The notes below the pieces were generated by a model, which saw only the letters and a list, made by a program, of their open reading frames with translations, did not search any database and had not been told where the DNA came from. A DNA stretch of 64,000 nt from Oopsacas minuta (taxonomy: Eukaryota > Animalia > Porifera): the NCBI GenBank assembly GCA_024704765.1, contig JAKMXF010000133.1, positions 62,001-126,000 on the forward strand. The letters run 5' to 3'. This document shows, piece by piece, positions 1-64,000 of this stretch. Positions within the stretch are counted from its first letter, which is position 1, and every line of letters starts with the position of its first letter. A program made the position numbers and the translations under genes.

Positions 1-1269
1 AAAGGGGATCAAAATGATAAAGGAGTACTATAACCCTCAAACAGGAGGAGTGTCAGTTATAAGAGACTATCAACACACGGAATTGTCCAAGCAGGAGGCT
101 GTTAACCTTATGGGGACCATGGATATTGGTGAGTAATTGATATCATAGGGGAGGGACGATTAACTAAGGGTGTTCCTAGGTCTATAAGACCGATTGGATT
201 GGAAATTGGTACATGGGTTATATATCACGTGTAGATACACACCTAAGGTCTAGAATACCCAAACAACAACAACAACAATTTGCTTATTCTTAGATTCAAT
301 CTCAAAAGACACAAACACCATTTCAGTAAGAAGAACAGATGGCAACGAAGTTCTTTTCAATCTTAACTACAAAGCAGATACCAAATTCTTTACTGAAATA
401 TTGGCTGCTATGGATACGATAGAAAGAATGCGGAACAGGAGAGAAACAGCTGATAACATACCTGATTTAATCGCTATAACTTTCACAGGTCTGAAAGATC
501 TGAGATTAAAATACGGAGATAGTTCACCACAGGTAAATTCCTTATATCTCCATAGCAACAAGATTGGAATGTTTGCATATAGGTGTCAGCTGCTATACAA
601 TTATACTCATCACTTCTCCCGAAGCTCACCGATCAGATTGTGTCGTTATATAGTGGTCAAGTGGCGGTGTTTGGGCTAACACTAATCTGGACTAATCCAA
701 CAGGTGTGACTATATCCCAATCAGTTAATGAGGTCTATAATATAGCTAGAGAACACCTAGAGGACAAGGAATTGGACCACTTCCAGGTATGTACCAAGAA
801 CTAATGATGTTATTAGTTCCAGTTTATAGCTAAAATGTCTCTGTCGTATTAACTAGAATATACAGCTTATTGATTAATTATATTTTAACACCTTTTCACA
901 CAGCTAAACTTCCCAGAAGTAATCCTAAACGACGAATCTAAATCAAGCTCTGATAAACTAGACTCCCTCTGCTCCCTGGCAACCGAAATCAACCCAAGAA
1001 TGCAGCTTATGAGAGTCACATGCCCGCACAGGATCAGACGTGACACATTCCTACAAGCAAACAACAATACAAACAACACAATAAATGAGAATTCCTTAGC
1101 AACCGAGAAAAGCGAGGAATTCCCATACATGTTCAACATAATTTTATTAGTGGCGTTAATTTTCATAATAACACTATTCGCGATCAGCTGGTCGATGTGG
1201 CATATGGATCCAGGTGTTGATTCAATTATCTACAGGACAACTGAACCTGTTAAACTCAAGCTAGATTAA
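1..1269 (+). CDS. ATP6AP2: (Pro)renin receptor / V-ATPase accessory protein 2, 5'-partial, multi-exon (approx. 1-130, 294-532, 582-786, 904-1269)
   Basis: The last exon encodes a TM helix followed by WSMWHMDPGVDSIIYRTTEPVKLKLD*, matching the ATP6AP2 tail motif WNMDPGYDSIIYR. GT-AG introns join the upstream exons in frame. Confidence 0.9.
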
Positions 1270-1504
1270 TATCTAAACCGGAACTAAGGATATGTAGTAT
1301 TGGAACTATTGATTATGTGTATTAGTTAACCATGGATGTAATAATCCTATAGTATGTGTTGTGAATTATTAAGTGGCAGTTATGTGGCAGAGTGGCAGTC
1401 GAATGTTGACTATATCCTAGGTGTTCCAGAGGGTGGCCAAGTCACATACGTGACGCAAAAGGTGTTAATTCCATAATATAATAACAATAAACAAACAAAC
1501 ATAC

Positions 1505-2283
1505 CTCAGAATCAATATCCAATATACAAATCTTCCCTGATTTCCTTACAAGTTCTACTGATTTAATACTAAAAAAACGAATAAAAATAGGTGTGAATAA
1601 CCGGAACTAATTACATACCTAGTTCCATATAGGTTACCAGCGTATTCTGTATATTCAATAAACAAATTTGACTTTATTTCTGATTGGAACTGTTCTTTAG
1701 AAATGAAATGATAATCTAGTGATTAATTTATAAAAGGTGTCAAGTGGCTCTGTCACTAAGTGGTTACATAAATACATACACCAGGGGAGAGATGTACCCC
1801 TCGGGGTATTAAGTGTGATATGGAAGTGTTACTTACGCTTTCCATCTATTTCTTTGTCCCTCTTCTGTCGTGTAGTATCTAATAGAGTATAGTCTCTAAT
1901 TACATTAATAGTTATATTTGACAAAATTGGTCCCCTATATGAACGGTTCCCCAAGGGGGGTACATGAACCCTTTGGTGGTCCACATAATGTGCCAATTGT
2001 TATAGAGGTCCACATGTGAAACAGGTTGGGAACCGCTCCCAATATGATTATTAGATAATTAACGATCGATGGTGGGTGTAAGCTATTTGGAAGTTTTGTG
2101 TATCCATGGTAACATATCTAATATTCACTATTGTTGTCAAAACAGAGTAACACCTATAAAGTAAACAAATAACTCACGTGACACAGAGAATTCAAATTGA
2201 CCTGGGTACTCCTTCAGGAGTCTCTGTAAGAGAGTACTCTTACCGACCCCCGAGGGTCCAGATATGACCAAAGGTTGAGCCAT
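1505..2283 (-). CDS. GUK1: Guanylate kinase, N-terminal half (exons 2283-2178, 1878-1837, 1715-1619, 1568-1505); remainder not found in window
   Basis: Not in the ORF track. Manual splicing gives [103 protein letters not shown], with the P-loop [20 protein letters not shown] and CILDID motifs. All intron phases are compatible. Confidence 0.9.
1942..2037. mobile_element. Short degenerate hAT-like MITE relic in a GUK1 intron
   Basis: The ends aacggttcccc and aggttgggaaccgct are imperfect inverted repeats resembling CAGCGGTTCCCAACC. Related ends occur at ~15935-15951 and 22153-22218, and the copies here and at 22153 share tacatgaaccc. Confidence 0.4.
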
Positions 2284-2615
2284 AAAAACAATAAATGGTT
2301 GCTAGGATACAGAAGAAATATGTATACTTTGTGTTAATTCTAAGTTAGTGACAGTTCCATAATCCATGGGTAAGTCTATGTACATATTTTGAAGAATACC
2401 ATAGTTATCAAGTTCTTGCTATTATATAGTTCCAATTGTATACTATTTATAGATTCAGTTCCAGATTACTCTCAGCAGAATACTGTCCTTAACAACCATT
2501 GGAATGTGTATAAGAATTTATTTAAGGTGTTAAGATTAATCATATAAATGTATTCTAAACCAACAAATAATCTTTTACAGCATAGTAACAGAATCTCATA
2601 CAAATATGCAACTAA

Positions 2616-3573
2616 TTAGTGACAACACCCTTGATTAGTGTTAGTCTTAACTTGACTGGTCTGATCCTCATGGCTATGGTTCCGTATTAGAAATTTTGAG
2701 AATTCGAACATTGCTTGATCTATTGTGTCCTTATTCTTAATCGACACCTCAAAGAAGTACCTAATGTCCTCCTGTTCATTAGCGTAGCTTTGTGCTCTGT
2801 GCTTCTCCACCTCTCTGCCCTCCTCTAGGTCCGATTTGGTACCTATACAAGTGTTAGTTCCATATTATATGTGTATTTATGTCATTTATTGGTTAAGTTG
2901 ATCTCAGATGGCAATTTGACAAAATCTTGTCACACATGGCTAAAAGTGGTAAAACCTGAACGACAAGTGGACCTCCTGGGGCGTGACCATATCCCATGAG
3001 AGTTTGAGAAACCTGATACAAACAAACAAACAAACAACAAAAAGTTATCAAACATTCAGCCTTGTTAATTTAATTATACTGGGGTACATACAATAGGAAC
3101 TAATTGCCCCCATGGGTACCCAGCTGTCCTCTATAGATACATAACTAACCTAGTAACATGACAGGGGTGTGTAACCTGGTGTTCTCATGCACTCTACTCA
3201 TCCACACGTTGAGGAGATCAAAGCTTTTATTATCAATAATAGAATATGTTAAACAGACACCATCTGCTCCTCTATAATAATTAGCTGTTATACTATCATA
3301 TGTCTCTGTGCCAGCTGTGTCCCAGATCTCTAGGGTAACCTCCTGTCCATTTATATCAAGAGTTTTATCCATACAGTCTAGTAAACCGATGGAATGTGTC
3401 TCTATCTCAGAGGTGTTATAGTCTGTTTCAGAGTCTTTGGAGCAGTAATTCCTGACAAGAGAGGACTTACCCGTGTGTATGTTCCCAATCATGAGGAGCT
3501 TAAGGGTACAGGGGGGAGCTGGATTGGTCGTTGGTCTGTTCTTACTTGATTTCCTTCCCTCACGACCTGCCAT
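2616..3573 (-). CDS. Divergent Rab-like small GTPase, 2 exons (3573-3150, 2842-2616)
   Basis: G1 is GNIHTGKS, G3 is WDTAGTE, G4 is (G)TKSD across the splice junction, G5 is EVSIK, and the C-terminal GCCH is a prenylation-type motif. Confidence 0.85.
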
Positions 3574-3736
3574 GCTAAATATTAACTAAAATAACTATTA
3601 CACAAACTGGTTGCTATGGAGTATCCCTTTTCATTAGTCAAGTTTATATCAACATCCTCTGTTAATTTACAAATTGTGTCACGTGTAATAAGTGGCACAA
3701 GTGGCAGATCTACATACGTTTAATAACAACACATAA

Positions 3737-6103
3737 TCAGAACCCTAGCGGATGTGTCGCTTTAGGTCCACCCTCTAAAATGACGTCATTTGCTATTTTG
3801 ATTTTATTCTGATCTAGGTCAAGAGTGTCGCTATCTCTGAGCCCTCTCAAATGCCACAATACCCTCTCATGTGCCTCTTGACACCATGAAGTGGTGAGTA
3901 ACACCTGATGCTCCCATGTGGGATTTTGTGTCCGTATAGCGTTAGAAGATCTAGCTATTACAGCAGCCATAGCATAGGTGTCAATGGCAGCTTCTGACAA
4001 TTTTCTGAGCTTGATTTGCTGGTGGATAACATCTTTACCGTGTAGCATTAGTAATCTCTCTACTGCCACTCCGAAGTGGTTCACACATGCCACTAATTGC
4101 TCGACACATTTACCCACCAGGGGATCAGCCATGTAGTCTCGGGAACCAACCAGATTCTTAGCTGACACCTCGTGTATGCCAACTCTGCCACCAATAAAAT
4201 TCAGGAGTGTCCCTGCGTTAGAAAGTGGAGCTTTAAGTGCCTTTTCTAACACCTTTAATCTGTCACCTGCCAGCTGTAACCCTTGTAATGCCACAAATAA
4301 TCTGAGTATCTCATTGGACCCTTCAAATATCCTAAATATCCTCAAATCTCTTAACACCCTCTCTAAACCACATTCCTTCATAAATCCCATCCCTCCGTGG
4401 ATCTGAATAGCCTCATCTGCCACTAACCAGGCAGATTCGGAACCAAACACCTTGCTGATGGCAGCCTCCAGCTGGAAGTCTGTCACACCAGAATCCATCA
4501 CGCCACATATCTGGTATGCCATTGATTCTGTCACAAAGTGTCGCAGTGTCATATTAGCAATCTTCTCTTGTATAACTCCATAGTTGGCCAAATAGTCTCC
4601 AAATTGTTTGCGGTTTCTGGCGTGCTCCACTGACCTTTCTATCAACATCCTCATGGTGCCAGATAGAGCACCTGCCATTCCAAACCTACCGTTGTTAAGG
4701 ATGTTCATTGCTACTTTAAATCCGTCTCCTTCTCCCAGGATTCTGTTCTCAACTGGAACCTAAACAAGAACTATAATAGTTACACTTATGTTACCATCTA
4801 GAACCTCCCTCCGTGGATACCAACCGTGATTATGGAATGCTTTAAACTAGGAATTAGAATATCTTCGCCCAATTATGGGTACAGGGGGACAGTTCAGACC
4901 CCTACAACAGATGTGTAAGAGAATATCCTCCCAATATGTGTATATACATTAGTAACACCTATTGTTCCAATAGTATCACCTTAACATTATCAAAATGTAC
5001 TTCAGCAGTATTACTACACTTTATTCCCATCTTCTTTTCAGGTTGTCCGTGGGTTATACCACCAAATGCCCTCTCTACTATAAACGCTGTAATTTTATCT
5101 TTTACTATGCCACTTGAATCTGTCACAGGTGTCTTTGCGAAAACTGTGAAAATATCCGCCACACCTCCGTTAGATATCCAGATCTTTCCTAAACGGTTAA
5201 ACGATTGAATAGTTGAATGGTTGAATGGTTATATAGTGTTTCCTCCACAAACGGGGAAATTTTCGGGGTCGCTGTCACCTCGTTTAATTGGTCAAGTGAT
5301 AGGGGGACAATCTCACCTCCATTTAGTATATAATTCCTCCCATCTGGTGTCAGTTCCGCTCGTGTCTTAATAGAAAATGCGTCACTTCCAGAACCTGGCT
5401 CCGTCAGACAGTAAGCTGCCATGTGTTCCCCTGTTGCTAATTTGGGTAGATATCTCATTTTCTGTTCCTCACTCCCATATAGGATTATACCTACGTTAGT
5501 GGTTCAGTTAATATGGAACTATGGATACATAACACCTTATAGTTCCAGTTTAACCAATTGGTACTTACCTTTAAGTCCAATTGACTGATGAGCACCTAAC
5601 ACGATACCAAACCCCAAATCATATCTCCCCATAATCTCTGTCATACGACAGTACTGAGTGTTATTGAGACCCAGACCATTGTACCTCTCCGGGATCTGGA
5701 GACCAAACGCCCCCTGTCTCTTGGCCCTCTCCATCATCTCTGGATCCACAAAAGCCTGTTCGTCGTATTTAGGAGAGTCGAATTCTTCTAAAAAGAACTT
5801 GTCAGTTGGGTCCACGTATAATCGCAGAGTTTCTAGCTGATCAGCTGATAAACTATCTGGGTAAGGGAACAGCTGATCCGTGTACAGCTGTCCGTTAAAC
5901 AAACCTAAAAATAGAACATTTATTATACCCGTTATGGTTACCAAAGGTGTGAAAATATCTAAAAAATAGCTACCTGCTACGAATGATCTGTTATCCATAT
6001 CTTGAGGTTTAGCATCAGCTGTTTGAGTACGAATTATTTGTACCATGGGTCTCATAGGGACACGGGATAGCCCTCTCCGCATAAGTGACAATGATTTGAT
6101 CAT
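3737..6103 (-). CDS. ACADVL: Very-long-chain acyl-CoA dehydrogenase, 5 exons
   Basis: Motifs [90 protein letters not shown] and a C-terminal HPLGF. The N-terminus is Arg-rich, like a transit peptide. Confidence 0.93.
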
Positions 6104-6430
6104 ATTGCTAGTAAACAACAAACAAACAAACAAATAATGTTACTATACATTCCTATCATTAGTTTGCGTATCCAAGGCAACGTAGATATGTATTACATGT
6201 TTTAGTAATAAGATAATTATTTCAATGTATTATTTACTAATCCGTAATTGACACCTTTGATGGCAACAATTCAATTGTTTAGAAGTTGTATACATAATAT
6301 ATTAATCACAATAACAACAGTAAACCTACGACACACAGAATAAGTATTATTAATTGTGTCATGATTGTGCCACTATGCCACGTGGATATCAAAATGTATA
6401 AATAGGCAAATATACAGAATAAAGTGATAA

Positions 6431-7537
6431 ATGGATAAGTTAAGAGCTGCTCTTATAGATGTGTCGGGTCTTGCTAAGATCGCTGCCAAAATGCCACAAT
6501 CTAAAAGTGGCATGAATTCACAAGTGGCAGAAAATATTCTGGTATATAACACGCCTAATTTCACACTCTCTTCGCAAAGTGACACACTCAGTTTAGGGGA
6601 GCAAAGTTGCATAAATTCACTACCAAGTTTGATCGTGCCACCAAATGAAACTGGAACTAATGAAGTGGTTAACGCGCCAAGGATAGGATCAATATTAAGC
6701 GAAAAACGAGCCAACCAAATTGCAGAGTTTCTAAACGAAGCTGTTGCCTTGATACGAGATGGTATGAAAGGAATGTTGACAAATTCTCTAGGAAATGGCG
6801 CCAAAGAAGAAGGGGATTCGTTAAGGCGGGAAATAGAAACCAACAACCAATCAATTCGCGAGATACATGAACTGCATAATCGTATTATTCAAGAGAGACA
6901 AGATTTACTGGGAAAAGTGGCAGAGACAGAGAGTGAAGTGGTTCAAAAAGTGGCAGAATATGGCGCACTTTTGAATAAAGTGGAAATTCTAGAGATGGAG
7001 TTGAAGGCAACCAATCAATCTTTGAGGAATATGGCACACAATAATGTTGTCATAAAAGTGGAAGTAGAAAAGTTCAAGAAAATATCACAAATTTTACAAA
7101 ACGATCTGACTGAAAGTGGAAATGTGGAAACGAATTTGAGGCGTGAAATTATGGAACTTAAACAGAAACTAACCGAAAAAGATATCGAAAGTTTGGATTG
7201 GCAAAGTAAACTCCTACAATTACAAGAAAAAGTAAATTTCCCTGAAACAACAGGACAACAAATCGAACCAACAAAACAAATAGAAAATAGTAAACAAACA
7301 TATTTCGTCAGTCTTCTCAAAACTCAAGAAATTCTTGAAAAAGTGTCACAATTGAGAGACAAGGCGACACACGAGGATTTCAATTCACACCTCAAAGTGG
7401 CAGAGATATCAATCAACGATTTGGTCCGAGAACATGAAATATGCAAGGACACAATGTTCTTAATTAGGCGTGACATGCTACAGGACACTTCTCGTGACAT
7501 CTTAAATGTGACGCAAAGTGGAACTATAAATAAATAG
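6431..7537 (+). CDS. Intronless coiled-coil protein of unknown function (368 aa)
   Basis: Long uninterrupted ORF with an E/K/Q/L-rich heptad pattern. No domain recognised. Confidence 0.7.
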   Translation: MDKLRAALIDVSGLAKIAAKMPQSKSGMNSQVAENILVYNTPNFTLSSQSDTLSLGEQSCINSLPSLIVPPNETGTNEVVNAPRIGSILSEKRANQIAEFLNEAVALIRDGMKGMLTNSLGNGAKEEGDSLRREIETNNQSIREIHELHNRIIQERQDLLGKVAETESEVVQKVAEYGALLNKVEILEMELKATNQSLRNMAHNNVVIKVEVEKFKKISQILQNDLTESGNVETNLRREIMELKQKLTEKDIESLDWQSKLLQLQEKVNFPETTGQQIEPTKQIENSKQTYFVSLLKTQEILEKVSQLRDKATHEDFNSHLKVAEISINDLVREHEICKDTMFLIRRDMLQDTSRDILNVTQSGTINK

Positions 7538-7623
7538 GTGTTAAAATGTGCATATATAAACCCAGGAATATTGTAAGTAGTTATTAGAAGTTATTAAATG
7601 TAGATTTTGATAAAAATAGATTT

Positions 7624-8248
7624 ATGGCTGAAAAAGTGGCAGAGAAAGGTGCGAAACTTCAATTAACAAGGATGCCATTTGGGATTGTGACATTCAATAA
7701 GGACACAATTATGACACTTCGTACTGAGTACCATATTACAGGTAGCATGGCAGGCTGCCACCCAATCATGCCACATCAAAGCAGACACCGAGGCGTGCCA
7801 CTTTTGCTAATGAATGAAGAAGTGACACTCTTAAGAGAACTAGAAGTTGTCGAGTTTAGTGGCGGATGGGATTACCCAGAAAATGAAAGAGACAAACTGT
7901 GCTACCAAGTTAGTGTAATATGGAACTAATAAACAAGTAAACAAACAAACAAATAATTTTTGTTTACAGATATACAAATCTCTATGGAAAGAGGGCTACT
8001 ACATCACAGAGGGGTCAAAATTCGGAGGAGACTACCTGGCCTACCCAGATGATCCAATAAGAGTACATTCCACACATGTAGTGGTTGTCAAGGAAGGGTG
8101 TGAACTATTTACACCCAGGGATCTGATTGGTGGAGGGCGAGTGGCGAATAAGACAAACAAGAACCTGTTATATGCCACCTTGGATGAGAATGGTATACCA
8201 AATTATATTAGTGTAGAATGGAGTGGATTAGTTGGCTCAGAAAAGTAA
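7624..8248 (+). CDS. TSEN34: tRNA-splicing endonuclease catalytic subunit Sen34, 2 exons (7624-7908, 7970-8248)
   Basis: Exon 1 has GVPLLLMNEEVTLL. Exon 2 has IYKSLWKEGYYITEGSKFGGDYLAYPDDPIRVHS...GRVANKTNK, retaining the Tyr/His/Lys catalytic-type residues. Confidence 0.9.
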
Positions 8249-8946
8249 TTGTGACATGCGACACATGAAAATTGACTACACAACCACAGCCAGAAGTGGC
8301 ACAAGTGGACAAATTACTATTATTTATTATTAGGTTCCAATTGGAACCACGAAAGAAATTATGTAAAAATATTTGTTGTCTTTATGAATTTTTATTCATA
8401 CTGAATCAAACAAAAATTGTATTAATTCATTTTTGATAATATTTTTCGTCAAACTATTGTGGTTGTGTTTAAATAAGGTTACTACGAGACATTCCTAATA
8501 GCATTTATTGTATCTATGGAGCAATAGAGTCACACATAGGGACAACAGGGGACCCGTACACCCTGTCCGGAGATCCAACAGCAGAATTATTCTCATTGAA
8601 GGGAACGAAAAATTAGCACCCTTCATGTCTGGTTATAGGTGTTAACTTAGGGTACAGTGTACATATGAGAGGACACATGACACCTCTAGGGCGCCGTCAC
8701 CCATCAGACAATCCCCATGAATAGAAACCAAATCCTCTTGAGTAATTAAATCAAAGTTAACTCACCAAAAGGTGTGAAACAGCTGTCTCTATAATATACA
8801 TTATATATCACAAGACTAATCAGATTACAGCTATATACCAGCTGTAATCTGATTGGCTCCTGACACATTATGCATAAACAAAAACTATAAAAGGAAATGC
8901 GAAATTATTTTATTATTTTATTTTTTATATTTTATTATCCCAAATT

Positions 8947-10659
8947 ATGGATCAGCCCTTGGACCAAAATAAAACGATCCCGTCCCTCCCGAAGATATAT
9001 CAACCGACACAAGAGCTCGTCACCACACACCTGGGGGAACCATATTATGCACGACATGACTACCATGTTTTTGAGACCACACGACCCAAAAACATCCCTC
9101 TTAACTTTGAGTATAACAGTCTTCATGACCCGAATCTCCGCTACTATTTCAACAGGCCGCACATGCTCGACCGTCTCCAGAAACTGGAACTAATCAATGA
9201 GAACCGTAACGTCATTTGCAGCATGAAGTTTCATCACATATTCCGCGATGCTATGGAGTACGAAGCCAGGAAATTGAGAGATAAACAATACGATGAAGAG
9301 AGACGTAACGGAAAGGAGGCAGCTCCGAAAAATCCAAGTAAAATTGACGAAAGGATAAATAAGGTAGATAATCGGGTCAAACCGAGGTGTTAATAACTGG
9401 AACTAATGAAGGAATTGATATACAGATATATTAGGTGAAGCAGTTCAAACAGAAGCAGGAGAAAGCACAGCAGTATTTACGGAATAAAATACAGAAACAG
9501 AGTGAGTACGATCAAAAAGAGGTTGACAGAAGGAGACAGGAGGCAGCTAAGGAGAAGCAGCGCCGTGAGATAGAGAGAGAGGCTGAAAGAGAGAGGAAAC
9601 TAACTCTCATGATAGAGAGAGAGCAACAGCTATTAGTAGGGAGAAGGAAGATGGTAAGTAGCAGAGACCATGAGGAACAGAAGAGAGCTACAAGTATAAG
9701 GCAACACAAAGAACAGAGAGTGTTACATCATCATGACGTCATCGCACAGAGGTCTGTTCATTTCAAGGTTTTGGTCCATATTTGTACAATTTCACACATC
9801 GATATAAGCGGGGCTGACTGTATTAAGAAATCTCAAACAATTTTTATAATACACAGAAATAGAAAATATTATCGCTTCCACAATTGCTTGTGGCTCAACC
9901 ACTTTAGATTGCCATATATCGAAAAATGTATGTCAGAGTGCCGTCACTCCGGAAATTTATGTCTCAGGACAATTCGTCCTACAAATAATGCACTGTACTT
10001 GGATAAATAATCATAAAATGTTGTTGTTGTTGTTGTTGAAATAAGGCGTAAATAGGTTCAGGAGATGGGATGAGCATCACGGTAAGATAATGGACGAACA
10101 GGCGAGCAGGAAGAGACAGATCGATGAAGAGAAGCGCAGAAATAGAGCTAAGAGAGAGAAGATCTTCAGAATCCTACAGAACAGACAGGAAGCTACTCAC
10201 CAGAAGTTATTAGAGAAGAATCATGATGAAGTAGAACAGCTGTATATTGAAGCTAATGCGAGAGAGCAGGAATGGATAGAGAAGAGAAGCAGGGCTATAC
10301 ACGAATGGAAAAAGCATCAGGAACATATGTTACATGGTACACCCCCTCATGTACTCACCCCTCCTACCATGGGGTGTCTAAATACCCCCACTGCCCCCAA
10401 CATAGCTAAACAGGTGATTAAATATACATAGAACCATAATTATCTAATACATGTCCTTATATGGTATGTTTAGATGGGAGAACAGGAAGTAGTAGAGTAC
10501 GTGATTAAGCAAGAGAAGCAGAAGAGAGAGAGCATAAAACAGACAGCACTGGCTCACAGACGTGTCACCTGCACCAAGAAAGTACAGGGCACATTCTCGA
10601 CGGTGTTAGCAGAGAGGGCCATCAGATCCGCCATCGATATCTACCAATCAAATGTCTAG
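8947..10659 (+). CDS. FSIP2 (fibrous sheath-interacting protein 2) N-terminal-like domain plus charged coiled coil, about 4 exons
   Basis: EYNSLHDPNLRYYFNRPHMLDRLQKLELINENRNVICS resembles the FSIP2 motif YKSLHDPHL.AYY.RKD.L.RL.K.G.IT.NNKVVC. E/K/R-rich exons follow with GT-AG boundaries. Confidence 0.6.
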
Positions 10660-10752
10660 GATTATTATGTACTGATTGTTACTGGAACAATAAACCGCAC
10701 TAATTGTTAACCTAGCAACAGATTTATACAATTGGAATGTTAATATAACTGA

Positions 10753-11940
10753 CTATATAGATTTCCTGTACAATTCTATTTCCCGCTGGAACCCCTTGCT
10801 GGAGTGGCAGGGGGCACCTAACACCTCTCTTTTAACGAACCCAACTTCTGAGGTTAAATATTCCGCGAATTGGGAGGGTCTCATTTTCATGTTCCGATAG
10901 TGCTCTCTCATATGAGGAGACATTTTAGCCCTCTTAGCGTATCCCCCGTAGTTCTGAGACTCTAGTATCAGCACCCCATCAGGAGATAAGTCTTTATAGA
11001 TTCTGTAACAAATATTATTATTTGATTATAGGATTAGCTGTAAACAATAACAAACCTCATAAACAACCTTCTGACACCTTCATCTCCCCAGTTCAGCTGT
11101 ATCCACTTTGTGACGCTAAGACACAATATTACGTCATAACTCACATCAGGGACATACCTATCTAACTGCTCGTTGCTAGGCAACACATAGTTATGTGTCC
11201 TGAAGCTGATATTCTGTGGGAACATTCCTACTTCAAGTTTAACAGTTGGAGCAGAGCCTATTGAGGAGATAGGGTACTTGGACACGACAGGACCTAGCAA
11301 GTACTTAACAGACCTATTGGCCCGTTTAATTAGTTCCGGGTCGATATCGATACCCTCTATAAAGCGAGGTGTGAAATCTCTAGCTATACGTATAGTAATG
11401 GCGCCTGAATTGCAACCAATATCCAAACACTTTTTGTTTTGAAATATTTCTGATTTAAATAATTCCATTCTTGGGTCTTGTGAAGATTCCATTCTGTAAC
11501 CATAGTAACAGGGGTAGTTTCCGTATATGTAAGTTTTATTTTTAGTAACAATCGTGTCCAGCTGTTTGGCGGGTAAACATTCTATCTGTTCTGATTCTAA
11601 ATTTATAAATATTATAATACATTTGAGATTTATCATATTTGTGTTTACCTTTATTTTTATTGTTTACTTCAACTGTTTTGCTATATTTCCTCTTTTTGGG
11701 GTTCTGGGTAGATTTGAGATTTAGCGGGTCTCTGGGGTTAATTGGTTCTGAGGCTGGTTCCTGTTTAAAAGGTGTTAGTTCCATATTAGAGTCTCCAGTA
11801 GATAAACAGAGAGGATCTGTCTCAGTGAATGAGATAGTTCTCTGTCTCTTCCTCAATTGGATATGAGAGGGTCTGGTTTGTTTGTGTTTACATTTTGAGG
11901 TGTTGATTTGTTTTGTTGTTTCGTATACTTTACAAGCCAT
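10753..11940 (-). CDS. MEPCE: 7SK snRNA methylphosphate capping enzyme (Bin3 family), 3 exons
   Basis: YIYGNYPCYYGYR, CLDIGCNSG (SAM motif I), YDVILCLSVTKWIQLNWGDEG, ILESQNYGGY and GFQREI. Confidence 0.92.
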
Positions 11941-12074
11941 CGCTAATATTTGTATAAAGGTGACAAAATATGATATATTGTGACACTTTTGTGTCGCTAA
12001 ACCATTTCAATATTTAGGTATTCATTGTTTACATGTGAATAAGTGATAATTAGTTAAAGAATGTTTTAAACAAC

Positions 12075-14059
12075 TTAACACTCTGGAAAATATGTTATAC
12101 AATTTTCAAAATGTGTCACAATGTGTCCTAGCTCAAAAAAACCGCCACAAAAGTAACACTGTTTTAACTGTAACTGTCCTTTTAGTATCGACGCCTCTGC
12201 GAATTGTTTAGTTTCAGTTTCAGTTTCAGGTGATGAGATAACAATAGGAGAATTGGGTGGTGTGAAATTATCACTAATTAGTTCCGGATTATCATAATCT
12301 TCAATTTCAATTGGAACTAAACTTTTAAAGTTTAATGTTTGCTGATTATTATCAATTTTTTTTGGGTTTTTCGTAGTTGTCTTTGTTGGTGATTTGTTTA
12401 TTGTTTTATTTTTGTTTACAAGATTTGTTGTCTTGTCAGGAGACCGAATCTTTACAAACTTGCCCCCACAGGTTCTCAAATGTGTACTCCACCACTGGTC
12501 TGATTTAGAAGGAGGTCTGTTAACAGCCCTCTTAACATAACCATAGTATGGTTGTCTGTACCTAAAAATAGTACAAATATTATCTGTATACGCCACATTA
12601 ATATACATATACAAATGACACTTTTGTACCACTTAACACCTACCTACAAGGTCCGACACATCGCCACCAGTGGTTCCTAAGAGATGACACTTCATCGTGA
12701 AAGGTGTGATATATTGTAATAGTACATTTGGCTAAAGAATTGATTCTCAGCTGATGGGTCTGAAATTGTGGTCCATGGTCCGTGTGGTCCCTATTGTTCT
12801 CTGCTACAAATAAGAATGCGTGTATCATTTCATGTAGAAGTGTTTCCACCAGATCCTTCCTGGGTCTAGACGTGTGAAAATATGATTAATCTCTAGTATA
12901 ATATAATTCAACAAGAATTAAGAATACATATCACTCCAGACCAGGAGTACAGACATAAACACTCCCCTTGACGACATAATAACTAGCCAATAAGGTGTGA
13001 AAATATGAATATACCTAAGAGAAAGTATAGGTTTTGATAACCGGATATAACAGAAATGTGACCTGGGAGAGTAGTATGTAATCCCAGCACATGACGTCAT
13101 CCTATAACTCCATTCAACAGATACAGAACCAAGCTTGTTATAGAAAAACAGCTGATTGAATTCAGTAAACAGCTGATGGATTGAAGGTGTTGGATCGTTG
13201 AGCTCATGGTAGTCATGTGTCACATGGTAAATAGGCGGGACTTCTCTTGTTAGAGGTGTTGATACTATTAGTAAAGAAATATACTATAGTAAATACAACA
13301 AGGTAACCATGGAAACTGGGACATAACATTATGTTCCCCGCCCAAAGGGTGCTAGAATATAAACAAAAACCCCAGACACTATTTGACCAAATTAGTAAAC
13401 AAATATTAGTGTGTATGATACAAATAAACAACAATAAACAAATAACTCACATGTATATTCTGAATCAAATGACCAATCAATATTGTCAGTAACCTCTAAT
13501 GCTATTATCTCATCAATAGTATCTCTTGATAACAATTCATCTAGCCACTCCTCGTCTCTACAAATAAACAAGTAAACAAACAGGTAAACAAGTAAACAAA
13601 CAAATAAATAGTCATATAAACAAGTAAACAAACAAATAAATAGTCATATAAACAAGTAAACAAACAAATAAATAGTCATATAAACAAGTAAACAAACAAA
13701 TAAATAGTCATATAAACAAGTAAACAAACAAATAAATAGTCATATAAACAAGTAAACAAACAAATAAATAGTCATATCAAGAAGTAAACAACTGTTCCCA
13801 ACTAATTTCACCAATAGACACCCTTTACCAATTTTAACGCATTCTGTAGACCCTCTCCTGTCATCCGAGGGACACTAAGAGGTCCCAGGTTCGTTGATCC
13901 AACAGTAAACAATCTCACAAACTCACAAACAAACAATCTCACAAACAAACAAACAAACAAACAAACAAACTACCTTTCATTTTCCGGTATAATCTCATTA
14001 GAGAATTCTTGTGATAAAGCTAGAGCTAAAGCAAAATCTTCTTCTAAGTATTCTGCCAT
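12075..14059 (-). CDS. SPRTN: SprT-like DNA-protein crosslink protease, about 5 exons
   Basis: DPTPSIHQLFTEFN, VEWSYRMTSCAG, ETLLHEMIHA (HExxH), HGPQF, HWWRC, PYYGYVKRAVNRPPS..DQWW..H...CGGKFVKI, and a C-terminal CYFC...H...C UBZ-like finger. Confidence 0.92.
13586..13777. repeat. 32-bp minisatellite, 6 copies, in a SPRTN intron
   Basis: The unit aaacaagtaaacaaacaaataaatagtcatat is repeated head-to-tail. Confidence 0.9.
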
Positions 14060-14223
14060 TAATATATAGCTGGTGTAATATGGAACTATAAAGTAGACCC
14101 CACTTAATAGAGTCACATCGGTACAAGAGGCCAATTAGACCCGATTAAGCGAAGAGTCTACTGTACTCACAGAAATAAGAATCACTCAATGATAATAATA
14201 TAAACAACAACAAAAGGTGTGAA

Positions 14224-14841
14224 TTAACAAGCACAACTAGGTGGAGTATATTCGTGTTTATTGGCAATTTCTTGATACTTCCGGTCAATATCACCTCCCC
14301 GCTTCTTTACGATCTCTCTTTGCAAGGTGTCAAAAACTACACCTACATTATCACCAGTCAAAGCGCTGGTTTCATATTTGTACATGAACTCACTGAAGTC
14401 TGGATCATTCTTCAGCTGTGAGAAGGTAACAAGCTGTTCCGACACATCTCTGTCACATTTATTTGCTAGGAATATACAGGTGTTTGGTAACGGTTCCAGA
14501 TAGTCACGTATCTCACCTAGCCAAGATTTTAAATCTACATACGAACTTGTGTTTGTCACATCATAAACAAAAATAACACCATCCACATTATGGTACAAAG
14601 ACCGGGTCACACTTTTGTACTTCTCCTGTCCAGCTGTGTCCCAGACGACGAACCGATAGAGCGACCTGTCGATTAACACGTCCTTCTCCACGAAGTCATG
14701 TTTTAACACCTTGTGGAGAGAGGAGTCATGAAAGTAACCCTCTGAGTATCTCTGTATCAAACTGGTCTTACCAACACCTGCATTACCAATAAGGATTATT
14801 TTAAACGACCGATATCTGGGAAATTCCACCTCTGTTGCCAT
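14224..14841 (-). CDS. Intronless Rab-like GTPase (tandem copy A)
   Basis: GNAGVGKT, WDTAGQE, NKCD, ETSAL and a C-terminal CAC. Switch I is atypical (KVLKHDF). Confidence 0.9.
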   Translation of the reverse strand: MATEVEFPRYRSFKIILIGNAGVGKTSLIQRYSEGYFHDSSLHKVLKHDFVEKDVLIDRSLYRFVVWDTAGQEKYKSVTRSLYHNVDGVIFVYDVTNTSSYVDLKSWLGEIRDYLEPLPNTCIFLANKCDRDVSEQLVTFSQLKNDPDFSEFMYKYETSALTGDNVGVVFDTLQREIVKKRGGDIDRKYQEIANKHEYTPPSCAC

Positions 14842-15212
14842 GGTAATTAGCTAAAGAATGTATTATTTTAATATTAATAAACACCTCTTTTAACTGTGAA
14901 TATACAAATACCAAATTTGTATTATACAATATTTCGAATAATATAATTAACAACTTTACTTATATGGCATATTTGTTATTGAATTATTTGTCAGATCAAT
15001 CACCTTTGGAGGTGTTGAGGCAAGCCTGTGCGTATATTTTGAAATTTGGCTGATTTGTTTACTTTATATTCAGAAAAACAACAATAAAACAACAATAAAA
15101 CATACATACAACAATCCAATTGTTATTATAAAGATTCTGAAACAAACAAACAATCAATAAAAGATATACCAAACTTGTAATAATTCTCTTAAACAAACAA
15201 ACAAACAAACAA

Positions 15213-15851
15213 TTATTTACAGAAACAAGTTCCAGTTCCATATTGTGTTTGGTGTTTATGAAGTATATCATCATAATGTTCATCACAAGAAACTGAAAAA
15301 TTCTTTTCAATAATATTCTCACACATAGTTTGGAATGCTTTATCGATTCCTTTTCCATCTTTGGCGCTTGTTTCAAATTTCAGTTTGTACCCCTTGTAAT
15401 AATTGTCCAACTCTGAAAGGGGTTTAGTATATTGGACACCGGATAGGTCACATTTATTCGCTAAAATTATGCAAGTTTTGGGGTCGAATTGTCCATTTTC
15501 TGTCAGTTCCTTTGTCCAATATTCCAGACCGTTAAATGACTCTTCGGAACTGACATCATAGACTAGGAATATTCCCTTGGCGTCATGGTAATGTGTTCTT
15601 GTTACAGACCGATATAATTCCTGTCCCGCTGTGTCCCATATTACAAACAAATAATTCTTCCCTTGAATATTCAGGAGCTTTTGTACAACGTCTTGATCAA
15701 GAGTTTTGTGACCCTGTTGGTCTATAAAGATCCCCTTCGTGTACCTATCAATTATACTTGTCTTACCAACACCTGCGTTGCCAATAAGAATTATTTTGTT
15801 CTCCACCATACTCCTGTGATGGGAGGCTTTTGTCACCTTCAAGAAAGACAT
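15213..15851 (-). CDS. Intronless Rab-like GTPase (tandem copy B)
   Basis: GNAGVGKT, WDTAGQE, NKCD, ETSAK and a C-terminal CFCK. Switch I is atypical (KTLDQDV). Confidence 0.9.
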   Translation of the reverse strand: MSFLKVTKASHHRSMVENKIILIGNAGVGKTSIIDRYTKGIFIDQQGHKTLDQDVVQKLLNIQGKNYLFVIWDTAGQELYRSVTRTHYHDAKGIFLVYDVSSEESFNGLEYWTKELTENGQFDPKTCIILANKCDLSGVQYTKPLSELDNYYKGYKLKFETSAKDGKGIDKAFQTMCENIIEKNFSVSCDEHYDDILHKHQTQYGTGTCFCK

Positions 15852-16454
15852 TCTAATTATAGATTACATGTATAAATTCTGAGATCCTGTGGACCCCCTG
15901 CTGTCATCAGTGGACCAATGTGGACCATTTACCCCTGGGTTTGGAACCGCCGATATAGAGGTTAGCACAATTTGGGCGCTTTCCCGCCAAATGTGGCAAT
16001 AATCGGGTTATTATGACATTTCCCGCTTAAATAATATTCCATTTCTATCATAGTTACTTGAGAGCTCAATTGGAATTCTATATTATAACTAGTACTTAAT
16101 AGCGACACATGGATACACAGGCGCACACCGTCAATTTATTAGGGACACATTTTAACAGTCCGTTAGCCTGGGCGCCAAAAGATCTATAGTTCACATTCCA
16201 ATAGAATGAATAATTAATAGAATTAACCAATAATCAAATTATGAGATAAACTCGCGGGTGATTGGTTGATTATAAAAGGAGTAAAATGTCTAGACACATA
16301 TTTGGCGCCTAAACCATCAAATAATATGGAATTACAATAGCCAATCAGATTAGAGGGTTAGTTTAATATGAACATATTATTAATAACAAACAAACAAACA
16401 AACAAACAAGTAAACAAGCAAATTATTAAAGTAGTAAACAAGCTGGTAAACAAT

Positions 16455-17948
16455 TTATATAATTTTAGCATCATCTCCTCCTAAACAACAACAACAACAA
16501 ACAGAAATACTTAGAACAACAATAAGCACCAAAATAACTAAACAAAGAAATCCTAACAAACCAAATATGATTATCAATTCTTGTTCAGTAATTGGCATAT
16601 TTACTTCAGGTGGCTCTGTGGTGGCTGTGGTGGCTGTCGTGTTTGTCACCACTGATATTGTAGTGGCGTTGGTAGGTGGCAGACCCAGTAGACATTCATA
16701 TCCACCACAACCCAAATTGGAACTAGAACTAACACAATAACAAGAATAGTTCTGGTTACAACTCTCATAAGTGTCCACTAAATATATTTTGTTATTTAAT
16801 TGGCCACCAGGTGTGACACAATTCGCATTTGAGTCACTTTCGAAGGAAATACCAAAATTCTCGTAGAACCTTGCCACCCAAAATGTGTCACAGTCACACC
16901 TCAGGGGGTTCTCATCTAGCGCGAAAAGTGTCAAATTAACTAATGGCGCCAAAATAGAAATATCCAAAGTAGTGATCAGTGAATTCACAATTTTAACACT
17001 CATAATGGTAGGAATGGCATAAAATGTGTCGGTTAAGATGGATCGAATTTGATTATCAGACAAATCTAAGGTGTCAAGGCGTTGCATCTCCTGGAAGAGC
17101 ACCCTCTCCAACTTTGTGAACCTATTGTCTACCAATATTAAGCGTGTCAAATTCACGAAACCATTAAAGTTGTCTGTTCTCTCTTCATTAATAGAATTAG
17201 AAGTTAAATCTAGTTCCAAAATTCCATCACGAATTTCAGGCGCAATAAATTCTAAATTTAGAATCCCCGCGTTTGTTATTGACACCTCAACTAAAGTGAT
17301 TATTGTCTCAAACACAGATGGTAGCGCGACACTAAAATCCACCTTGTCAAACTCGATTTTCGTCAAAGAATCCAAACCAACAAATGCACTTGGGGAATTT
17401 TCGGCGTTCACTTGGGCTTCGCAAATAAACTTCACATAAGTCAATGAATCCAATCCAGCAATGAAACTCCAAGAAATATCCGTAGCGCCACTTGACACCT
17501 CTATGTCGACACATTCCAAAGTCACCATTTTGGAGTTAAAGCGAAAAATAGGAAAATCACTAAAAATAACTTCTGTGAGCGCCAGATTTTCTAGATTCGG
17601 AAATTCCCTGAAAAATTCATCCGCCACAATAAATGGGCCATTCAATTGAATTGTGTCAACTGCCACATTCTCATCTGCCACCACCAAAGTGACACTTATA
17701 TCCTCTGTCGCAATCAAAAGTACAAAATTTAATTTAGTTACCACTCCACTCAAAGATATTTCCAAAATGGAACTAACTTCTGTGTCTGATAATCCCGCGG
17801 AAATTAATGCGCTTTCATCAATAATTAAGTTGCAATTGGAACCAAAATCTCCTTCATTCTTTACATAACAACTATCCGTGCATTCCAATACACAAGCATA
17901 ACTAATTGGAACTGAAACTAATATCACAAATATGATTAATTTTAACAT
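16455..17948 (-). CDS. Intronless LRR type-I membrane protein
   Basis: Signal peptide MLKLIIFVILVSVPISYAC, LxxLxLxxN repeats, LRRCT NPLRCDCDTFWV, a Thr-rich stalk, a TM helix and a short CCCCC-containing tail. Confidence 0.85.
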   Translation of the reverse strand: MLKLIIFVILVSVPISYACVLECTDSCYVKNEGDFGSNCNLIIDESALISAGLSDTEVSSILEISLSGVVTKLNFVLLIATEDISVTLVVADENVAVDTIQLNGPFIVADEFFREFPNLENLALTEVIFSDFPIFRFNSKMVTLECVDIEVSSGATDISWSFIAGLDSLTYVKFICEAQVNAENSPSAFVGLDSLTKIEFDKVDFSVALPSVFETIITLVEVSITNAGILNLEFIAPEIRDGILELDLTSNSINEERTDNFNGFVNLTRLILVDNRFTKLERVLFQEMQRLDTLDLSDNQIRSILTDTFYAIPTIMSVKIVNSLITTLDISILAPLVNLTLFALDENPLRCDCDTFWVARFYENFGISFESDSNANCVTPGGQLNNKIYLVDTYESCNQNYSCYCVSSSSNLGCGGYECLLGLPPTNATTISVVTNTTATTATTEPPEVNMPITEQELIIIFGLLGFLCLVILVLIVVLSISVCCCCCLGGDDAKII

Positions 17949-18247
17949 TTTTAATGAATTAGAATTCGAAACATATACTTTATATGTCATATAGGACTAT
18001 TGGAAAGTGGTCAACTGTATTGTGGCTCATTGTGGCTCAAATGCTTTTAATGTATAATATAGAGAAAATATGAATATATCAAAAGGTGTGAAAACTTATA
18101 TGTAATTGATAGAAATAGTAACTCGACATACAAAAGATTAAAAATATGAGTATAAAACAAATCTGTAGACAATCAAGTAAACAAGTAAACAACCAGGTAA
18201 ACAACAAATTAGAGATTAAAAAATTCATAATATACACAAATAAAACC

Positions 18248-18976
18248 TTATTTCGCATCAGAAACCAATCTCGTATATCTCCCGCTCTGAGAATTCAATT
18301 TCTTATGGAAGGTGTCAAAAATGAAATATAACAAACGAATAAGAAATGGTAAAAATACCAAAAGTAGGAACACGAGCCCTGTCACAAGTGGCACAATATA
18401 TGACAGACCAGATCCTATACAATAGTCAGGTGTCGCAAATGTGCCATTTGTCAAAGAAAGCTCAAAAGCTTGGATTTGAAATTTTTCCATCGAAAAAGTT
18501 ACAGAATTATTTTTCGAATTTTCTAATAATTTGGCGGTAAATTTCCCCGCACATTTATAGCTAAAAATAACGCTGGAAATAATTTCCAAAGAACCTAACG
18601 ACGTATACTTGAGATTGGAATCTTTATATGTGATATTAGCGAGGTACCAATCGTGTTTGGCGCCTCTTCTTTGGTCCCCAGTGCTTTTCAAGTTAAGAAG
18701 GAAATTCAATTCCAAATAATCTGATGACGCGCCGTTATTCCAGGTTAAGATTAATCTTGAAAAATTCTGTTTTTCATTTGCATAGCTTGAACAATTCCCA
18801 TTAACACCTGCGTTGCTAGGAAGTGTTAGATTAGAATGTGTGTCTATTATACTAGCATTCTGGAAGCATAACATAACACATGGTGTAGAGGTGTTTGTAT
18901 AATTGTGAGAGAAACAAGGATCAGCTGATATTAACCCGCAAAAATATATGATGATAAATAGTAGAATAGATGTCAT
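18248..18976 (-). CDS. LAMP-domain membrane glycoprotein paralog 1
   Basis: Signal peptide, GNC, SYKC, FQIQAF, a Cys before the TM helix, tail GRYTRL (YxxPhi) and many NxS/T sites. Confidence 0.75.
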   Translation of the reverse strand: MTSILLFIIIYFCGLISADPCFSHNYTNTSTPCVMLCFQNASIIDTHSNLTLPSNAGVNGNCSSYANEKQNFSRLILTWNNGASSDYLELNFLLNLKSTGDQRRGAKHDWYLANITYKDSNLKYTSLGSLEIISSVIFSYKCAGKFTAKLLENSKNNSVTFSMEKFQIQAFELSLTNGTFATPDYCIGSGLSYIVPLVTGLVFLLLVFLPFLIRLLYFIFDTFHKKLNSQSGRYTRLVSDAK

Positions 18977-19046
18977 GCTAAAAATAGAATATAAATACAG
19001 AGAATACCGAGGATAAGAACACCCTAGGGAGTAGCAATACACATGC

Positions 19047-19366
19047 ACTTATAACCGGTGTAAATATACAGGAATATATGAGAACTGGTATCCAGAGGAT
19101 GGTGCTTATAACCTGTATAAATATACAGGAATATATGAGAACCGGTATCCAGAGGATGGTGCTTATAACCTGTATAAATATACAGGAATATATGAGAACC
19201 GGTATCCAGAGGATGGTGCTTATATCCGGTATAAAGATACAGGAATATATGAAAACCGGTATCCAGAGGATGGTGCTTATATCCGGTATAAAGATACAGG
19301 AATATATGAAAACCGGTATCCAGAGGATGGTGCTTATATCCGGTATAAAGATACAGGAATATATAT
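19047..19366. repeat. 57-bp minisatellite, about 5.5 copies
   Basis: The unit is ggtatccagaggatggtgcttata(acct/tccg)gtataaa(t/g)atacaggaatatatga(g/a)aacc, with two sub-variants and no spacers. Confidence 0.9.
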
Positions 19367-19891
19367 AAGCATGCTACTGGGGATTTGTCTCAGCTCCACC
19401 ACCCGCATCAAGTTTACCTGTCACATGAATATTGTCAATATTTCACTATTGTATTACTCAGTAACTGGTGAAAAGTAGTGATTCTATATTCACAGACCTC
19501 CTTAAACCGATTATATCCGAAGTGTTACAATCGTAACGAAAAGGAATACTATTTAACCAATTCCCGCACCCACATCGAGAATTTAGCACCTTATGGTGCC
19601 ATAAAATGACACATTTTCCCGAGCGTATTCGGTTAATTGACATATTTACGAATATTTGAAATCTGTTCATGAATTGAACATTTTGTATGGTGACGTCATA
19701 AATGGTGAAATATGAAATCAAGTGTGGAACTGAAACCAAGTTCCTTTCTAGAAATTTAATCACATTTTCTAGTTTTACCTAGTAAGTACCCAGAATAACT
19801 CAGTAAATGTATAAACACATTAATAACTATAATCGGGAAATAAACAACAAATAATAATAATAATAATAATAATAAACAATGGGACAGGAGA

Positions 19892-21757
19892 TTAGAGCCT
19901 CTGTAGACAGTTGTCCTCCTTCATGTCACCAACTGTAATATAGCCAGATTTTTCTATAAATATGCAAGAGGGACGGAATATTTGACACAGTCCATGTCCT
20001 GTCTCACAAACTGTTTCTATGAATTCTCCAGACAGGTCAAACACTTTGATGGAATTATTCCAGAAATCGCATATGTATATTCTCCCTTCAGCTGTGATAT
20101 GATTATAGAACAGGTTGAAGTTGTATGCTCCTACTATCTGATCCTCTGTGAGTATGGACCTTATGAGTTCTCCTTCTAGAGAGAACATTTGCAGAGGAGA
20201 GGGAGATCCTGTGAAGAGACATACAACACAATCCTTAACAGCCTTCATGTCCTGTAGCCATGGAAACCTGTTAGGTATCTTGGTATGCAGGATAGGATTG
20301 AGTGGGTATTCTTGTTCTATACAGAGAGGATCTACCTGCATACGGATGAGACTGGGCTTAAGAGTCCCCACATACAAATGCTTACTGTTAGAGGAGGTAC
20401 AACAAGCCTGTGGTATTGAGATGTCGTGTTCACGTTTCATGCTAGATATATTTATACTATCTCCCCATGTTAAGCTGAATTGTACTAATAAACTTGTATA
20501 GCACACGAATACGGACGGTTTGAAGTATGTCAATGAGACAGGAGTATCAGGTAAATGAGGATCATGATGCGAATACTTAGCTACAAGATCTCTAGTTCTG
20601 TAGAGTGAGACAGTATCACCGTATCTATCCGCTACTATTACGTTAGTAATAACCACAAATATACCAGCTGGTGTATCTAATTGGCGAGCTATAACTCCAC
20701 CTCTATCAACACCAGATGCTACAGGGATGTTCCTCTCTTCTTTGGGTGGAGCTACATACAAGGGATCGTTATCAGTGCCGATAGCAAATGAAGGAATGTC
20801 TATTCTGTTGTCGTAAAAGTGACGGATATTTCTTTGTATTATATCATATAAGTTCTTCAAATCTTTATCCTCCTTATTCTTCCTAACGAGATATTTTAGT
20901 GACCTAGCGTCTCTGTACAGGAAAGATAGTTCATTGAATGTGAAAGTCACAAACTCCTCAACCTCTGCATACCAATCCTCCATCTTTTTGCATTTCTCTT
21001 CTATCCTATCTGCATTCCTGGTTTCCAACTCACCTCTAGCTATCGCATACTCCTTATTGAGTCTGTTTAGCCTCATGTCATACTCCTGACGTGTGATACC
21101 CCCGGGAAGCAGGTCTCTCTTGGATGGATTCACTGGTTTCATGTCTCCATCTATTTCAGGATCTAAATAGAAAATGAATTCTCCCTCAATCAAGTGTGTC
21201 AATCCCTTCCTCATACAATTTGAACACCAAGGTTCTGGAATAGGATAAGTCCTCATCTTTAAGATCTCTGCCTTCAGTCTCAGTCTCAGAGATTCGTATC
21301 TCTTTACTATCACACTCTCGATCGGTTTTGGGAGTTTAGGGTCCATACAATTCTGAATTCTAAGAATCTTTTCCTCAGCTGTCTCCTTCCACTCGATGAG
21401 ACCGTTTAGGGAGTATAGGGAAGGTTCTGCTAGAGTCCTCTCTATGTAGAAGAGGCTGTCTTTGAATTCAATAGGGAGGCCGTCATCGATGATTAGTAGA
21501 GATATTTTCTGTAAATGCTGGTCGTATCGCTCCTGGAATGAATCTTTGAGAGGGACAGGAAGTATCATACTCGAGATTACAGATTCATAATCTTTGTAGA
21601 GAGGTGATAACTTGTTAAGAATTCTATCAGCTATGTTTACGTCATATTTCACTATAATTCTTTCTATTTCATTGAGTAAGTAAATTAATCGAGCAGTTTT
21701 CAACATCTTCTCAGCTTCTGAAGGTGTTACCTGGCTCATGTTTGTTGCCATTTCCAA
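19892..21757 (-). CDS. Intronless helical-module plus NHL-like beta-propeller protein, copy 1 (621 aa)
   Basis: C-terminal repeats such as QLDTPAGIFV...VIVADRYG, IYICDFWNNSIKVFDLSGEFI and GHGLCQIFRPSCIFI. It is a near-duplicate of 53417-55478. Confidence 0.8.
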   Translation of the reverse strand: MEMATNMSQVTPSEAEKMLKTARLIYLLNEIERIIVKYDVNIADRILNKLSPLYKDYESVISSMILPVPLKDSFQERYDQHLQKISLLIIDDGLPIEFKDSLFYIERTLAEPSLYSLNGLIEWKETAEEKILRIQNCMDPKLPKPIESVIVKRYESLRLRLKAEILKMRTYPIPEPWCSNCMRKGLTHLIEGEFIFYLDPEIDGDMKPVNPSKRDLLPGGITRQEYDMRLNRLNKEYAIARGELETRNADRIEEKCKKMEDWYAEVEEFVTFTFNELSFLYRDARSLKYLVRKNKEDKDLKNLYDIIQRNIRHFYDNRIDIPSFAIGTDNDPLYVAPPKEERNIPVASGVDRGGVIARQLDTPAGIFVVITNVIVADRYGDTVSLYRTRDLVAKYSHHDPHLPDTPVSLTYFKPSVFVCYTSLLVQFSLTWGDSINISSMKREHDISIPQACCTSSNSKHLYVGTLKPSLIRMQVDPLCIEQEYPLNPILHTKIPNRFPWLQDMKAVKDCVVCLFTGSPSPLQMFSLEGELIRSILTEDQIVGAYNFNLFYNHITAEGRIYICDFWNNSIKVFDLSGEFIETVCETGHGLCQIFRPSCIFIEKSGYITVGDMKEDNCLQRL

Positions 21758-21955
21758 TATTCTTAGTCTTCAGTTCTTTTATAGAAATATCTCTTCTTTA
21801 GAATTTGTATTAGAATTAAGTATTACTTTCTATGTGAAGTAATGTGTTTCATAATGTGGCTTAATAATAGACACAATTAGCGACACAATTACATAATTGC
21901 TTTCTATGAAACTGCAAAATTTCAAAATTTCATTTTCAATGAAGTCATATTTTGT

Positions 21956-22043
21956 AATATTATTATTGTTATTATTGTTGTTATTGTTATTATTGTTATT
22001 ATTGTTATTATTATTATTATTATTGTTATTATTGTTGTTATTA
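21956..22043. repeat. (AAT/AAC)n microsatellite
   Basis: A tta/ttg run that produces the poly-N stretch in ORF 21830-22117. Confidence 0.9.
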
Positions 22044-22399
22044 CTTTCAATGTTTGTTGAAACAAAAACCTGAGGATTTACAATTAACTCAAAAGGCGTG
22101 AAAATATGATTAATCATATATCAATAAATACAATTACGGACAATCCATATAGCAGTGGTTCCCAACCTTTATACTCGTAGACCTCCAATGGATACATGAA
22201 CCCAAAAGTGGGAACTGCAATAAGTAAATATTAATAGCAAAAAGGTAGTAATAAATCGAATAAACAACAAACAAACAAACAAACAAACAGAAATCAAGCA
22301 AATATCTCAAAATCAGACAAATCTCAAAACTCTCTAAAAACTAAAATATTCACACAAAATCTAAAAATACCAATTCTGTATATAACAAGTAACACCTTA

Positions 22400-23245
22400 T
22401 TAAGAAAGTGTTTCGTATTGGTCTTGCTTCCGTTTGTAACACCTTCCAATTACATATGCAACAAGTACAAGTAGAACCAAACCCGCCAGGGCACATCCAA
22501 CGATTATTGGAATATAGGCGGGCAAATTCTCCTTAGTGACACAATCTGTTTTAGTGCCAAAATCGTATTTTGTTTCTGATGAAGCGAAAGCTTGAACGGT
22601 GTAGTCATTGAGGTGTAAAGTGGCAAAAGTGTCTTTAATTGTGTCGTTGGTGGCTGTACCCATTTTTAAACTTAGGGGTTTATTACAGGTATAGCCTCTG
22701 CCAATTGTGGCATGAATAGTGGCATTATTCGAGGTGTCAAGATGGTATTTATTGGTGGAATTTGTAAAACCAACTGAAGACAAATACCAAACATTTTTCC
22801 CTGAATTTTTATTTTTATTTTTGATAACCTCCAAATTGGAACTGAAATTCAAAGTGAGAGAATAATCACGATTTGTGTCACTCCATGTAAAAGAGATTCG
22901 CGACACATTATGGACACCTTCATGGCTTGAGCATGCGCCACCAACTTTAAGATTACTGGCACGAATTGGTAAAGTTGTCGTGTTATATGCCTTTTTAGTT
23001 GAAGCGTCAAAAGTGGTTGTAACATTGAAATCATTGAGACACAACTTTACGCATGTTTTATTATTAGCATCTTTAACTTGGTAACAGTACTCAACATATG
23101 GAATTATGGTTGGACCAACAGTATATGAAGGATGGACAGTATGTGTCGGAGTGGCAGAAGATGGCACTGATGACGCAGTAAAATTACTGTCTCCAAATAC
23201 CAATAAGATGTGTATTAATAGAATTGTAATACAAAAGTAATGCAT
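22400..23245 (-). CDS. LAMP-domain membrane glycoprotein paralog 2
   Basis: Signal peptide, a short S/T/P stalk, GAC, GYTC, YTVQAF, the LAMP-like TM IPIIVGCALAGLVLLVLVAYVIGR and tail QYETLS. Confidence 0.88.
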   Translation of the reverse strand: MHYFCITILLIHILLVFGDSNFTASSVPSSATPTHTVHPSYTVGPTIIPYVEYCYQVKDANNKTCVKLCLNDFNVTTTFDASTKKAYNTTTLPIRASNLKVGGACSSHEGVHNVSRISFTWSDTNRDYSLTLNFSSNLEVIKNKNKNSGKNVWYLSSVGFTNSTNKYHLDTSNNATIHATIGRGYTCNKPLSLKMGTATNDTIKDTFATLHLNDYTVQAFASSETKYDFGTKTDCVTKENLPAYIPIIVGCALAGLVLLVLVAYVIGRCYKRKQDQYETLS

Positions 23246-23912
23246 TCTAAAAATAGAATTGATAGAATAATGTAAAGATAGTGCTGTCCAATATGGTTAC
23301 AATTTAGTGGTATAAATAGGACATATATGAAGACCATATGTCCTGGAGTAAAATGTGGCACAAGCAGGGGTCTGGCCTCTGGACAGAACTTGCTCTCCTG
23401 GGATGACACCTTTTGGACGGTAACTTATTGACTCAATGGAAATCTTGTGTGTTGATTAGTTATCTAACCATGGATGCTGGATTTGTTCTAGGGTTCAATT
23501 GGAGACCACTCTTCGCTTGGACGGGAAGTAAAACCTTCAAGAAGTGAACTCCCTGGGAAACAGCCAAAATATTCACACATATGAGAGGTGTTAACTTATA
23601 ATGACATTGTGTGTAGCAATGGAAAACATTTTGGGACAGCGCAAAGGTGTCATCTTTTGGAGATTTGAAAGTATAACAAATAAACAAAGTGCGCCATCCA
23701 TGGTTCCATATCCAATAACGGAAACCAATTTTGCCAAATAAATAGTATTTCAAAGGTGTGAGAGTTAACCAGGGATATTCTAGTAGATATTATATATAGC
23801 CGAAACAAAACAAAATCATATTCACACTACATTCTAAAAATAGATCCAGTTATACAACACATTCTAAAAAGATAAAATTCTTAACAAACATTCCACAAGA
23901 TAGGTGTGGTAA

Positions 23913-24878
23913 CTATGTTAGTCTCTCATACTCTCCTTTCCTCTTCATTCTGAATCGGCCAATCGCGTACAAGATTAAGAGAATCAGGACAAACCCCGCC
24001 AAAATTCCTGCCACAATTATTGGCACGAAAAGTGGTATGCCACTTGGTTCACAGCTGTCCACAAATTTGAAATCAAAATGAGTTAAATTGAGGGCAAAAG
24101 GTTGTAACGTATATGTAGAAATATTAAGCCATGTCATAGTTCCATTTTCATATTTGTTAGGTTCCGGATTGAGTATGATAACAAGAGGTTTGTCACAGGT
24201 GGAAGCACGGCGGATATCAGAGGTGATAGTTTTAGCTCGATGTTTAGTTATATTTCTTGTGTAAGTAATCACGGACATATTTTGATATAAATATGTGACA
24301 CTCTCCAAATACCATTTGTCAAGAGAACGAATACCGTCGCCATTTTCCTTTTGATTCAACAAAAATGTAATATTTAGTTCATATTTGTTGTCACCTTTTC
24401 CCGCCCATTTTAAATTCAAGGCAGACCTGTCAAAGTTGCTATTTATAGAAGCGGGACACATTCCTGAAATAGTAACTTCGCTAGGACCAGGGATGACAAC
24501 TGATGAATTATATGATTTGTTATTTTTGGTGAAGTTAGAGAGCAAGAAGATTTGTTTAGTCACACATAGCTTTACACACGGATTGTTAGACTTGGTGTAG
24601 TTAAATGAGTAACACATCTGTTGAGGTGTTGGTGGACCATGTGTTGATGTCGGTTTGACTGTGGAATGTGGCACAGTGGTAGCAGATGTGCTACGAAGTG
24701 GAAACATTGTGAATGAAGCTATGTCAGTGGTTTGTGTCTGTGTGCTCGAGGCATGTGTGGTGGAATTGGGCGCAAAGGTGGTACTGGATGGCAGAGAGAC
24801 TGGTACGACTGTCAAGTTGTCCTGTAGACCAAATGTTGTTGCTATGAATAGCGACAGTAAACAAATACGAAACATCAT
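23913..24878 (-). CDS. LAMP-domain glycoprotein paralog 3 with mucin-like stalk (CD68-like layout)
   Basis: Signal peptide, about 70 aa of S/T/P-rich stalk, the LAMP Cys pattern, YTLQPF, TM VPIIVAGILAGFVLILLILYAIGR and tail EYERLT. Confidence 0.85.
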   Translation of the reverse strand: MMFRICLLSLFIATTFGLQDNLTVVPVSLPSSTTFAPNSTTHASSTQTQTTDIASFTMFPLRSTSATTVPHSTVKPTSTHGPPTPQQMCYSFNYTKSNNPCVKLCVTKQIFLLSNFTKNNKSYNSSVVIPGPSEVTISGMCPASINSNFDRSALNLKWAGKGDNKYELNITFLLNQKENGDGIRSLDKWYLESVTYLYQNMSVITYTRNITKHRAKTITSDIRRASTCDKPLVIILNPEPNKYENGTMTWLNISTYTLQPFALNLTHFDFKFVDSCEPSGIPLFVPIIVAGILAGFVLILLILYAIGRFRMKRKGEYERLT

Positions 24879-25055
24879 TTGATTGGCTAACAAATATAAC
24901 TATTCATATTTTAGTAACTAAATATCTCCATGGCAACGCCAGGAATGTGGCAATTGATAACTGTAAAGTGTCTGTGACACAATAAAGTAACATATATAGC
25001 ATGATTTTAATCTAACAAGTGGCATAAAGTGGCACATAAGTGTATACGTCTAAGC

Positions 25056-25802
25056 CTAATTCGGAATTAGCCTTTCATAACGTCTGTAATTCTTTCTGGA
25101 GAAACGACGGATCAGAAAAGTGAAAACTAAAAATAGAACAAACATTCCTAGGATACCAGATACTATGATTGGAATGTAGAATGGGATTCCACCTGTTTTA
25201 CAATTTGACACATATTTGAACTCAAATTGTGTGTCACTTAGATTGAAAGGTTGTACAGCTAAATCTGTCAAACGAATAGTGGCATCAAGGTGTGAAAAGT
25301 GTCCTCTAAGTGGCAGAGTAAGTGGAGAGACACATTTATAATACTGTCTGGCATGTGCGTAGAAACTTGGATAACTTGACGACAGGATATATTCATAGGA
25401 ATGTATCGAGTTAATACTCACATGAATTTGATAAATATACCAAATATCCTGAGTGCTATAAATAGTATCATTCGTTGTTACTAAATTTAGACGAAAAAGA
25501 ATGGAAATTTTGAATTTTAGACTTGAATTGGACCAATAAAATGTCAGGGATGATACCATGAAATCGGAACCAACTCTAATTGGACATGAACCTGAAATAT
25601 TCTCAAAGTTATGCATACTAATATTATAATCCTTAGTTCCATTATGAACTAAAGTTAGTTCCAGGTCTTGTATGCATAATTTCACGCATGGTTGTCTTGT
25701 GGATGTAATATTAGATGAATAGCAGGTGATAGTTGAAGTGGTTGATAATGTGGCACAAGTCTTTGCCATCAAGAATGCCACTAAGATAAATAATACTTTC
25801 AT
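25056..25802 (-). CDS. LAMP-domain glycoprotein paralog 4
   Basis: Signal peptide, GSC, YYKC, LAVQPF, TM IPIIVSGILGMFVLFLVF and tail RYERLIPN. Confidence 0.82.
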   Translation of the reverse strand: MKVLFILVAFLMAKTCATLSTTSTITCYSSNITSTRQPCVKLCIQDLELTLVHNGTKDYNISMHNFENISGSCPIRVGSDFMVSSLTFYWSNSSLKFKISILFRLNLVTTNDTIYSTQDIWYIYQIHVSINSIHSYEYILSSSYPSFYAHARQYYKCVSPLTLPLRGHFSHLDATIRLTDLAVQPFNLSDTQFEFKYVSNCKTGGIPFYIPIIVSGILGMFVLFLVFTFLIRRFSRKNYRRYERLIPN

Positions 25803-25985
25803 CTAATTAAATAAAGGTAAATCGATTAGTGGACCCTACGGACACTTTGGGGGTCGGAATGGACAGTTCCATTGTATAAAAAAGGTGTGAAATGGCATTG
25901 AGACATATATTAATTTGTGTCACATTTAGGACACAATCGAAACTACCCAACTCCCGATAAAAGGTGTGAAGTAGTGGCACAATAA

Positions 25986-28900
25986 TTATGTAAGACTATC
26001 CAAAAAAGTACTCAACTTTTCTTGAAAACTGCTACCGACACAATCCAGCATACGAACCACAGGGAACTTGTCAGATCCAAAATAGCCATTTTCGAAACCG
26101 GAACTAATTAAGAAATTGTTTGGAAATGAAAGCGACACATTCACCACACGTGCTGTCACATTATTCAGGAATGATAGAGTTGAGTTGAGTTGTATAAGTG
26201 GCATACATGGCTGCAGAGGTGACAAATATATAAGCAACCAATTTGTGTCTTGTGAGAAAAATTCCACAATTTTTTGTGTCCAATTTCTTAACAAACACCT
26301 TCTTAGGAAAACTGGAAATCTTTGAGAATCCACCGAGAAAATAATCGTATTATCTTCAGTTCCATTTGGAACAATATTGTACATAGTTCCTGTCTTTGGT
26401 TCCAGTTCAAGTGTCACTATTTCTGTTTGAGAATACCTTTCAAAAAGTGGCACAATAGTTTGGGAGGGTGACAATTCATCAGGCAGACTTAGTTCTACTA
26501 AGATAGGACACAATTTTAGTTCCGAATTAATAGTTCCACATGTGCTATGTATATAATTCAACAAGTCTGTTAGTAGTATAGCTTCTTGTAGTTTATTAAG
26601 GACACTGGTCTGCTCGAAATCTAGAAAGATTAGGAAATTACGCGCGTAAAGTTTACCCGCCTAACTGGAACTATTCTTAAAATTAGGCGGAATATTTTCA
26701 CAGGTCTTGGGTGGCTTATAGTGACCCCATGGTGTCAAAAATTGGTTCAAAAGAGGAACTTTTGACCTATAGTCCCACTTTAGTTCCTCATAACACATTG
26801 CAAAACGGAACTAATCATATTTTGTCACCTAGTTGCGTCATAGTTCCACTTCACCAATTAAACACAAACATTCCATACGGTCTTACTGTTGTGTGGAAGT
26901 AGCTGGTTGCTATGGTGAATGGAATGTTTCCCTCTACTAGAAGAGATAGAGTCATCACTGACAGGAACATAGGCTGCATTAGGACCATCTAGCCTACGCT
27001 CTAGCGTCTGGAATTGAGAGGGTGCGGGTACAGGGTAGGGGACTGTCTCTGTGTGCCGATGTAATTGTCTCAGAGCATCACACACGAATAGATACAGTGC
27101 ACGAATAGGTTCTGGTATTGGTTCCATATTGTTAGTGTCAGACATGTCGTCATCATTGTCACCCTGTTGGATACAGTGAAGAGAAAGCCATCTGTCCTCT
27201 CTTAACTGAATATGCAGCTGTCCGTCACATACGTATACGGGGCGGACTTGTTGCTAAAAATAGAATAGGAACCATAAATGTTATTCGTTGTTTGGAGGAA
27301 TGGAATGGCAGTATTTGTGGCATGAATATGGCATGGAAATGAAGAGAATGTAACATTTGTGGCTTACTTGAGAATATGCATCTATCATCAGCTGAGAAAA
27401 CACCTCTTGATGAAAGAAAGTCAGCTGAGCTTTGTACAGCTGTGTCTGCCACTCTGGGAGGTCAGGAGGTGGTCTGAGACCGTACCACCCATCCCTCTCC
27501 ATTTGTTTCCAGTCCAAACGGGGAGAGGACCGGACTGGCTCAGTATGGAGGTACACAAACAGGGCAGATCTAAAAGGTGTGAAAATATGATAAATTAATA
27601 TGTTATCGGCTACGTAACTATGGAAACTCCTGAAATGTTACCTGGTTAGCAACTCCTGTGGAATGTCTAACGTGACAGGACAAAATGCCACTCCTCTGCC
27701 ACTTGTGCCTTTATGAGATGGATCAGCTGTTTTACGTACTAAGAATCGTCCTTTCTCTTGAATTCTAGCTCCAGCCGAGTGATAGGTGAGATCTCCCATT
27801 ATGCAATCCTATCAAGTAAACGAGTAAACAAACAAGTAAACAAGTCAACAAATCAATAAACAGGTATATAAATATCAAGGTTGAAACCGCTCAAACCGAA
27901 TATCAGTATCCACGAATAGTAGCCTAACCGAATACTGATATTATTCGCTTGCAACCTTGACAAACAAGTAAACAAACAAGTAAACAAACAAGTAAACAAC
28001 TTACCTGTGTTCTAACAAGTCTCCAATTCTCTCTTAAACTCCATAAACAATTATGAAAAGCATTTTCACTTCCATTTTTAGCGCCTAAACAATTCTTCAA
28101 ATCATTAGCCCCGCTCAATAAAATATCAGCTGATTTTAAAAGTGTCTCTCTTGCTTTCATCAAAGATTTGCCAGAAGTGGCACGCTTATGTGGCAGAAGT
28201 GGCACTTCCAGTGGTGTCTGTCCCGATACGGAAGCCACTGCCTTTAACTCCAAATAGTTAGGACATTTGTTTACGATCTAGAAAACAACAATTTGTGTAA
28301 ACAAAGACAATTAACAACAAAACCTAAAAGTGTCTGAAATTAGTGACCCTATGGGTACATCCAAATACGCACCCATTGGCCAATTCTGAGGTGACAGGAC
28401 CTTTGTATAAATACAAAGAATAATTCAGAAAATTGTGTCTGTTAAGTAACTAAAGAGGAAATTGATTTGGCGCCTGTATTCACAGTTAATAAAGCGCCAA
28501 ATGAAAATATAAAAGGCGCCAAACGAGAAGAAAGAACGCTAAAGTGACAAGGTGAAATTTAAGCGCCATTCACTGGTAAGATTATAGATAAAATGGCGGT
28601 ATTATAACTACAAAGGAATCTGACACTTATCCATTGTGTCGCTAATAAATGGCGCCTGTTTAAATAATTCTACTAATCAAATTGAAACATAAAATGAGGA
28701 AAAGATATTGGCTGAAATATTTATGTATACAAAATGCGTTAAAAGTGGCATAAAGTGGCATAAAGTGGCATAAAGTGGCATAAAGTGGCATATAAAAACT
28801 AACTATTTCAAGAAATAATCAGAATTAATCTAGTATTCATTGGTTAGCTAGTATGGATAAGGAGAGCCATTCAACAACATTATAGTGATTCAAAATATTC

Positions 28901-31900
28901 AGCCACTCTTCAATTCGAAATCCACTTCGTGTGCCACTTATTAAAGTTCCTAAGTATGCCACTAGCGCGGTCTTATCCTCTGATAAACAAACCAATAAAT
29001 AACAAAATAATAATGTATTAAAAGCATATATTATAAACCCATAAATTGATATAAACATAACAATATTCGGCTGTCTGGATAGATTCAATGGTTGTTATTT
29101 TGTTTAAATTTACATATGATTAATCTGGAACCTTGTGTCAATATTAAGTTATAGATAAGCGGACACATTTGACCTTCTGTTTGTACACAGGTCCACTATG
29201 CAGTCACTGGCGGCCCAGGGGGGAAGCCGGTCACACCTGTCAATTGTGACACAATTTCTTACCAAATGTGTCCTAATTAAGTGTCGTATTCTGTATTCCT
29301 TAATAGAATGGCAGGAAAATCAGAAGGAGCCAGTGCTGAACGGATAAAAGAGCTATCGGACATGTTCAAGAGCTTTGACAAGGACGGAGACGGTAGGATT
29401 ACCTTTTTAGAATTGAAAGAGGCCCTTGAGAGTATCGGTGATTACAAAAGTGAAAAAGATATCAGAGATATGATCAACGAAGTGGACCAAGACAAAAATG
29501 GCACAATTGAGTTCAACGAATTCGCGATATACTTTGATAAAAATATTAAAGAAATGCAAGCAAGACGAGATGAAATGGAACTAACTTTTAACACCTTTGA
29601 CATTGATGGAGATGGTTTCATAACTTTCAAAGAGCTGACAACAGTGTTCTCAAGTATGGGTGAGGATATGAGCGAACAAAGTGTTAAAGATATGATAACA
29701 AAAGTGGACTTGAATCATGACGGGAAATTAGACTTCAACGAATTTACTAAACTTTGGAAAAAACTGAATACAGAAGACGACAATTAATATATTAATAATA
29801 TTTGTTACTATTTTTAGATTTGTGTGTGGTGAATTATAAGAAATTACCCGCCAAATATTCCAGCTCTGTTAGTATTGTCGACTCATAGCAACGGTTATGG
29901 TATCTAGGAATGTGGTGATTAAAATATAGATAGACTCAATTGGGAGATAAAGACCAATTATCATTCACTAGACAAAATGTGAAAACCCTAAAATTGCTTC
30001 GCGTGCCATATTTTCTCAGAAATTTGGAGACACAATTAAAATAGCTCATTTTGCGACGAATCACTATCAACCAATCAATTCGTTGTGCAGAACCCACGAT
30101 TTCACATTTGAACGAAGTATGTGATAAAGGATCAAATAGGCCTTATAGTAATTGAATAAATAAGCGCTAAATCACTTAGATACATAAATATGGACAATTT
30201 GGAAATAGGCCTTGAGAAATATTCCCTAGAATATGTGAAGACACAAGTTGGTAAGTAGCCAATCAAGTAAATGGGTTCGGAGACCAATCAAATTATAGTA
30301 AATTGGCCAATGGAATTATAGAGTTGTGGCAAACGAAATTTTGGACTCAAAATTCTCAAAAAAATTCTTACAAAAATTCTCAAAATTCTTATATTACAAA
30401 TAAAGCTAGGCTAATATTATATTACAAATGATTCCAGATACCAATTTAATTTTGGCGCTAAATTAATGATGATTAGTCTAAGACATGATTGCATAACAAC
30501 AGATCAGGTGGAATGGAATTAATTAGCTGAGGTAAATTCCTTAAGTTTGATTGCTTAAAATTATCACAAAATGTGTTTGAATATTCAAAAACGGTGTGTG
30601 ACACATTTGTGCCACACAAAAGGAAATATTACCCAAAAGTGGTTGTTCAATAAATGAAAATTCTTTAATCAAACTTAATTAGAACTGAATTTAATTAATC
30701 CACAGCTAAATGGTACAAACAACCCGCCATAACTTAGCGCTAAATTTATTCCATGTAACAAACCCAAATCAGCCAATCAACAGCTTTGATCCTAAATATG
30801 CCCAAGCTTTAGCCAATAAGAATTGAGTATTTAAGCTCGAATAATACACAATTTTATATAACATTAAGCTGTGAGAATTGTGGCATAAATATTCATATTT
30901 TAAAGCTATTAAGATAATCTAATTAGTGGAAATTAGCAGGTATTTATCAGCTTTAATTAATTTAGCATTTTTTCTTTTTGTGTCACAGAGTGACTGTTGA
31001 GCCACTTCCTGTTGAATTAACCACTTTGGGCAGGAAATCATAGTGTCATTTTAAGTGGCGCATTAAACCAATACGACATACTTCACACCTTATATATTAT
31101 TCTCTTAAATAGAACGAATGACAGAGAGCATAGACAACTACTTCACACCTCAGGAATTAGAAATGTTCCGCCTAACATTCAATATATTCGACAAAGACAA
31201 CGACAGCAAGCTCCACCTCGAGGAGGCCAAAGTGGCATTGGACAAAATAGGCGAGAAATTGACACAAGAAGATTATGTGACACTTCTAGTGATGTGTGAA
31301 TGTGTCAATATGACAGCAATCGAATTTCCAATCTTCAAATTATTGGTATTTAAAAAGCGGGAACTTGAGATCTACACAGCTGACACAATTGACAATTTTG
31401 GCGGGCTTAATTCCCGCGAAGAACTTCAAGAAATTATGCAAGAATTAGGCGCCAATAAAACTGATGCGGAATTCGATCAGATGTTTCGAGGCGCCAAAAT
31501 GAATGAAGACAATGAAATAACTCTGTTGGAGTATGTTCGAATTCTAAATATGAGTAATCAATAGGTGTTTGTTGTTGTTGATTATTGTTTATTTGTATAA
31601 AGTTATTAATAAAATTACAATCAAATCAAACAGTCAGTTAAGCTAACAATTGGATCGGCTAACGAATCTCGTAAAAGTGTGACATATCTAACTTAATAGT
31701 GTCACATCGGGATCTGGCCATGTTAACTGGAACTAATTAACACTTTGCATAGTTCTGTTTCTGGACAAGTGGCCTGGTTAACAGATGGCTCTATTAAACG
31801 GAGAATTCAATATGAATAAAATGTGTGAAAACTTCAAAGAAGCCGAACATTAGAATTTAATAGAAAAGTATTTCAAACCTTTTATGTGTCAGTCAATGGT

Positions 31901-34900
31901 TTCATATATGAATAATGAAAAGTTATAAATTCTAACTATTTTATTGAAGTTAAAGAAAAATTATTGAGTGTACTCATTGGATATTTATTCCTTAGGTAAG
32001 TAACCTCCCCCCATATAGCTGCCAGTGGTCCCACTATTGGTCCACCATTACTGGCGCCAAACTGCCACTTCATGTAGTGGTCACTTCCATAAGGTTCACT
32101 TTGGACAATCTCTTCGATGGTAGTTATAAACAAGTCTGAATGTATATGTAACGTCAAATCGACTGCTGTCTATGAAGACTTATTTTTTCGTATTTCTAGC
32201 GAATTACATGTAGTCAGGGGTTTATACAGGAATTTCTGGGCCGGCACCTCTTTTACAGTGGCTTTCTATGGATGGCACAGTTTTGGGTGGTAACACATTG
32301 AGTCTGATGTTCGGCACTTTGTTTCCTTCCTGGATGCTGAAATGACACTTTTAGGTGCCCGCCAAGCACCTAGATAAACCCCTGACTTGTAGGTGCAATA
32401 CTTTTTGTTTACACATAACTGTGTTTTATATTAACAGTGAACCGTTTTGTTATTATTGTTATTTATGTCTCTAACTTAAGGGATATTAAAATGCTCCGTA
32501 AAATTTGTTTCTCCGTCAATTTTCTGAATTCATTGGCAGCACTGGTTTGATTGTGTATGTAAGTATGGATTATGCCACCTTTAGAAGACATAAAATGGCA
32601 CAATTATATAACAATGGAACAATGAATTAAGTAATTAGAATAACAAAATACAAAAGTAACAAATTATATCTCAAATTCCAACACCCAAATAATCAATTCC
32701 AAGAAAACTGGATACTATTCGAATAATACACCACTTATAAATGGCTAAAGTGTGTCGTCAAAACATTTGACAAACTTTAAAGATACAAATGAAATCAGTG
32801 AAATGGATACTTCATAAGAGTGAAAGTATAAATATGAACAAATTCAAAAATAGGCCATTAATTCCAATTCCAACTTCTCTAATACAAAGCACCAATCAAA
32901 ACGTAAGGAAACCTCTGTTATTCTTCAAATTTATAATTTTATAACTAATAATATTATTTAATTAAGCGCTGAAGTTATATCCCGCATTTCCCCGCCTGAA
33001 TTACGAAGTTATACTCTAATACGCGCCTAAATAAAATATAATATATTATAGTTCTGATTTGTGTTTAGATAAAATGGCACAAAAAGTTAATGATGACAGT
33101 CAATTGGCTAAGGAATATGGTATTACAGAGGAACAAGTGGGAGAGTACAGAGAAGCTTTTAGATTATTCGACAAGGACGGAGATGGTACAATAACATGCA
33201 AAGAATTGCTAGCTGTCCTGAATAGCTTAGGACAAAAATGCACCGAAAAAGAGGCAAAGGAAATGATAGCAGAGGTGGACACCGACCAAAACGAGACAAT
33301 CGAACTTGGCGAATTCATACAGATTATGCGGAAAAAACATTCAAAAAAGACCAAAACTGAGGAACTTAAAGAAGCATTCAAATGCTTTGACAAAAATGGT
33401 GACGGTCACATCAGTCACGCAGAACTCAAAGAGGTAATGAAAAGTATGGGACAAGAAATGGACGATTCACAAATCGAGCAGATGATAATAGCAGCTGATA
33501 CAAACTCTGATGGTGAGATAGATTTTGAGGAGTTTAGGCGTATGATGTCTGAAAGTTAACTGTATTTGTTTCCTTAGGCTGTAATTGTTTACTCTTTTGT
33601 GTGTTATGCTAGTATGTGTGGAATATATTTAATAGTATATACTGATTGGCCAATTACTGAAGACACAGGACTAGAGGGTAAACTTATTATTTCACACACA
33701 CATTTTCAAAGTGTCAATCGATTACACATAACTGAACAGTTTCACACACACACATGTATACAGTTAAAGGTATTCGACCCCTTACCCTCTTTAATACTAA
33801 GCATGCCAAACTAAAATCTGATTACTCTGATGTATAATATAGCTATTAGTTATAAACCAGAGAATAAGCGTGAATAAGACTCATTTATGGAGATTGACGG
33901 ATATCTTTGTTCCATGGTCAAATATGAATATCACAAAATATTCGCAATCCTGAAATGGTCGAATACTTTTGTCCTTTAACTGTATGTGTGTATACAGGGG
34001 AGGACATGGTACACACCTGCTAACCTGAGTGAAGAAAATCTTAAATCACCATCTGTGTTGACTTGAATTTTACTAAAGTAATTTCTGTGGATTATTGAAA
34101 GTATATTATTCTGCAAAATATCCATTCTAGCAAAGAAAGATAAAAGTGAATTTTCGAATATTCTTAGTCATTCTAAAATGTTAAAATCGAATTTAACATC
34201 CCTGTTTACCACTATTTAACAATTGGAAGCTAATCTCTAGGATTATTTTGAACTGTTTACCAAAAGGTGTCAAAATATGATTAATCATATGATAAATCAG
34301 TGTATATATATGTAATAGAATGTATTGACCAATAGAATTACAGTCTACATCATTACTAATTAAATTACAAACATTCCACCAAAACTAATTAGAATTGGAA
34401 ACCTACAATCTGATTGGTTAAATACATTGTCTACACCCCTGTTTGTGGCATTTTTGAACTGTGCCCGCTTGGACACAATTTATAACAGATGCCATTTACA
34501 AAATGGGCCCCAGAATCAAATGAAGATAACACCTAAATGTGTCCAAATTCTCAAAAACAAAAGAACTTAAAAATTCATCAAATTCCATTCTCCAAAAGAG
34601 TTGTCGTAATGATCACCGAATTTGTGTTTTAAGTGTCATATACGAAACTATGGTGAATAGCTATATTACTGTAAGGATTCCATTAGTATAAATATGGGTA
34701 ATCTTATTTCGAATATACTACAAATATATTCTATCTTGTGTGTTAACGACCTCACAACAACAACAACAACAACAACAGGTAGTGTTTTTTCATTCGATTG
34801 ATTGTAGTGATATTTGGCATACAGTGGAATCTCCCAAAACGGACAATCCTCTTCTCCAACGGACAGAAGCGATGTCCCCTACGTGTCCGCTGTTCGGAGA

Positions 34901-36882
34901 CTCTACTGTACATAGTACCAATAAAGTGACATATATATCTATAGTTCCATATTCAAATTTCGTGTGTAATACGTGTATTTTTCGATTTCCACATACATGA
35001 AAACCCAACTCAAACAATTGAGATTTCGACTAACTGATCGCCGGTAATCCCAATCTCTGACCTGATCCAACGGAAGTCAGGGCCTTTGGACCAATTGGTG
35101 GTCCACATACGACCGAAGAGTGTGCACAGAAGGTGTTAAAATGGGTACAAGTAGGGTCTAAGGTGGAATCTCTGAATTTTGACCGGTGATATAATTTCCA
35201 AGAATAATACATACTTGCATACTTACAAAACCAAAAATATTTGGAGAATAATTACACTAATTAGATTATCATTGCATTTTTATGATTCTTCATAAACAGA
35301 AGAAACAATAGCAATATTTATACGTACAAATTGAGTTATATAAGGTTCGGAATTGAAATATTTATGTACCATTTCATGCCACTTTAACCCTCTCAGGTGT
35401 ACACGTATCCAATGCCAGTGCCATATGTATATACTTACTGGTACCACACAAACATTCCTGACACTTTCCCGCCATTATCCAAATGTTCAGGCGGGTAAAT
35501 AACATAATGTCCCAATTCTATTATTAGAATGGCAGAAAGTAAACTTCCAGACAAGAAGGTGTCAGAATACAAAGAGGCTTTCGAAATATTCGACAAAGAT
35601 GGAGACGGTAGAATAACAGCTGATGAACTGAGACAAGTCGTTGAGAGTATGGGGAAAGTTTGCACCCCCGAGGATGCCAAAAAAATGATCTCCGAAGCTG
35701 ATAAGGACAAAAATGAGACAATAGAATTCGGGGAATTCGTCACTATGATGGAAGAAAGCATGTCCAATGCGGGCGACGAAATGCTGAAAGCATTCAAATT
35801 CTTTGATAAAGACGGAGATGGAAAAATCACAAAAGATGAACTCAAATTGGCTATGAAGGAACTTGGGGAAAATATGTCCGATGCTGAGATTGACGCTATG
35901 ATCAAGTCAGCTGACCTTGATGACGATCATCAAATTGATTTTCAGGAATTCAAAAATATGATGGGGAAGGAGGACGAAAAGTAGACTTAACACCTCTCTG
36001 TAGCTATTTTTAGAATATTTAGCCTATTAGGATTATTACTCAGTACTCTTAGGAATCTGTATTGATATATGCTACTTCATTATAACACTTATCTGCCACT
36101 TATATATGCTACTTTATTATGATACCTATCTGCCACTTCATTATGACATCTATGTTTGTGTACCGACTTGGTTTCAGTTCTAGAAGTTGGCACGGAATTA
36201 GTAAATTTGAGATACTTTAAAAGTGTATTTAGGCGGGGATTAACGAAAATAGGCGCGTTTAAATTTCAACCAATCAGAATTTACCTCTAAGACATCACTC
36301 AAAACGGAAATTTCCATCAAAGCTTTTCTCAAACTTTCTTTTGGCGCCACAAACTCAGATTTTGATTGATTAATTCCAACAGCTAGATTCCTAGTTTTGT
36401 CCCTCTCCTCTGACAATCTCTCCTCTTCACTCTGAAATAGTCCCATGTCCAAATCTCTACTAAATTCTAGGCGCTGAACATTACGAGACAGCTGTTCAGA
36501 GAGTGACAATTTTTCTTCATAACTAAAAATAGAATGTTACCATAAATATGTGCTTCTCAATATTTTCGCCCGCGGACACCTATGATCAAATTATGGGAAC
36601 CACGGCTATAAATAGACTGTCACAAGTGTCGTTTAAAATCGGGATATCCAACAAGCCCTGAGTAGACACCCCAGATACCCAAAACTGGCACCTATGACCC
36701 CTACTGTCCCCCATGGACCGCAGGTAGGAATCGATGATTTAGCTGTTTGTTATGCTACATTTGTTTACACAACTTTTGTTTGTTTACATTTCTTGTGCTT
36801 CCCAAGTGAATTCTTGTATGAGTCTCCTCTGAAGAGGTTCAATACTAATTAAATTAGATGGACACCCTGTGTTACCTGACAT
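25986..36882 (-). CDS. MED17: Mediator subunit 17, about 7 exons (36882-36788, 36522-36285, 28277-28005, then exons down to 25986); intron 2 = 28278-36284
   Basis: Spliced sequence: LISIEP...[21 protein letters not shown]...[17 protein letters not shown]|IVNK...LLKSA..L...[10 protein letters not shown]|[13 protein letters not shown]...CPVTLDIP|...[21 protein letters not shown]. This is colinear with MED17 motifs (LSMSQNLARLAQRIDF, GDLSYRSAG, WQTKLEAAQ), and the intron phases match. Confidence 0.88.
28741..28791. repeat. (aaagtggcat)x5 tandem repeat
   Basis: A perfect 10-bp unit repeated five times. Confidence 0.85.
29308..29787 (+). CDS. Calmodulin-like EF-hand protein 1 (intronless, nested in MED17 intron)
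   Basis: Four canonical loops: [36 protein letters not shown] and [12 protein letters not shown]. Confidence 0.92.
   Translation: MAGKSEGASAERIKELSDMFKSFDKDGDGRITFLELKEALESIGDYKSEKDIRDMINEVDQDKNGTIEFNEFAIYFDKNIKEMQARRDEMELTFNTFDIDGDGFITFKELTTVFSSMGEDMSEQSVKDMITKVDLNHDGKLDFNEFTKLWKKLNTEDDN
31118..31564 (+). CDS. Degenerate calmodulin-like protein 2 (nested)
   Basis: CaM-like helix spacing ([13 protein letters not shown]..., [16 protein letters not shown]). Only EF1 is near canonical. Confidence 0.7.
   Translation: MTESIDNYFTPQELEMFRLTFNIFDKDNDSKLHLEEAKVALDKIGEKLTQEDYVTLLVMCECVNMTAIEFPIFKLLVFKKRELEIYTADTIDNFGGLNSREELQEIMQELGANKTDAEFDQMFRGAKMNEDNEITLLEYVRILNMSNQ
32212..32387. mobile_element. 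176-bp MITE-like element
   Basis: The TIR agtcaggggtttatacagg matches the reverse complement of cctagataaacccctgact at 17/19 positions. Both sides are flanked by tgt. Confidence 0.55.
33074..33559 (+). CDS. Calmodulin-like EF-hand protein 3 (nested)
   Basis: [53 protein letters not shown] and [12 protein letters not shown]. Confidence 0.93.
34822..34908. mobile_element. 87-bp Tc1/mariner (pogo/Tigger-type) MITE
   Basis: TA|cagtggaatctcc...ggagactctactg|TA, i.e. imperfect ~24-bp TIRs starting CAGT with a TA flank on both sides. Confidence 0.65.
35529..35984 (+). CDS. Calmodulin-like EF-hand protein 4 (nested)
   Basis: [36 protein letters not shown] and [12 protein letters not shown]. Confidence 0.93.
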   Translation: MAESKLPDKKVSEYKEAFEIFDKDGDGRITADELRQVVESMGKVCTPEDAKKMISEADKDKNETIEFGEFVTMMEESMSNAGDEMLKAFKFFDKDGDGKITKDELKLAMKELGENMSDAEIDAMIKSADLDDDHQIDFQEFKNMMGKEDEK

Positions 36883-37087
36883 CTGATTGGTGGAAATATC
36901 TAGTAAACATATACGAGCAAATAAGTAAACAACAATAAAGGTGTGAAAATATGATTAATAGAACCAATCATATGAAATATTGCAGTGAATAAAACAACCA
37001 ATAGAATGTTTGCTTTCTCAATTTGGAACTAATAATATTAAACGCCAAAAGGTGTGAAAACTAACCCAAGAACTACATTGATATACC

Positions 37088-37131
<44 letters not shown>

Positions 37132-37207
37132 GAATAATATGATTAAGCACAATTCAATATTACAATCACTAAATATTAATTAAACTAATTGGAACTAATT
37201 AGAAGTG

Positions 37208-40200
37208 TTAGTTAGGAGGTCTGACAGGAGTGTCCCTGGGGTCTCTCGCTCTCCTCATCAAAATGTTCCTCATCGTCTTCATAGCTAGCTTTGGCTCCCT
37301 CCAGTTCCATCATGTTTACGCACTCAGAGTGATCTGGGGCCTTCATTGGGTAAGTAGATCTTCTAAAAAATAGATTTACATATGACACAAGGTGTGAAAA
37401 TTAATCATAAACAAATACACTACATTGTCAAAAGAAGAACAGAACACTACAATTTGTGACACAAAGGGCGAGGTGTTGAAACAATAACTTGTTACTTGTT
37501 TATGACATATAAATGTTCAAACTTTGTTCGAAATAATCTTTGTTTATGTAACTAAAGTGGCATGCATGTTGGTGCCACGTGTCAATTGTGGCAGGGTGTA
37601 TCAACAGCAGTGGCGGTCTCATGGTGTCGCATAGCAGACGGTACAATTACCACATAAATACACCAAAATATGATTAATCTAACACCTACCGTTTGGGCAG
37701 AAACAATTCTATTGATTTTAAATTTTCATTACTAGCGAAGTTATCTTCAGGAAATTCTATACAGAACTTAAAGTATAGATTCCCACGGCCTGTCTGGGAA
37801 CTCTTCGGCATTCCCTCTCCAAATAGCCCCTTCACACATTCGTGTGCCAACACGCGCCCCTGAGGACTCCTGATTATCAGTTTACGACCATCTAAATGTG
37901 TGAACATGAAACTACATCCGGTTAGAGCCTCCGTAAGTGTCACTTTTTGTTCCACAAATAAGTCATCTTTCTGTCGCTGGATTGTGTCGTGTGGTTTTTG
38001 TTGAAGAACAACCACAACATCCCCTGAGTCCATGTCAGGGTGTTGGTCCGCTTCTCCAGCGAATGGGATCTTCTGTCCATGTCGCATTCCTGGCTCTACA
38101 TCGATCTAATAATAGAACACTATAAATTCCTGAGATACAAACAACTCACCATAGAAACATTGTATAAACTAATTTAATTATGACCATATTATGGGTGGAT
38201 AGGACACATTTTTGGGCCCTTATTTTTTACAAATGACCACTGGCGGAGGTGTAAAAATATGATTAATCAATCAAAAGTATGTTTAATTGGGATATATTCA
38301 ATACAAATACATTAGCGAATATGAACCAATAGAATACGAGTATTCATAATACGATAGCCAGCAATCTTATTGGTCAAAATTATAATACCAAATAAGGTGT
38401 TAAAATGATTACTTCACAAATCCTGACCCTAGGTACACTTCTACACCCCTAATTGTACCCATGTAACTATTTATATATCAAATTTCCCGCCACAAAGGTG
38501 ACAAAATAAACAACTCATGATTTCTTAACAGGCAATCCTGACCAATCAATTTTGGGGTATATCAATTATGATATTCCATAGCAACCATTATCATTTAAGG
38601 AATGCTATTAATTTAAGGAATGTGAATTGAAAGCATATTTCTGATAAGATATTATCATATCATAAAGTGGCTCCATCAGAAGATTATATAACCAATAACA
38701 TTAATGTGTAAGATATAAATATGGAAAAATATGAATAATATGCATCTAAAGATGGCATGCAATTCAATAGACACAGAAATAAACGTGACACCATTTGAAA
38801 AATTGGAACAGCTCATCTATGTCACTTATAAGAAGATAGTGGAGGTGGCGGTGGCGAGACGGGACCACCTTTTGGAACAATTGGGTGAGCTTAAAATAGT
38901 ATATATAACAAAAGAGGAGACAAGATTGCGAGAAATCAGAGATCTAGAGAAGATGATTGGCCAATTGAGTGACATGAGTGTCCAACAGAACAAAATTGCA
39001 AAAATGCATGAAGAACACCTTTTAAAAATGAAACAAGAAAAGGAACAGTCACTAACACCAACACCTATGCCTATAATTAGTTTCAGTTCCAGTGGGCTGG
39101 TTTCTATCCTCAAAAACTTAGAAAAACTTGGCGCACTAGAGGACACTAAAAATCTATACAAAGACAAGATTCAACCAGTCAAAAGCTTTGGTAAGGAAGG
39201 TGCCAAGAGGGGGGAACTGAATCTGTCTCTTGATATTTCAATCGATGAAAATATGAGAATTTATATAGCGGATCATTGGAACAAGAGGGTACAGGTTTTC
39301 ACACTTGAGGGCAAATTTATCGCTGAAATAGGTAAGGGCCACTTAGCGTGCCCGTATTCTGTGGAGTGTTTTGAAGGACACATTTTTGTGAGTGATTGGA
39401 ATTTGAATACAGTTTTTAAGTTTGATTTGACACATTACAAACTGGTTTGCAAAAGTGACAAAGCTGAATTCTGTCTGCCATTTGGACTGACAGTCGACAC
39501 AAATGGAGAAGTGTTAGTGGCGGATATGAAGAACAATCGCGTGGCAGTGTGCACAACAAACTTAAAAGTAATCGGAGAAATTGGGAAGGACAGATTAAAG
39601 TTTCCAAGAGCAGTCCTTGCCCAATTGTACCAATTAATAATAGCGGACAACAACGAGACACATAACATCCACATATTCTCTAAAAGTGGTGAATTCCTCA
39701 AAAGTGTCATTAAGCTGGAAAATGGCACAGACCACATTTTTATGTGTCTCGATAAGTTCAGTAATTTATTGGTGAGTGATGATAAAGGACAATCAGTACA
39801 AATATACAATAATGAAGGGGAACTGATACACAGGATAGGGTCCAAAGGTTACCCCAGGGGTGTATTGGTGTGTAATGAAGTTATCATATGTTCACGATTT
39901 GAGAATGTTATTGATTTCTATTAGTTTGTTTGTATTTGTGTTTGTTTAATTGTTATTAAGAATAAAAATGATAATATATACAAATCAGGGCGACTGATGG
40001 AACCTTAAGGACTGTTTCTCGTGTCCAATGGGGGCGTGAACCAATCCATAAGTGTTTGTACGTCCAGAATTGATTGAAGAAAATAGAAGACCCCACTTTA
40101 AAGGTAGTTCGAAAAACCACCTTTAAAGTGGCATGCGGGGATGGCTCACTAATCTAACGTGGCATATATACAAAGAACAGTTTTCACACCTATTTGTGCC

Positions 40201-40991
40201 ACTTACCATCAGTTCACAATCCTTTTTAACAACTTTAGATCCATTACAAACTTTACATTTGTCTTTCTCATTTATTTGTTCTCCTTGTCCGTGACAGGTG
40301 GAGCAAGCACTCTGTGTTTGCATAATCATTCCTGTAAACAAATTTGTTTACTTATCTGATATTACTCAGTTTGTTTGTTTGTTTGTTTATCTGTCTGTCA
40401 GTCTGTCAGTCTGTCGGTACGTCCGTGACCGTTAGTTTGTCTGTTTAGTCATTTGTTTATCTGTTCGTGTGTCTGTTTGTGTGTGTATTTACATATTCGT
40501 ATCATATATTTGTCAGTCTGTTTGTTTGTTTGTTTGTTGCTATTATAATCAAACCTGGTCCCGATTGTACAACTTTCATAACCATTCCTTGTCCGCGACA
40601 CTCTCGACACGTCTGTACAGCGCCAGGTTTGCCACCCGCACCTCTACACTTGTGACATATTACATCTTTATCGTAATTAACCTTACCCATAGAACCTGTG
40701 TATAGCTCTGCTAAAGTTACCTAAAATAGAAAAGTCTATAAATAGAATTATTATTCTGGGCGCGAGAAAGCGGGAAATATTCATTCTGGGCGGGCTTTGC
40801 ATAATGTTAAATTTTAAGGCGGGATTTGTTAAAATAAGATAACTTACTTCATGAGGTACCATAAAAGTTTTCCCCTTTCTCCTCCTGGATCTGCCACCCA
40901 TCATTTGCCCGCCAAATAGTGACTCGAAGGGGTGACCACCTCCTCCACCTCCTCCAAACATAGAAAATATGTCATCATTCCCTCCAAACAT
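37208..40991 (-). CDS. DNAJA-type Hsp40 lacking a J-domain (exons 40991-40848, 40720-40555, 40331-40207, 38105-37690, ~37362-37208)
   Basis: A G/F-rich start, VTLAELYTG, four CxxCxGx(G) motifs (CHKCRGAG, CRECRGQG, CSTCHGQG, CKVCNGSK), IDVEPGMRHGQKIPF.GEADQ, TLTEALTG and EGMP...GNLYFKF. No HPD motif was found. Confidence 0.85.
38731..39924 (+). CDS. Intronless coiled-coil plus NHL-repeat protein (TRIM-NHL-like, no RING/B-box), nested in DNAJA intron 3
   Basis: FGKEGAKRGELN...ISID...IYIADHWNKRVQVF, PFGLTVDTNGEVLVADMKNNRV and LKFPRAV. Confidence 0.88.
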   Translation: MNNMHLKMACNSIDTEINVTPFEKLEQLIYVTYKKIVEVAVARRDHLLEQLGELKIVYITKEETRLREIRDLEKMIGQLSDMSVQQNKIAKMHEEHLLKMKQEKEQSLTPTPMPIISFSSSGLVSILKNLEKLGALEDTKNLYKDKIQPVKSFGKEGAKRGELNLSLDISIDENMRIYIADHWNKRVQVFTLEGKFIAEIGKGHLACPYSVECFEGHIFVSDWNLNTVFKFDLTHYKLVCKSDKAEFCLPFGLTVDTNGEVLVADMKNNRVAVCTTNLKVIGEIGKDRLKFPRAVLAQLYQLIIADNNETHNIHIFSKSGEFLKSVIKLENGTDHIFMCLDKFSNLLVSDDKGQSVQIYNNEGELIHRIGSKGYPRGVLVCNEVIICSRFENVIDFY

Positions 40992-41400
40992 GTTACTAAT
41001 TATAGGCTAAATTGAGAGATCAAATGAATGATAGATGGTAAATAAAGTGGCACAACTGATTCTGCCGCTAGGACACAATTTCAATAACCTTGGAGAATAA
41101 AGTATTATATAAGAATTAGTGCGGGAAGACTAGAATCTGCTGGAATATTCTAGAATATATTACAGGCTAAAATTAGAAGAAATTGTTCTATTAATAAACT
41201 CTAATCTGATTGGGCAATTAGAACACTGACTGCTTGCAAATACTTGAGTAGTAATAGTGACACAATTTGGTGGCTTCGTACACATTTTTGTCAACAATAT
41301 AAATAAACACATTTTGAATATTATTATCATTTCCATAATTAATGATTCACACCTAATTTGTCAATAACAACAATTAATTACTAGTTTATAAACAAACAAA

Positions 41401-42537
41401 TTAAATGTCAACAAACTCAAAATAACTTAACACAAACAAAGTGGCACTCAATGCCACTCCAATCGCTACTATAGTTACAGAAAGTGTCACAGGAATGTAT
41501 AAATTGTGTCCGATCTTAGATTTTAGGAATTTCCTAATCCGCTTTGAATTGAATCTCCGTGGCATAAATATTTGGGTATATCTTCGGTTGCTAAGGAGAG
41601 GTGTCAATGGAATGTGATTAATTCGTGACAACCGAAATGGCGGGTAAGTTTGAAATAATATCAAAGAATTTCGAATTATTTCTTCAAAATTTAGATCTCT
41701 GGGGAGGTGTGATAAGAATTGGTGTACTTGAGCCATCTCACATTCCACAGTCAATAACTCTTTTCTACGTTGTAACACAATGGCAGCTGTCACATAAAGT
41801 GGCATGAAAGGGTGACAAACTAGGAAAAGATCAAAGAAACGAAGCAACAAACCAAGTTCTGATAAAGAGTGGCTGAACCAAGTTATGAGCCAAGAAAGAC
41901 AAAATATTTCACCAACGCCACTTCGTGCCATAAAACCACCTAAAACAGGATCAGACTGTGCCACAATGCCGTTTAGGAATTTCAATATGGTACTTGTACG
42001 CGACATATCGCGATACATGAAATCTATTAATATATTTTGTGACACAAACCATAAAAAAGTTGTCGCGAATGGACAATAACCGACACAAAGCAAGATGGTT
42101 AATGCTATATCATGGTAACCTTGATAGTAGTGTAAATGTGTCCCCTGGTGGAGCACATTCATTATAAGCTGTATGGTGTGTCCCTGCCACTTTAAAGTGT
42201 CGTGTTCCGACATCTTTTTTGGCATTCTTGAGCCACTTCTTCTTACATCCATTTTCACTATTTTAAAGTCTTTGTGTTCAGAATAATCTTTGAAAACTCG
42301 ATCGAAATCTGATTGGCCAATATTTCCTAATTCGTAGCTGGTCTCAAAAGGTGGCGCGTGAAAATTAATTGTGTCCGAATGTGGATTTATTATTTTTGGC
42401 CATACCAATGATCTAGTTTGGTTGTCAAGCAAACCACCTTGAGAACGACAACAATCGTGAAGCTGTGATTGGTCATATGCAGAGTTTTGTAAGGCTAATT
42501 TTATTTGTTTGTGTTTTTCATTTCTCCAATAATTCAT
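41401..42537 (-). CDS. TBC1D20: TBC-domain Rab GAP, intronless
   Basis: GGLLDNQTRSLVWPKI, IVKMDVRRS (Arg finger), LHYYQGYHDI, FCLSWLITWFSH, RFFDLFLVCHPFMPLYVTAAIVL and a C-terminal TM helix. Confidence 0.9.
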   Translation of the reverse strand: MNYWRNEKHKQIKLALQNSAYDQSQLHDCCRSQGGLLDNQTRSLVWPKIINPHSDTINFHAPPFETSYELGNIGQSDFDRVFKDYSEHKDFKIVKMDVRRSGSRMPKKMSEHDTLKWQGHTIQLIMNVLHQGTHLHYYQGYHDIALTILLCVGYCPFATTFLWFVSQNILIDFMYRDMSRTSTILKFLNGIVAQSDPVLGGFMARSGVGEIFCLSWLITWFSHSLSELGLLLRFFDLFLVCHPFMPLYVTAAIVLQRRKELLTVECEMAQVHQFLSHLPRDLNFEEIIRNSLILFQTYPPFRLSRINHIPLTPLLSNRRYTQIFMPRRFNSKRIRKFLKSKIGHNLYIPVTLSVTIVAIGVALSATLFVLSYFEFVDI

Positions 42538-43282
42538 TGCTAAAGTAAACAATAATAACAACAAACAACAAACATTTGGGAGTAAACAAATATCTTATAC
42601 ATAAAATATATATCTTGTAAACCCTTGGAGCTGACAGGCCGACACATTTATCACTTTCTCGCAGAGATATGTTGAAACTAGAACAATGTATTCATATGTC
42701 ATACAGAAGCCAATTTTCAAGTGCCTAACACCTACAAGTTCTCCCAAACAACAACAACAGGCTCCACTTAATAGGGTTACATTGGTACCAGCGACCAATT
42801 TGACCCGATTAACCTGTGGCTCTTTCCTTTAGTTCCATATTTGACACGATTTTTCCCAAATAACATTGTGTAATATAATTAATAGTTAGAGGAAAACTTA
42901 GCTAGAATACATTACGATATATCATGTAATGAATATGATTATTTGGGAAATGAACCTTGAGAGATATTACAAATAAACAAAACTGGAACTAATTAATTCT
43001 GATAAGTAAACAAATCATTTATGAAAGCACAAAATATTTGTCCAAAAAAACAAGAAACGAGAATTAATTCCTGAGTAATATCCCCGCTTGTAATTATTCA
43101 TCTAAGAAATAAACTCTTGCATAATATGGAACTGAAACTAAAGCTTACATCAACAACTTAACCACTTTTGTATAACACAATTTTGGTAATTTATCCTATA
43201 TATATATGTATAACGTGTATATAGTTTTAGAGACATATAAATACAAATAACGCCAAACAAATCAACAAACAAATCAACAAAA

Positions 43283-44464
43283 ATGAACGCAACAATAATC
43301 GATGAAAGTTTCATGAACGGGTTTAACATCCTTAACTATGTTCTAGTAGGAACAACAACAACAATAATAATAATATGCGCATTTTGGATCTGGTACTATA
43401 TCTCAAGTGTTCACCTGGGCAAACGCAAGGTGGCAAACGCAAACAAACGAGAATTGTTAACACCAATAAGCCATGACCTACATTACCTCAAATCTCAGAG
43501 GATCAGGCATTATCTTTTCATCTCAATATTGGCCTTCGAAATGATTCGCAAAATTCTGGCATTAGTCGAATACTTCTACGTTGCTAACCTAGACTCAAAA
43601 TACTATTACATTGAGTTACCTAGCAACCAAGCTGCAGAGAAGGTATGTCCCAAAGATTTACACGACATGGTCATGAAGCGTCCAATACTGATCCTCATCC
43701 ATTCGCTAAATTTCACCGCCACCCTCTGTCTGGTGTCCCTCGTGGGTATCACTATGCTGTTCCTATCAAAAATGTACGGAGGTGACAAGAAGTTCACAAG
43801 TGTGAAAGCGTTGGTGGTTATTCTGGCTATAAAAGCTGTGTTGGTGCTAATCCTGTCCAGCACGGTCTTCTTACACGTCGCGGGTTACTTCGTGTGGCTA
43901 TTCTGTCTGATTTTTGATTGGGTATTAATCGTCATATTCGCGTGTAAACTCAACAAAAGAATCTCCACTACGACAACTAATCGCGATGTGCCAGCAGAAT
44001 TGAAACCGGCACGGCGCCATACACGTGACCACCGTATCATATCTTGCATATCCACATTCCTAACTGGATTCGTGTTGCTATACATAATGTCACAGATAGT
44101 TGGTGTGTCAATTGACATCGCAGATTTGGTAATAATCCGTCCGTGTTTGTTTCGTTACTTTGGAATTTGGATCAATTCTTCGACCACGCAAGAAATACTG
44201 GAATTTATTCAGATAAGAGATGGACTGATTGCAATGGTTTACTCGATTTGTTTCATTTTCGATTTTAGCATCATTGTCACGCATTTTTTCTTGTTGCTAA
44301 GGAACTACAGAAAGGTATGGGAAAAGTTGTTGTGTAAACAAACACATGGTTACGTAAATGTGAAAAAGGTGGAGCTACAAGAGCCACTTTTGAGTGGCGA
44401 CAATAATATTTGGACTGATGAGACATATGTCAAGAAGCTTCAAGGTTCATCTGTTATGATGTGA
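43283..44464 (+). CDS. Orphan multi-pass membrane protein with about 7 TM helices, intronless
   Basis: Seven hydrophobic stretches, an N-terminal NAT sequon and a polar C-tail. No GPCR family motif recognised. Confidence 0.7.
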   Translation: MNATIIDESFMNGFNILNYVLVGTTTTIIIICAFWIWYYISSVHLGKRKVANANKRELLTPISHDLHYLKSQRIRHYLFISILAFEMIRKILALVEYFYVANLDSKYYYIELPSNQAAEKVCPKDLHDMVMKRPILILIHSLNFTATLCLVSLVGITMLFLSKMYGGDKKFTSVKALVVILAIKAVLVLILSSTVFLHVAGYFVWLFCLIFDWVLIVIFACKLNKRISTTTTNRDVPAELKPARRHTRDHRIISCISTFLTGFVLLYIMSQIVGVSIDIADLVIIRPCLFRYFGIWINSSTTQEILEFIQIRDGLIAMVYSICFIFDFSIIVTHFFLLLRNYRKVWEKLLCKQTHGYVNVKKVELQEPLLSGDNNIWTDETYVKKLQGSSVMM

Positions 44465-44796
44465 GGTTTATATGAATATTTTAACACCTTTTGTTTATTA
44501 TAACTTGTTGTTTACTTGATTAAGTGGCTAATTAAATTAGAGTTATTTATGACAAACATCTTTGTCCGAAATTTTGGAGAAATTGGTAAGAACCACAAAC
44601 TTGAAATGTGGCACAACTTAAATCACTTATAAATATCAAAGCCACATCCCGACACATCTCAGAGAAAAGGTGACAATTGTGTCGTCTAATTATATTCTAT
44701 TAGAAATAAATAAATTCGTTCACACAAAATAATAAAAATGTGAAAAACTAAAATTCGTAAATAAAAAGTGATAAATAATAATAAATAATTTGGTAC

Positions 44797-47700
44797 TTAA
44801 TGATTTTTGAAAATCTTGAAGTTAGTTCCAGATTCAATTTCTGATTCTGTAGACTCTTCTCTCCTTCCCCTACGTCTCCAGGATCTAAAAATAGAACATA
44901 AATACCACACAGGCTTCAAAACTGGTTCCAACAGGGTAGGATTGGGTCATTGTCCACCCTTGTTATTAGAACATTTAAGGAATATCTTAAAGGCAAGCAT
45001 ATTTGTCTTCAAATGTAATTTTTGATAAATACATAATCCAATCCTGCCCCTTAGGGTATCAAAACAGGACCCTCTCACCTCCAAATATCCTTATAAAACA
45101 TGTAAATAACAATAATAACAATAATCACAGAACAACTTCCAGCAAATACACTACCAGCCACTATTGCAGGAACATCCAATGAAAATGCAGGGATTGAAGA
45201 GTTAAAAGGAAATGGATTCAGCGGATCGATACACTTGAATGAGCCAATCATATTTGAGCATACAAATGTGTCGGGACAGGTGGCAGGATTTGTACATTCA
45301 TTCATATCCTGACAGGTTCTGCCATCTGACGATATAGCGTACCCCGTGACACAATCGCAGGTGTACTCTCCGATCTGATTGGTGCAATCTTGGTCACAAA
45401 TATCCGTCTGACATTCATTTGAATCCAAACACGAAAAAGAATCGATTTTACTTGGAACAAAACCTTGCTTACACAAACAAATGTTATTGGAACTAATTAG
45501 AGCGCAGATTTGAGATTCAGTGTCACAATCTGATGCAACACACGACACATCAGGTTCACACGTAAATGTGTCACCAGAGAGTGACAGTCCCGCGACACAA
45601 TCACAACGATATGATCCAGGTGTGTTGATGCATAATTGGTGACAAATTGGATTCTGACACTCATCTACATCCACACATACACCTAAAAATAGAACAATAC
45701 AAATATGCATATATAGATTTGGAAATTAGGTCAATTGGTACAATTATATGTACCAATTGTGCCACTTTAAGACATGGTGCGAGTGTCATGTCCCCCCGAA
45801 ACGTGTCAAAAGTGGCACTGTCCACATTGGACAACAAATACATTCCGTGGTAATATACAACATTCCGAATCTTCATTATGGTAGTCAAGTAACTTAAACT
45901 GGAACTATGAACTAGTATAACTCACCATCTGTATTTCTCTCATAACCATCAATACAAACACACTCAAATGAACCAATCAGATTATTGCAATATTCCACAT
46001 TACCACAATTATGGACAAACCCTCTATCACCGACACATTCATTATAATCTTCACAGTTCATGCCATCTCCTATCGTGCCATTTGGACAAGTGGCACACTC
46101 TGCCACAAGACTCGGAGGTGGCAGATCGACACATGACACCTCTGGGTAGCATTGTAGAGCTGTACAAGCATCCAGATCCTCTGAACACGTAGGTCCAGTG
46201 TAACCTAAAGGTGTGAAAATATATAAACAAATGGTGGGCGCCAAAAGGTGTGAAAATATGAAACTAACCTGGGTTACAAACACAAGTTTGTTTACCATAT
46301 AACAAAATGAAATTTTCTTGAGTAAAAGTTGAATTAGAACAAACACCAAATACACAGTCACAAACATTCAAAATGAAACTGAAACCAACCACCAAATTAG
46401 TTCTGGATTGAGCTAAAACAGTAATTCCGAATTCTTTGTTTTTCTCAAATTCAGCCAATCGAAATTTGAGAACATAAAAATTCCTAAAAGCTGTGAGATT
46501 ATTGGACAATCCAAGCTCTATATCATTCAATTTGGAACTAACACCTACACTATACACCCCAAGAGGATCAAATACTTCAAACTCAAAATAGTACCAAATA
46601 TTGATTCCAACACTTATTTCTTTAGTTCCATTTTTAAGCTCTAACTTTGGAGGAGAATTGGAACTAAGTAATTGAAGATTAATCAATTCATTTTGAGCAT
46701 TTAAAGTGTCGGTAGCTAAAATTGTGTCGCCTGCCACTAAATAGTCATACAAACAAGCTGTCGAACTGCCACAAATCTAAAAATAAAAATATATAAAGAT
46801 CCCCGCGTAAATTTACAAATGGCGCCTTTTTTGATTAACACATACATTCATAGCATCAGCTGATATGATTAAATCCGAGAAATAAACTGGAACTAAAGAG
46901 GTGTCAGTGTAAGTACTGGTATCTTCCAAGGCTTTATACTCAAATAAACTTGTACTTGTCACTGCCCAAGATTGCCCAAATGTGTCGAGTGCCATATCTC
47001 TCTGAAAAGGTGTCAAAGTGGTGAAATTCACACTTGTGCCATTCATAAGAATAATGTCATCTGATTGGTCAGAATTAAAATTGCCTAGCAACCCTACTGT
47101 AGTGGAGTTATGCGAAAATGGCAGAGAAATTTCATAATTTAAGGCGCCAGATTTAAGCGCCACTTTTACAGTAACACCTGTACTGAATACCACTATTGTT
47201 TCATTGGTTGGATTTACGGACACATTATAGCCATTTCTATTAAGAAAAGTAGGATAATCTGGTATAAGTGGCAGAGTGGCACGGCCAGTTGCATATGCCA
47301 CAATTTCACCACTTTCTATTTCAAACTGTATAACTTCAGAAGTGGAGGATTTGAGTACTAGAGCTGAGGTGTAAGTGGCTTCAAATGTGTCCAACTGTGT
47401 CGTACGCATTTGAGCTTCAAATAAGACAGATTTTGTAAGTATGAATTCACCTAACAATAGAAAAGGTGTGAAAATATGTATATAAAATGGAATTTTATGT
47501 TCTTACCAATTGCATTGAATGTAAATTCAAAACCATCAAAAGTTATGAAATGTGGATCTCCAAATCCACCAGAAAAACCACTTTTTTCAAAACCACTTAA
47601 CCCAATTTGTGGTCTCACTACATAATAATTGTCACAACTGGCACGAGTGGCACAACACAAATCAAAGAATCCATCTTCATAAGTGACATATTGAGGCACG

Positions 47701-50700
47701 AGTGGAGAAAACCTCAGGAATGTGGACAGGTGTGAAAGGAATGTGTCCGTTGCTATAGAGTAACAGCAAATAATTGATTGACTATCAGAAGATGGGTAAA
47801 CAGGTGTGACACAATATGGATCAGCTGTGTACCGGAAAAAGCGATAATCTGATTGGGCAGAAATCAAATCAGCTGGACAACTCCTAAAAAGTACAAAATA
47901 ATTCCCTAGTAACCATTATTCCCTCAAGAATGTATAAAACCATAAATATCTGAGGGAGATAAAAGGTGTGAAAATTGTGTCACAAATCATTTTTCAACCA
48001 ATCAAATTTAACAAATATGAAATTCAACCAATAGAATACCTGAGTGTAAACTCATCAGGTAGCATATAACCAGCTGGGTTAGTAAAACTATTCAAATCAG
48101 CTGTTATTCTCTCTTCACACAATTCAGATTGTGTCTTAGTAGGCACTTCACCAGGTGTTGAGCTTACCCGGTATCCTAGCACCACCTGAGGGTACACAGT
48201 ACTCTCATTGTTGGTACACGGGACCTATAATGTATATCTTAAATCGTGTCCCTATTAGCCCCAAAGAGGAGAGGGATTGATACACCATACGGTGGGATTG
48301 ACCCCTTTGGGGTGAAGTCATTTAAAGTATCAAATCCCTTAACCTCAGAGGGTGTGAAAAGTGGCACATACCATATACACATCATTTGTAGTACTCAGAT
48401 GATGATTGTTATAAAATGTGCCACCTGCGTTAAAGCCTATTGCAGCATTGAAGGGTGCTTTAGACCAATCAAAATCCTCACAGTTATAAGAGAATAACAC
48501 CTGTGTATTAACTGAGCCATCTGATAGGACAACAGCCTGGAATGTGTTATGCTAGAAAAGTAATAAATTCATTGGTTGGATATATCTAAAAATAGAATTC
48601 GGAATATAACTGCGAACTAACCTGCGTACAACTAGGCATATAATCTTGACCAATCAATAAACATCTGTAAAAAACACCTCCGTCAGCAGGGTATGGCCTC
48701 ACTTTATGCCATGTAGCCACTAGAGCATATTGGCCGTTAAAACCACTTCCAACCCTTGAGCTTAATTGGCTTAAAAGTGTCGCATCAGTGTGAAGTTGCC
48801 ATGACACCTCTCCAAGGAATGTGGTATCGATATTAGCCCAGAATGGCGCAATAATATACGCATTCTTAGTGAGATCTGAGTAACCAGGGAATATCTCTGG
48901 ATATGGAGGTGTGAATGGGTTGCCAAATGAAATAGTACCTTTATTACTCACCTAAGAACAAATACAAACTGGTGAGTCGTATCAGTATATGGGACCCTTG
49001 GGGGCAATGTAGACCCCTCGTAGACCCATGTTAGTGAATGGGGCATACAACAACCGGGACTACAATCAACACCCGTTATATCAAACACGAATATATCTAA
49101 TTACCCGCTCAAAGTATCATATATATCATCGAACTAATTATCGTGTCCCGTTAACTTAGATATAACAGAAGTTTGCTATGTTTCTCTGCCATTTCAAAAT
49201 GTCGCAAAGTTGTATGTCCAGACCACCTACTAGATTGTGGCGCCTAAATATGTGGAAATATCATAAAACTTATATGGCGCTTTCGTGTTTGACAACATAA
49301 GTAAAGAGAAATACAGGAGGAACACAAATTGAGCGGGTAACGCGGGACGTAGCATAAATGCCCGCACAACAAAAAAGCTGAACAATTGAGGTTATCGGCG
49401 GGACATTAGCCTCAAAAAAGTCCGAAAAGGCGGGACAATTATACGCTATTCAATTGAATAGTATTGAAAATTAAAACACTACGTCACCTCTACAATGTCT
49501 ACACAATATTCTAAATATAGAACTAAACCTAATATACTACAACCATAAAGTATGTTAGTGCTATAACTAACGCTTCTGTTGCAAACTGATACTATAACTA
49601 TGTAACACCTTATGTTATTACGTAATTATTGTAGACCAAACAATCGATCGAAATGTGATAAATAGGCGGAACGGATGTTCCTTTGAGCATATTTGTACAA
49701 TTTTGGTATAAGCGGGTGTAACCTCTACAGACGTAGTGACACCATTTCCCCTCTTGTGGAGGTTACCATGTATTTCTTTATTAAAACACTTGTGGAAAAG
49801 TGTCCTATCTTGTCTAATTGGGGGAGTTCGTGACACAATTTTATTAACTTTCTATTTAGACCACCAGTAGCCATGGCAACACCAGACCCAGAATTCGACA
49901 CAAAGGAATTCTCAGAAGAAGAACGAATGGCCTTACTGGAACTAAGAGCGTTAATTCTAGATATATTACCAGAGCGACACAATTTTGATAACGACACAAT
50001 CTTGATAAAATGGCTACGCGCGCGTAAATTGAATCCAGCCAAAGCAGAGAAAATGATTCGTCAACACTTCGCATACCTCGAAACAAATTGCCTCAATTAT
50101 ATCGACAAATGGCGCCCTCCAGAGGTGTTAACGAAATATTTACCATATGGCAGCTTTGGAGAGGACCGAGAGGGACGTCCTGTCGTATACTTCAGGTTCG
50201 GACAGATGGACGTAAGTGGGGTAAGTCGATCTGCCAGTAAAATAGAGCTGCTAAAGATAATGCATAAAAATACAAAACTTTTGGAAGATATTTATATAAC
50301 AAATAGCGCCAAATATGGCAGAAAAATTGACCAATTGGTTCTGGTGGTTGACCTGGAGGGACTTGGATTACACCATTTCTATCCGAGGGGTCTTTCATAT
50401 CTGAAAGCTCTCATTAGAGGATCAGAGGACAATTATCCAGAGACGATGGCGAGGATTTTGGTCATAACAAATTCTCCAGTTTTTCATTTAGGTTGGGAAT
50501 TCGCGGGCCATTTTATAGACGAAGGGACCAAAAAGAAAATCCAATTTATCCGACAGAGCGAGTGTGAGGAAAAGCTGACACAATTTATAACACCTCAAGA
50601 ACTGCCACAATGTTATGGTGGCACTGCCACTTTTCCAGACACAATTAGTCAAGGAGGGATTGTCCCTGAGAAATATTATTTGAAGAATATTCTAGATGAA

Positions 50701-53700
50701 AGACAACTGGAACTATCCTTAGTTCCAGTTAATGCTAGGTCATATGTACAAATTCATATTGAAGTATTGGCGCCAAAATCGATACTCTGTTGGATTTTCA
50801 AAACTAACAATTATGACATTAATTTCGCGATTTATTTTCAACCACTTGGCGACACTAACACCTCTCCAATAACTGACTTAAAATGTGTCTGCACGCTTCA
50901 AAGATGTGATTCACAAGTGGTTCCTTGTAAAGGCGACATAATGTGCCACATGGCTGGTATCTACATATTATACTTCGATAACACTTATTCATGGTTCCAT
51001 AATAAAGAGGTGCACTACATGTGCCACATAGTGCCACCTGACACCTATTTTTGAGGTGGTTTTTATTTTTAGATTATTTTACTAGACTTATCCCTTATTG
51101 AATGACACCTTTGTTCTATATTTAGTAACAGTTTTATACAACGTGGGTCCTCTCTAATTGTCCGCTCCGTAATCCATTGCGGGTACTGTACTCTGTATTC
51201 GGAAGGTGTCAACTAATTATACATATACCAAATTACAAATAATCGCCATATGAGGTGACACAATAGTGGCACAACTCACATAAGCAATATTGGTGTATAA
51301 TGAACCAATTAGAAAATATTCCGGCAGATTTATGGCAGATGATGTAACATGCTGTCCCTTAGCCAAAAGAGTATCTCCATTTATAGTTCCATATGGAACT
51401 AATAATTGTTCTGGAATCTGATTATCTAGAAATGAAGATGATAACAAATAAACAAACTGTTTTGACAAAAATGGTCCCCCCTACAAAACAGGTTCCGAGG
51501 GACCATTTTGACAAATATCCATGGTATTGAATAAAAATGGTCTCCCCACAAGTGGTAACTCAATAGGCTATAGACTAAATAGTAGGCCATTCATACTCCA
51601 TGTTTTAGAGTATTTGAAGGCAAGTTGCTTTAGTATTGTAAACACAGACACCCTCGCTAATCCGAACAGTCCTGCACCAATGAAAACACAAACTGTTCAG
51701 ATTAGTGAAATAACACTAATCCAATGGAGAATTACCACCTCGCTACCCCTCCCCCTATATCCAACAAAAATAATGGCTAATATCGAGTGCGGTATTAAGA
51801 TTCGCATTCAGTCTAGGCGAATGGTAAATGAGATTTTGCTAATTTCATAATCGTGGTAAGCTATGCCCGGTTGAGGGAGGTGCCCGTATCTTAACAACAA
51901 ATCTCGTATATTTTCTAAAGAAAATATTATTTTCTTACTTACTGCGTACAAAGAGCTGCGGATCTTGGAGGTTCTACTAACTCTACAAATCACATGCGAA
52001 AAGAAGATTCCAATCCCTCATATTTTTTGTTCAATAATCAGGATTAATGATACATTGCCCTGTCCGAGGGAATAACCAGTTCATGTACACATAGTTATCT
52101 GATTACTTAGCCATCATTACAATACAGAGTTTGAACTTTGAAGTCATACAAACGTTAAGAACTATTTGAGAATCCTCAAAAGTGAGGGGGACCAATTTTG
52201 CAGGGAGGGACCATTTTTATTCAATACCATGGTTAATTGTAGGGGGGACCATTTTAGTCAAAACAAAACAACAAACAAACAAACAAACAACTTACCATCA
52301 ATTGGATCAATTTGGAATGAGAACTCCTTGAGAGTTACAACTTCATTTAATCTGAAATTAGAAAGTGGTGCTATGACACCTGTGCCACTATACACGCCAC
52401 CTGGTGTGAGTGACCAATTACATTCTAGTGTCAGATTAAACGGAACTAATTTAGTAAACTCAACAGCTGGAGTTGTCTGAGAATTAGGTGTGTCTTTTAG
52501 TATTATCAGCTGATTCAAAACAGGCGTTGAAATGATACAAGAATAAAGATTCGAAGTTGTATCATTATCTACTTCCATGGTAACGAAGTAGGTTAATTGG
52601 AATGCAGCTGTTAATTCCGATACATCATTATCAGGTGTTAAATCCAAACTACAAATAAACATAGGATCTACTGTCAGAGACAAGGTGTCAGGTGTCGTTG
52701 TGTCGCTTAACGTGTATCCAGGCTGCATCACTAAAGGAGAAGTATAAATCACTGATCTGGCGCCTGAAACTTAAAGAGGCGCCTAAATATTAACTCACAA
52801 AATAGTTGTTGCACAATTTGGTCAGAGTATAAAGGTGTGAAGTGGCTGTCACATATTTGTGTCAGTCTAAGTGTGGCTATTAAATTACTGTCCCACTGTA
52901 CCAATCCGTATAATGTGTCTCTAACTGTAATACTCAAAGGTTCGTTGCTAGGCAACAGAGTTTGGTAGAAGGAATTTGCAGTTCTGGCATAGATATATAC
53001 GAAATAACATGATTGGTCAGTTATTGAGGTGTCTGTTAATGTGAAGGTGTAGAATGCTGGTGCGCAGGACTGTGCCCAACTCAAGGTGTTAATTCTTTGT
53101 GTAATTGGAACTAAACGAAGTACAGTTCCTGATATGTCGAAACTCAAGGGCCGCAATAATTAGTTAAATATTTGATTATTAGATATAGAAACAATTTGGT
53201 AATAAACAATAACAAACGTATGAAACTAAAAATATTACTTTCATTGAATTTGAAATTTTGAGTTTCATAGAAAGCAATTATGTAATTGTGTCGCTAATTG
53301 TGTCTATTATTAAGCCACATTATGAAACACATTACTTCACATTGAAAGTAATACTTAATTCTAATACAAATTCTAAAGAAGAGATATTTCTATAAAAGAA
53401 CTGAAGACAAAGAATATTGGAAATGGCAACAAACATGAGCCAGGTAACACCTTCAAAAGCTGAGAAGATGTTGAAGAAGTACGAGAATAGATTAAAGGAA
53501 ATTCTGTCCATTGACTTACAAGAAATTACAGTTAATGGAATTTCCGAATTGTCTAGAGGGTTCCAGTTGGAAATGGAAACTCTAAATAGCAAGAAGGCCT
53601 CCGTACTGTCCACAGAAACACGTGTATCCTTGAAGGGACGATATACCGGAATAATACAGGAGTACAGGAATATTGTTAAGATACCAAATATCCTCAATAA

Positions 53701-56251
53701 AATGGAAAGAATTGCAGTGACATATGACGTAAATATAGGTGTTAGAATAGTTGACAAGTTATCACGTCTCTACAAAGATTATGAATCTGTAATCTCCAGT
53801 AAAATACTTCCTGTCCCTCTCAAAGATTCATTCCAGGAGCGATACGACCAGCATTTACATAAAATATCTCTATTAATCATCGATGACGGCCTTCCTATTG
53901 AATTCAAAGACAGCCTCTACTACATAGAGAGGACTCTAGCAGAACCTTCTCTATACTCCCTAAACGGTCTCATCATGTGGAAGGAGACAGCTGAGGAAAA
54001 GATTCATAAAATTCAGAATCGGATAGTCCCTAAACTCCCAAAACCGATCGAGAGTGTGATAGTAAAGAGATACGAATCTCTGAGACTGAGACTGAAGGCA
54101 GAGATCTTAAAGATGAGGACTTATCCTATTCCAGAACCTTGGTGTTCAGATTGTATGAGGAAGGGAATGACACACTTGATTGAGGGAGAATTCATTTTCT
54201 ATTTAGATCCTGAAATAGAGGGAGACATGAAACCAGTGAATCCATCCAAGAGAGACCTGCTTCCCGGGGGTATCACACGTCAGGAGTATGACATGAGGCT
54301 AAACAGACTCAATATGGAGTATGCGATAGCTACAGATGAGTTGGAAACCAGGAATGCAGATAGGATAGAAGAGAATTGCAAATTGATGGAGGGTTGGTAT
54401 GCACGCATTGAGGAGAGTGTGACTTTCACGTTTAATGAACTATCTTTCCTGTACAGAGACGCTAGGTCTCTAGAATATCTGGTCAGGAAGAATAAGGAGG
54501 ATAAGTATTTGAAGGAAATATATGATATAATACAAAGAAAGATCCGTCACTATTACGACAACAGAATAGACATTCCTTCATTTGCTATCAACACTGATAA
54601 CGATCCCATGTGGATAGCTCCACCCAAAGAAGAGAGGAACATCCCTGTAGCATCTGGTGTTGATAGAGGTGGAGAAACTCCTCACCAATTAGATACACCA
54701 GCTGGTATAATTGTGGTTAAGAATACCGTAATAGTAGCGGATAGATACGGTGATACAGTCTCACTCTACAGAGCTAATGATCTTGCAGCTAAGTATTCGT
54801 ATCATTGCCCTCATTTGCCTGATACTCCTGTCTCATTGACATACTTCAAACAGTCCTTATTCATGTGCTATACAAGTTTATTAGCACAATTCAGCTTAAC
54901 ATGGAGAGATAGTATCGAGATATCTCGCATGATTCGTGAACACTACATCTCAATACCACAGGCTTGTTGTACCTCCTCTAACAGTAACCATTTGTATGTG
55001 GGGACTCTTAAGCCCAGTCTCATCCGTATGCAGGTAGATCCTCTCTGTATACAACAAGAATACCCACTCAATCCTATCCTGCATAACAAGATACCTAACA
55101 GGTATCCATGGCTACAGGACATGAAGGCTGTTGATGATTGTGTTATATGTCTCTTCACAGGATCTCCCTCTCCTCTACTAATGTTCTCTCTAGAAGGAGT
55201 ACTCATAAAGTCTATACTCACAGAGGATCAGATAGTAGGAGCATACAACTTCAACCTGTTCTATAATCATATCACAAATGAATGGAGAATATACATATGC
55301 GATTTCTGGGATAATTCCATCAAAGTGTTTGACCTGTCCTGGAGAATTCATAGAAACAGTTTGTGAGACAGGACATGGACTGTGTCAAATATTCCGTCCC
55401 TCTTGCATATTTATACAACGATCTGGCTATGTTACAGTTGGTGACATGAAGGAGGACAACTGTCTACAGATGCTCTAATCTCCTGTCCCATTGTTTATTA
55501 TTATCATTATTATTATTTGTTTATTTCCCAATTATAGTGATTTGTGTGTTTATACATTTTCTGAATAAAAAGCTACAATATCATAAATATCGATAAAATG
55601 GCAGTGACACTGAAATCTTGCTAGTTTCATTGAAACAAAAATTGGGAAATATTGCAAAATAGCTCAAAGTGACATAATTGTGTCACAAACACATTCCAGA
55701 AAGGATCACAGCTGGGGTTCATTCAAAAAATTATAATAATCATTTTGGGATATGTGAAAATTTCAATTCATACCACAAGAGTTCCAAATCTGTGTAACCA
55801 TTTGAATATTAATCGGAATGTTAGATTTCCCAAGGCCGCGCTGACTGACGTCATATATCGTCTATGCCATTAGGACATCTTCCTATACGAACTGTTCTAT
55901 AAATAACTCACCCAATATATACATATACCATGGAAGGAACAGCTGATCCACATAAACAGGAAATTGTATAATCACTGTATAGTTAACATTTGACACTAGC
56001 AAATTGGAACTGGAACTAAGATGACCTACTATACTCAATGTTTTAGTTTCAGATTGTAATAGTTAGAATAACTTCCATCAAATTGTCTCAATTGTGAGCT
56101 AGCATCTGATAGGATGATAGAGGTGTTAAATAGTGGCTCGTTACCATGGATATCAGATAGACACATAGTAATGTTTGTTATTTGTATAAATATCAAACTC
56201 TGATTGGTAACTTCAATACTGTACTCAGCTACTGCAATATTATCTAAAGTA

Positions 56252-56282
<31 letters not shown>

Positions 56283-59221
56283 TTTGTTGTTTTGTTTTTT
56301 CGAACTTATTGAGGAACTGGTAAGAGCTACAAACTTGAAATTTGGTACGTGTGTGGAATGTGATTAATCAAGGAACCACTTCATATATCTAAGCGATATC
56401 TCTCAAACTCTCTGAGAAAAGGTGACAAATGTGTCCACCTATCAGATTTTAGTGTTTACTTGAAATAATAGCAACAAACAAACTTACTGAAAGACAGCTG
56501 ATCCATAGGATTTGAAACTGGTGGACCCTCTGGATAAGGTGTCAATAAATATTCACATTGAGTGAATCTATCAAAAGTGGCATCAACGACAACAGTAGCA
56601 GCTGATTCCGACACAATTACAGAATTAACCAATTCATTTGTGGCTGATAAAGTACAAGTCACTATTAATTCAAACTGTGTCGGGTTAGAATTGTCTGTCG
56701 GTGGTAACCATGTAAAGGCAAAGGAATGTGAGTCAATGGTTGCACAAGTATGTGTGTAAACAACATTCCTTGTTGGTAGAGACTTCTCTAAAATAAACAA
56801 ATAAACAATAACTGAAAGAGAAGAAGGAATTTTATTGGGGTACTCACCAGGTGGCATGCTGGCAGGTGTTACTAATATATTAATAGTACCAGTAGTTGTT
56901 TGTGTGACATCTAAAAGTGGTTTATCTGCCACTTCATAAGTGAGAGAATACTCAGAAATTGTGGTGTTAAGAGTTGTGTTGAGGTAAATAAATCCAGCTG
57001 TGTCTATGCTTAAAAATAAATAAAAATTTCAAATTTTATGTAAATAATCGTGTTAGAGGTTTGAAAGTGTCAGAATAGAATTCTACGTCACTGTTTACCC
57101 CTAATTAGCAGGTGGAAGCTAGTCTCTGGGACAATTTTGAAATAATCGCCAAAAGGTGTGAACATATGATTAATCATATGATAAATAGGTGTGTTTACAC
57201 TTAATAGAGTGTATTGACCAATAAAATTACAGTTTACAATCAATACAAATACATTACAGTACTCCACCAGACAAATTGTATTAATGGACCATGGATAATG
57301 AGTTTCAAAATTATACAATAGATTGAGGTGTTTGAGTCATTAAATGTGTCGAGTAAACCACATCAACTCATGTGTCAGCCATCTACAATGAGGTCTGGAT
57401 GTGTCCGCGACACATTATCCATGGTTCAAAAGCAATTAATCAGTAATTCAGGATTTTAAGCACACATACCTGAATGGAGAAGCTGTAACTATGGAATAAG
57501 TGAAGTCATCTTGTCCATCTAAATCAGTAACAGAGGGTAGCCGTCCAACAGCTGATCCAACAGGCACGTCAGCTGACACTGTTATAGAAAATGGATCTAT
57601 AGCAATGACTGGGGAATGTTCATTCACATTCCTGAGATAGACAGTTGCTGAGGACTCGTCCTTGCTCTGTACTTCAATACTTCCATTTATTGAGAGTTTT
57701 ACGGTAACAGAAAATGAGTAATTTGTGGTACCTTTGGATAGAATATATTAACACCTGTGAATGTGTCGCTTGTCATAATTTTAATCCATTAAGGTTCCAA
57801 TATGAAAGTGTCAAAATGTGTCCTTGTACCATAATTTAAATATCATTAAATGGTAAGTTGAGTCCAGATTGAAACAAAATGTGTCTTACTGCCACAATCT
57901 AACACCTAACTCACCAGAATCAAAGTCAAATGGGCTTGCCTGGTTACTAACTTCTCCAGTGGAAGCGTCAATCTGAAAAACCATTTCAGGTTGTGGCACG
58001 GAGTACAGAAATGAACTTGTAGCCACAATTGAAGTGTTTCTATTAGCTGCCACAAATCCAATTTCAGTGTGAAGTGCCACGTCCTCTCTGAGGAGGAAGT
58101 GGTACTCTGTTTGTTGGAATATTGGATCCTCTGGTTCTAGAATAGGACAATGGGTCAGTTAGCTGTCTCTCCAAAGGTGTGAATATCCCTAACCACAGAT
58201 AGCACCCAATGTGACACTTTTATATGGCACATATATTAGCCAAATTATAAACTAACCATCTGGAGTGCGGGCAGCTATGACAGTAATTTCTATAGTGGCA
58301 TTTGCTGATTGAGGTGGCACACCAGAATCTGTAGCCACTACTTCATACATAGTTACACCAGGTGTGAAAGTGGTTGAAGTAGTTATGCCACCTTCCTCTG
58401 TCACTGAAATAGGGCTAGTTCCATTTCCAGGTGGTGTTATTGAATAACCTAATCAAATACGAGGGTTACTAACCAAAAAAGGCGCCAAAATATATATTGA
58501 AAAGGCGGGTATTATGAGCGGGGAAAGTAAAATGGGCAAAATAGTGAACTTCATAGAAACATAATAAAGCAGTTGGAATGCTGTGTTATATGTAATACAA
58601 CTTACTAATGCAATTATAAGGATTCCCATCAATATCTACAGCTGATACAAATCCAATTAGTGAATCAGCTGTTTGATCTTCTGTGAAAGTGAATGAGTAA
58701 CTACTAGATGATAGCATAGGAATGTTGTCATTAATGTCTGTAATAAATATTGTTATGTTTGTTGTGGCAACGTAGTCGTGGGTTTGGAATGTGTAAGTAG
58801 TACTTATCTGGAAGTGAATTGGAACTAAAATATTATTCATAAAACAACAATAAATAAACAACAATTTTTTGATTGGTTACCTGAAGTAAGTGTCTCGTAA
58901 TCTGGCGCGTCAATTGCGGTTACAACATTATAATTAGTGTCAATACTAAACATGTTAGTTCCAATTACAGAAGGTGTTAAAATGATACCAACCTCATTTG
59001 TAATAGGATTCAAATTACCAATTATCTCTCCAACTGAAGTGTGTTCTGGAACTAAGAATGTATAATCAGCTGGGGAGAATACTATTGGTGGAATAGGTGT
59101 AAAAACTGTCAATACTTCACAGGTAAACACAATTATGATCTAAAATCATAAATATAAACAAAGGTGTGAAAATATGAATATAAATACTTACAAGGAAAAT
59201 ACTGTATGAAGTGTGTATCAT
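44797..59221 (-). CDS. Large multi-exon surface receptor: signal peptide - cadherin repeats - FN3-like - NIDO - AMOP - VWD - EGF/cbEGF - TM (single-gene model inferred)
   Basis: Signal peptide MIHTSYSIFLIIIVFTC. Cadherin motifs ITDINDNIP, VVATDSGVPP and LRNVNEHSP. FN3-like FTWLPP. NIDO motifs VSNKGTISF, IAPFWANID, ATW and FQAVVLSDG. Cys-rich AMOP-like CCYS. VWD start GFGDPHFITFDG. EGF motifs DVDECQ and DMNECT. TM followed by tail RSWRRRGRREESTESEIESGTNFKIFKNH*. Junctions between ~53.2 and 56.2 kb were not fully resolved. Confidence 0.65.
49873..51054 (+). CDS. SEC14-like lipid-binding protein (CRAL-TRIO plus GOLD), intronless, nested antisense in the receptor gene
   Basis: LIKWLRARKLN, GEDREGRPV, VDLEGLGLHH, EDNYPETMARILV, LPQCYGG and GOLD motifs WIFKTNNYDINF and GIYILYFDNTYSWFHNKEV. 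It resembles the SEC14L2 group. Confidence 0.92.
   Translation: MATPDPEFDTKEFSEEERMALLELRALILDILPERHNFDNDTILIKWLRARKLNPAKAEKMIRQHFAYLETNCLNYIDKWRPPEVLTKYLPYGSFGEDREGRPVVYFRFGQMDVSGVSRSASKIELLKIMHKNTKLLEDIYITNSAKYGRKIDQLVLVVDLEGLGLHHFYPRGLSYLKALIRGSEDNYPETMARILVITNSPVFHLGWEFAGHFIDEGTKKKIQFIRQSECEEKLTQFITPQELPQCYGGTATFPDTISQGGIVPEKYYLKNILDERQLELSLVPVNARSYVQIHIEVLAPKSILCWIFKTNNYDINFAIYFQPLGDTNTSPITDLKCVCTLQRCDSQVVPCKGDIMCHMAGIYILYFDNTYSWFHNKEVHYMCHIVPPDTYF
51458..52265. mobile_element. 808-bp non-autonomous TIR DNA element (TGT...ACA ends, candidate 4-bp AAAC TSD)
   Basis: The outer 29 bp TGTTTTGACAAAAATGGTCCCCCCTACAA match the right end at 28/29 positions. An inner 24-bp block CCATGGTATTGAATAAAAATGGTC (51519-51542) is exactly inverted at 52209-52232. 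Confidence 0.75.
53417..55478 (+). pseudogene. Helical-module plus NHL-like propeller protein, copy 2, with +1 frameshift near the C-terminus; nested antisense in the receptor gene
   Basis: Near-duplicate of 19892-21757. It reads gacctgtcCtggagaa where copy 1 has gacctgtctggagaa (~55338), shifting GEFIETVCETG...DNCLQML into the frame of ORF 55278-55478. It could be a real truncation or a sequence error. Confidence 0.6.
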
Positions 59222-59482
59222 CTTATTATAGCTAATTATAGAAGTCTATTACAGGAAATTGGAACTTAAAGTATTATACAATATATTCAGGTGTTATAAA
59301 ATGGAACTATTAATTTGGATAGTTCCTATTACAGTAAAAGTGTGAAAATATGAATTTTAAGAAAATCATTAATAAGGAACAACAAAATATTAATAAAGTG
59401 ATAAAAGAGGAAAAATAATAAAGAATAAGTCAAAAGTAAACAAATAACCTAACTAGTAAATAACAACAAAGATAGGTGTGAA

Positions 59483-62400
59483 TCAGCTGGGTAGATGCGC
59501 GCTACAGAACAGCTGATGATCTCTAATTAACAGCTGGGAGGAAGTTAATCGACGCTTGCAAACAGAGCACTTTATACAAGTTATGTGCATTATCTAAAGT
59601 AAATATATAACAGCTGTTACAACCTGAGGACACACGGACCACTTTGTGGCACACGGGGGACAGCAGGGGAACCACATGATCTCAAAATTGAATAGCAGTC
59701 TATAGGAGGGGTCCAAAGAATTGGTAGAGAGGGTCCAAGTGTGGAAAAGGTTGGGAGCACTGGATTAATCATATTGTTATTTGTGTTTGTTTATGGCAAC
59801 GCACACCCAGATTTGAGATTCGATATTTACAGACAAGGTGTGAAATTCACAAATGGTTTGTGGCAAAATTCCTCATCAATAAATAATGGTAAACAAACAA
59901 ACAAACAAACAAAAAACAAACAAAAACAAACCCGTCCATCAGCTATGAATTTCTCAGTTGGATAAACTCTCAATTGGCAGGTAACACAAAATTCCTCTTT
60001 CGAGTGGCTTACTGCCAGTTTTCTAACAGCTACAGGCTAGTAAACAATGTAAATAATAATAAAAACAATAATTGAAAATATAAACACTCGTTGCTATGGA
60101 AAGCTACTCTGGAATGTGAGAATATTAACCAATTAAATTACCTCTTTGGGTTTGTTTTCTAAATTGTGTTGGACAGCTATAAAAAGGAAACAGATAAATA
60201 AATAAATAAATAAGTAATGCCACTTCATGCCACTTACACTCAGAAGGTTGTGAGTTACGTATTTCACCTTTCCTCTTCAAGCTAGCAATAGAAATGTGTC
60301 CACGAGTGGCTTCTAAATACAGGACACAATTATGAATAATGCAAATCTGATTTAGTTCCATAAAGAATAATAAACACCTGTTAGTTCCAATGTACGAGGT
60401 GTCATTTGACCACTTTTCAAATCAGTTGTAAAATTCTTGTAATTCGTAGCAGAAATCTGTCAAAAAAAGTGGCATAAAGTGGCATGAAATGGTTATTAAT
60501 AACAATAGCTTATTGATAAGTATATAAAGGTAAACAAAAAAGGCCCTAAAAATATGCAAAATGCTGAATCTTGTTTATGATTCGCTAGCAGATGATAGTA
60601 AACAAAGTAGTAAACAAGTATATGTATTTGTGTCGCTGTGGAATGTCCAATTGTCCCATTATTTAGCACCCTCGTATAACATTGTCTCATAATATATTTT
60701 CTCCCAAATCAGGTGACGTTTGATTTCAATTAACTCATCTCTCTCTCGGATCAGCTGATCCAAATCCAATTCCTCACAGCTGGAATTAATTGAACATTTT
60801 TGGCGGTATTTATTTAGCGCCTTATTTTGGTGAAGTTTATGTTTTTTAAATTTTACAAACTCTTGTTCTGCTTGGTTGAGTTTTGAGGCGCGCAAAAGTT
60901 CTTGGAGATTATGGCGCGCGTCTATTTCTAGGAGTTTGTTCATATCCAAAAGTGGGTCTATTTTAGGATATGTTTCAGTTGCGATTGAGCGCCAATCTGG
61001 AACCAAAAGTTCAGAGATAGTTCCGTAACGCTCCAAAAATTCTGTAATCCCACTCATATGTTTGTTGTTGTTTTGTTTACATGTTGTTTACATATTTATA
61101 GAAAGTTAAGAATGTATATATGATATAAGAAACTATTCTGTTATTATGTCCTTACAGCTCTCTGTCTAAATTGAATTATGAGATATTACATATGGCATCA
61201 AAACCATTTATTTGCGACACAATGGACACATTTTGGAAAAATAAAATTTGATAAAAAGGACAATTCTTACAGATTTGGCATTATTCATAAATTCTATTTA
61301 CAAAAGGTAAATTCAAGAATAATAAAAATAGCAGTCATTTTGTGTTATGGAACTGGAACTAGAAGAAAAGCTGAGTAATTAAATCTTGGTGTAAACTTTT
61401 CACTACTGGCGGGTAAATTCCAATTCGGCGCCAAAAAATACGCGCGCATTCTAAAATTCAAATTAGAATAGTGCCCAAAAACCCGAGATGTTATTAGTGA
61501 TTAATTATATGAATTGTGTCGCAATGTGTCTCACAAGGTGGTCGGGTAGCTCTGAGTTACTTGTTCTCTGAATAGTGGCAGTTGTTTGTGATGATATTAG
61601 TTTCCAACTCTCAGCTGGAGGAATGAGCGCATCATCATCACTACTTGAGTTTAACACATCTTGAGTTGATACAACTCTATCGTCTGGACCTGTAAACAAC
61701 AACAAATAAACAAACAAACAAACAAACAAACAAACAAATAATAACATACTTTTAGGAGATTGTTCGGGTGCTTCAGGGGGTCTCCGTTTCACCGGTATTT
61801 CCTCTGACAGTTCAGTATCATGTCCCTTATCTTTATTAAGCTATTAATAGAACTGATACTAAAAATAGAACTTAACCATAATTCTTATATTAATATTAAC
61901 CTGCAAAAGAAGATCATTCTGTTGTCCTTTGAACTTTATCATATGAGCTATGCGGGGTGTAAATAATATTTTGTTTGTGTGTGTGTTTGTGCGTGTGTTT
62001 GTTTGTTTATTTGTTTGTTTGTTTGTTTGTTTGTTTGTTTGTTTGTTTGTTTGTTTGTTTGTTTGTTTGTTTGTGTGTGTGTGTGTGTTAGTTTGTTTAT
62101 TTGTTTGTGTGTGCGTGTGTTTGTTTGTTTGTTTGTTTGTTTGTTTGTTTTTTGTTTGTTTGTTTGTTTACCTAAAGTATCTTGGAGTTGACTAAGTTGT
62201 TGTTCATGAATTTCCAATTGTTCTTTAATGTTTTTGTGTTCAGATTTTGCTTCTTCTAACGAGGACTTTGATTGGTCAGCTCTTTCACGCGCCTCTTGTA
62301 CCACTTGTGGCTGTTTAGATGCCATTGACACCTTTCTGAGCTGTATTTGAGCCTGTTCATATGAAAAGCTGCGTCTGCGTATCTAATTAGTAAATATAAA

Positions 62401-63738
62401 CGAAAATAAGTAAACTAATAAACAACCAATCAACTCACAGCATCATCAGCCTTTTTAAGTTGCAGCTGTAATTCTGTTTGTTTGTCAAGATGAATCTGAT
62501 TGGCTGTTGTGGCTTGTGTGACTAATTTTTCATGTTTATCAATCTGGGACTGAATTTCAGATTCTTGTTTACTTATTTTACTGGTAGTAGACACCAAACT
62601 GGAACCATCCTATAAAAACAACAACAAATAACAACAACAAATAAAATAATATTAATAACAACAAACCACAGATTCTGGATAATTATTTTCAGCATTGTAA
62701 GACAATTTTAGACCACCTGGCGTTCTGCCACCTCTCGCACGTCCTTTTGGTTCCGCAGGTGACACTCTGTCACTTTTCTTATCTTGTAGTGTTTGAGTAA
62801 ATGTATTCTCAAAATGTTTCATGTCTAATTTCTGAGAAGTCATTGGTTCTGTTCTGAAAACATTTGGATCTGGTTTAGAAATCCTTAGTTCTAGTTTAGA
62901 ATTTCTTGGATCTGGTTTAGAAATCCTTAGTTCTGGTTTAGAATTTCTTGGATCTGGTTTAGAAATCCTTAGTTCTGGTTTAGAATTCCTGAGCTCTGGT
63001 TTAGAATTTCTTGGTTCTGGTTTAGAAATCCTTAGTTCTGGTTTAGAATTCCTTAGTTCTGGTTTAGAAGGTTTTGGTTCCACTTTAGAGATCTTTGGTT
63101 CTCGTACAGGAATTTTGTGAGATTGTGTCGGAGGAGTTGTCACCTCAGAAAACGCGTCTATTTCCAATTGTAAGTCATAGCCAATCAAATCAAGTTCATT
63201 AAGTATTGCATCTAAATCGTCATCTAAACAACAACAAATATACAAATATGTTTACTTACTAATATATTCATATCACAACTCACTGCTGTCGGATAATATA
63301 CTGTTCCTCTCAGCTGACTTCTGACCAATCAGCTGATCAGGTTTGGCAGGTGATTTCGGACCAATCAGCTGATCAGGTTTATTCTGTCCAATTAATTTAC
63401 TGGACTTAATAGGTGTTACTTCTTTTGGTTCCGGTTCAAGGGAAGAACAGCTGTCAGATCCAGATGGAAGTTCCAATACATTAGCTAAAGAATAACACCT
63501 GTAAACCTTGCAATAGATTGGTTGAATATTACAACGTACAAATAGTGACAACAGCTGGAGTAGATTTCTTAATTGGAACTGACACATTCCTTCTACGACT
63601 ATCCGTTACCCTGGTTACACCAGAAGTATGTATAATTATATTTTCCTTTACAGCTGGTTTGGGTGGCTGAATATTTATTGGTTCTATTTCATTCTCAGAG
63701 AGAGGAGGTGGAGGCGTGAAAACTTCTGGCTGATTCAT
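59483..63738 (-). CDS. Pro-rich/coiled-coil protein with heptad tandem repeats and a C-terminal LIM domain, multi-exon
   Basis: Spliced C-terminus CVTCQLRVYPTEKFIADGR|IMHITCIKCSVCKRRLTSSQLLIRDHQLFCSAH gives C-x2-C-x17-H-x2-C-x2-C-x2-C-x17-C-x2-H. Phases are compatible from the donor at 61535 through the acceptor at 60456 to the end. An unspliced read-through would stop at 61505. Confidence 0.65.
60659..61057 (-). CDS. Degenerate Maf/CNC-like bZIP protein, intronless
   Basis: KLLEIDARHNLQELLRASKLNQAEQEFVKFKKHKLHQNKALNKYRQK aligns with the Maf EHR and basic region (EELV.MSVRELN..LRGLS.EE...LKQ.RRTLKNRGYA..CR.K), followed by a short zipper. Confidence 0.55.
   Translation of the reverse strand: MSGITEFLERYGTISELLVPDWRSIATETYPKIDPLLDMNKLLEIDARHNLQELLRASKLNQAEQEFVKFKKHKLHQNKALNKYRQKCSINSSCEELDLDQLIRERDELIEIKRHLIWEKIYYETMLYEGAK
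61975..62170. repeat. (GTTT)n/(GT)n compound microsatellite in an intron
   Basis: A long gttt run with gt interruptions. Confidence 0.95.
62865..63075 (-). repeat. Coding 21-bp tandem repeat, about 10 copies, SK(P/L)(E/D)(L/P)R(N/I)
   Basis: Repeated ttctggtttagaa... units translate to SKPELRN SKPELRI SKPEPRN and so on. Confidence 0.9.
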
Positions 63739-64000
63739 CTAAAAGATTTGTATTACTGGACTATGGATATATGACAAATACGCTTCCCTATTTGATTATT
63801 ATAAATTTTGGGGCGCGTCTTTAGCCCAAACTTAAGATGTTTGCGTTTGTCCAAATATCAAAATCGGAATTATCCTAACGCACACATCTGAAAATGGAAC
63901 TAATACATACGCCCCTATTGAACCATGGATAGAGAATGCGTCTAAATTATGTAGAATAACATACAAGCAGATAAACAAATCCACCATCTATGGTTATATA

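Follow-up and report, generated by a model that had tools for sequence, protein, structure and literature searches.

Intron 27b of human NF1 holds EVI2A, EVI2B and OMG and is a multi-gene antisense nest. In glass sponges, nests are abundant and often conserved: about 12% of the genes of Aphrocallistes vastus are nested, and the annotation of Oopsacas minuta under-calls nesting and misses such genes (PMC10282587). The nested genes annotated number 83 in O. minuta versus 2,432 in A. vastus. The O. minuta genome has a mean intron length of 341 bp and a mean intergenic distance of 2 kb (PMC10280926). The window analyzed here is a 64,000-nucleotide stretch of that genome (assembly GCA_024704765.1, contig JAKMXF010000133.1, positions 62,001 to 126,000 of the forward strand; positions below are counted from the first letter of the window). 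It contains what we consider, with a probability of roughly 80%, to be an ordinary nested-gene locus, in which MED17 lies on the minus strand and four old, independent, antisense calmodulin-like (CaM-like) genes, c1 to c4, lie in its intron 2.

Intron 2 (28278–36284, minus strand) is 8,007 bp long, with GT...AG borders and phase 0 at both ends. Both splice sites were read directly: exon 2 ends with ...SDVLE at 36285 and is followed by the donor GTAAAT, and the acceptor TTTTCTAG stands just ahead of the start of exon 3 (IVNK) at 28277. The remaining introns of the MED17 model measure 265, 196, 72, 114 and ~266 bp, and intron 2 is ~30–110 times longer than these neighbours. The preliminary description had reported an 8007-bp intron in phase 0 at both ends among otherwise short introns, and these readings bear it out. 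The four CaM-like genes (29308–35984) fall wholly within the canonical splice sites that bound the intron, i.e. in the position expected of nested genes.

In the proposed model, MED17 would run on the minus strand from 36882 to 25986 in about seven exons, with short introns except for intron 2. Exon 1 (36788–36882) opens with the ATG at 36882 and contributes 31 codons plus 2 nt ahead of a GTAAAC donor; it was placed by its open frame and splice signals alone, and passed none of the homology tests. Exon 2 (36285–36522) consists of 1 nt plus 79 codons behind the acceptor TTTTTAG, and exon 3 (28005–28277) of 91 codons, from IVNK to LVRTQ, with the donor GTAAGT. The downstream borders were set by a script listing the open GT-AG paths, which gave exon 4 (27642–27808), exon 5 (27368–27569), exon 6 (26887–27253) and the last exon (25986–26620, stop TAA at 25986–25988), all on the minus strand. 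Exon 6 is modelled from its open frame and GT-AG path, and its 3' border is ambiguous (26887 or 26879), as is the 5' border of the last exon (26620 or 26612). The model totals ~658 codons, compared with ~650 residues for full-length MED17, with exons 1, 2, 6 and 7 showing no detectable similarity.

The identity of the host gene comes from similarity searches in which the exons were queried one by one. Against the PDB, exon 3 matched MED17 residues 113–180 or 129–196 (E=0.18, and 0.03 with a profile), exon 4 matched residues 201–251 over the entire exon (E=0.21), and exon 5 matched residues 285–336 (E=0.14). Each of these exons matched all three mammalian MED17 sequences in the PDB, and on the solved MED17 (chain 7emf_Q) the three matches are collinear (residues 129–196, 201–251 and 285–336), each being weak (E=0.03–0.2). 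A chance explanation appears very unlikely for three consecutive exons matching MED17 in order, which is a joint judgement rather than a computed value. The host gene is, as judged from these weak but collinear matches of three consecutive exons, MED17. Neither exon 6 nor the last exon had a PDB or Pfam match. The Pfam Med17 family (PF10156) was found in no exon taken singly, even at E<=10, nor when the genome was scanned in six frames; the genome scan is uninformative, since control genomes gave no match to the model either.

The exons upstream of the long intron invite a different reading, in which the CaM-like genes are intergenic, MED17 is transcribed from a promoter in 28278–29300 and begins with exon 3 or slightly ahead of it, and the open reading frames at 36285–36882 are a separate small gene or non-coding. 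This reading agrees with the searches made with exons 1 and 2, in which no similarity to MED17 was found (phmmer, Pfam); exon 2 alone gave no PDB or Pfam match and, in the ESM Atlas, retrieved generic helical bacterial look-alikes, which are uninformative. It also agrees with the outcome for exon 3, for which no annotated protein joining it to upstream exons was found: among 1.8 billion representative proteins, the only HMMER matches were an 88-aa ORF of a related sponge and a spurious repeat protein, a full-length MED17 model of O. minuta being absent, so that public annotation seemingly does not join the exons. An ORF 82–83% identical to exon 3 is present in a related assembly, and a search with exon 3 for related loci in the genome collection found none. 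Against an intergenic position, however, exon 3 begins at about residue 108 of MED17, so that a protein starting there would lack ~107 N-terminal residues, and exons 1 and 2 supply 111 codons. Moreover, exon 3 is preceded by a pyrimidine tract and an AG acceptor, its start lacks an in-frame ATG, and the phases of donor and acceptor agree. The N-terminus of human MED17, which we take to read MSG...ISIES...LSMSQ...VLYDVLSIVRD, also resembles exons 1 and 2 and the junction with exon 3. On this evidence we regard an intergenic position as unlikely, and retain the reading in which the cluster lies within MED17.

Alternatively, a foreign 8-kb segment could have been misplaced between two MED17 exons during assembly. 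Nothing specific speaks for such an artefact beyond the presence of one intron so much longer than its neighbours, while several observations speak against it: no N interrupts the stretch, the genome has a single copy each of exon 2, exon 3 and the CaM-like cluster, base composition is uniform over the intron borders, and multi-gene nests have been reported at other places in this genome and are frequent in the clade. We therefore hold misassembly to be very improbable. Under the nested-gene reading, intron 2 would simply be 8 kb of normal gene-dense DNA. Besides the four genes, it carries a MITE-like interspersed repeat in the c2–c3 spacer (32212–32387), with 19-nt terminal inverted repeats and at least 40 copies in the genome, and an interspersed repeat of ~390 bp in the c3–c4 spacer (34035–34426), for which terminal inverted repeats were not found and which has at least 40 scored copies (75–91% identity) drawn from 525 first-look candidates. 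An Rfam scan of the intron found nothing. No Pfam family was found in its additional ORFs on either strand, and these were consequently treated as chance ORFs.

All four CaM-like genes lie on the plus strand, each a single exon with its own ATG and stop: c1 at 29308–29787 (159 aa), c2 at 31118–31564 (148 aa), c3 at 33074–33559 (161 aa) and c4 at 35529–35984 (151 aa). By comparison, the longest ATG-initiated ORF in shuffled versions of the intron (n=200) was 80 aa long on average and at most 134 aa. Pfam recognizes the EF-hand in c1, c3 and c4 at E=1e-30 to 1e-36 and in c2 at E=2.6e-7; the EF-hand_1 and EF-hand_7 models together mark four stretches in c1, c3 and c4, and EF1 plus the C-terminal pair only in c2. 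The genes have the domain make-up of CML proteins, namely two EF-hand pairs in ~150 aa and no other domain. The four loops of c1 are canonical. In c3, three are canonical and EF2 has Glu instead of Gly at position 6; in c4, two are canonical and two have a residue other than Gly at position 6 (Glu in EF2, His in EF4). In the divergent c2, EF2, EF3 and EF4 are degenerate, EF3 is shortened, the D-x-D-x-D...E calcium ligands are kept in EF1 only, and an MCEC motif is invariant. The preliminary description had listed four intronless, co-oriented ORFs antisense to MED17 at these same positions, the replacements by Glu (copies 3 and 4) and His (copy 4), and the degeneration of three loops of copy 2, and direct reading of the ORFs and loops returned each of them. 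The exact c1 and c4 proteins occur in NCBI; those of c2 and c3 were not found in the public protein collection. No AATAAA or ATTAAA occurs within 500 nt of the c4 stop, and the c4 3' UTR may overlap MED17 exon 2. An AlphaFold model of c2, built from a 5-row alignment, was poor (pLDDT 52).

The claim that canonical calmodulin is not among the four holds when they are set beside the genome's true calmodulin, which is encoded elsewhere, on contig C210: this 149-aa protein scores 279 bits against vertebrate calmodulin, with ~16 mismatches in 149 residues. The best of the nested copies against calmodulin chains, c3, shares the fold family and aligns end to end, yet it reaches only ~151 bits. None shows near-identity to animal calmodulin (~85% or more, 149 aa), and in the tree all four fall outside the calmodulin group.

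The preliminary description had further presented the cluster as a graded set of Ca2+ sensors expanding inside MED17. The loop differences are real and are kept among orthologues, including the Glu at position 6 of EF2 (c3, c4) and the three degenerate loops of c2. An expansion found no support. The four copies are only 24–49% identical to one another and do not form one clade, and separate orthologues of every copy occur in other hexactinellid assemblies, at ~50–72% identity. For c1, seven orthologues were found (71–72% identity), including a Vazella transcript; c2 orthologues are 59–63% identical, equal in length and degenerate in the same loops, and 70 columns of their alignment are invariant; the likely orthologues of c3 (P0011-14) are 61–65% identical and again include a Vazella transcript; and c4 groups with P0010 and P0015 (support 91/96). 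The Vazella sequences related to c1 and c3, both complete Trinity transcripts, come from Vazella pourtalesii, a sponge of the same order and a different family. A repeat search for recent tandem duplication found no duplicated DNA in the spacers, the EF-loop coding segments alone being alike. As judged from these comparisons, the cluster is old, stable and hexactinellid, and not an ongoing expansion.

For orthologues of different copies, the longest contigs have identical lengths in eight cases, among them a contig of 6,540 bp with a c2-like and a c3-like gene; these equal lengths suggest that the orthologues may be clustered in other hexactinellids too. Searches for the c2 family in the metagenome and genome collections, and for exon 3 in the genome collection, returned only one unrelated EF-hand locus (L013). 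The idea that the nested ORFs, or at least c2, are decaying pseudogenes, for which one could invoke the three degenerate loops and weak Pfam scores of c2 and the absence of the exact c2 and c3 sequences from the public protein collection, is already largely refuted by conservation and hardly credible, given four intact reading frames, c2 orthologues that share its length and its degenerate loops, and the transcription of c1 and c3 orthologues in Vazella. At the level of sequence, the degenerate loops of c2 and the other odd loops are conserved lineage traits, and the conserved loop differences fit functionally differentiated Ca2+ sensors.

Each guest is an independent single-exon gene on the strand opposite to the host, with its own start and stop, and preceded by an upstream spacer of ~1–2 kb, the normal intergenic distance of this genome. 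The MED17 pre-mRNA would be transcribed through the cluster, and splicing would then remove the entire cluster with intron 2; transcription of the host and of the guests may interfere mutually. From their loop residues, the c1–c4 proteins may be Ca2+ sensors or light-chain-like partners that differ in Ca2+ affinity and in targets, with a predicted ranking of c1 > c3 > c4 >> c2 by number of high-affinity sites. A bolder proposal would make the nest and its four guests a fixed, class-wide feature of Hexactinellida, in which antisense transcription of the cluster is coupled to the output of a Mediator head subunit and the c2 lineage, with its one EF1 site, invariant MCEC motif and truncated EF3, is a glass-sponge-specific, Ca2+-insensitive adaptor tied to Ca2+-based impulse conduction in syncytial tissue; we consider this quite doubtful.

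The value of the locus lies mainly in annotation, the public O. minuta annotation apparently having neither a joined MED17 model nor the exact c2 and c3 proteins. "Missing" core genes in this compact genome may be concealed by nesting, a point relevant wherever glass sponges are said to have lost genes. The four conserved and differently degenerated CaM-like proteins also offer material for the study of Ca2+ signalling in an animal with Ca2+-dependent syncytial impulses.

Among known proteins, the nested genes are most like the CML/CALML proteins, which have ~150 aa, four EF-hand motifs, no other domain and 45–55% identity to calmodulin, and whose genes are often intronless and in tandem, with single EF loops weakened or lost. 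Unlike CML proteins generally, the c1–c4 lineages have so far been seen, among the top matches, only in hexactinellid assemblies, and that of c2 is by far the more divergent, as recognized by its very long stem in the tree, its shortened EF3 and its invariant MCEC motif. As a nest, the locus resembles that of NF1 in that several small genes of opposite strand share a single long intron, the host gene being large or housekeeping; it differs in that the sponge guests all belong to one paralogous family and in that the nest, in a very compact host genome, takes up 73% of the MED17 span. It also resembles the known glass-sponge nests: there, likewise, single-exon guests lie in an intron of the host, in a compact genome, and in the same species (PMC10282587). 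A MED17 nest with CaM-like genes is not mentioned there, the words calmodulin and Mediator having no occurrence in the main text of that paper. Since ~12% of genes are published as nested in glass sponges, the architecture of the locus is of a known kind, and only this particular nest is new: it is a tidy example of known nesting and reveals no new kind of system.

The preliminary description placed four intronless calmodulin-like genes (c1–c4) antisense within a single 8,007-bp intron of MED17, and the open reading frames, the EF-hand matches and the phase-0 splice borders all agree with this structure, so that the anatomy of the locus can be taken as established. On the minus strand, exon 2 of MED17 (36522-36285) closes with ...SDVLE, the donor after 36285 reading GTAAAT, while exon 3 starts with IVNK at 28277, directly preceded by TTGTTGTTTTCTAG; both borders, read directly, are in phase 0, and they delimit intron 2 (28278-36284). 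The rest of the gene was modelled on the same strand: exon 1 (36882-36788, donor GTAAAC) is separated from exon 2 by a 265-bp intron, and open frames together with GT-AG paths define exon 4 (27808-27642), exon 5 (27569-27368), exon 6 (27253 to ~26887) and a last exon running from ~26620 to 25989 and closed by a TAA stop. In this model the introns downstream of exon 3 measure 196, 72, 114 and ~266 bp, with ambiguity at the final two exon borders.

To identify the host, the exons were searched singly, and pieces were joined by script only to enumerate open paths for border placement. The Pfam Med17 model, compared with the exons one by one, gave no match, and exons 1 and 2 showed no detectable match to MED17 in the exon-by-exon searches. 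Exons 3, 4 and 5, which are consecutive, matched residues 129-196 (E=0.18; E=0.03 with a three-row profile), 201-251 (E=0.21) and 285-336 (E=0.14) of solved mammalian MED17, respectively. Each match is marginal by itself; because they agree on one protein and are collinear on it, we judge the assignment to MED17, made by sequence comparison, to be safe. The start of exon 3 corresponds to about residue 108 of MED17, and exons 1 and 2 contribute 111 codons. Exons 2 and 3 each occur once in the genome assembly (61,460,524 bp, 365 contigs). Intron 3 is filled at 27860-28004 by a low-complexity TTGTTTACTTG-type repeat; since ORFs from related assemblies (P0001 and P0003) continue across the same donor into a comparable CLLVCLL-type run, even the sequence of this intron seems to be conserved in a close relative. 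Upstream of MED17, a DNAJA-like gene stops at ~37212, leaving a very tight spacer of ~330 bp before the MED17 ATG (36882), with a (GTT)n microsatellite at 37085-37130.

The four guests are complete plus-strand ORFs: c1 (29308-29787, 159 aa), c2 (31118-31564, 148 aa), c3 (33074-33559, 161 aa) and c4 (35529-35984, 151 aa). When the intron was shuffled, the longest ATG-initiated ORF averaged 80 aa and never exceeded 134 aa. In Pfam searches, each of c1, c3 and c4 matches EF-hand_1 in four stretches (E=1e-30 to 1e-36), which places them firmly in the EF-hand family; the placement of c2 is weaker (EF-hand_7, E=2.6e-7). The stretch contains no N and is of uniform composition, with a GC content of 37-41% in the ORFs versus 31-34% in the spacers, which measure 1030, 1330, 1509, 1969 and 300 bp.

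The remaining ORFs of the intron belong to no Pfam family, and an Rfam scan of the intron returned no family. The intron also harbors a 176-bp MITE-like element (32212-32387) whose terminal inverted repeats are 19 nt long (AGTCAGGGGTTTATACAGG / CCTAGATAAACCCCTGACT) and which has at least 40 related copies scattered over the genome. A second interspersed repeat, of ~390 bp (34035-34426), lacks terminal inverted repeats; 525 candidates at first look yielded at least 40 scored copies of it (75-91% identity), and it may be SINE-like. The 300-bp spacer that separates the c4 stop from MED17 exon 2 contains a short 37-nt tandem repeat at 36065-36162, and a (AGTGGCATAA)n microsatellite occupies 28744-28796, just within the opposite end of the intron. 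In the 500 nt that follow the c4 stop (35985-36484), and likewise after the c3 stop, there is neither AATAAA nor ATTAAA; because of this, the 3' end of c4 may overlap MED17 exon 2 in antisense.

Reading the EF loops bore out the peculiarities reported earlier. All four loops of c1 are canonical; the sixth loop residue, normally Gly, is Glu in EF2 of c3 and c4 and His in EF4 of c4; c2 has three degenerate loops, as it retains D-x-D-x-D...E in EF1 only, its EF2 being unrecognisable, its EF3 shortened and the first residue of its EF4 a Lys. Nor is any copy canonical calmodulin: the closest, c3, scores ~151 bits against solved calmodulins, versus 279 bits for a 149-aa protein encoded elsewhere in the assembly by a single uninterrupted ORF (G000:C210:195247-195675; L004:1489-1935 in the extracted locus), which differs from vertebrate calmodulin at ~16 positions (~89% identity) and is the canonical calmodulin of this genome. 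Further intronless CaM-like, centrin and light-chain genes lie on contigs C341, C266, C303, C255 and C309.

The array had also been described as expanding, which the relationships among the copies do not bear out. The copies are only 24-49% identical pairwise, and each has its own relatives in other assemblies: seven proteins for c1 (71-72% identity); four of equal length for c2 (59-63%), plus two members of the P0008 cluster, one of them truncated; P0011-14, likely c3 orthologues (61-65% identity to c3 versus 54-60% to c4); and P0010 and P0015 for c4 (52-58%). In a maximum-likelihood tree of the EF-hand proteins, c2 and its relatives are united with 100/100 support at the end of a very long stem, P0010 and P0015 join c4 (91/96), and c3, c4 and their relatives separate from the rest (89/78), c1 being placed elsewhere. 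That the four copies do not fall into a single clade speaks against an expansion under way. Glu at EF2 position 6 is found in 9/9 sequences of the c3/c4 clade, and degenerate EF2, EF3 and EF4 loops with an invariant MCEC motif in every c2-clade sequence; the loop peculiarities are lineage traits. In the c2 lineage (c2, P0006-P0009), MCEC replaces the EF2 loop entry, and ~60% identity is kept across glass-sponge assemblies. Since likeness at the DNA level is limited to the EF-loop coding segments, and the spacers share no sequence, the array is old and stable.

Conservation of the guests is thus established, and so is transcription of orthologues in Vazella pourtalesii (Rossellidae), which shares the order Lyssacinosida with Oopsacas (Leucopsacidae): its one c1-like and one c3-like relative in EukProt are complete Trinity ORFs, so that transcription of these orthologues extends to a second family within that order. 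Co-location in relatives was judged indirectly, from equal sizes of the longest contig reported for the orthologues. Orthologues of c1, c2 and c3 coincide at 23,456 and at 346,028 bp, those of c1 and c3 at 176,711 and at 283,429 bp, c1 and c2 at 458,329 bp, c1 and c4 at 1,688,171 bp, c2 and c3 at 6,540 bp, and a c2 orthologue and a c4-like gene at 1,226,633 bp. Because different copies report the same size, these data strongly suggest that the cluster by itself, its position relative to MED17 aside, is syntenic across glass sponges. Searches for related loci with the c2 family (metagenome and genome collections) and with MED17 exon 3 (genome collection) yielded a single unrelated EF-hand locus and nothing else.

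At the functional level, the MED17 pre-mRNA would be transcribed across the cluster, which would be removed as intron 2, and every guest would be driven by a separate promoter within the 1-2 kb spacer upstream of it. The four proteins would differ in how many Ca2+ sites they have and in how tightly these bind, in the order c1 > c3 > c4 >> c2, and on that predicted order c2 could be a light-chain-type partner, largely Ca2+-independent; the AlphaFold model of c2 (pLDDT 52) was too poor for use.

Exact c1 and c4 proteins are present in NCBI; exact c2 and c3 proteins are absent, and c2 may be unannotated. When exon 3 was used as the query of an exhaustive HMMER search, no full-length MED17 from the O. 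minuta genome was recovered. MED17 and two guests are probably missing from the public annotation or truncated in it, and the main value of the locus lies in correcting it and in providing candidate Ca2+ sensors.

In O. minuta, introns average 341 bp and intergenic distances 2 kb (PMC10280926). MED17 intron 2 is ~23 times the mean intron, and because its inner spacing is ordinary intergenic spacing, it resembles any other gene-dense segment of the genome, here flanked by two exons. In Aphrocallistes vastus, 2,432 genes (12.4%) are nested, many of them conserved; the O. minuta annotation holds merely 83, a figure ascribed to the annotation method (PMC10282587). The nest of CaM-like genes in MED17 is a new instance of this phenomenon already described for glass sponges.

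What the first reader, a model, noticed from the sequence alone, without database searches (positions are those of the whole stretch)
37208..41400. DNAJA-type Hsp40 with no J-domain and no CaaX box
The gene keeps the G/F region, all four zinc-finger motifs and both substrate-binding domains. It starts at MFGGNDDIFSMF, where a J-domain normally ends. The 409 bp up to the TBC1D20 stop and the 42.6-43.3 kb spacer show no HPD-type exon. The ctataattag acceptor 4 nt before the ATG matches those preceding the Rab at 15851 and the receptor at 59221. The C-terminus is TPVRPPN*, lacking the farnesylation CaaX typical of DNAJA1/2. Without HPD it could not stimulate Hsp70 ATPase, so it is a candidate stand-alone holdase or dominant-negative heterodimer partner (inference).
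Basis: partly seen in the sequence, partly recalled or inferred. Interest (0 to 1): 0.7.

Follow-up and report, generated by a model that had tools for sequence, protein, structure and literature searches.

The report
Glass-sponge Hsp40 without its J-domain

Summary
The gene is real: five minus-strand exons (40991-37212) encode 333 aa, identical to NCBI KAI6656723.1, a "hypothetical protein" of the glass sponge Oopsacas minuta.

**J-domain loss: confirmed.**
- No J-domain is detectable in the 64-kb window or in six syntenic loci from other glass sponges.
- Pfam finds only the zinc-finger and C-terminal domains.
- Every ortholog starts at the same ATG, 4-12 nt after a TAG acceptor.
- A Vazella transcript reads through unspliced genomic leader, not a J exon.
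- A heat-shock element plus TATA box lies between the TBC1D20 stop and the ATG. Its 26-nt core is nearly invariant in five lineages.
- One public run behaves as RNA: exon depth is 20,000-90,000 against about 100-400 in introns and upstream, and it confirms two introns.
- dN/dS is 0.07 or less, with synonymous sites saturated.

**"No CaaX": wrong.** TPVRPPN* is the +1 frame. The true C-terminus is GHSCQTS*, the same CaaX box I recall for human DNAJA1, and it is conserved in all orthologs.

**Most likely function (inferred).** A stress-inducible, farnesylated client-binding dimer that cannot itself activate Hsp70.

**Still open.**
- Whether a canonical DNAJA exists elsewhere in the genome.
- The exact 5' end of the mRNA.

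The scan had already noted the spliced-leader acceptors on other DNA of this genome.

The parts
41130..41155 (-). Heat-shock element TTCTAGAATATTCCAGCAGATTCTAG: three perfect alternating nTTCn/nGAAn units plus further spaced units, 164 nt upstream of the ATG.
   Evidence: It is the only TTCNNGAANNTTC match in the 64 kb. The 26-nt block is nearly invariant in five glass-sponge lineages, while the flanks are not conserved.
41105..41111 (-). TATA box (TATATAA), 120 nt upstream of the ATG. The inferred transcription start is about 41080.
   Evidence: A TATA box also lies downstream of the HSE in L001 (-656), L002 (-413), L003/L004 (-100) and L006 (-100). The start site itself is inferred, not observed.
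40996..41080 (-). 5' leader or outron, ending in the acceptor motif CTATAATTAG (41005-40996), 4 nt before the ATG.
   Evidence: RNA-like run X4 has depth 739 at 41007, against about 50,000 at 40908. Acceptors 1-12 nt before the ATG are seen at most gene starts in the window and in all orthologs. Spliced-leader addition at this particular site was not directly seen.
40848..40991 (-). Exon 1: start codon and G/F-rich region (48 codons, MFGGNDDIFSMFGG...KGKTFMVPHE).
   Evidence: The intron 1 joint (40847-40721) is seen in X4 contigs. Orthologs start at the same Met.
40555..40720 (-). Exon 2: start of CTD I and zinc-finger motifs 1 and 2.
   Evidence: Pfam DnaJ_CXXCXGXG. It matches residues 49-103 of P0181.
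40207..40331 (-). Exon 3: zinc-finger motifs 3 and 4.
   Evidence: Pfam DnaJ_CXXCXGXG. It matches residues 105-145 of P0181. Exons 2 and 3 are fused in L001 and L005.
37690..38105 (-). Exon 4: rest of CTD I and CTD II (the client-binding domains).
   Evidence: Pfam DnaJ_C, E = 2.7e-25. Best solved relatives are human DNAJA2 (7zhs) and yeast Ydj1 (1nlt).
37212..37362 (-). Exon 5: dimerisation segment, acidic tail, CaaX box CQTS (codons 37226-37215) and stop TAA (37214-37212).
   Evidence: The intron 4 joint 37362/37690 is seen in 3 contigs of X4. The CaaX cysteine is invariant in a 36-sequence alignment. Orthologs end in CQTS, CQSS or CQPS.

Best explanation
This is a genuine, dedicated gene of the glass sponge Oopsacas minuta (NCBI KAI6656723.1, annotated only as a hypothetical protein). 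It encodes a class-A (DNAJA2-like) Hsp40 that has lost its J-domain and kept all other modules.

**Modules kept**
- a G/F-rich N-terminus
- CTD I with the four-motif zinc-finger insertion
- CTD II
- the dimerisation segment
- a farnesylation CaaX box (CQTS)

**Shown here**
- The exon structure and the domain content.
- No J-domain coding sequence in the window or in the syntenic loci.
- A conserved heat-shock-element plus TATA promoter directly upstream.
- Abundant spliced RNA-like coverage that begins at the ATG-proximal acceptor.
- Orthologs with the same start and end in at least six glass-sponge lineages.
- Strong purifying selection.

**Inferred**
- HSF drives transcription from about 41080.
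- The roughly 85-nt leader is removed by spliced-leader trans-splicing at the TAG ending at 40996.
- Translation starts at AUG 40991.
- The protein dimerises and is farnesylated.
- It binds non-native clients through CTD I and CTD II as a stress-inducible holdase at membranes and in the cytosol.
- Lacking the HPD loop, it cannot itself trigger Hsp70 ATP hydrolysis. Clients would have to be passed on with the help of other J-domain proteins, or be held until stress ends.
For: **Gene model**
- The exon-by-exon translation equals P0181 (KAI6656723.1), 333 aa.
- Pfam finds DnaJ_C (5e-30) and DnaJ_CXXCXGXG (1.4e-14) but no PF00226, even at E <= 1.

**No J-domain**
- An HPD regex, tblastn with four full-length DNAJA proteins, and an HMM built from 40 J-domains found nothing better than E = 2 in the window and in L001-L006.

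**Fold**
- In the AlphaFold2 model the 10-residue blocks covering residues 41-260 average pLDDT 87-97.
- The best matches are DNAJA2 7zhs_A (TM 0.85 by target, 46% identity) and Ydj1 1nlt (TM 0.84).
- All eight zinc-finger cysteines and the CaaX cysteine are invariant.

**Promoter**
- HSE and TATA are conserved in five lineages.

**RNA**
- In run X4 the exon bins reach depth 20,000-92,000. Introns and the upstream intergenic region sit at about 110-400.
- GT..AG joints are seen for introns 1 and 4.
- No joint links exon 1 to anything up to 43100.
- The Vazella pourtalesii Trinity ORF P0172 (357 aa) carries 24 extra N-terminal codons. At least the last ten of them, the part tblastn aligned, are colinear with the genomic leader of L006. 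They are not a J-domain.

**Conservation**
- Amino-acid identity to the orthologs is 69-84%.
- pS is 0.67-0.87 (saturated) and pN is 0.10-0.20.
- dN/dS is 0.02-0.07 where it can be computed.

**Published context**
- A roughly 37-nt trans-spliced leader, many nested genes and microsynteny are reported for glass sponges (PMC10282587).
Against: - The 5' end of the mature mRNA was not seen directly: no loose end at 40996 appeared among the rows shown.
- Run X4 is not on record as RNA. I infer that from the exon/intron depth contrast and the spliced joints.
- A J exon more than 23 kb upstream, or outside the window, cannot be excluded by sequence alone.
- No biochemical property was tested: client binding, dimerisation, farnesylation, heat induction, or lack of Hsp70 stimulation.
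- The L002 HSE has two mismatches.
- Whether the genome also has a canonical J-bearing DNAJA is unknown.
Confidence: 0.8

Rival explanations
1. The same J-less protein acts mainly as a regulator rather than a holdase. It would form heterodimers with a canonical DNAJA through the conserved C-terminal dimerisation segment, or dock J-domains of class-B partners on its CTDs. Either route would tune, attenuate or redirect Hsp70 recruitment.
For: - The dimerisation segment (...VNMMELEG...) and the CTDs are conserved.
- The fold matches DNAJA2 and Ydj1.
- Natural J-less short isoforms of human DNAJB12 and DNAJB14 have effects distinct from, or opposite to, the full-length forms (PMC8792056; PMC10939069).
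Against: - No canonical hexactinellid DNAJA partner was found here. No second Oopsacas or Vazella protein appears among the best 120 hits, though that search cannot exclude one.
- High RNA depth and a heat-shock promoter fit a bulk chaperone at least as well as a stoichiometric regulator.
Confidence: 0.25
2. The J-domain is still part of this gene's product. A distant upstream exon, beyond the neighbouring genes or outside the window, would be cis-spliced to the AG at 40996, and the published 333-aa model would be truncated.
For: - Nested genes and long introns that contain other genes are common in this genome (PMC10282587; notes).
- J-less database entries are often mis-annotations, for example Leishmania J30 (PMC9141911).
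- The acceptor at 40996, and in the reference allele the one at 41007, leaves an open frame into the ATG.
Against: - No J-domain in 23 kb upstream on this strand, nor in six syntenic loci with about 6-10 kb of upstream sequence.
- A conserved HSE/TATA promoter sits immediately upstream.
- In L001 an in-frame TGA lies between the acceptor and the ATG.
- The AG at 41008-41007 is lost by a SNP in three runs.
- The Vazella transcript continues into the genomic leader, not into a J exon.
- No joint from exon 1 to upstream sequence was seen in the RNA-like run.
Confidence: 0.04
3. The locus is a decaying, non-functional remnant of a DNAJA gene, that is, a 5'-truncated pseudogene.
For: Loss of the family-defining domain is what a truncation would produce. 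The hexactinellid clade sits on a long stem branch of 1.26 substitutions per site.
Against: - All five exons are intact, with canonical splice sites.
- dN/dS is 0.07 or less across lineages whose synonymous sites are saturated.
- The start codon, zinc-finger cysteines and CaaX box are conserved.
- There is very high RNA-like coverage with correct splicing.
- The predicted fold is confident.
Confidence: 0.01

Closest known systems
Cytosolic class-A J-domain proteins: human DNAJA2/DNAJA1/DNAJA4 and yeast Ydj1
   Same: - G/F-rich region, four CxxCxGxG zinc-finger motifs inserted in CTD I, CTD II, a C-terminal dimerisation segment and a CaaX box. CQTS is, as I recall, the very box of human DNAJA1.
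- About 46% identity and TM 0.85 to DNAJA2.
- It branches inside the animal DNAJA2-like group.
   Different: - The whole N-terminal J-domain (about 70 residues, with the HPD loop) is absent from the gene, not just from one isoform.
- The clade sits on a long stem branch.
- The N-terminus begins inside the G/F region.
Natural J-less short isoforms of human DNAJB12 and DNAJB14 (PMC8792056; PMC10939069)
   Same: These are naturally produced members of the Hsp40 family that lack the J-domain and do not bind Hsp70. DNAJB12-short nonetheless changes aggregation of a client (polyQ huntingtin).
   Different: - They are alternative isoforms of genes that also make the full-length J-protein.
- They are class-B membrane proteins without a zinc finger or CaaX box.
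- Here the J-less form is the only product the locus can encode, and it has been so since before the sampled glass sponges diverged.
Engineered J-domain deletions of DnaJ/Ydj1 and C-terminal fragments of DNAJB1
   Same: From my own knowledge of the older Ydj1 and DnaJ truncation literature (not re-read here), fragments holding the zinc finger and the CTDs still bind non-native proteins. [quoted passage not shown]
   Different: Those are laboratory constructs. This is a natural gene under purifying selection with its own stress promoter.
J-like proteins (for example Pam16/Tim16) and zinc-finger-only DnaJ-like proteins (for example plant BSD2-type)
   Same: They are relatives of the Hsp40 family that cannot stimulate Hsp70 by themselves (from my own knowledge).
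   Different: J-like proteins keep the J fold and lose the HPD loop, which is the opposite situation. Zinc-finger-only proteins lack the CTDs, the G/F region and the CaaX box that are kept here.

Membership tests
J-domain protein (Hsp40/DnaJ) family in the strict sense | A J-domain (Pfam PF00226) with the HPD loop that stimulates Hsp70 ATPase. | tested here: not met
   - No PF00226 match at E <= 1 in P0181 or in the Vazella ORF P0172.
- No J-like ORF in the window or in L001-L006 by regex, tblastn or HMM.
Class-A (type I) Hsp40 architecture | Gly/Phe-rich region following the J-domain. | tested here: met
   Residues 1-35 are G/F-rich and include a DIF motif (MFGGNDDIFSMFGGGGGGGHPFESLFGG). The region aligns with the G/F region of canonical DNAJA proteins. 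It is predicted to be disordered.
Class-A (type I) Hsp40 architecture | Zinc-finger-like region with four CxxCxGxG-type motifs. | tested here: met
   Pfam PF00684, E = 1.4e-14. The motifs lie at residues 70, 86, 113 and 129. All eight cysteines are invariant in 36 sequences.
Class-A (type I) Hsp40 architecture | Two beta-sandwich C-terminal domains (CTD I and II), with the fold of Ydj1/DNAJA2. | tested here: met
   - Pfam PF01556, E = 5e-30.
- phmmer to DNAJA2 (1e-36) and Ydj1 (3e-29).
- The model matches 7zhs_A and 1nlt_A at TM 0.84-0.85 by target.
Cytosolic DNAJA1/2/4-Ydj1 subgroup | C-terminal CaaX box for farnesylation. | tested here: met
   - The sequence ends CQTS*.
- The cysteine is invariant, and orthologs end in CQTS, CQSS or CQPS.
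- Actual lipidation cannot be tested with these tools.
Cytosolic DNAJA1/2/4-Ydj1 subgroup | Homodimerisation through the C-terminal segment, and client binding by the CTDs. | not testable with these tools
   The segment after CTD II is conserved in sequence but is modelled with low confidence in the monomer.
HSF-regulated heat-shock gene | A promoter-proximal heat-shock element of at least three alternating nGAAn units, and induction by stress. | tested here: inconclusive
   The element is present and conserved in five lineages, with a TATA box downstream. Induction and HSF binding were not tested.
Spliced-leader trans-spliced gene of glass sponges | A leader encoded elsewhere, joined at an acceptor just upstream of the start codon. 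| tested here: inconclusive
   - An acceptor is present 4 nt before the ATG, and RNA-like depth drops about 70-fold across it.
- The pattern is general in the window and is published for Aphrocallistes.
- No leader-bearing read was shown for this site.

The most novel reading that the evidence does not exclude
Glass sponges have no canonical cytosolic DNAJA1/2/4-type protein at all. On this reading, their only class-A Hsp40 scaffold is this J-less, farnesylated, heat-shock-driven protein. The client-binding module of class-A Hsp40s would then work in vivo, over hundreds of millions of years, without direct Hsp70 activation, or with a J-domain supplied in trans by another protein.
Probability: 0.2. 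Interest if true: 0.75.

Novelty: new variant of a known kind. Interest (0 to 1): 0.55.

Why it matters
The J-domain is what defines Hsp40s and is the only known way they switch on Hsp70.

This gene has lost the J-domain yet has kept its G/F region, zinc finger, client-binding domains, dimerisation segment and lipid anchor under strong purifying selection. It also appears to be abundantly expressed from a heat-shock-type promoter.

That makes it a natural experiment on what the rest of a class-A Hsp40 does by itself. It gives chaperone biochemists a ready-made, evolution-tested J-less class-A protein for several questions:
- holdase activity
- mixed-class JDP complexes
- membrane tethering

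It also adds a concrete case to the picture of unusual gene content in glass-sponge genomes.

The gene is already in GenBank as a hypothetical protein. I found no mention of DnaJ or heat-shock proteins in the main text of either glass-sponge genome paper.

Tried and rejected
**1. J exon inside the window.** An HPD regex in six frames, tblastn with four canonical DNAJA proteins at E <= 10 and an HMM of 40 J-domains against all stop-to-stop pieces gave only noise, with best E = 2.1 on the wrong strand.

**2. Bacterial-type promoter and terminator scan.** It is irrelevant for a eukaryote and was ignored.

**3. RNA runs.** None is on record as RNA. I laid all four runs anyway, and X4 behaved as RNA.

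**4. Canonical DNAJA paralogue in Oopsacas or Vazella.**
- None appears among the best 120 hits to the Vazella protein. That list stops at E = 1e-71, so the result is inconclusive.
- I ran no further search on it, because no query would reliably bring such a protein into the top 120.

**5. The Oopsacas genome paper.**
- The main text does not mention DnaJ, HSP, trans-splicing or nested genes.
- The only DnaJ hit in its supplements is a symbiont protein.

**6. This scan's earlier notes.** Searches for DnaJ, HPD and heat-shock element turned up nothing on a canonical DNAJA.

**7. J-less DNAJA-like entries in other databases.**
- They are common in the representative library and the ESM Atlas. 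Examples are 313-aa chordate 'DNAJA4' clusters and a 330-aa beetle protein.
- I could not tell isoforms or truncated models from real genes, so I do not use them as support.

**8. The joined spliced model.**
- Exons were searched by reference.
- Full-length work used the database proteins P0181 and P0172, by id.
Full report
**What is there**

On the minus strand between 40991 and 37212 lie five exons with canonical GT..AG introns:
- E1 40991-40848
- E2 40720-40555
- E3 40331-40207
- E4 38105-37690
- E5 37362-37212

Searched exon by exon by reference, they carry the DnaJ central zinc-finger domain (E2, E3) and the DnaJ C-terminal domain (E4, E = 2.7e-25). The closest solved relatives of E4 are human DNAJA2 (1e-36) and yeast Ydj1 (3e-29).

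A later word search with a glass-sponge transcript protein returned NCBI KAI6656723.1, 'hypothetical protein LOD99_16027 [Oopsacas minuta]', 333 aa (P0181). Every exon translation and both split codons match it exactly. That fixes both the organism and the published gene model. Full-length work used P0181 by id.

**The CaaX box is present**

The intron 4 junction (donor after 37690, acceptor before 37362, split codon CG|A = Arg) gives ...EEHFDEESERPQGHSCQTS*, with stop TAA at 37214-37212. That joint is seen in three contigs of the RNA-like run.

CQTS is a CaaX box, the same four residues as I recall for human DNAJA1. The cysteine is invariant in a 36-sequence alignment of class-A proteins. The orthologs end in CQTS, CQSS or CQPS. 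This half of the finding is therefore wrong.

**The J-domain is absent from the locus**
- Pfam finds no PF00226 in P0181, even at E <= 1.
- The only HPD in a coding context in the 64 kb lies inside CTD I.
- tblastn with four canonical DNAJA proteins (word size 2, E <= 10) aligns only residues from about 100 onward.
- An HMM built from 40 J-domains scores nothing above 6.7 bits in the window or in six syntenic loci.

Upstream on the same strand lie, in order:
- the TBC1D20-like gene (stop at 41401, 409 bp from the ATG)
- an opposite-strand 393-aa ORF
- a large EGF/cadherin-type gene running to about 59.2 kb

**The gene has its own promoter**

The motif TTCTAGAATATTCCAGCAGATTCTAG sits 164 nt upstream of the ATG. 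It has three perfect alternating nTTCn/nGAAn units plus further spaced units, which is a heat-shock element. It is the only TTCNNGAANNTTC in the window.

A TATA box follows at -120. The 26-nt block is nearly invariant in five glass-sponge lineages, while its flanks do not align. A TATA box follows it in each lineage, and a CCAAT motif follows it in some. In L001 and L002, tandem repeats have inflated the distance from TATA to ATG to 656 and 413 nt. This fits a leader that is discarded.

**RNA evidence**

No run is on record as RNA. Run X4, however, has contig depth of 20,000-92,000 in the bins that hold the five exons. Introns, the nested gene and the intergenic DNA upstream sit at about 110-400.
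- X4 shows CT..AC (that is, GT..AG on the minus strand) joints for introns 1 and 4.
- Depth at 41007 is 739, against about 50,000 at 40908. Abundant RNA therefore begins at about the acceptor at 40996.
- No joint links exon 1 to anything up to 43100.
- A low-depth contig runs from inside TBC1D20 to 40992. It may be read-through or precursor RNA.
- A SNP at 41007, seen in three runs, destroys the more distal AG, so that acceptor is dispensable.

The depth figures are per contig and are not a calibrated expression measure.

In Vazella pourtalesii (EukProt transcriptome), the longest isoform ORF (P0172, 357 aa) has 24 extra N-terminal residues. At least the last ten of them, the part tblastn aligned, are colinear with the genomic leader of the near-identical locus L006, including the unspliced ...TTTAG AAAA ATG acceptor. 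They are not a J-domain.

**Trans-splicing context**

Most ORF starts in the window are preceded by a pyrimidine-rich TAG or CAG 1-12 nt before the ATG, and so are all orthologs of this gene. The exact CTATAATTAG is shared by three gene starts.

A roughly 37-nt trans-spliced leader is published for the glass sponge Aphrocallistes (PMC10282587). Earlier notes of this scan report leader-bearing RNA in Oopsacas on other DNA; I did not verify those. I did not see a leader at this particular site.

**Conservation**

Exon 4 finds close relatives only in glass-sponge material. These fall in five 90%-identity clusters, at 69-82% identity to the window's exon 4. The next hits are ordinary DNAJA proteins at 50% or less.

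Six loci were fetched, five full-length (L003 and L004 from one sample) and one truncated contig (L005). The five share the order EGF/VWD gene, opposite-strand roughly 390-aa ORF, TBC1D20, J-less DNAJA. In the five full-length loci, exon 1 starts at an ATG with MFS(G/H)...; all six end with a CaaX box.

Against the window:
- amino-acid identity is 69-84%
- pS is 0.67-0.87 (at or beyond saturation)
- pN is 0.10-0.20
- dN/dS is 0.02-0.07 where it can be computed

The J-less state is therefore old and is maintained by selection.

In a maximum-likelihood tree the clade sits inside the animal DNAJA2-like group, on a long stem of 1.26 substitutions per site. Its grouping with another J-less, long-branched database protein may be an artefact.

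**Structure**

AlphaFold2 with a 36-sequence alignment gives mean pLDDT 80. The 10-residue blocks covering residues 41-260 average 87-97, while the G/F N-terminus and the acidic tail are disordered. Foldseek puts DNAJA2 (7zhs_A, TM 0.85 by target, 46% identity) and Ydj1 (1nlt, 0.84) first.

**How it most likely works**

The steps below are inferred unless a call is cited above.
1. HSF-type activation from the HSE/TATA promoter.
2. Removal of the short leader by spliced-leader addition 4 nt before the AUG.
3. Translation of a protein that dimerises, is farnesylated on Cys330 and binds non-native clients through CTD I and II.

Without a J-domain it cannot trigger Hsp70 ATP hydrolysis. It would therefore act as a holdase, or as a partner or regulator of J-bearing proteins.

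Farnesylation of Ydj1 and DNAJA1 matters for growth at high temperature, ER association and client handling (PMC10939075).

There are precedents for J-less Hsp40 forms with activity of their own:
- the human DNAJB12 and DNAJB14 short isoforms (PMC8792056; PMC10939069)
- the DNAJB1 C-terminal region, sufficient to bind and stabilise MDM2 (PMC8706882)

**Cautions**
- J-less entries in databases are often truncated models, for example Leishmania J30 (PMC9141911). Many J-less DNAJA-like clusters exist in the libraries.
- The case here rests on the promoter, the RNA-like coverage, the independent transcript and the conservation, not on the annotation.
- Still open are whether a canonical DNAJA exists elsewhere in the genome and what the exact 5' end of the mRNA is.

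**Verdict**

This is a real, conserved J-domain-less class-A Hsp40 with an intact CaaX box. It is a new variant of a known kind. It is already deposited as a hypothetical protein but, as far as I could find, has not been described.

Noticed in passing
window 38731-39924 (+): An intronless 397-aa NHL-repeat gene is nested antisense inside intron 3 of the J-less DNAJA gene. The same nested gene sits in the same intron in L002, L003, L004 and L006, but not in L001.
   Followed up: partly
window 42537-42545 (-): At the TAG acceptor 2 nt before the TBC1D20 start codon, one contig of RNA-like run X4 carries foreign 5' letters reading ...AAAAAACTTAC on the mRNA strand. This may be the 3' end of the spliced leader.
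   Followed up: no
window 40992-41765 (-): One low-depth RNA-like contig (depth 404) runs unbroken from inside the TBC1D20 coding region, across the 409-bp spacer, to the DNAJA start codon. It could be read-through, a long 3' UTR or a shared precursor, and this was not resolved.
   Followed up: no
window 15853-15862, 40996-41005 and 59232-59241 (all -): The exact 10-mer CTATAATTAG precedes three unrelated start codons by 1-10 nt. With one mismatch allowed there are 24 matches against 7.75 expected. It may be a preferred acceptor context.
   Followed up: partly
window 21751 (-) and 53423 (+): Two long ORFs (619 and 647 aa), both starting MATNMSQVTPS..., have almost identical 45-nt upstream sequences. 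They look like two copies of a repeated element or a recent duplication.
   Followed up: no
window 43283-44464 (+): A 393-aa hydrophobic ORF has no Pfam match, yet a syntenic opposite-strand ORF of about 389-399 aa is present in all the other glass-sponge loci.
   Followed up: no
window 40817 and 41007: Polymorphisms between the assembly and runs X2-X4: a 20-nt insertion in intron 1, and a SNP that removes the distal AG upstream of the start codon.
   Followed up: partly
L001 10504-10560; L001 6350-6530; L002 5290-5960 and 6260-6440: In L001, the 3' end of exon 4 plus its splice donor is duplicated inside intron 4. Tandem repeats have expanded the leader region between the promoter and the start codon in L001 and L002.
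   Followed up: no
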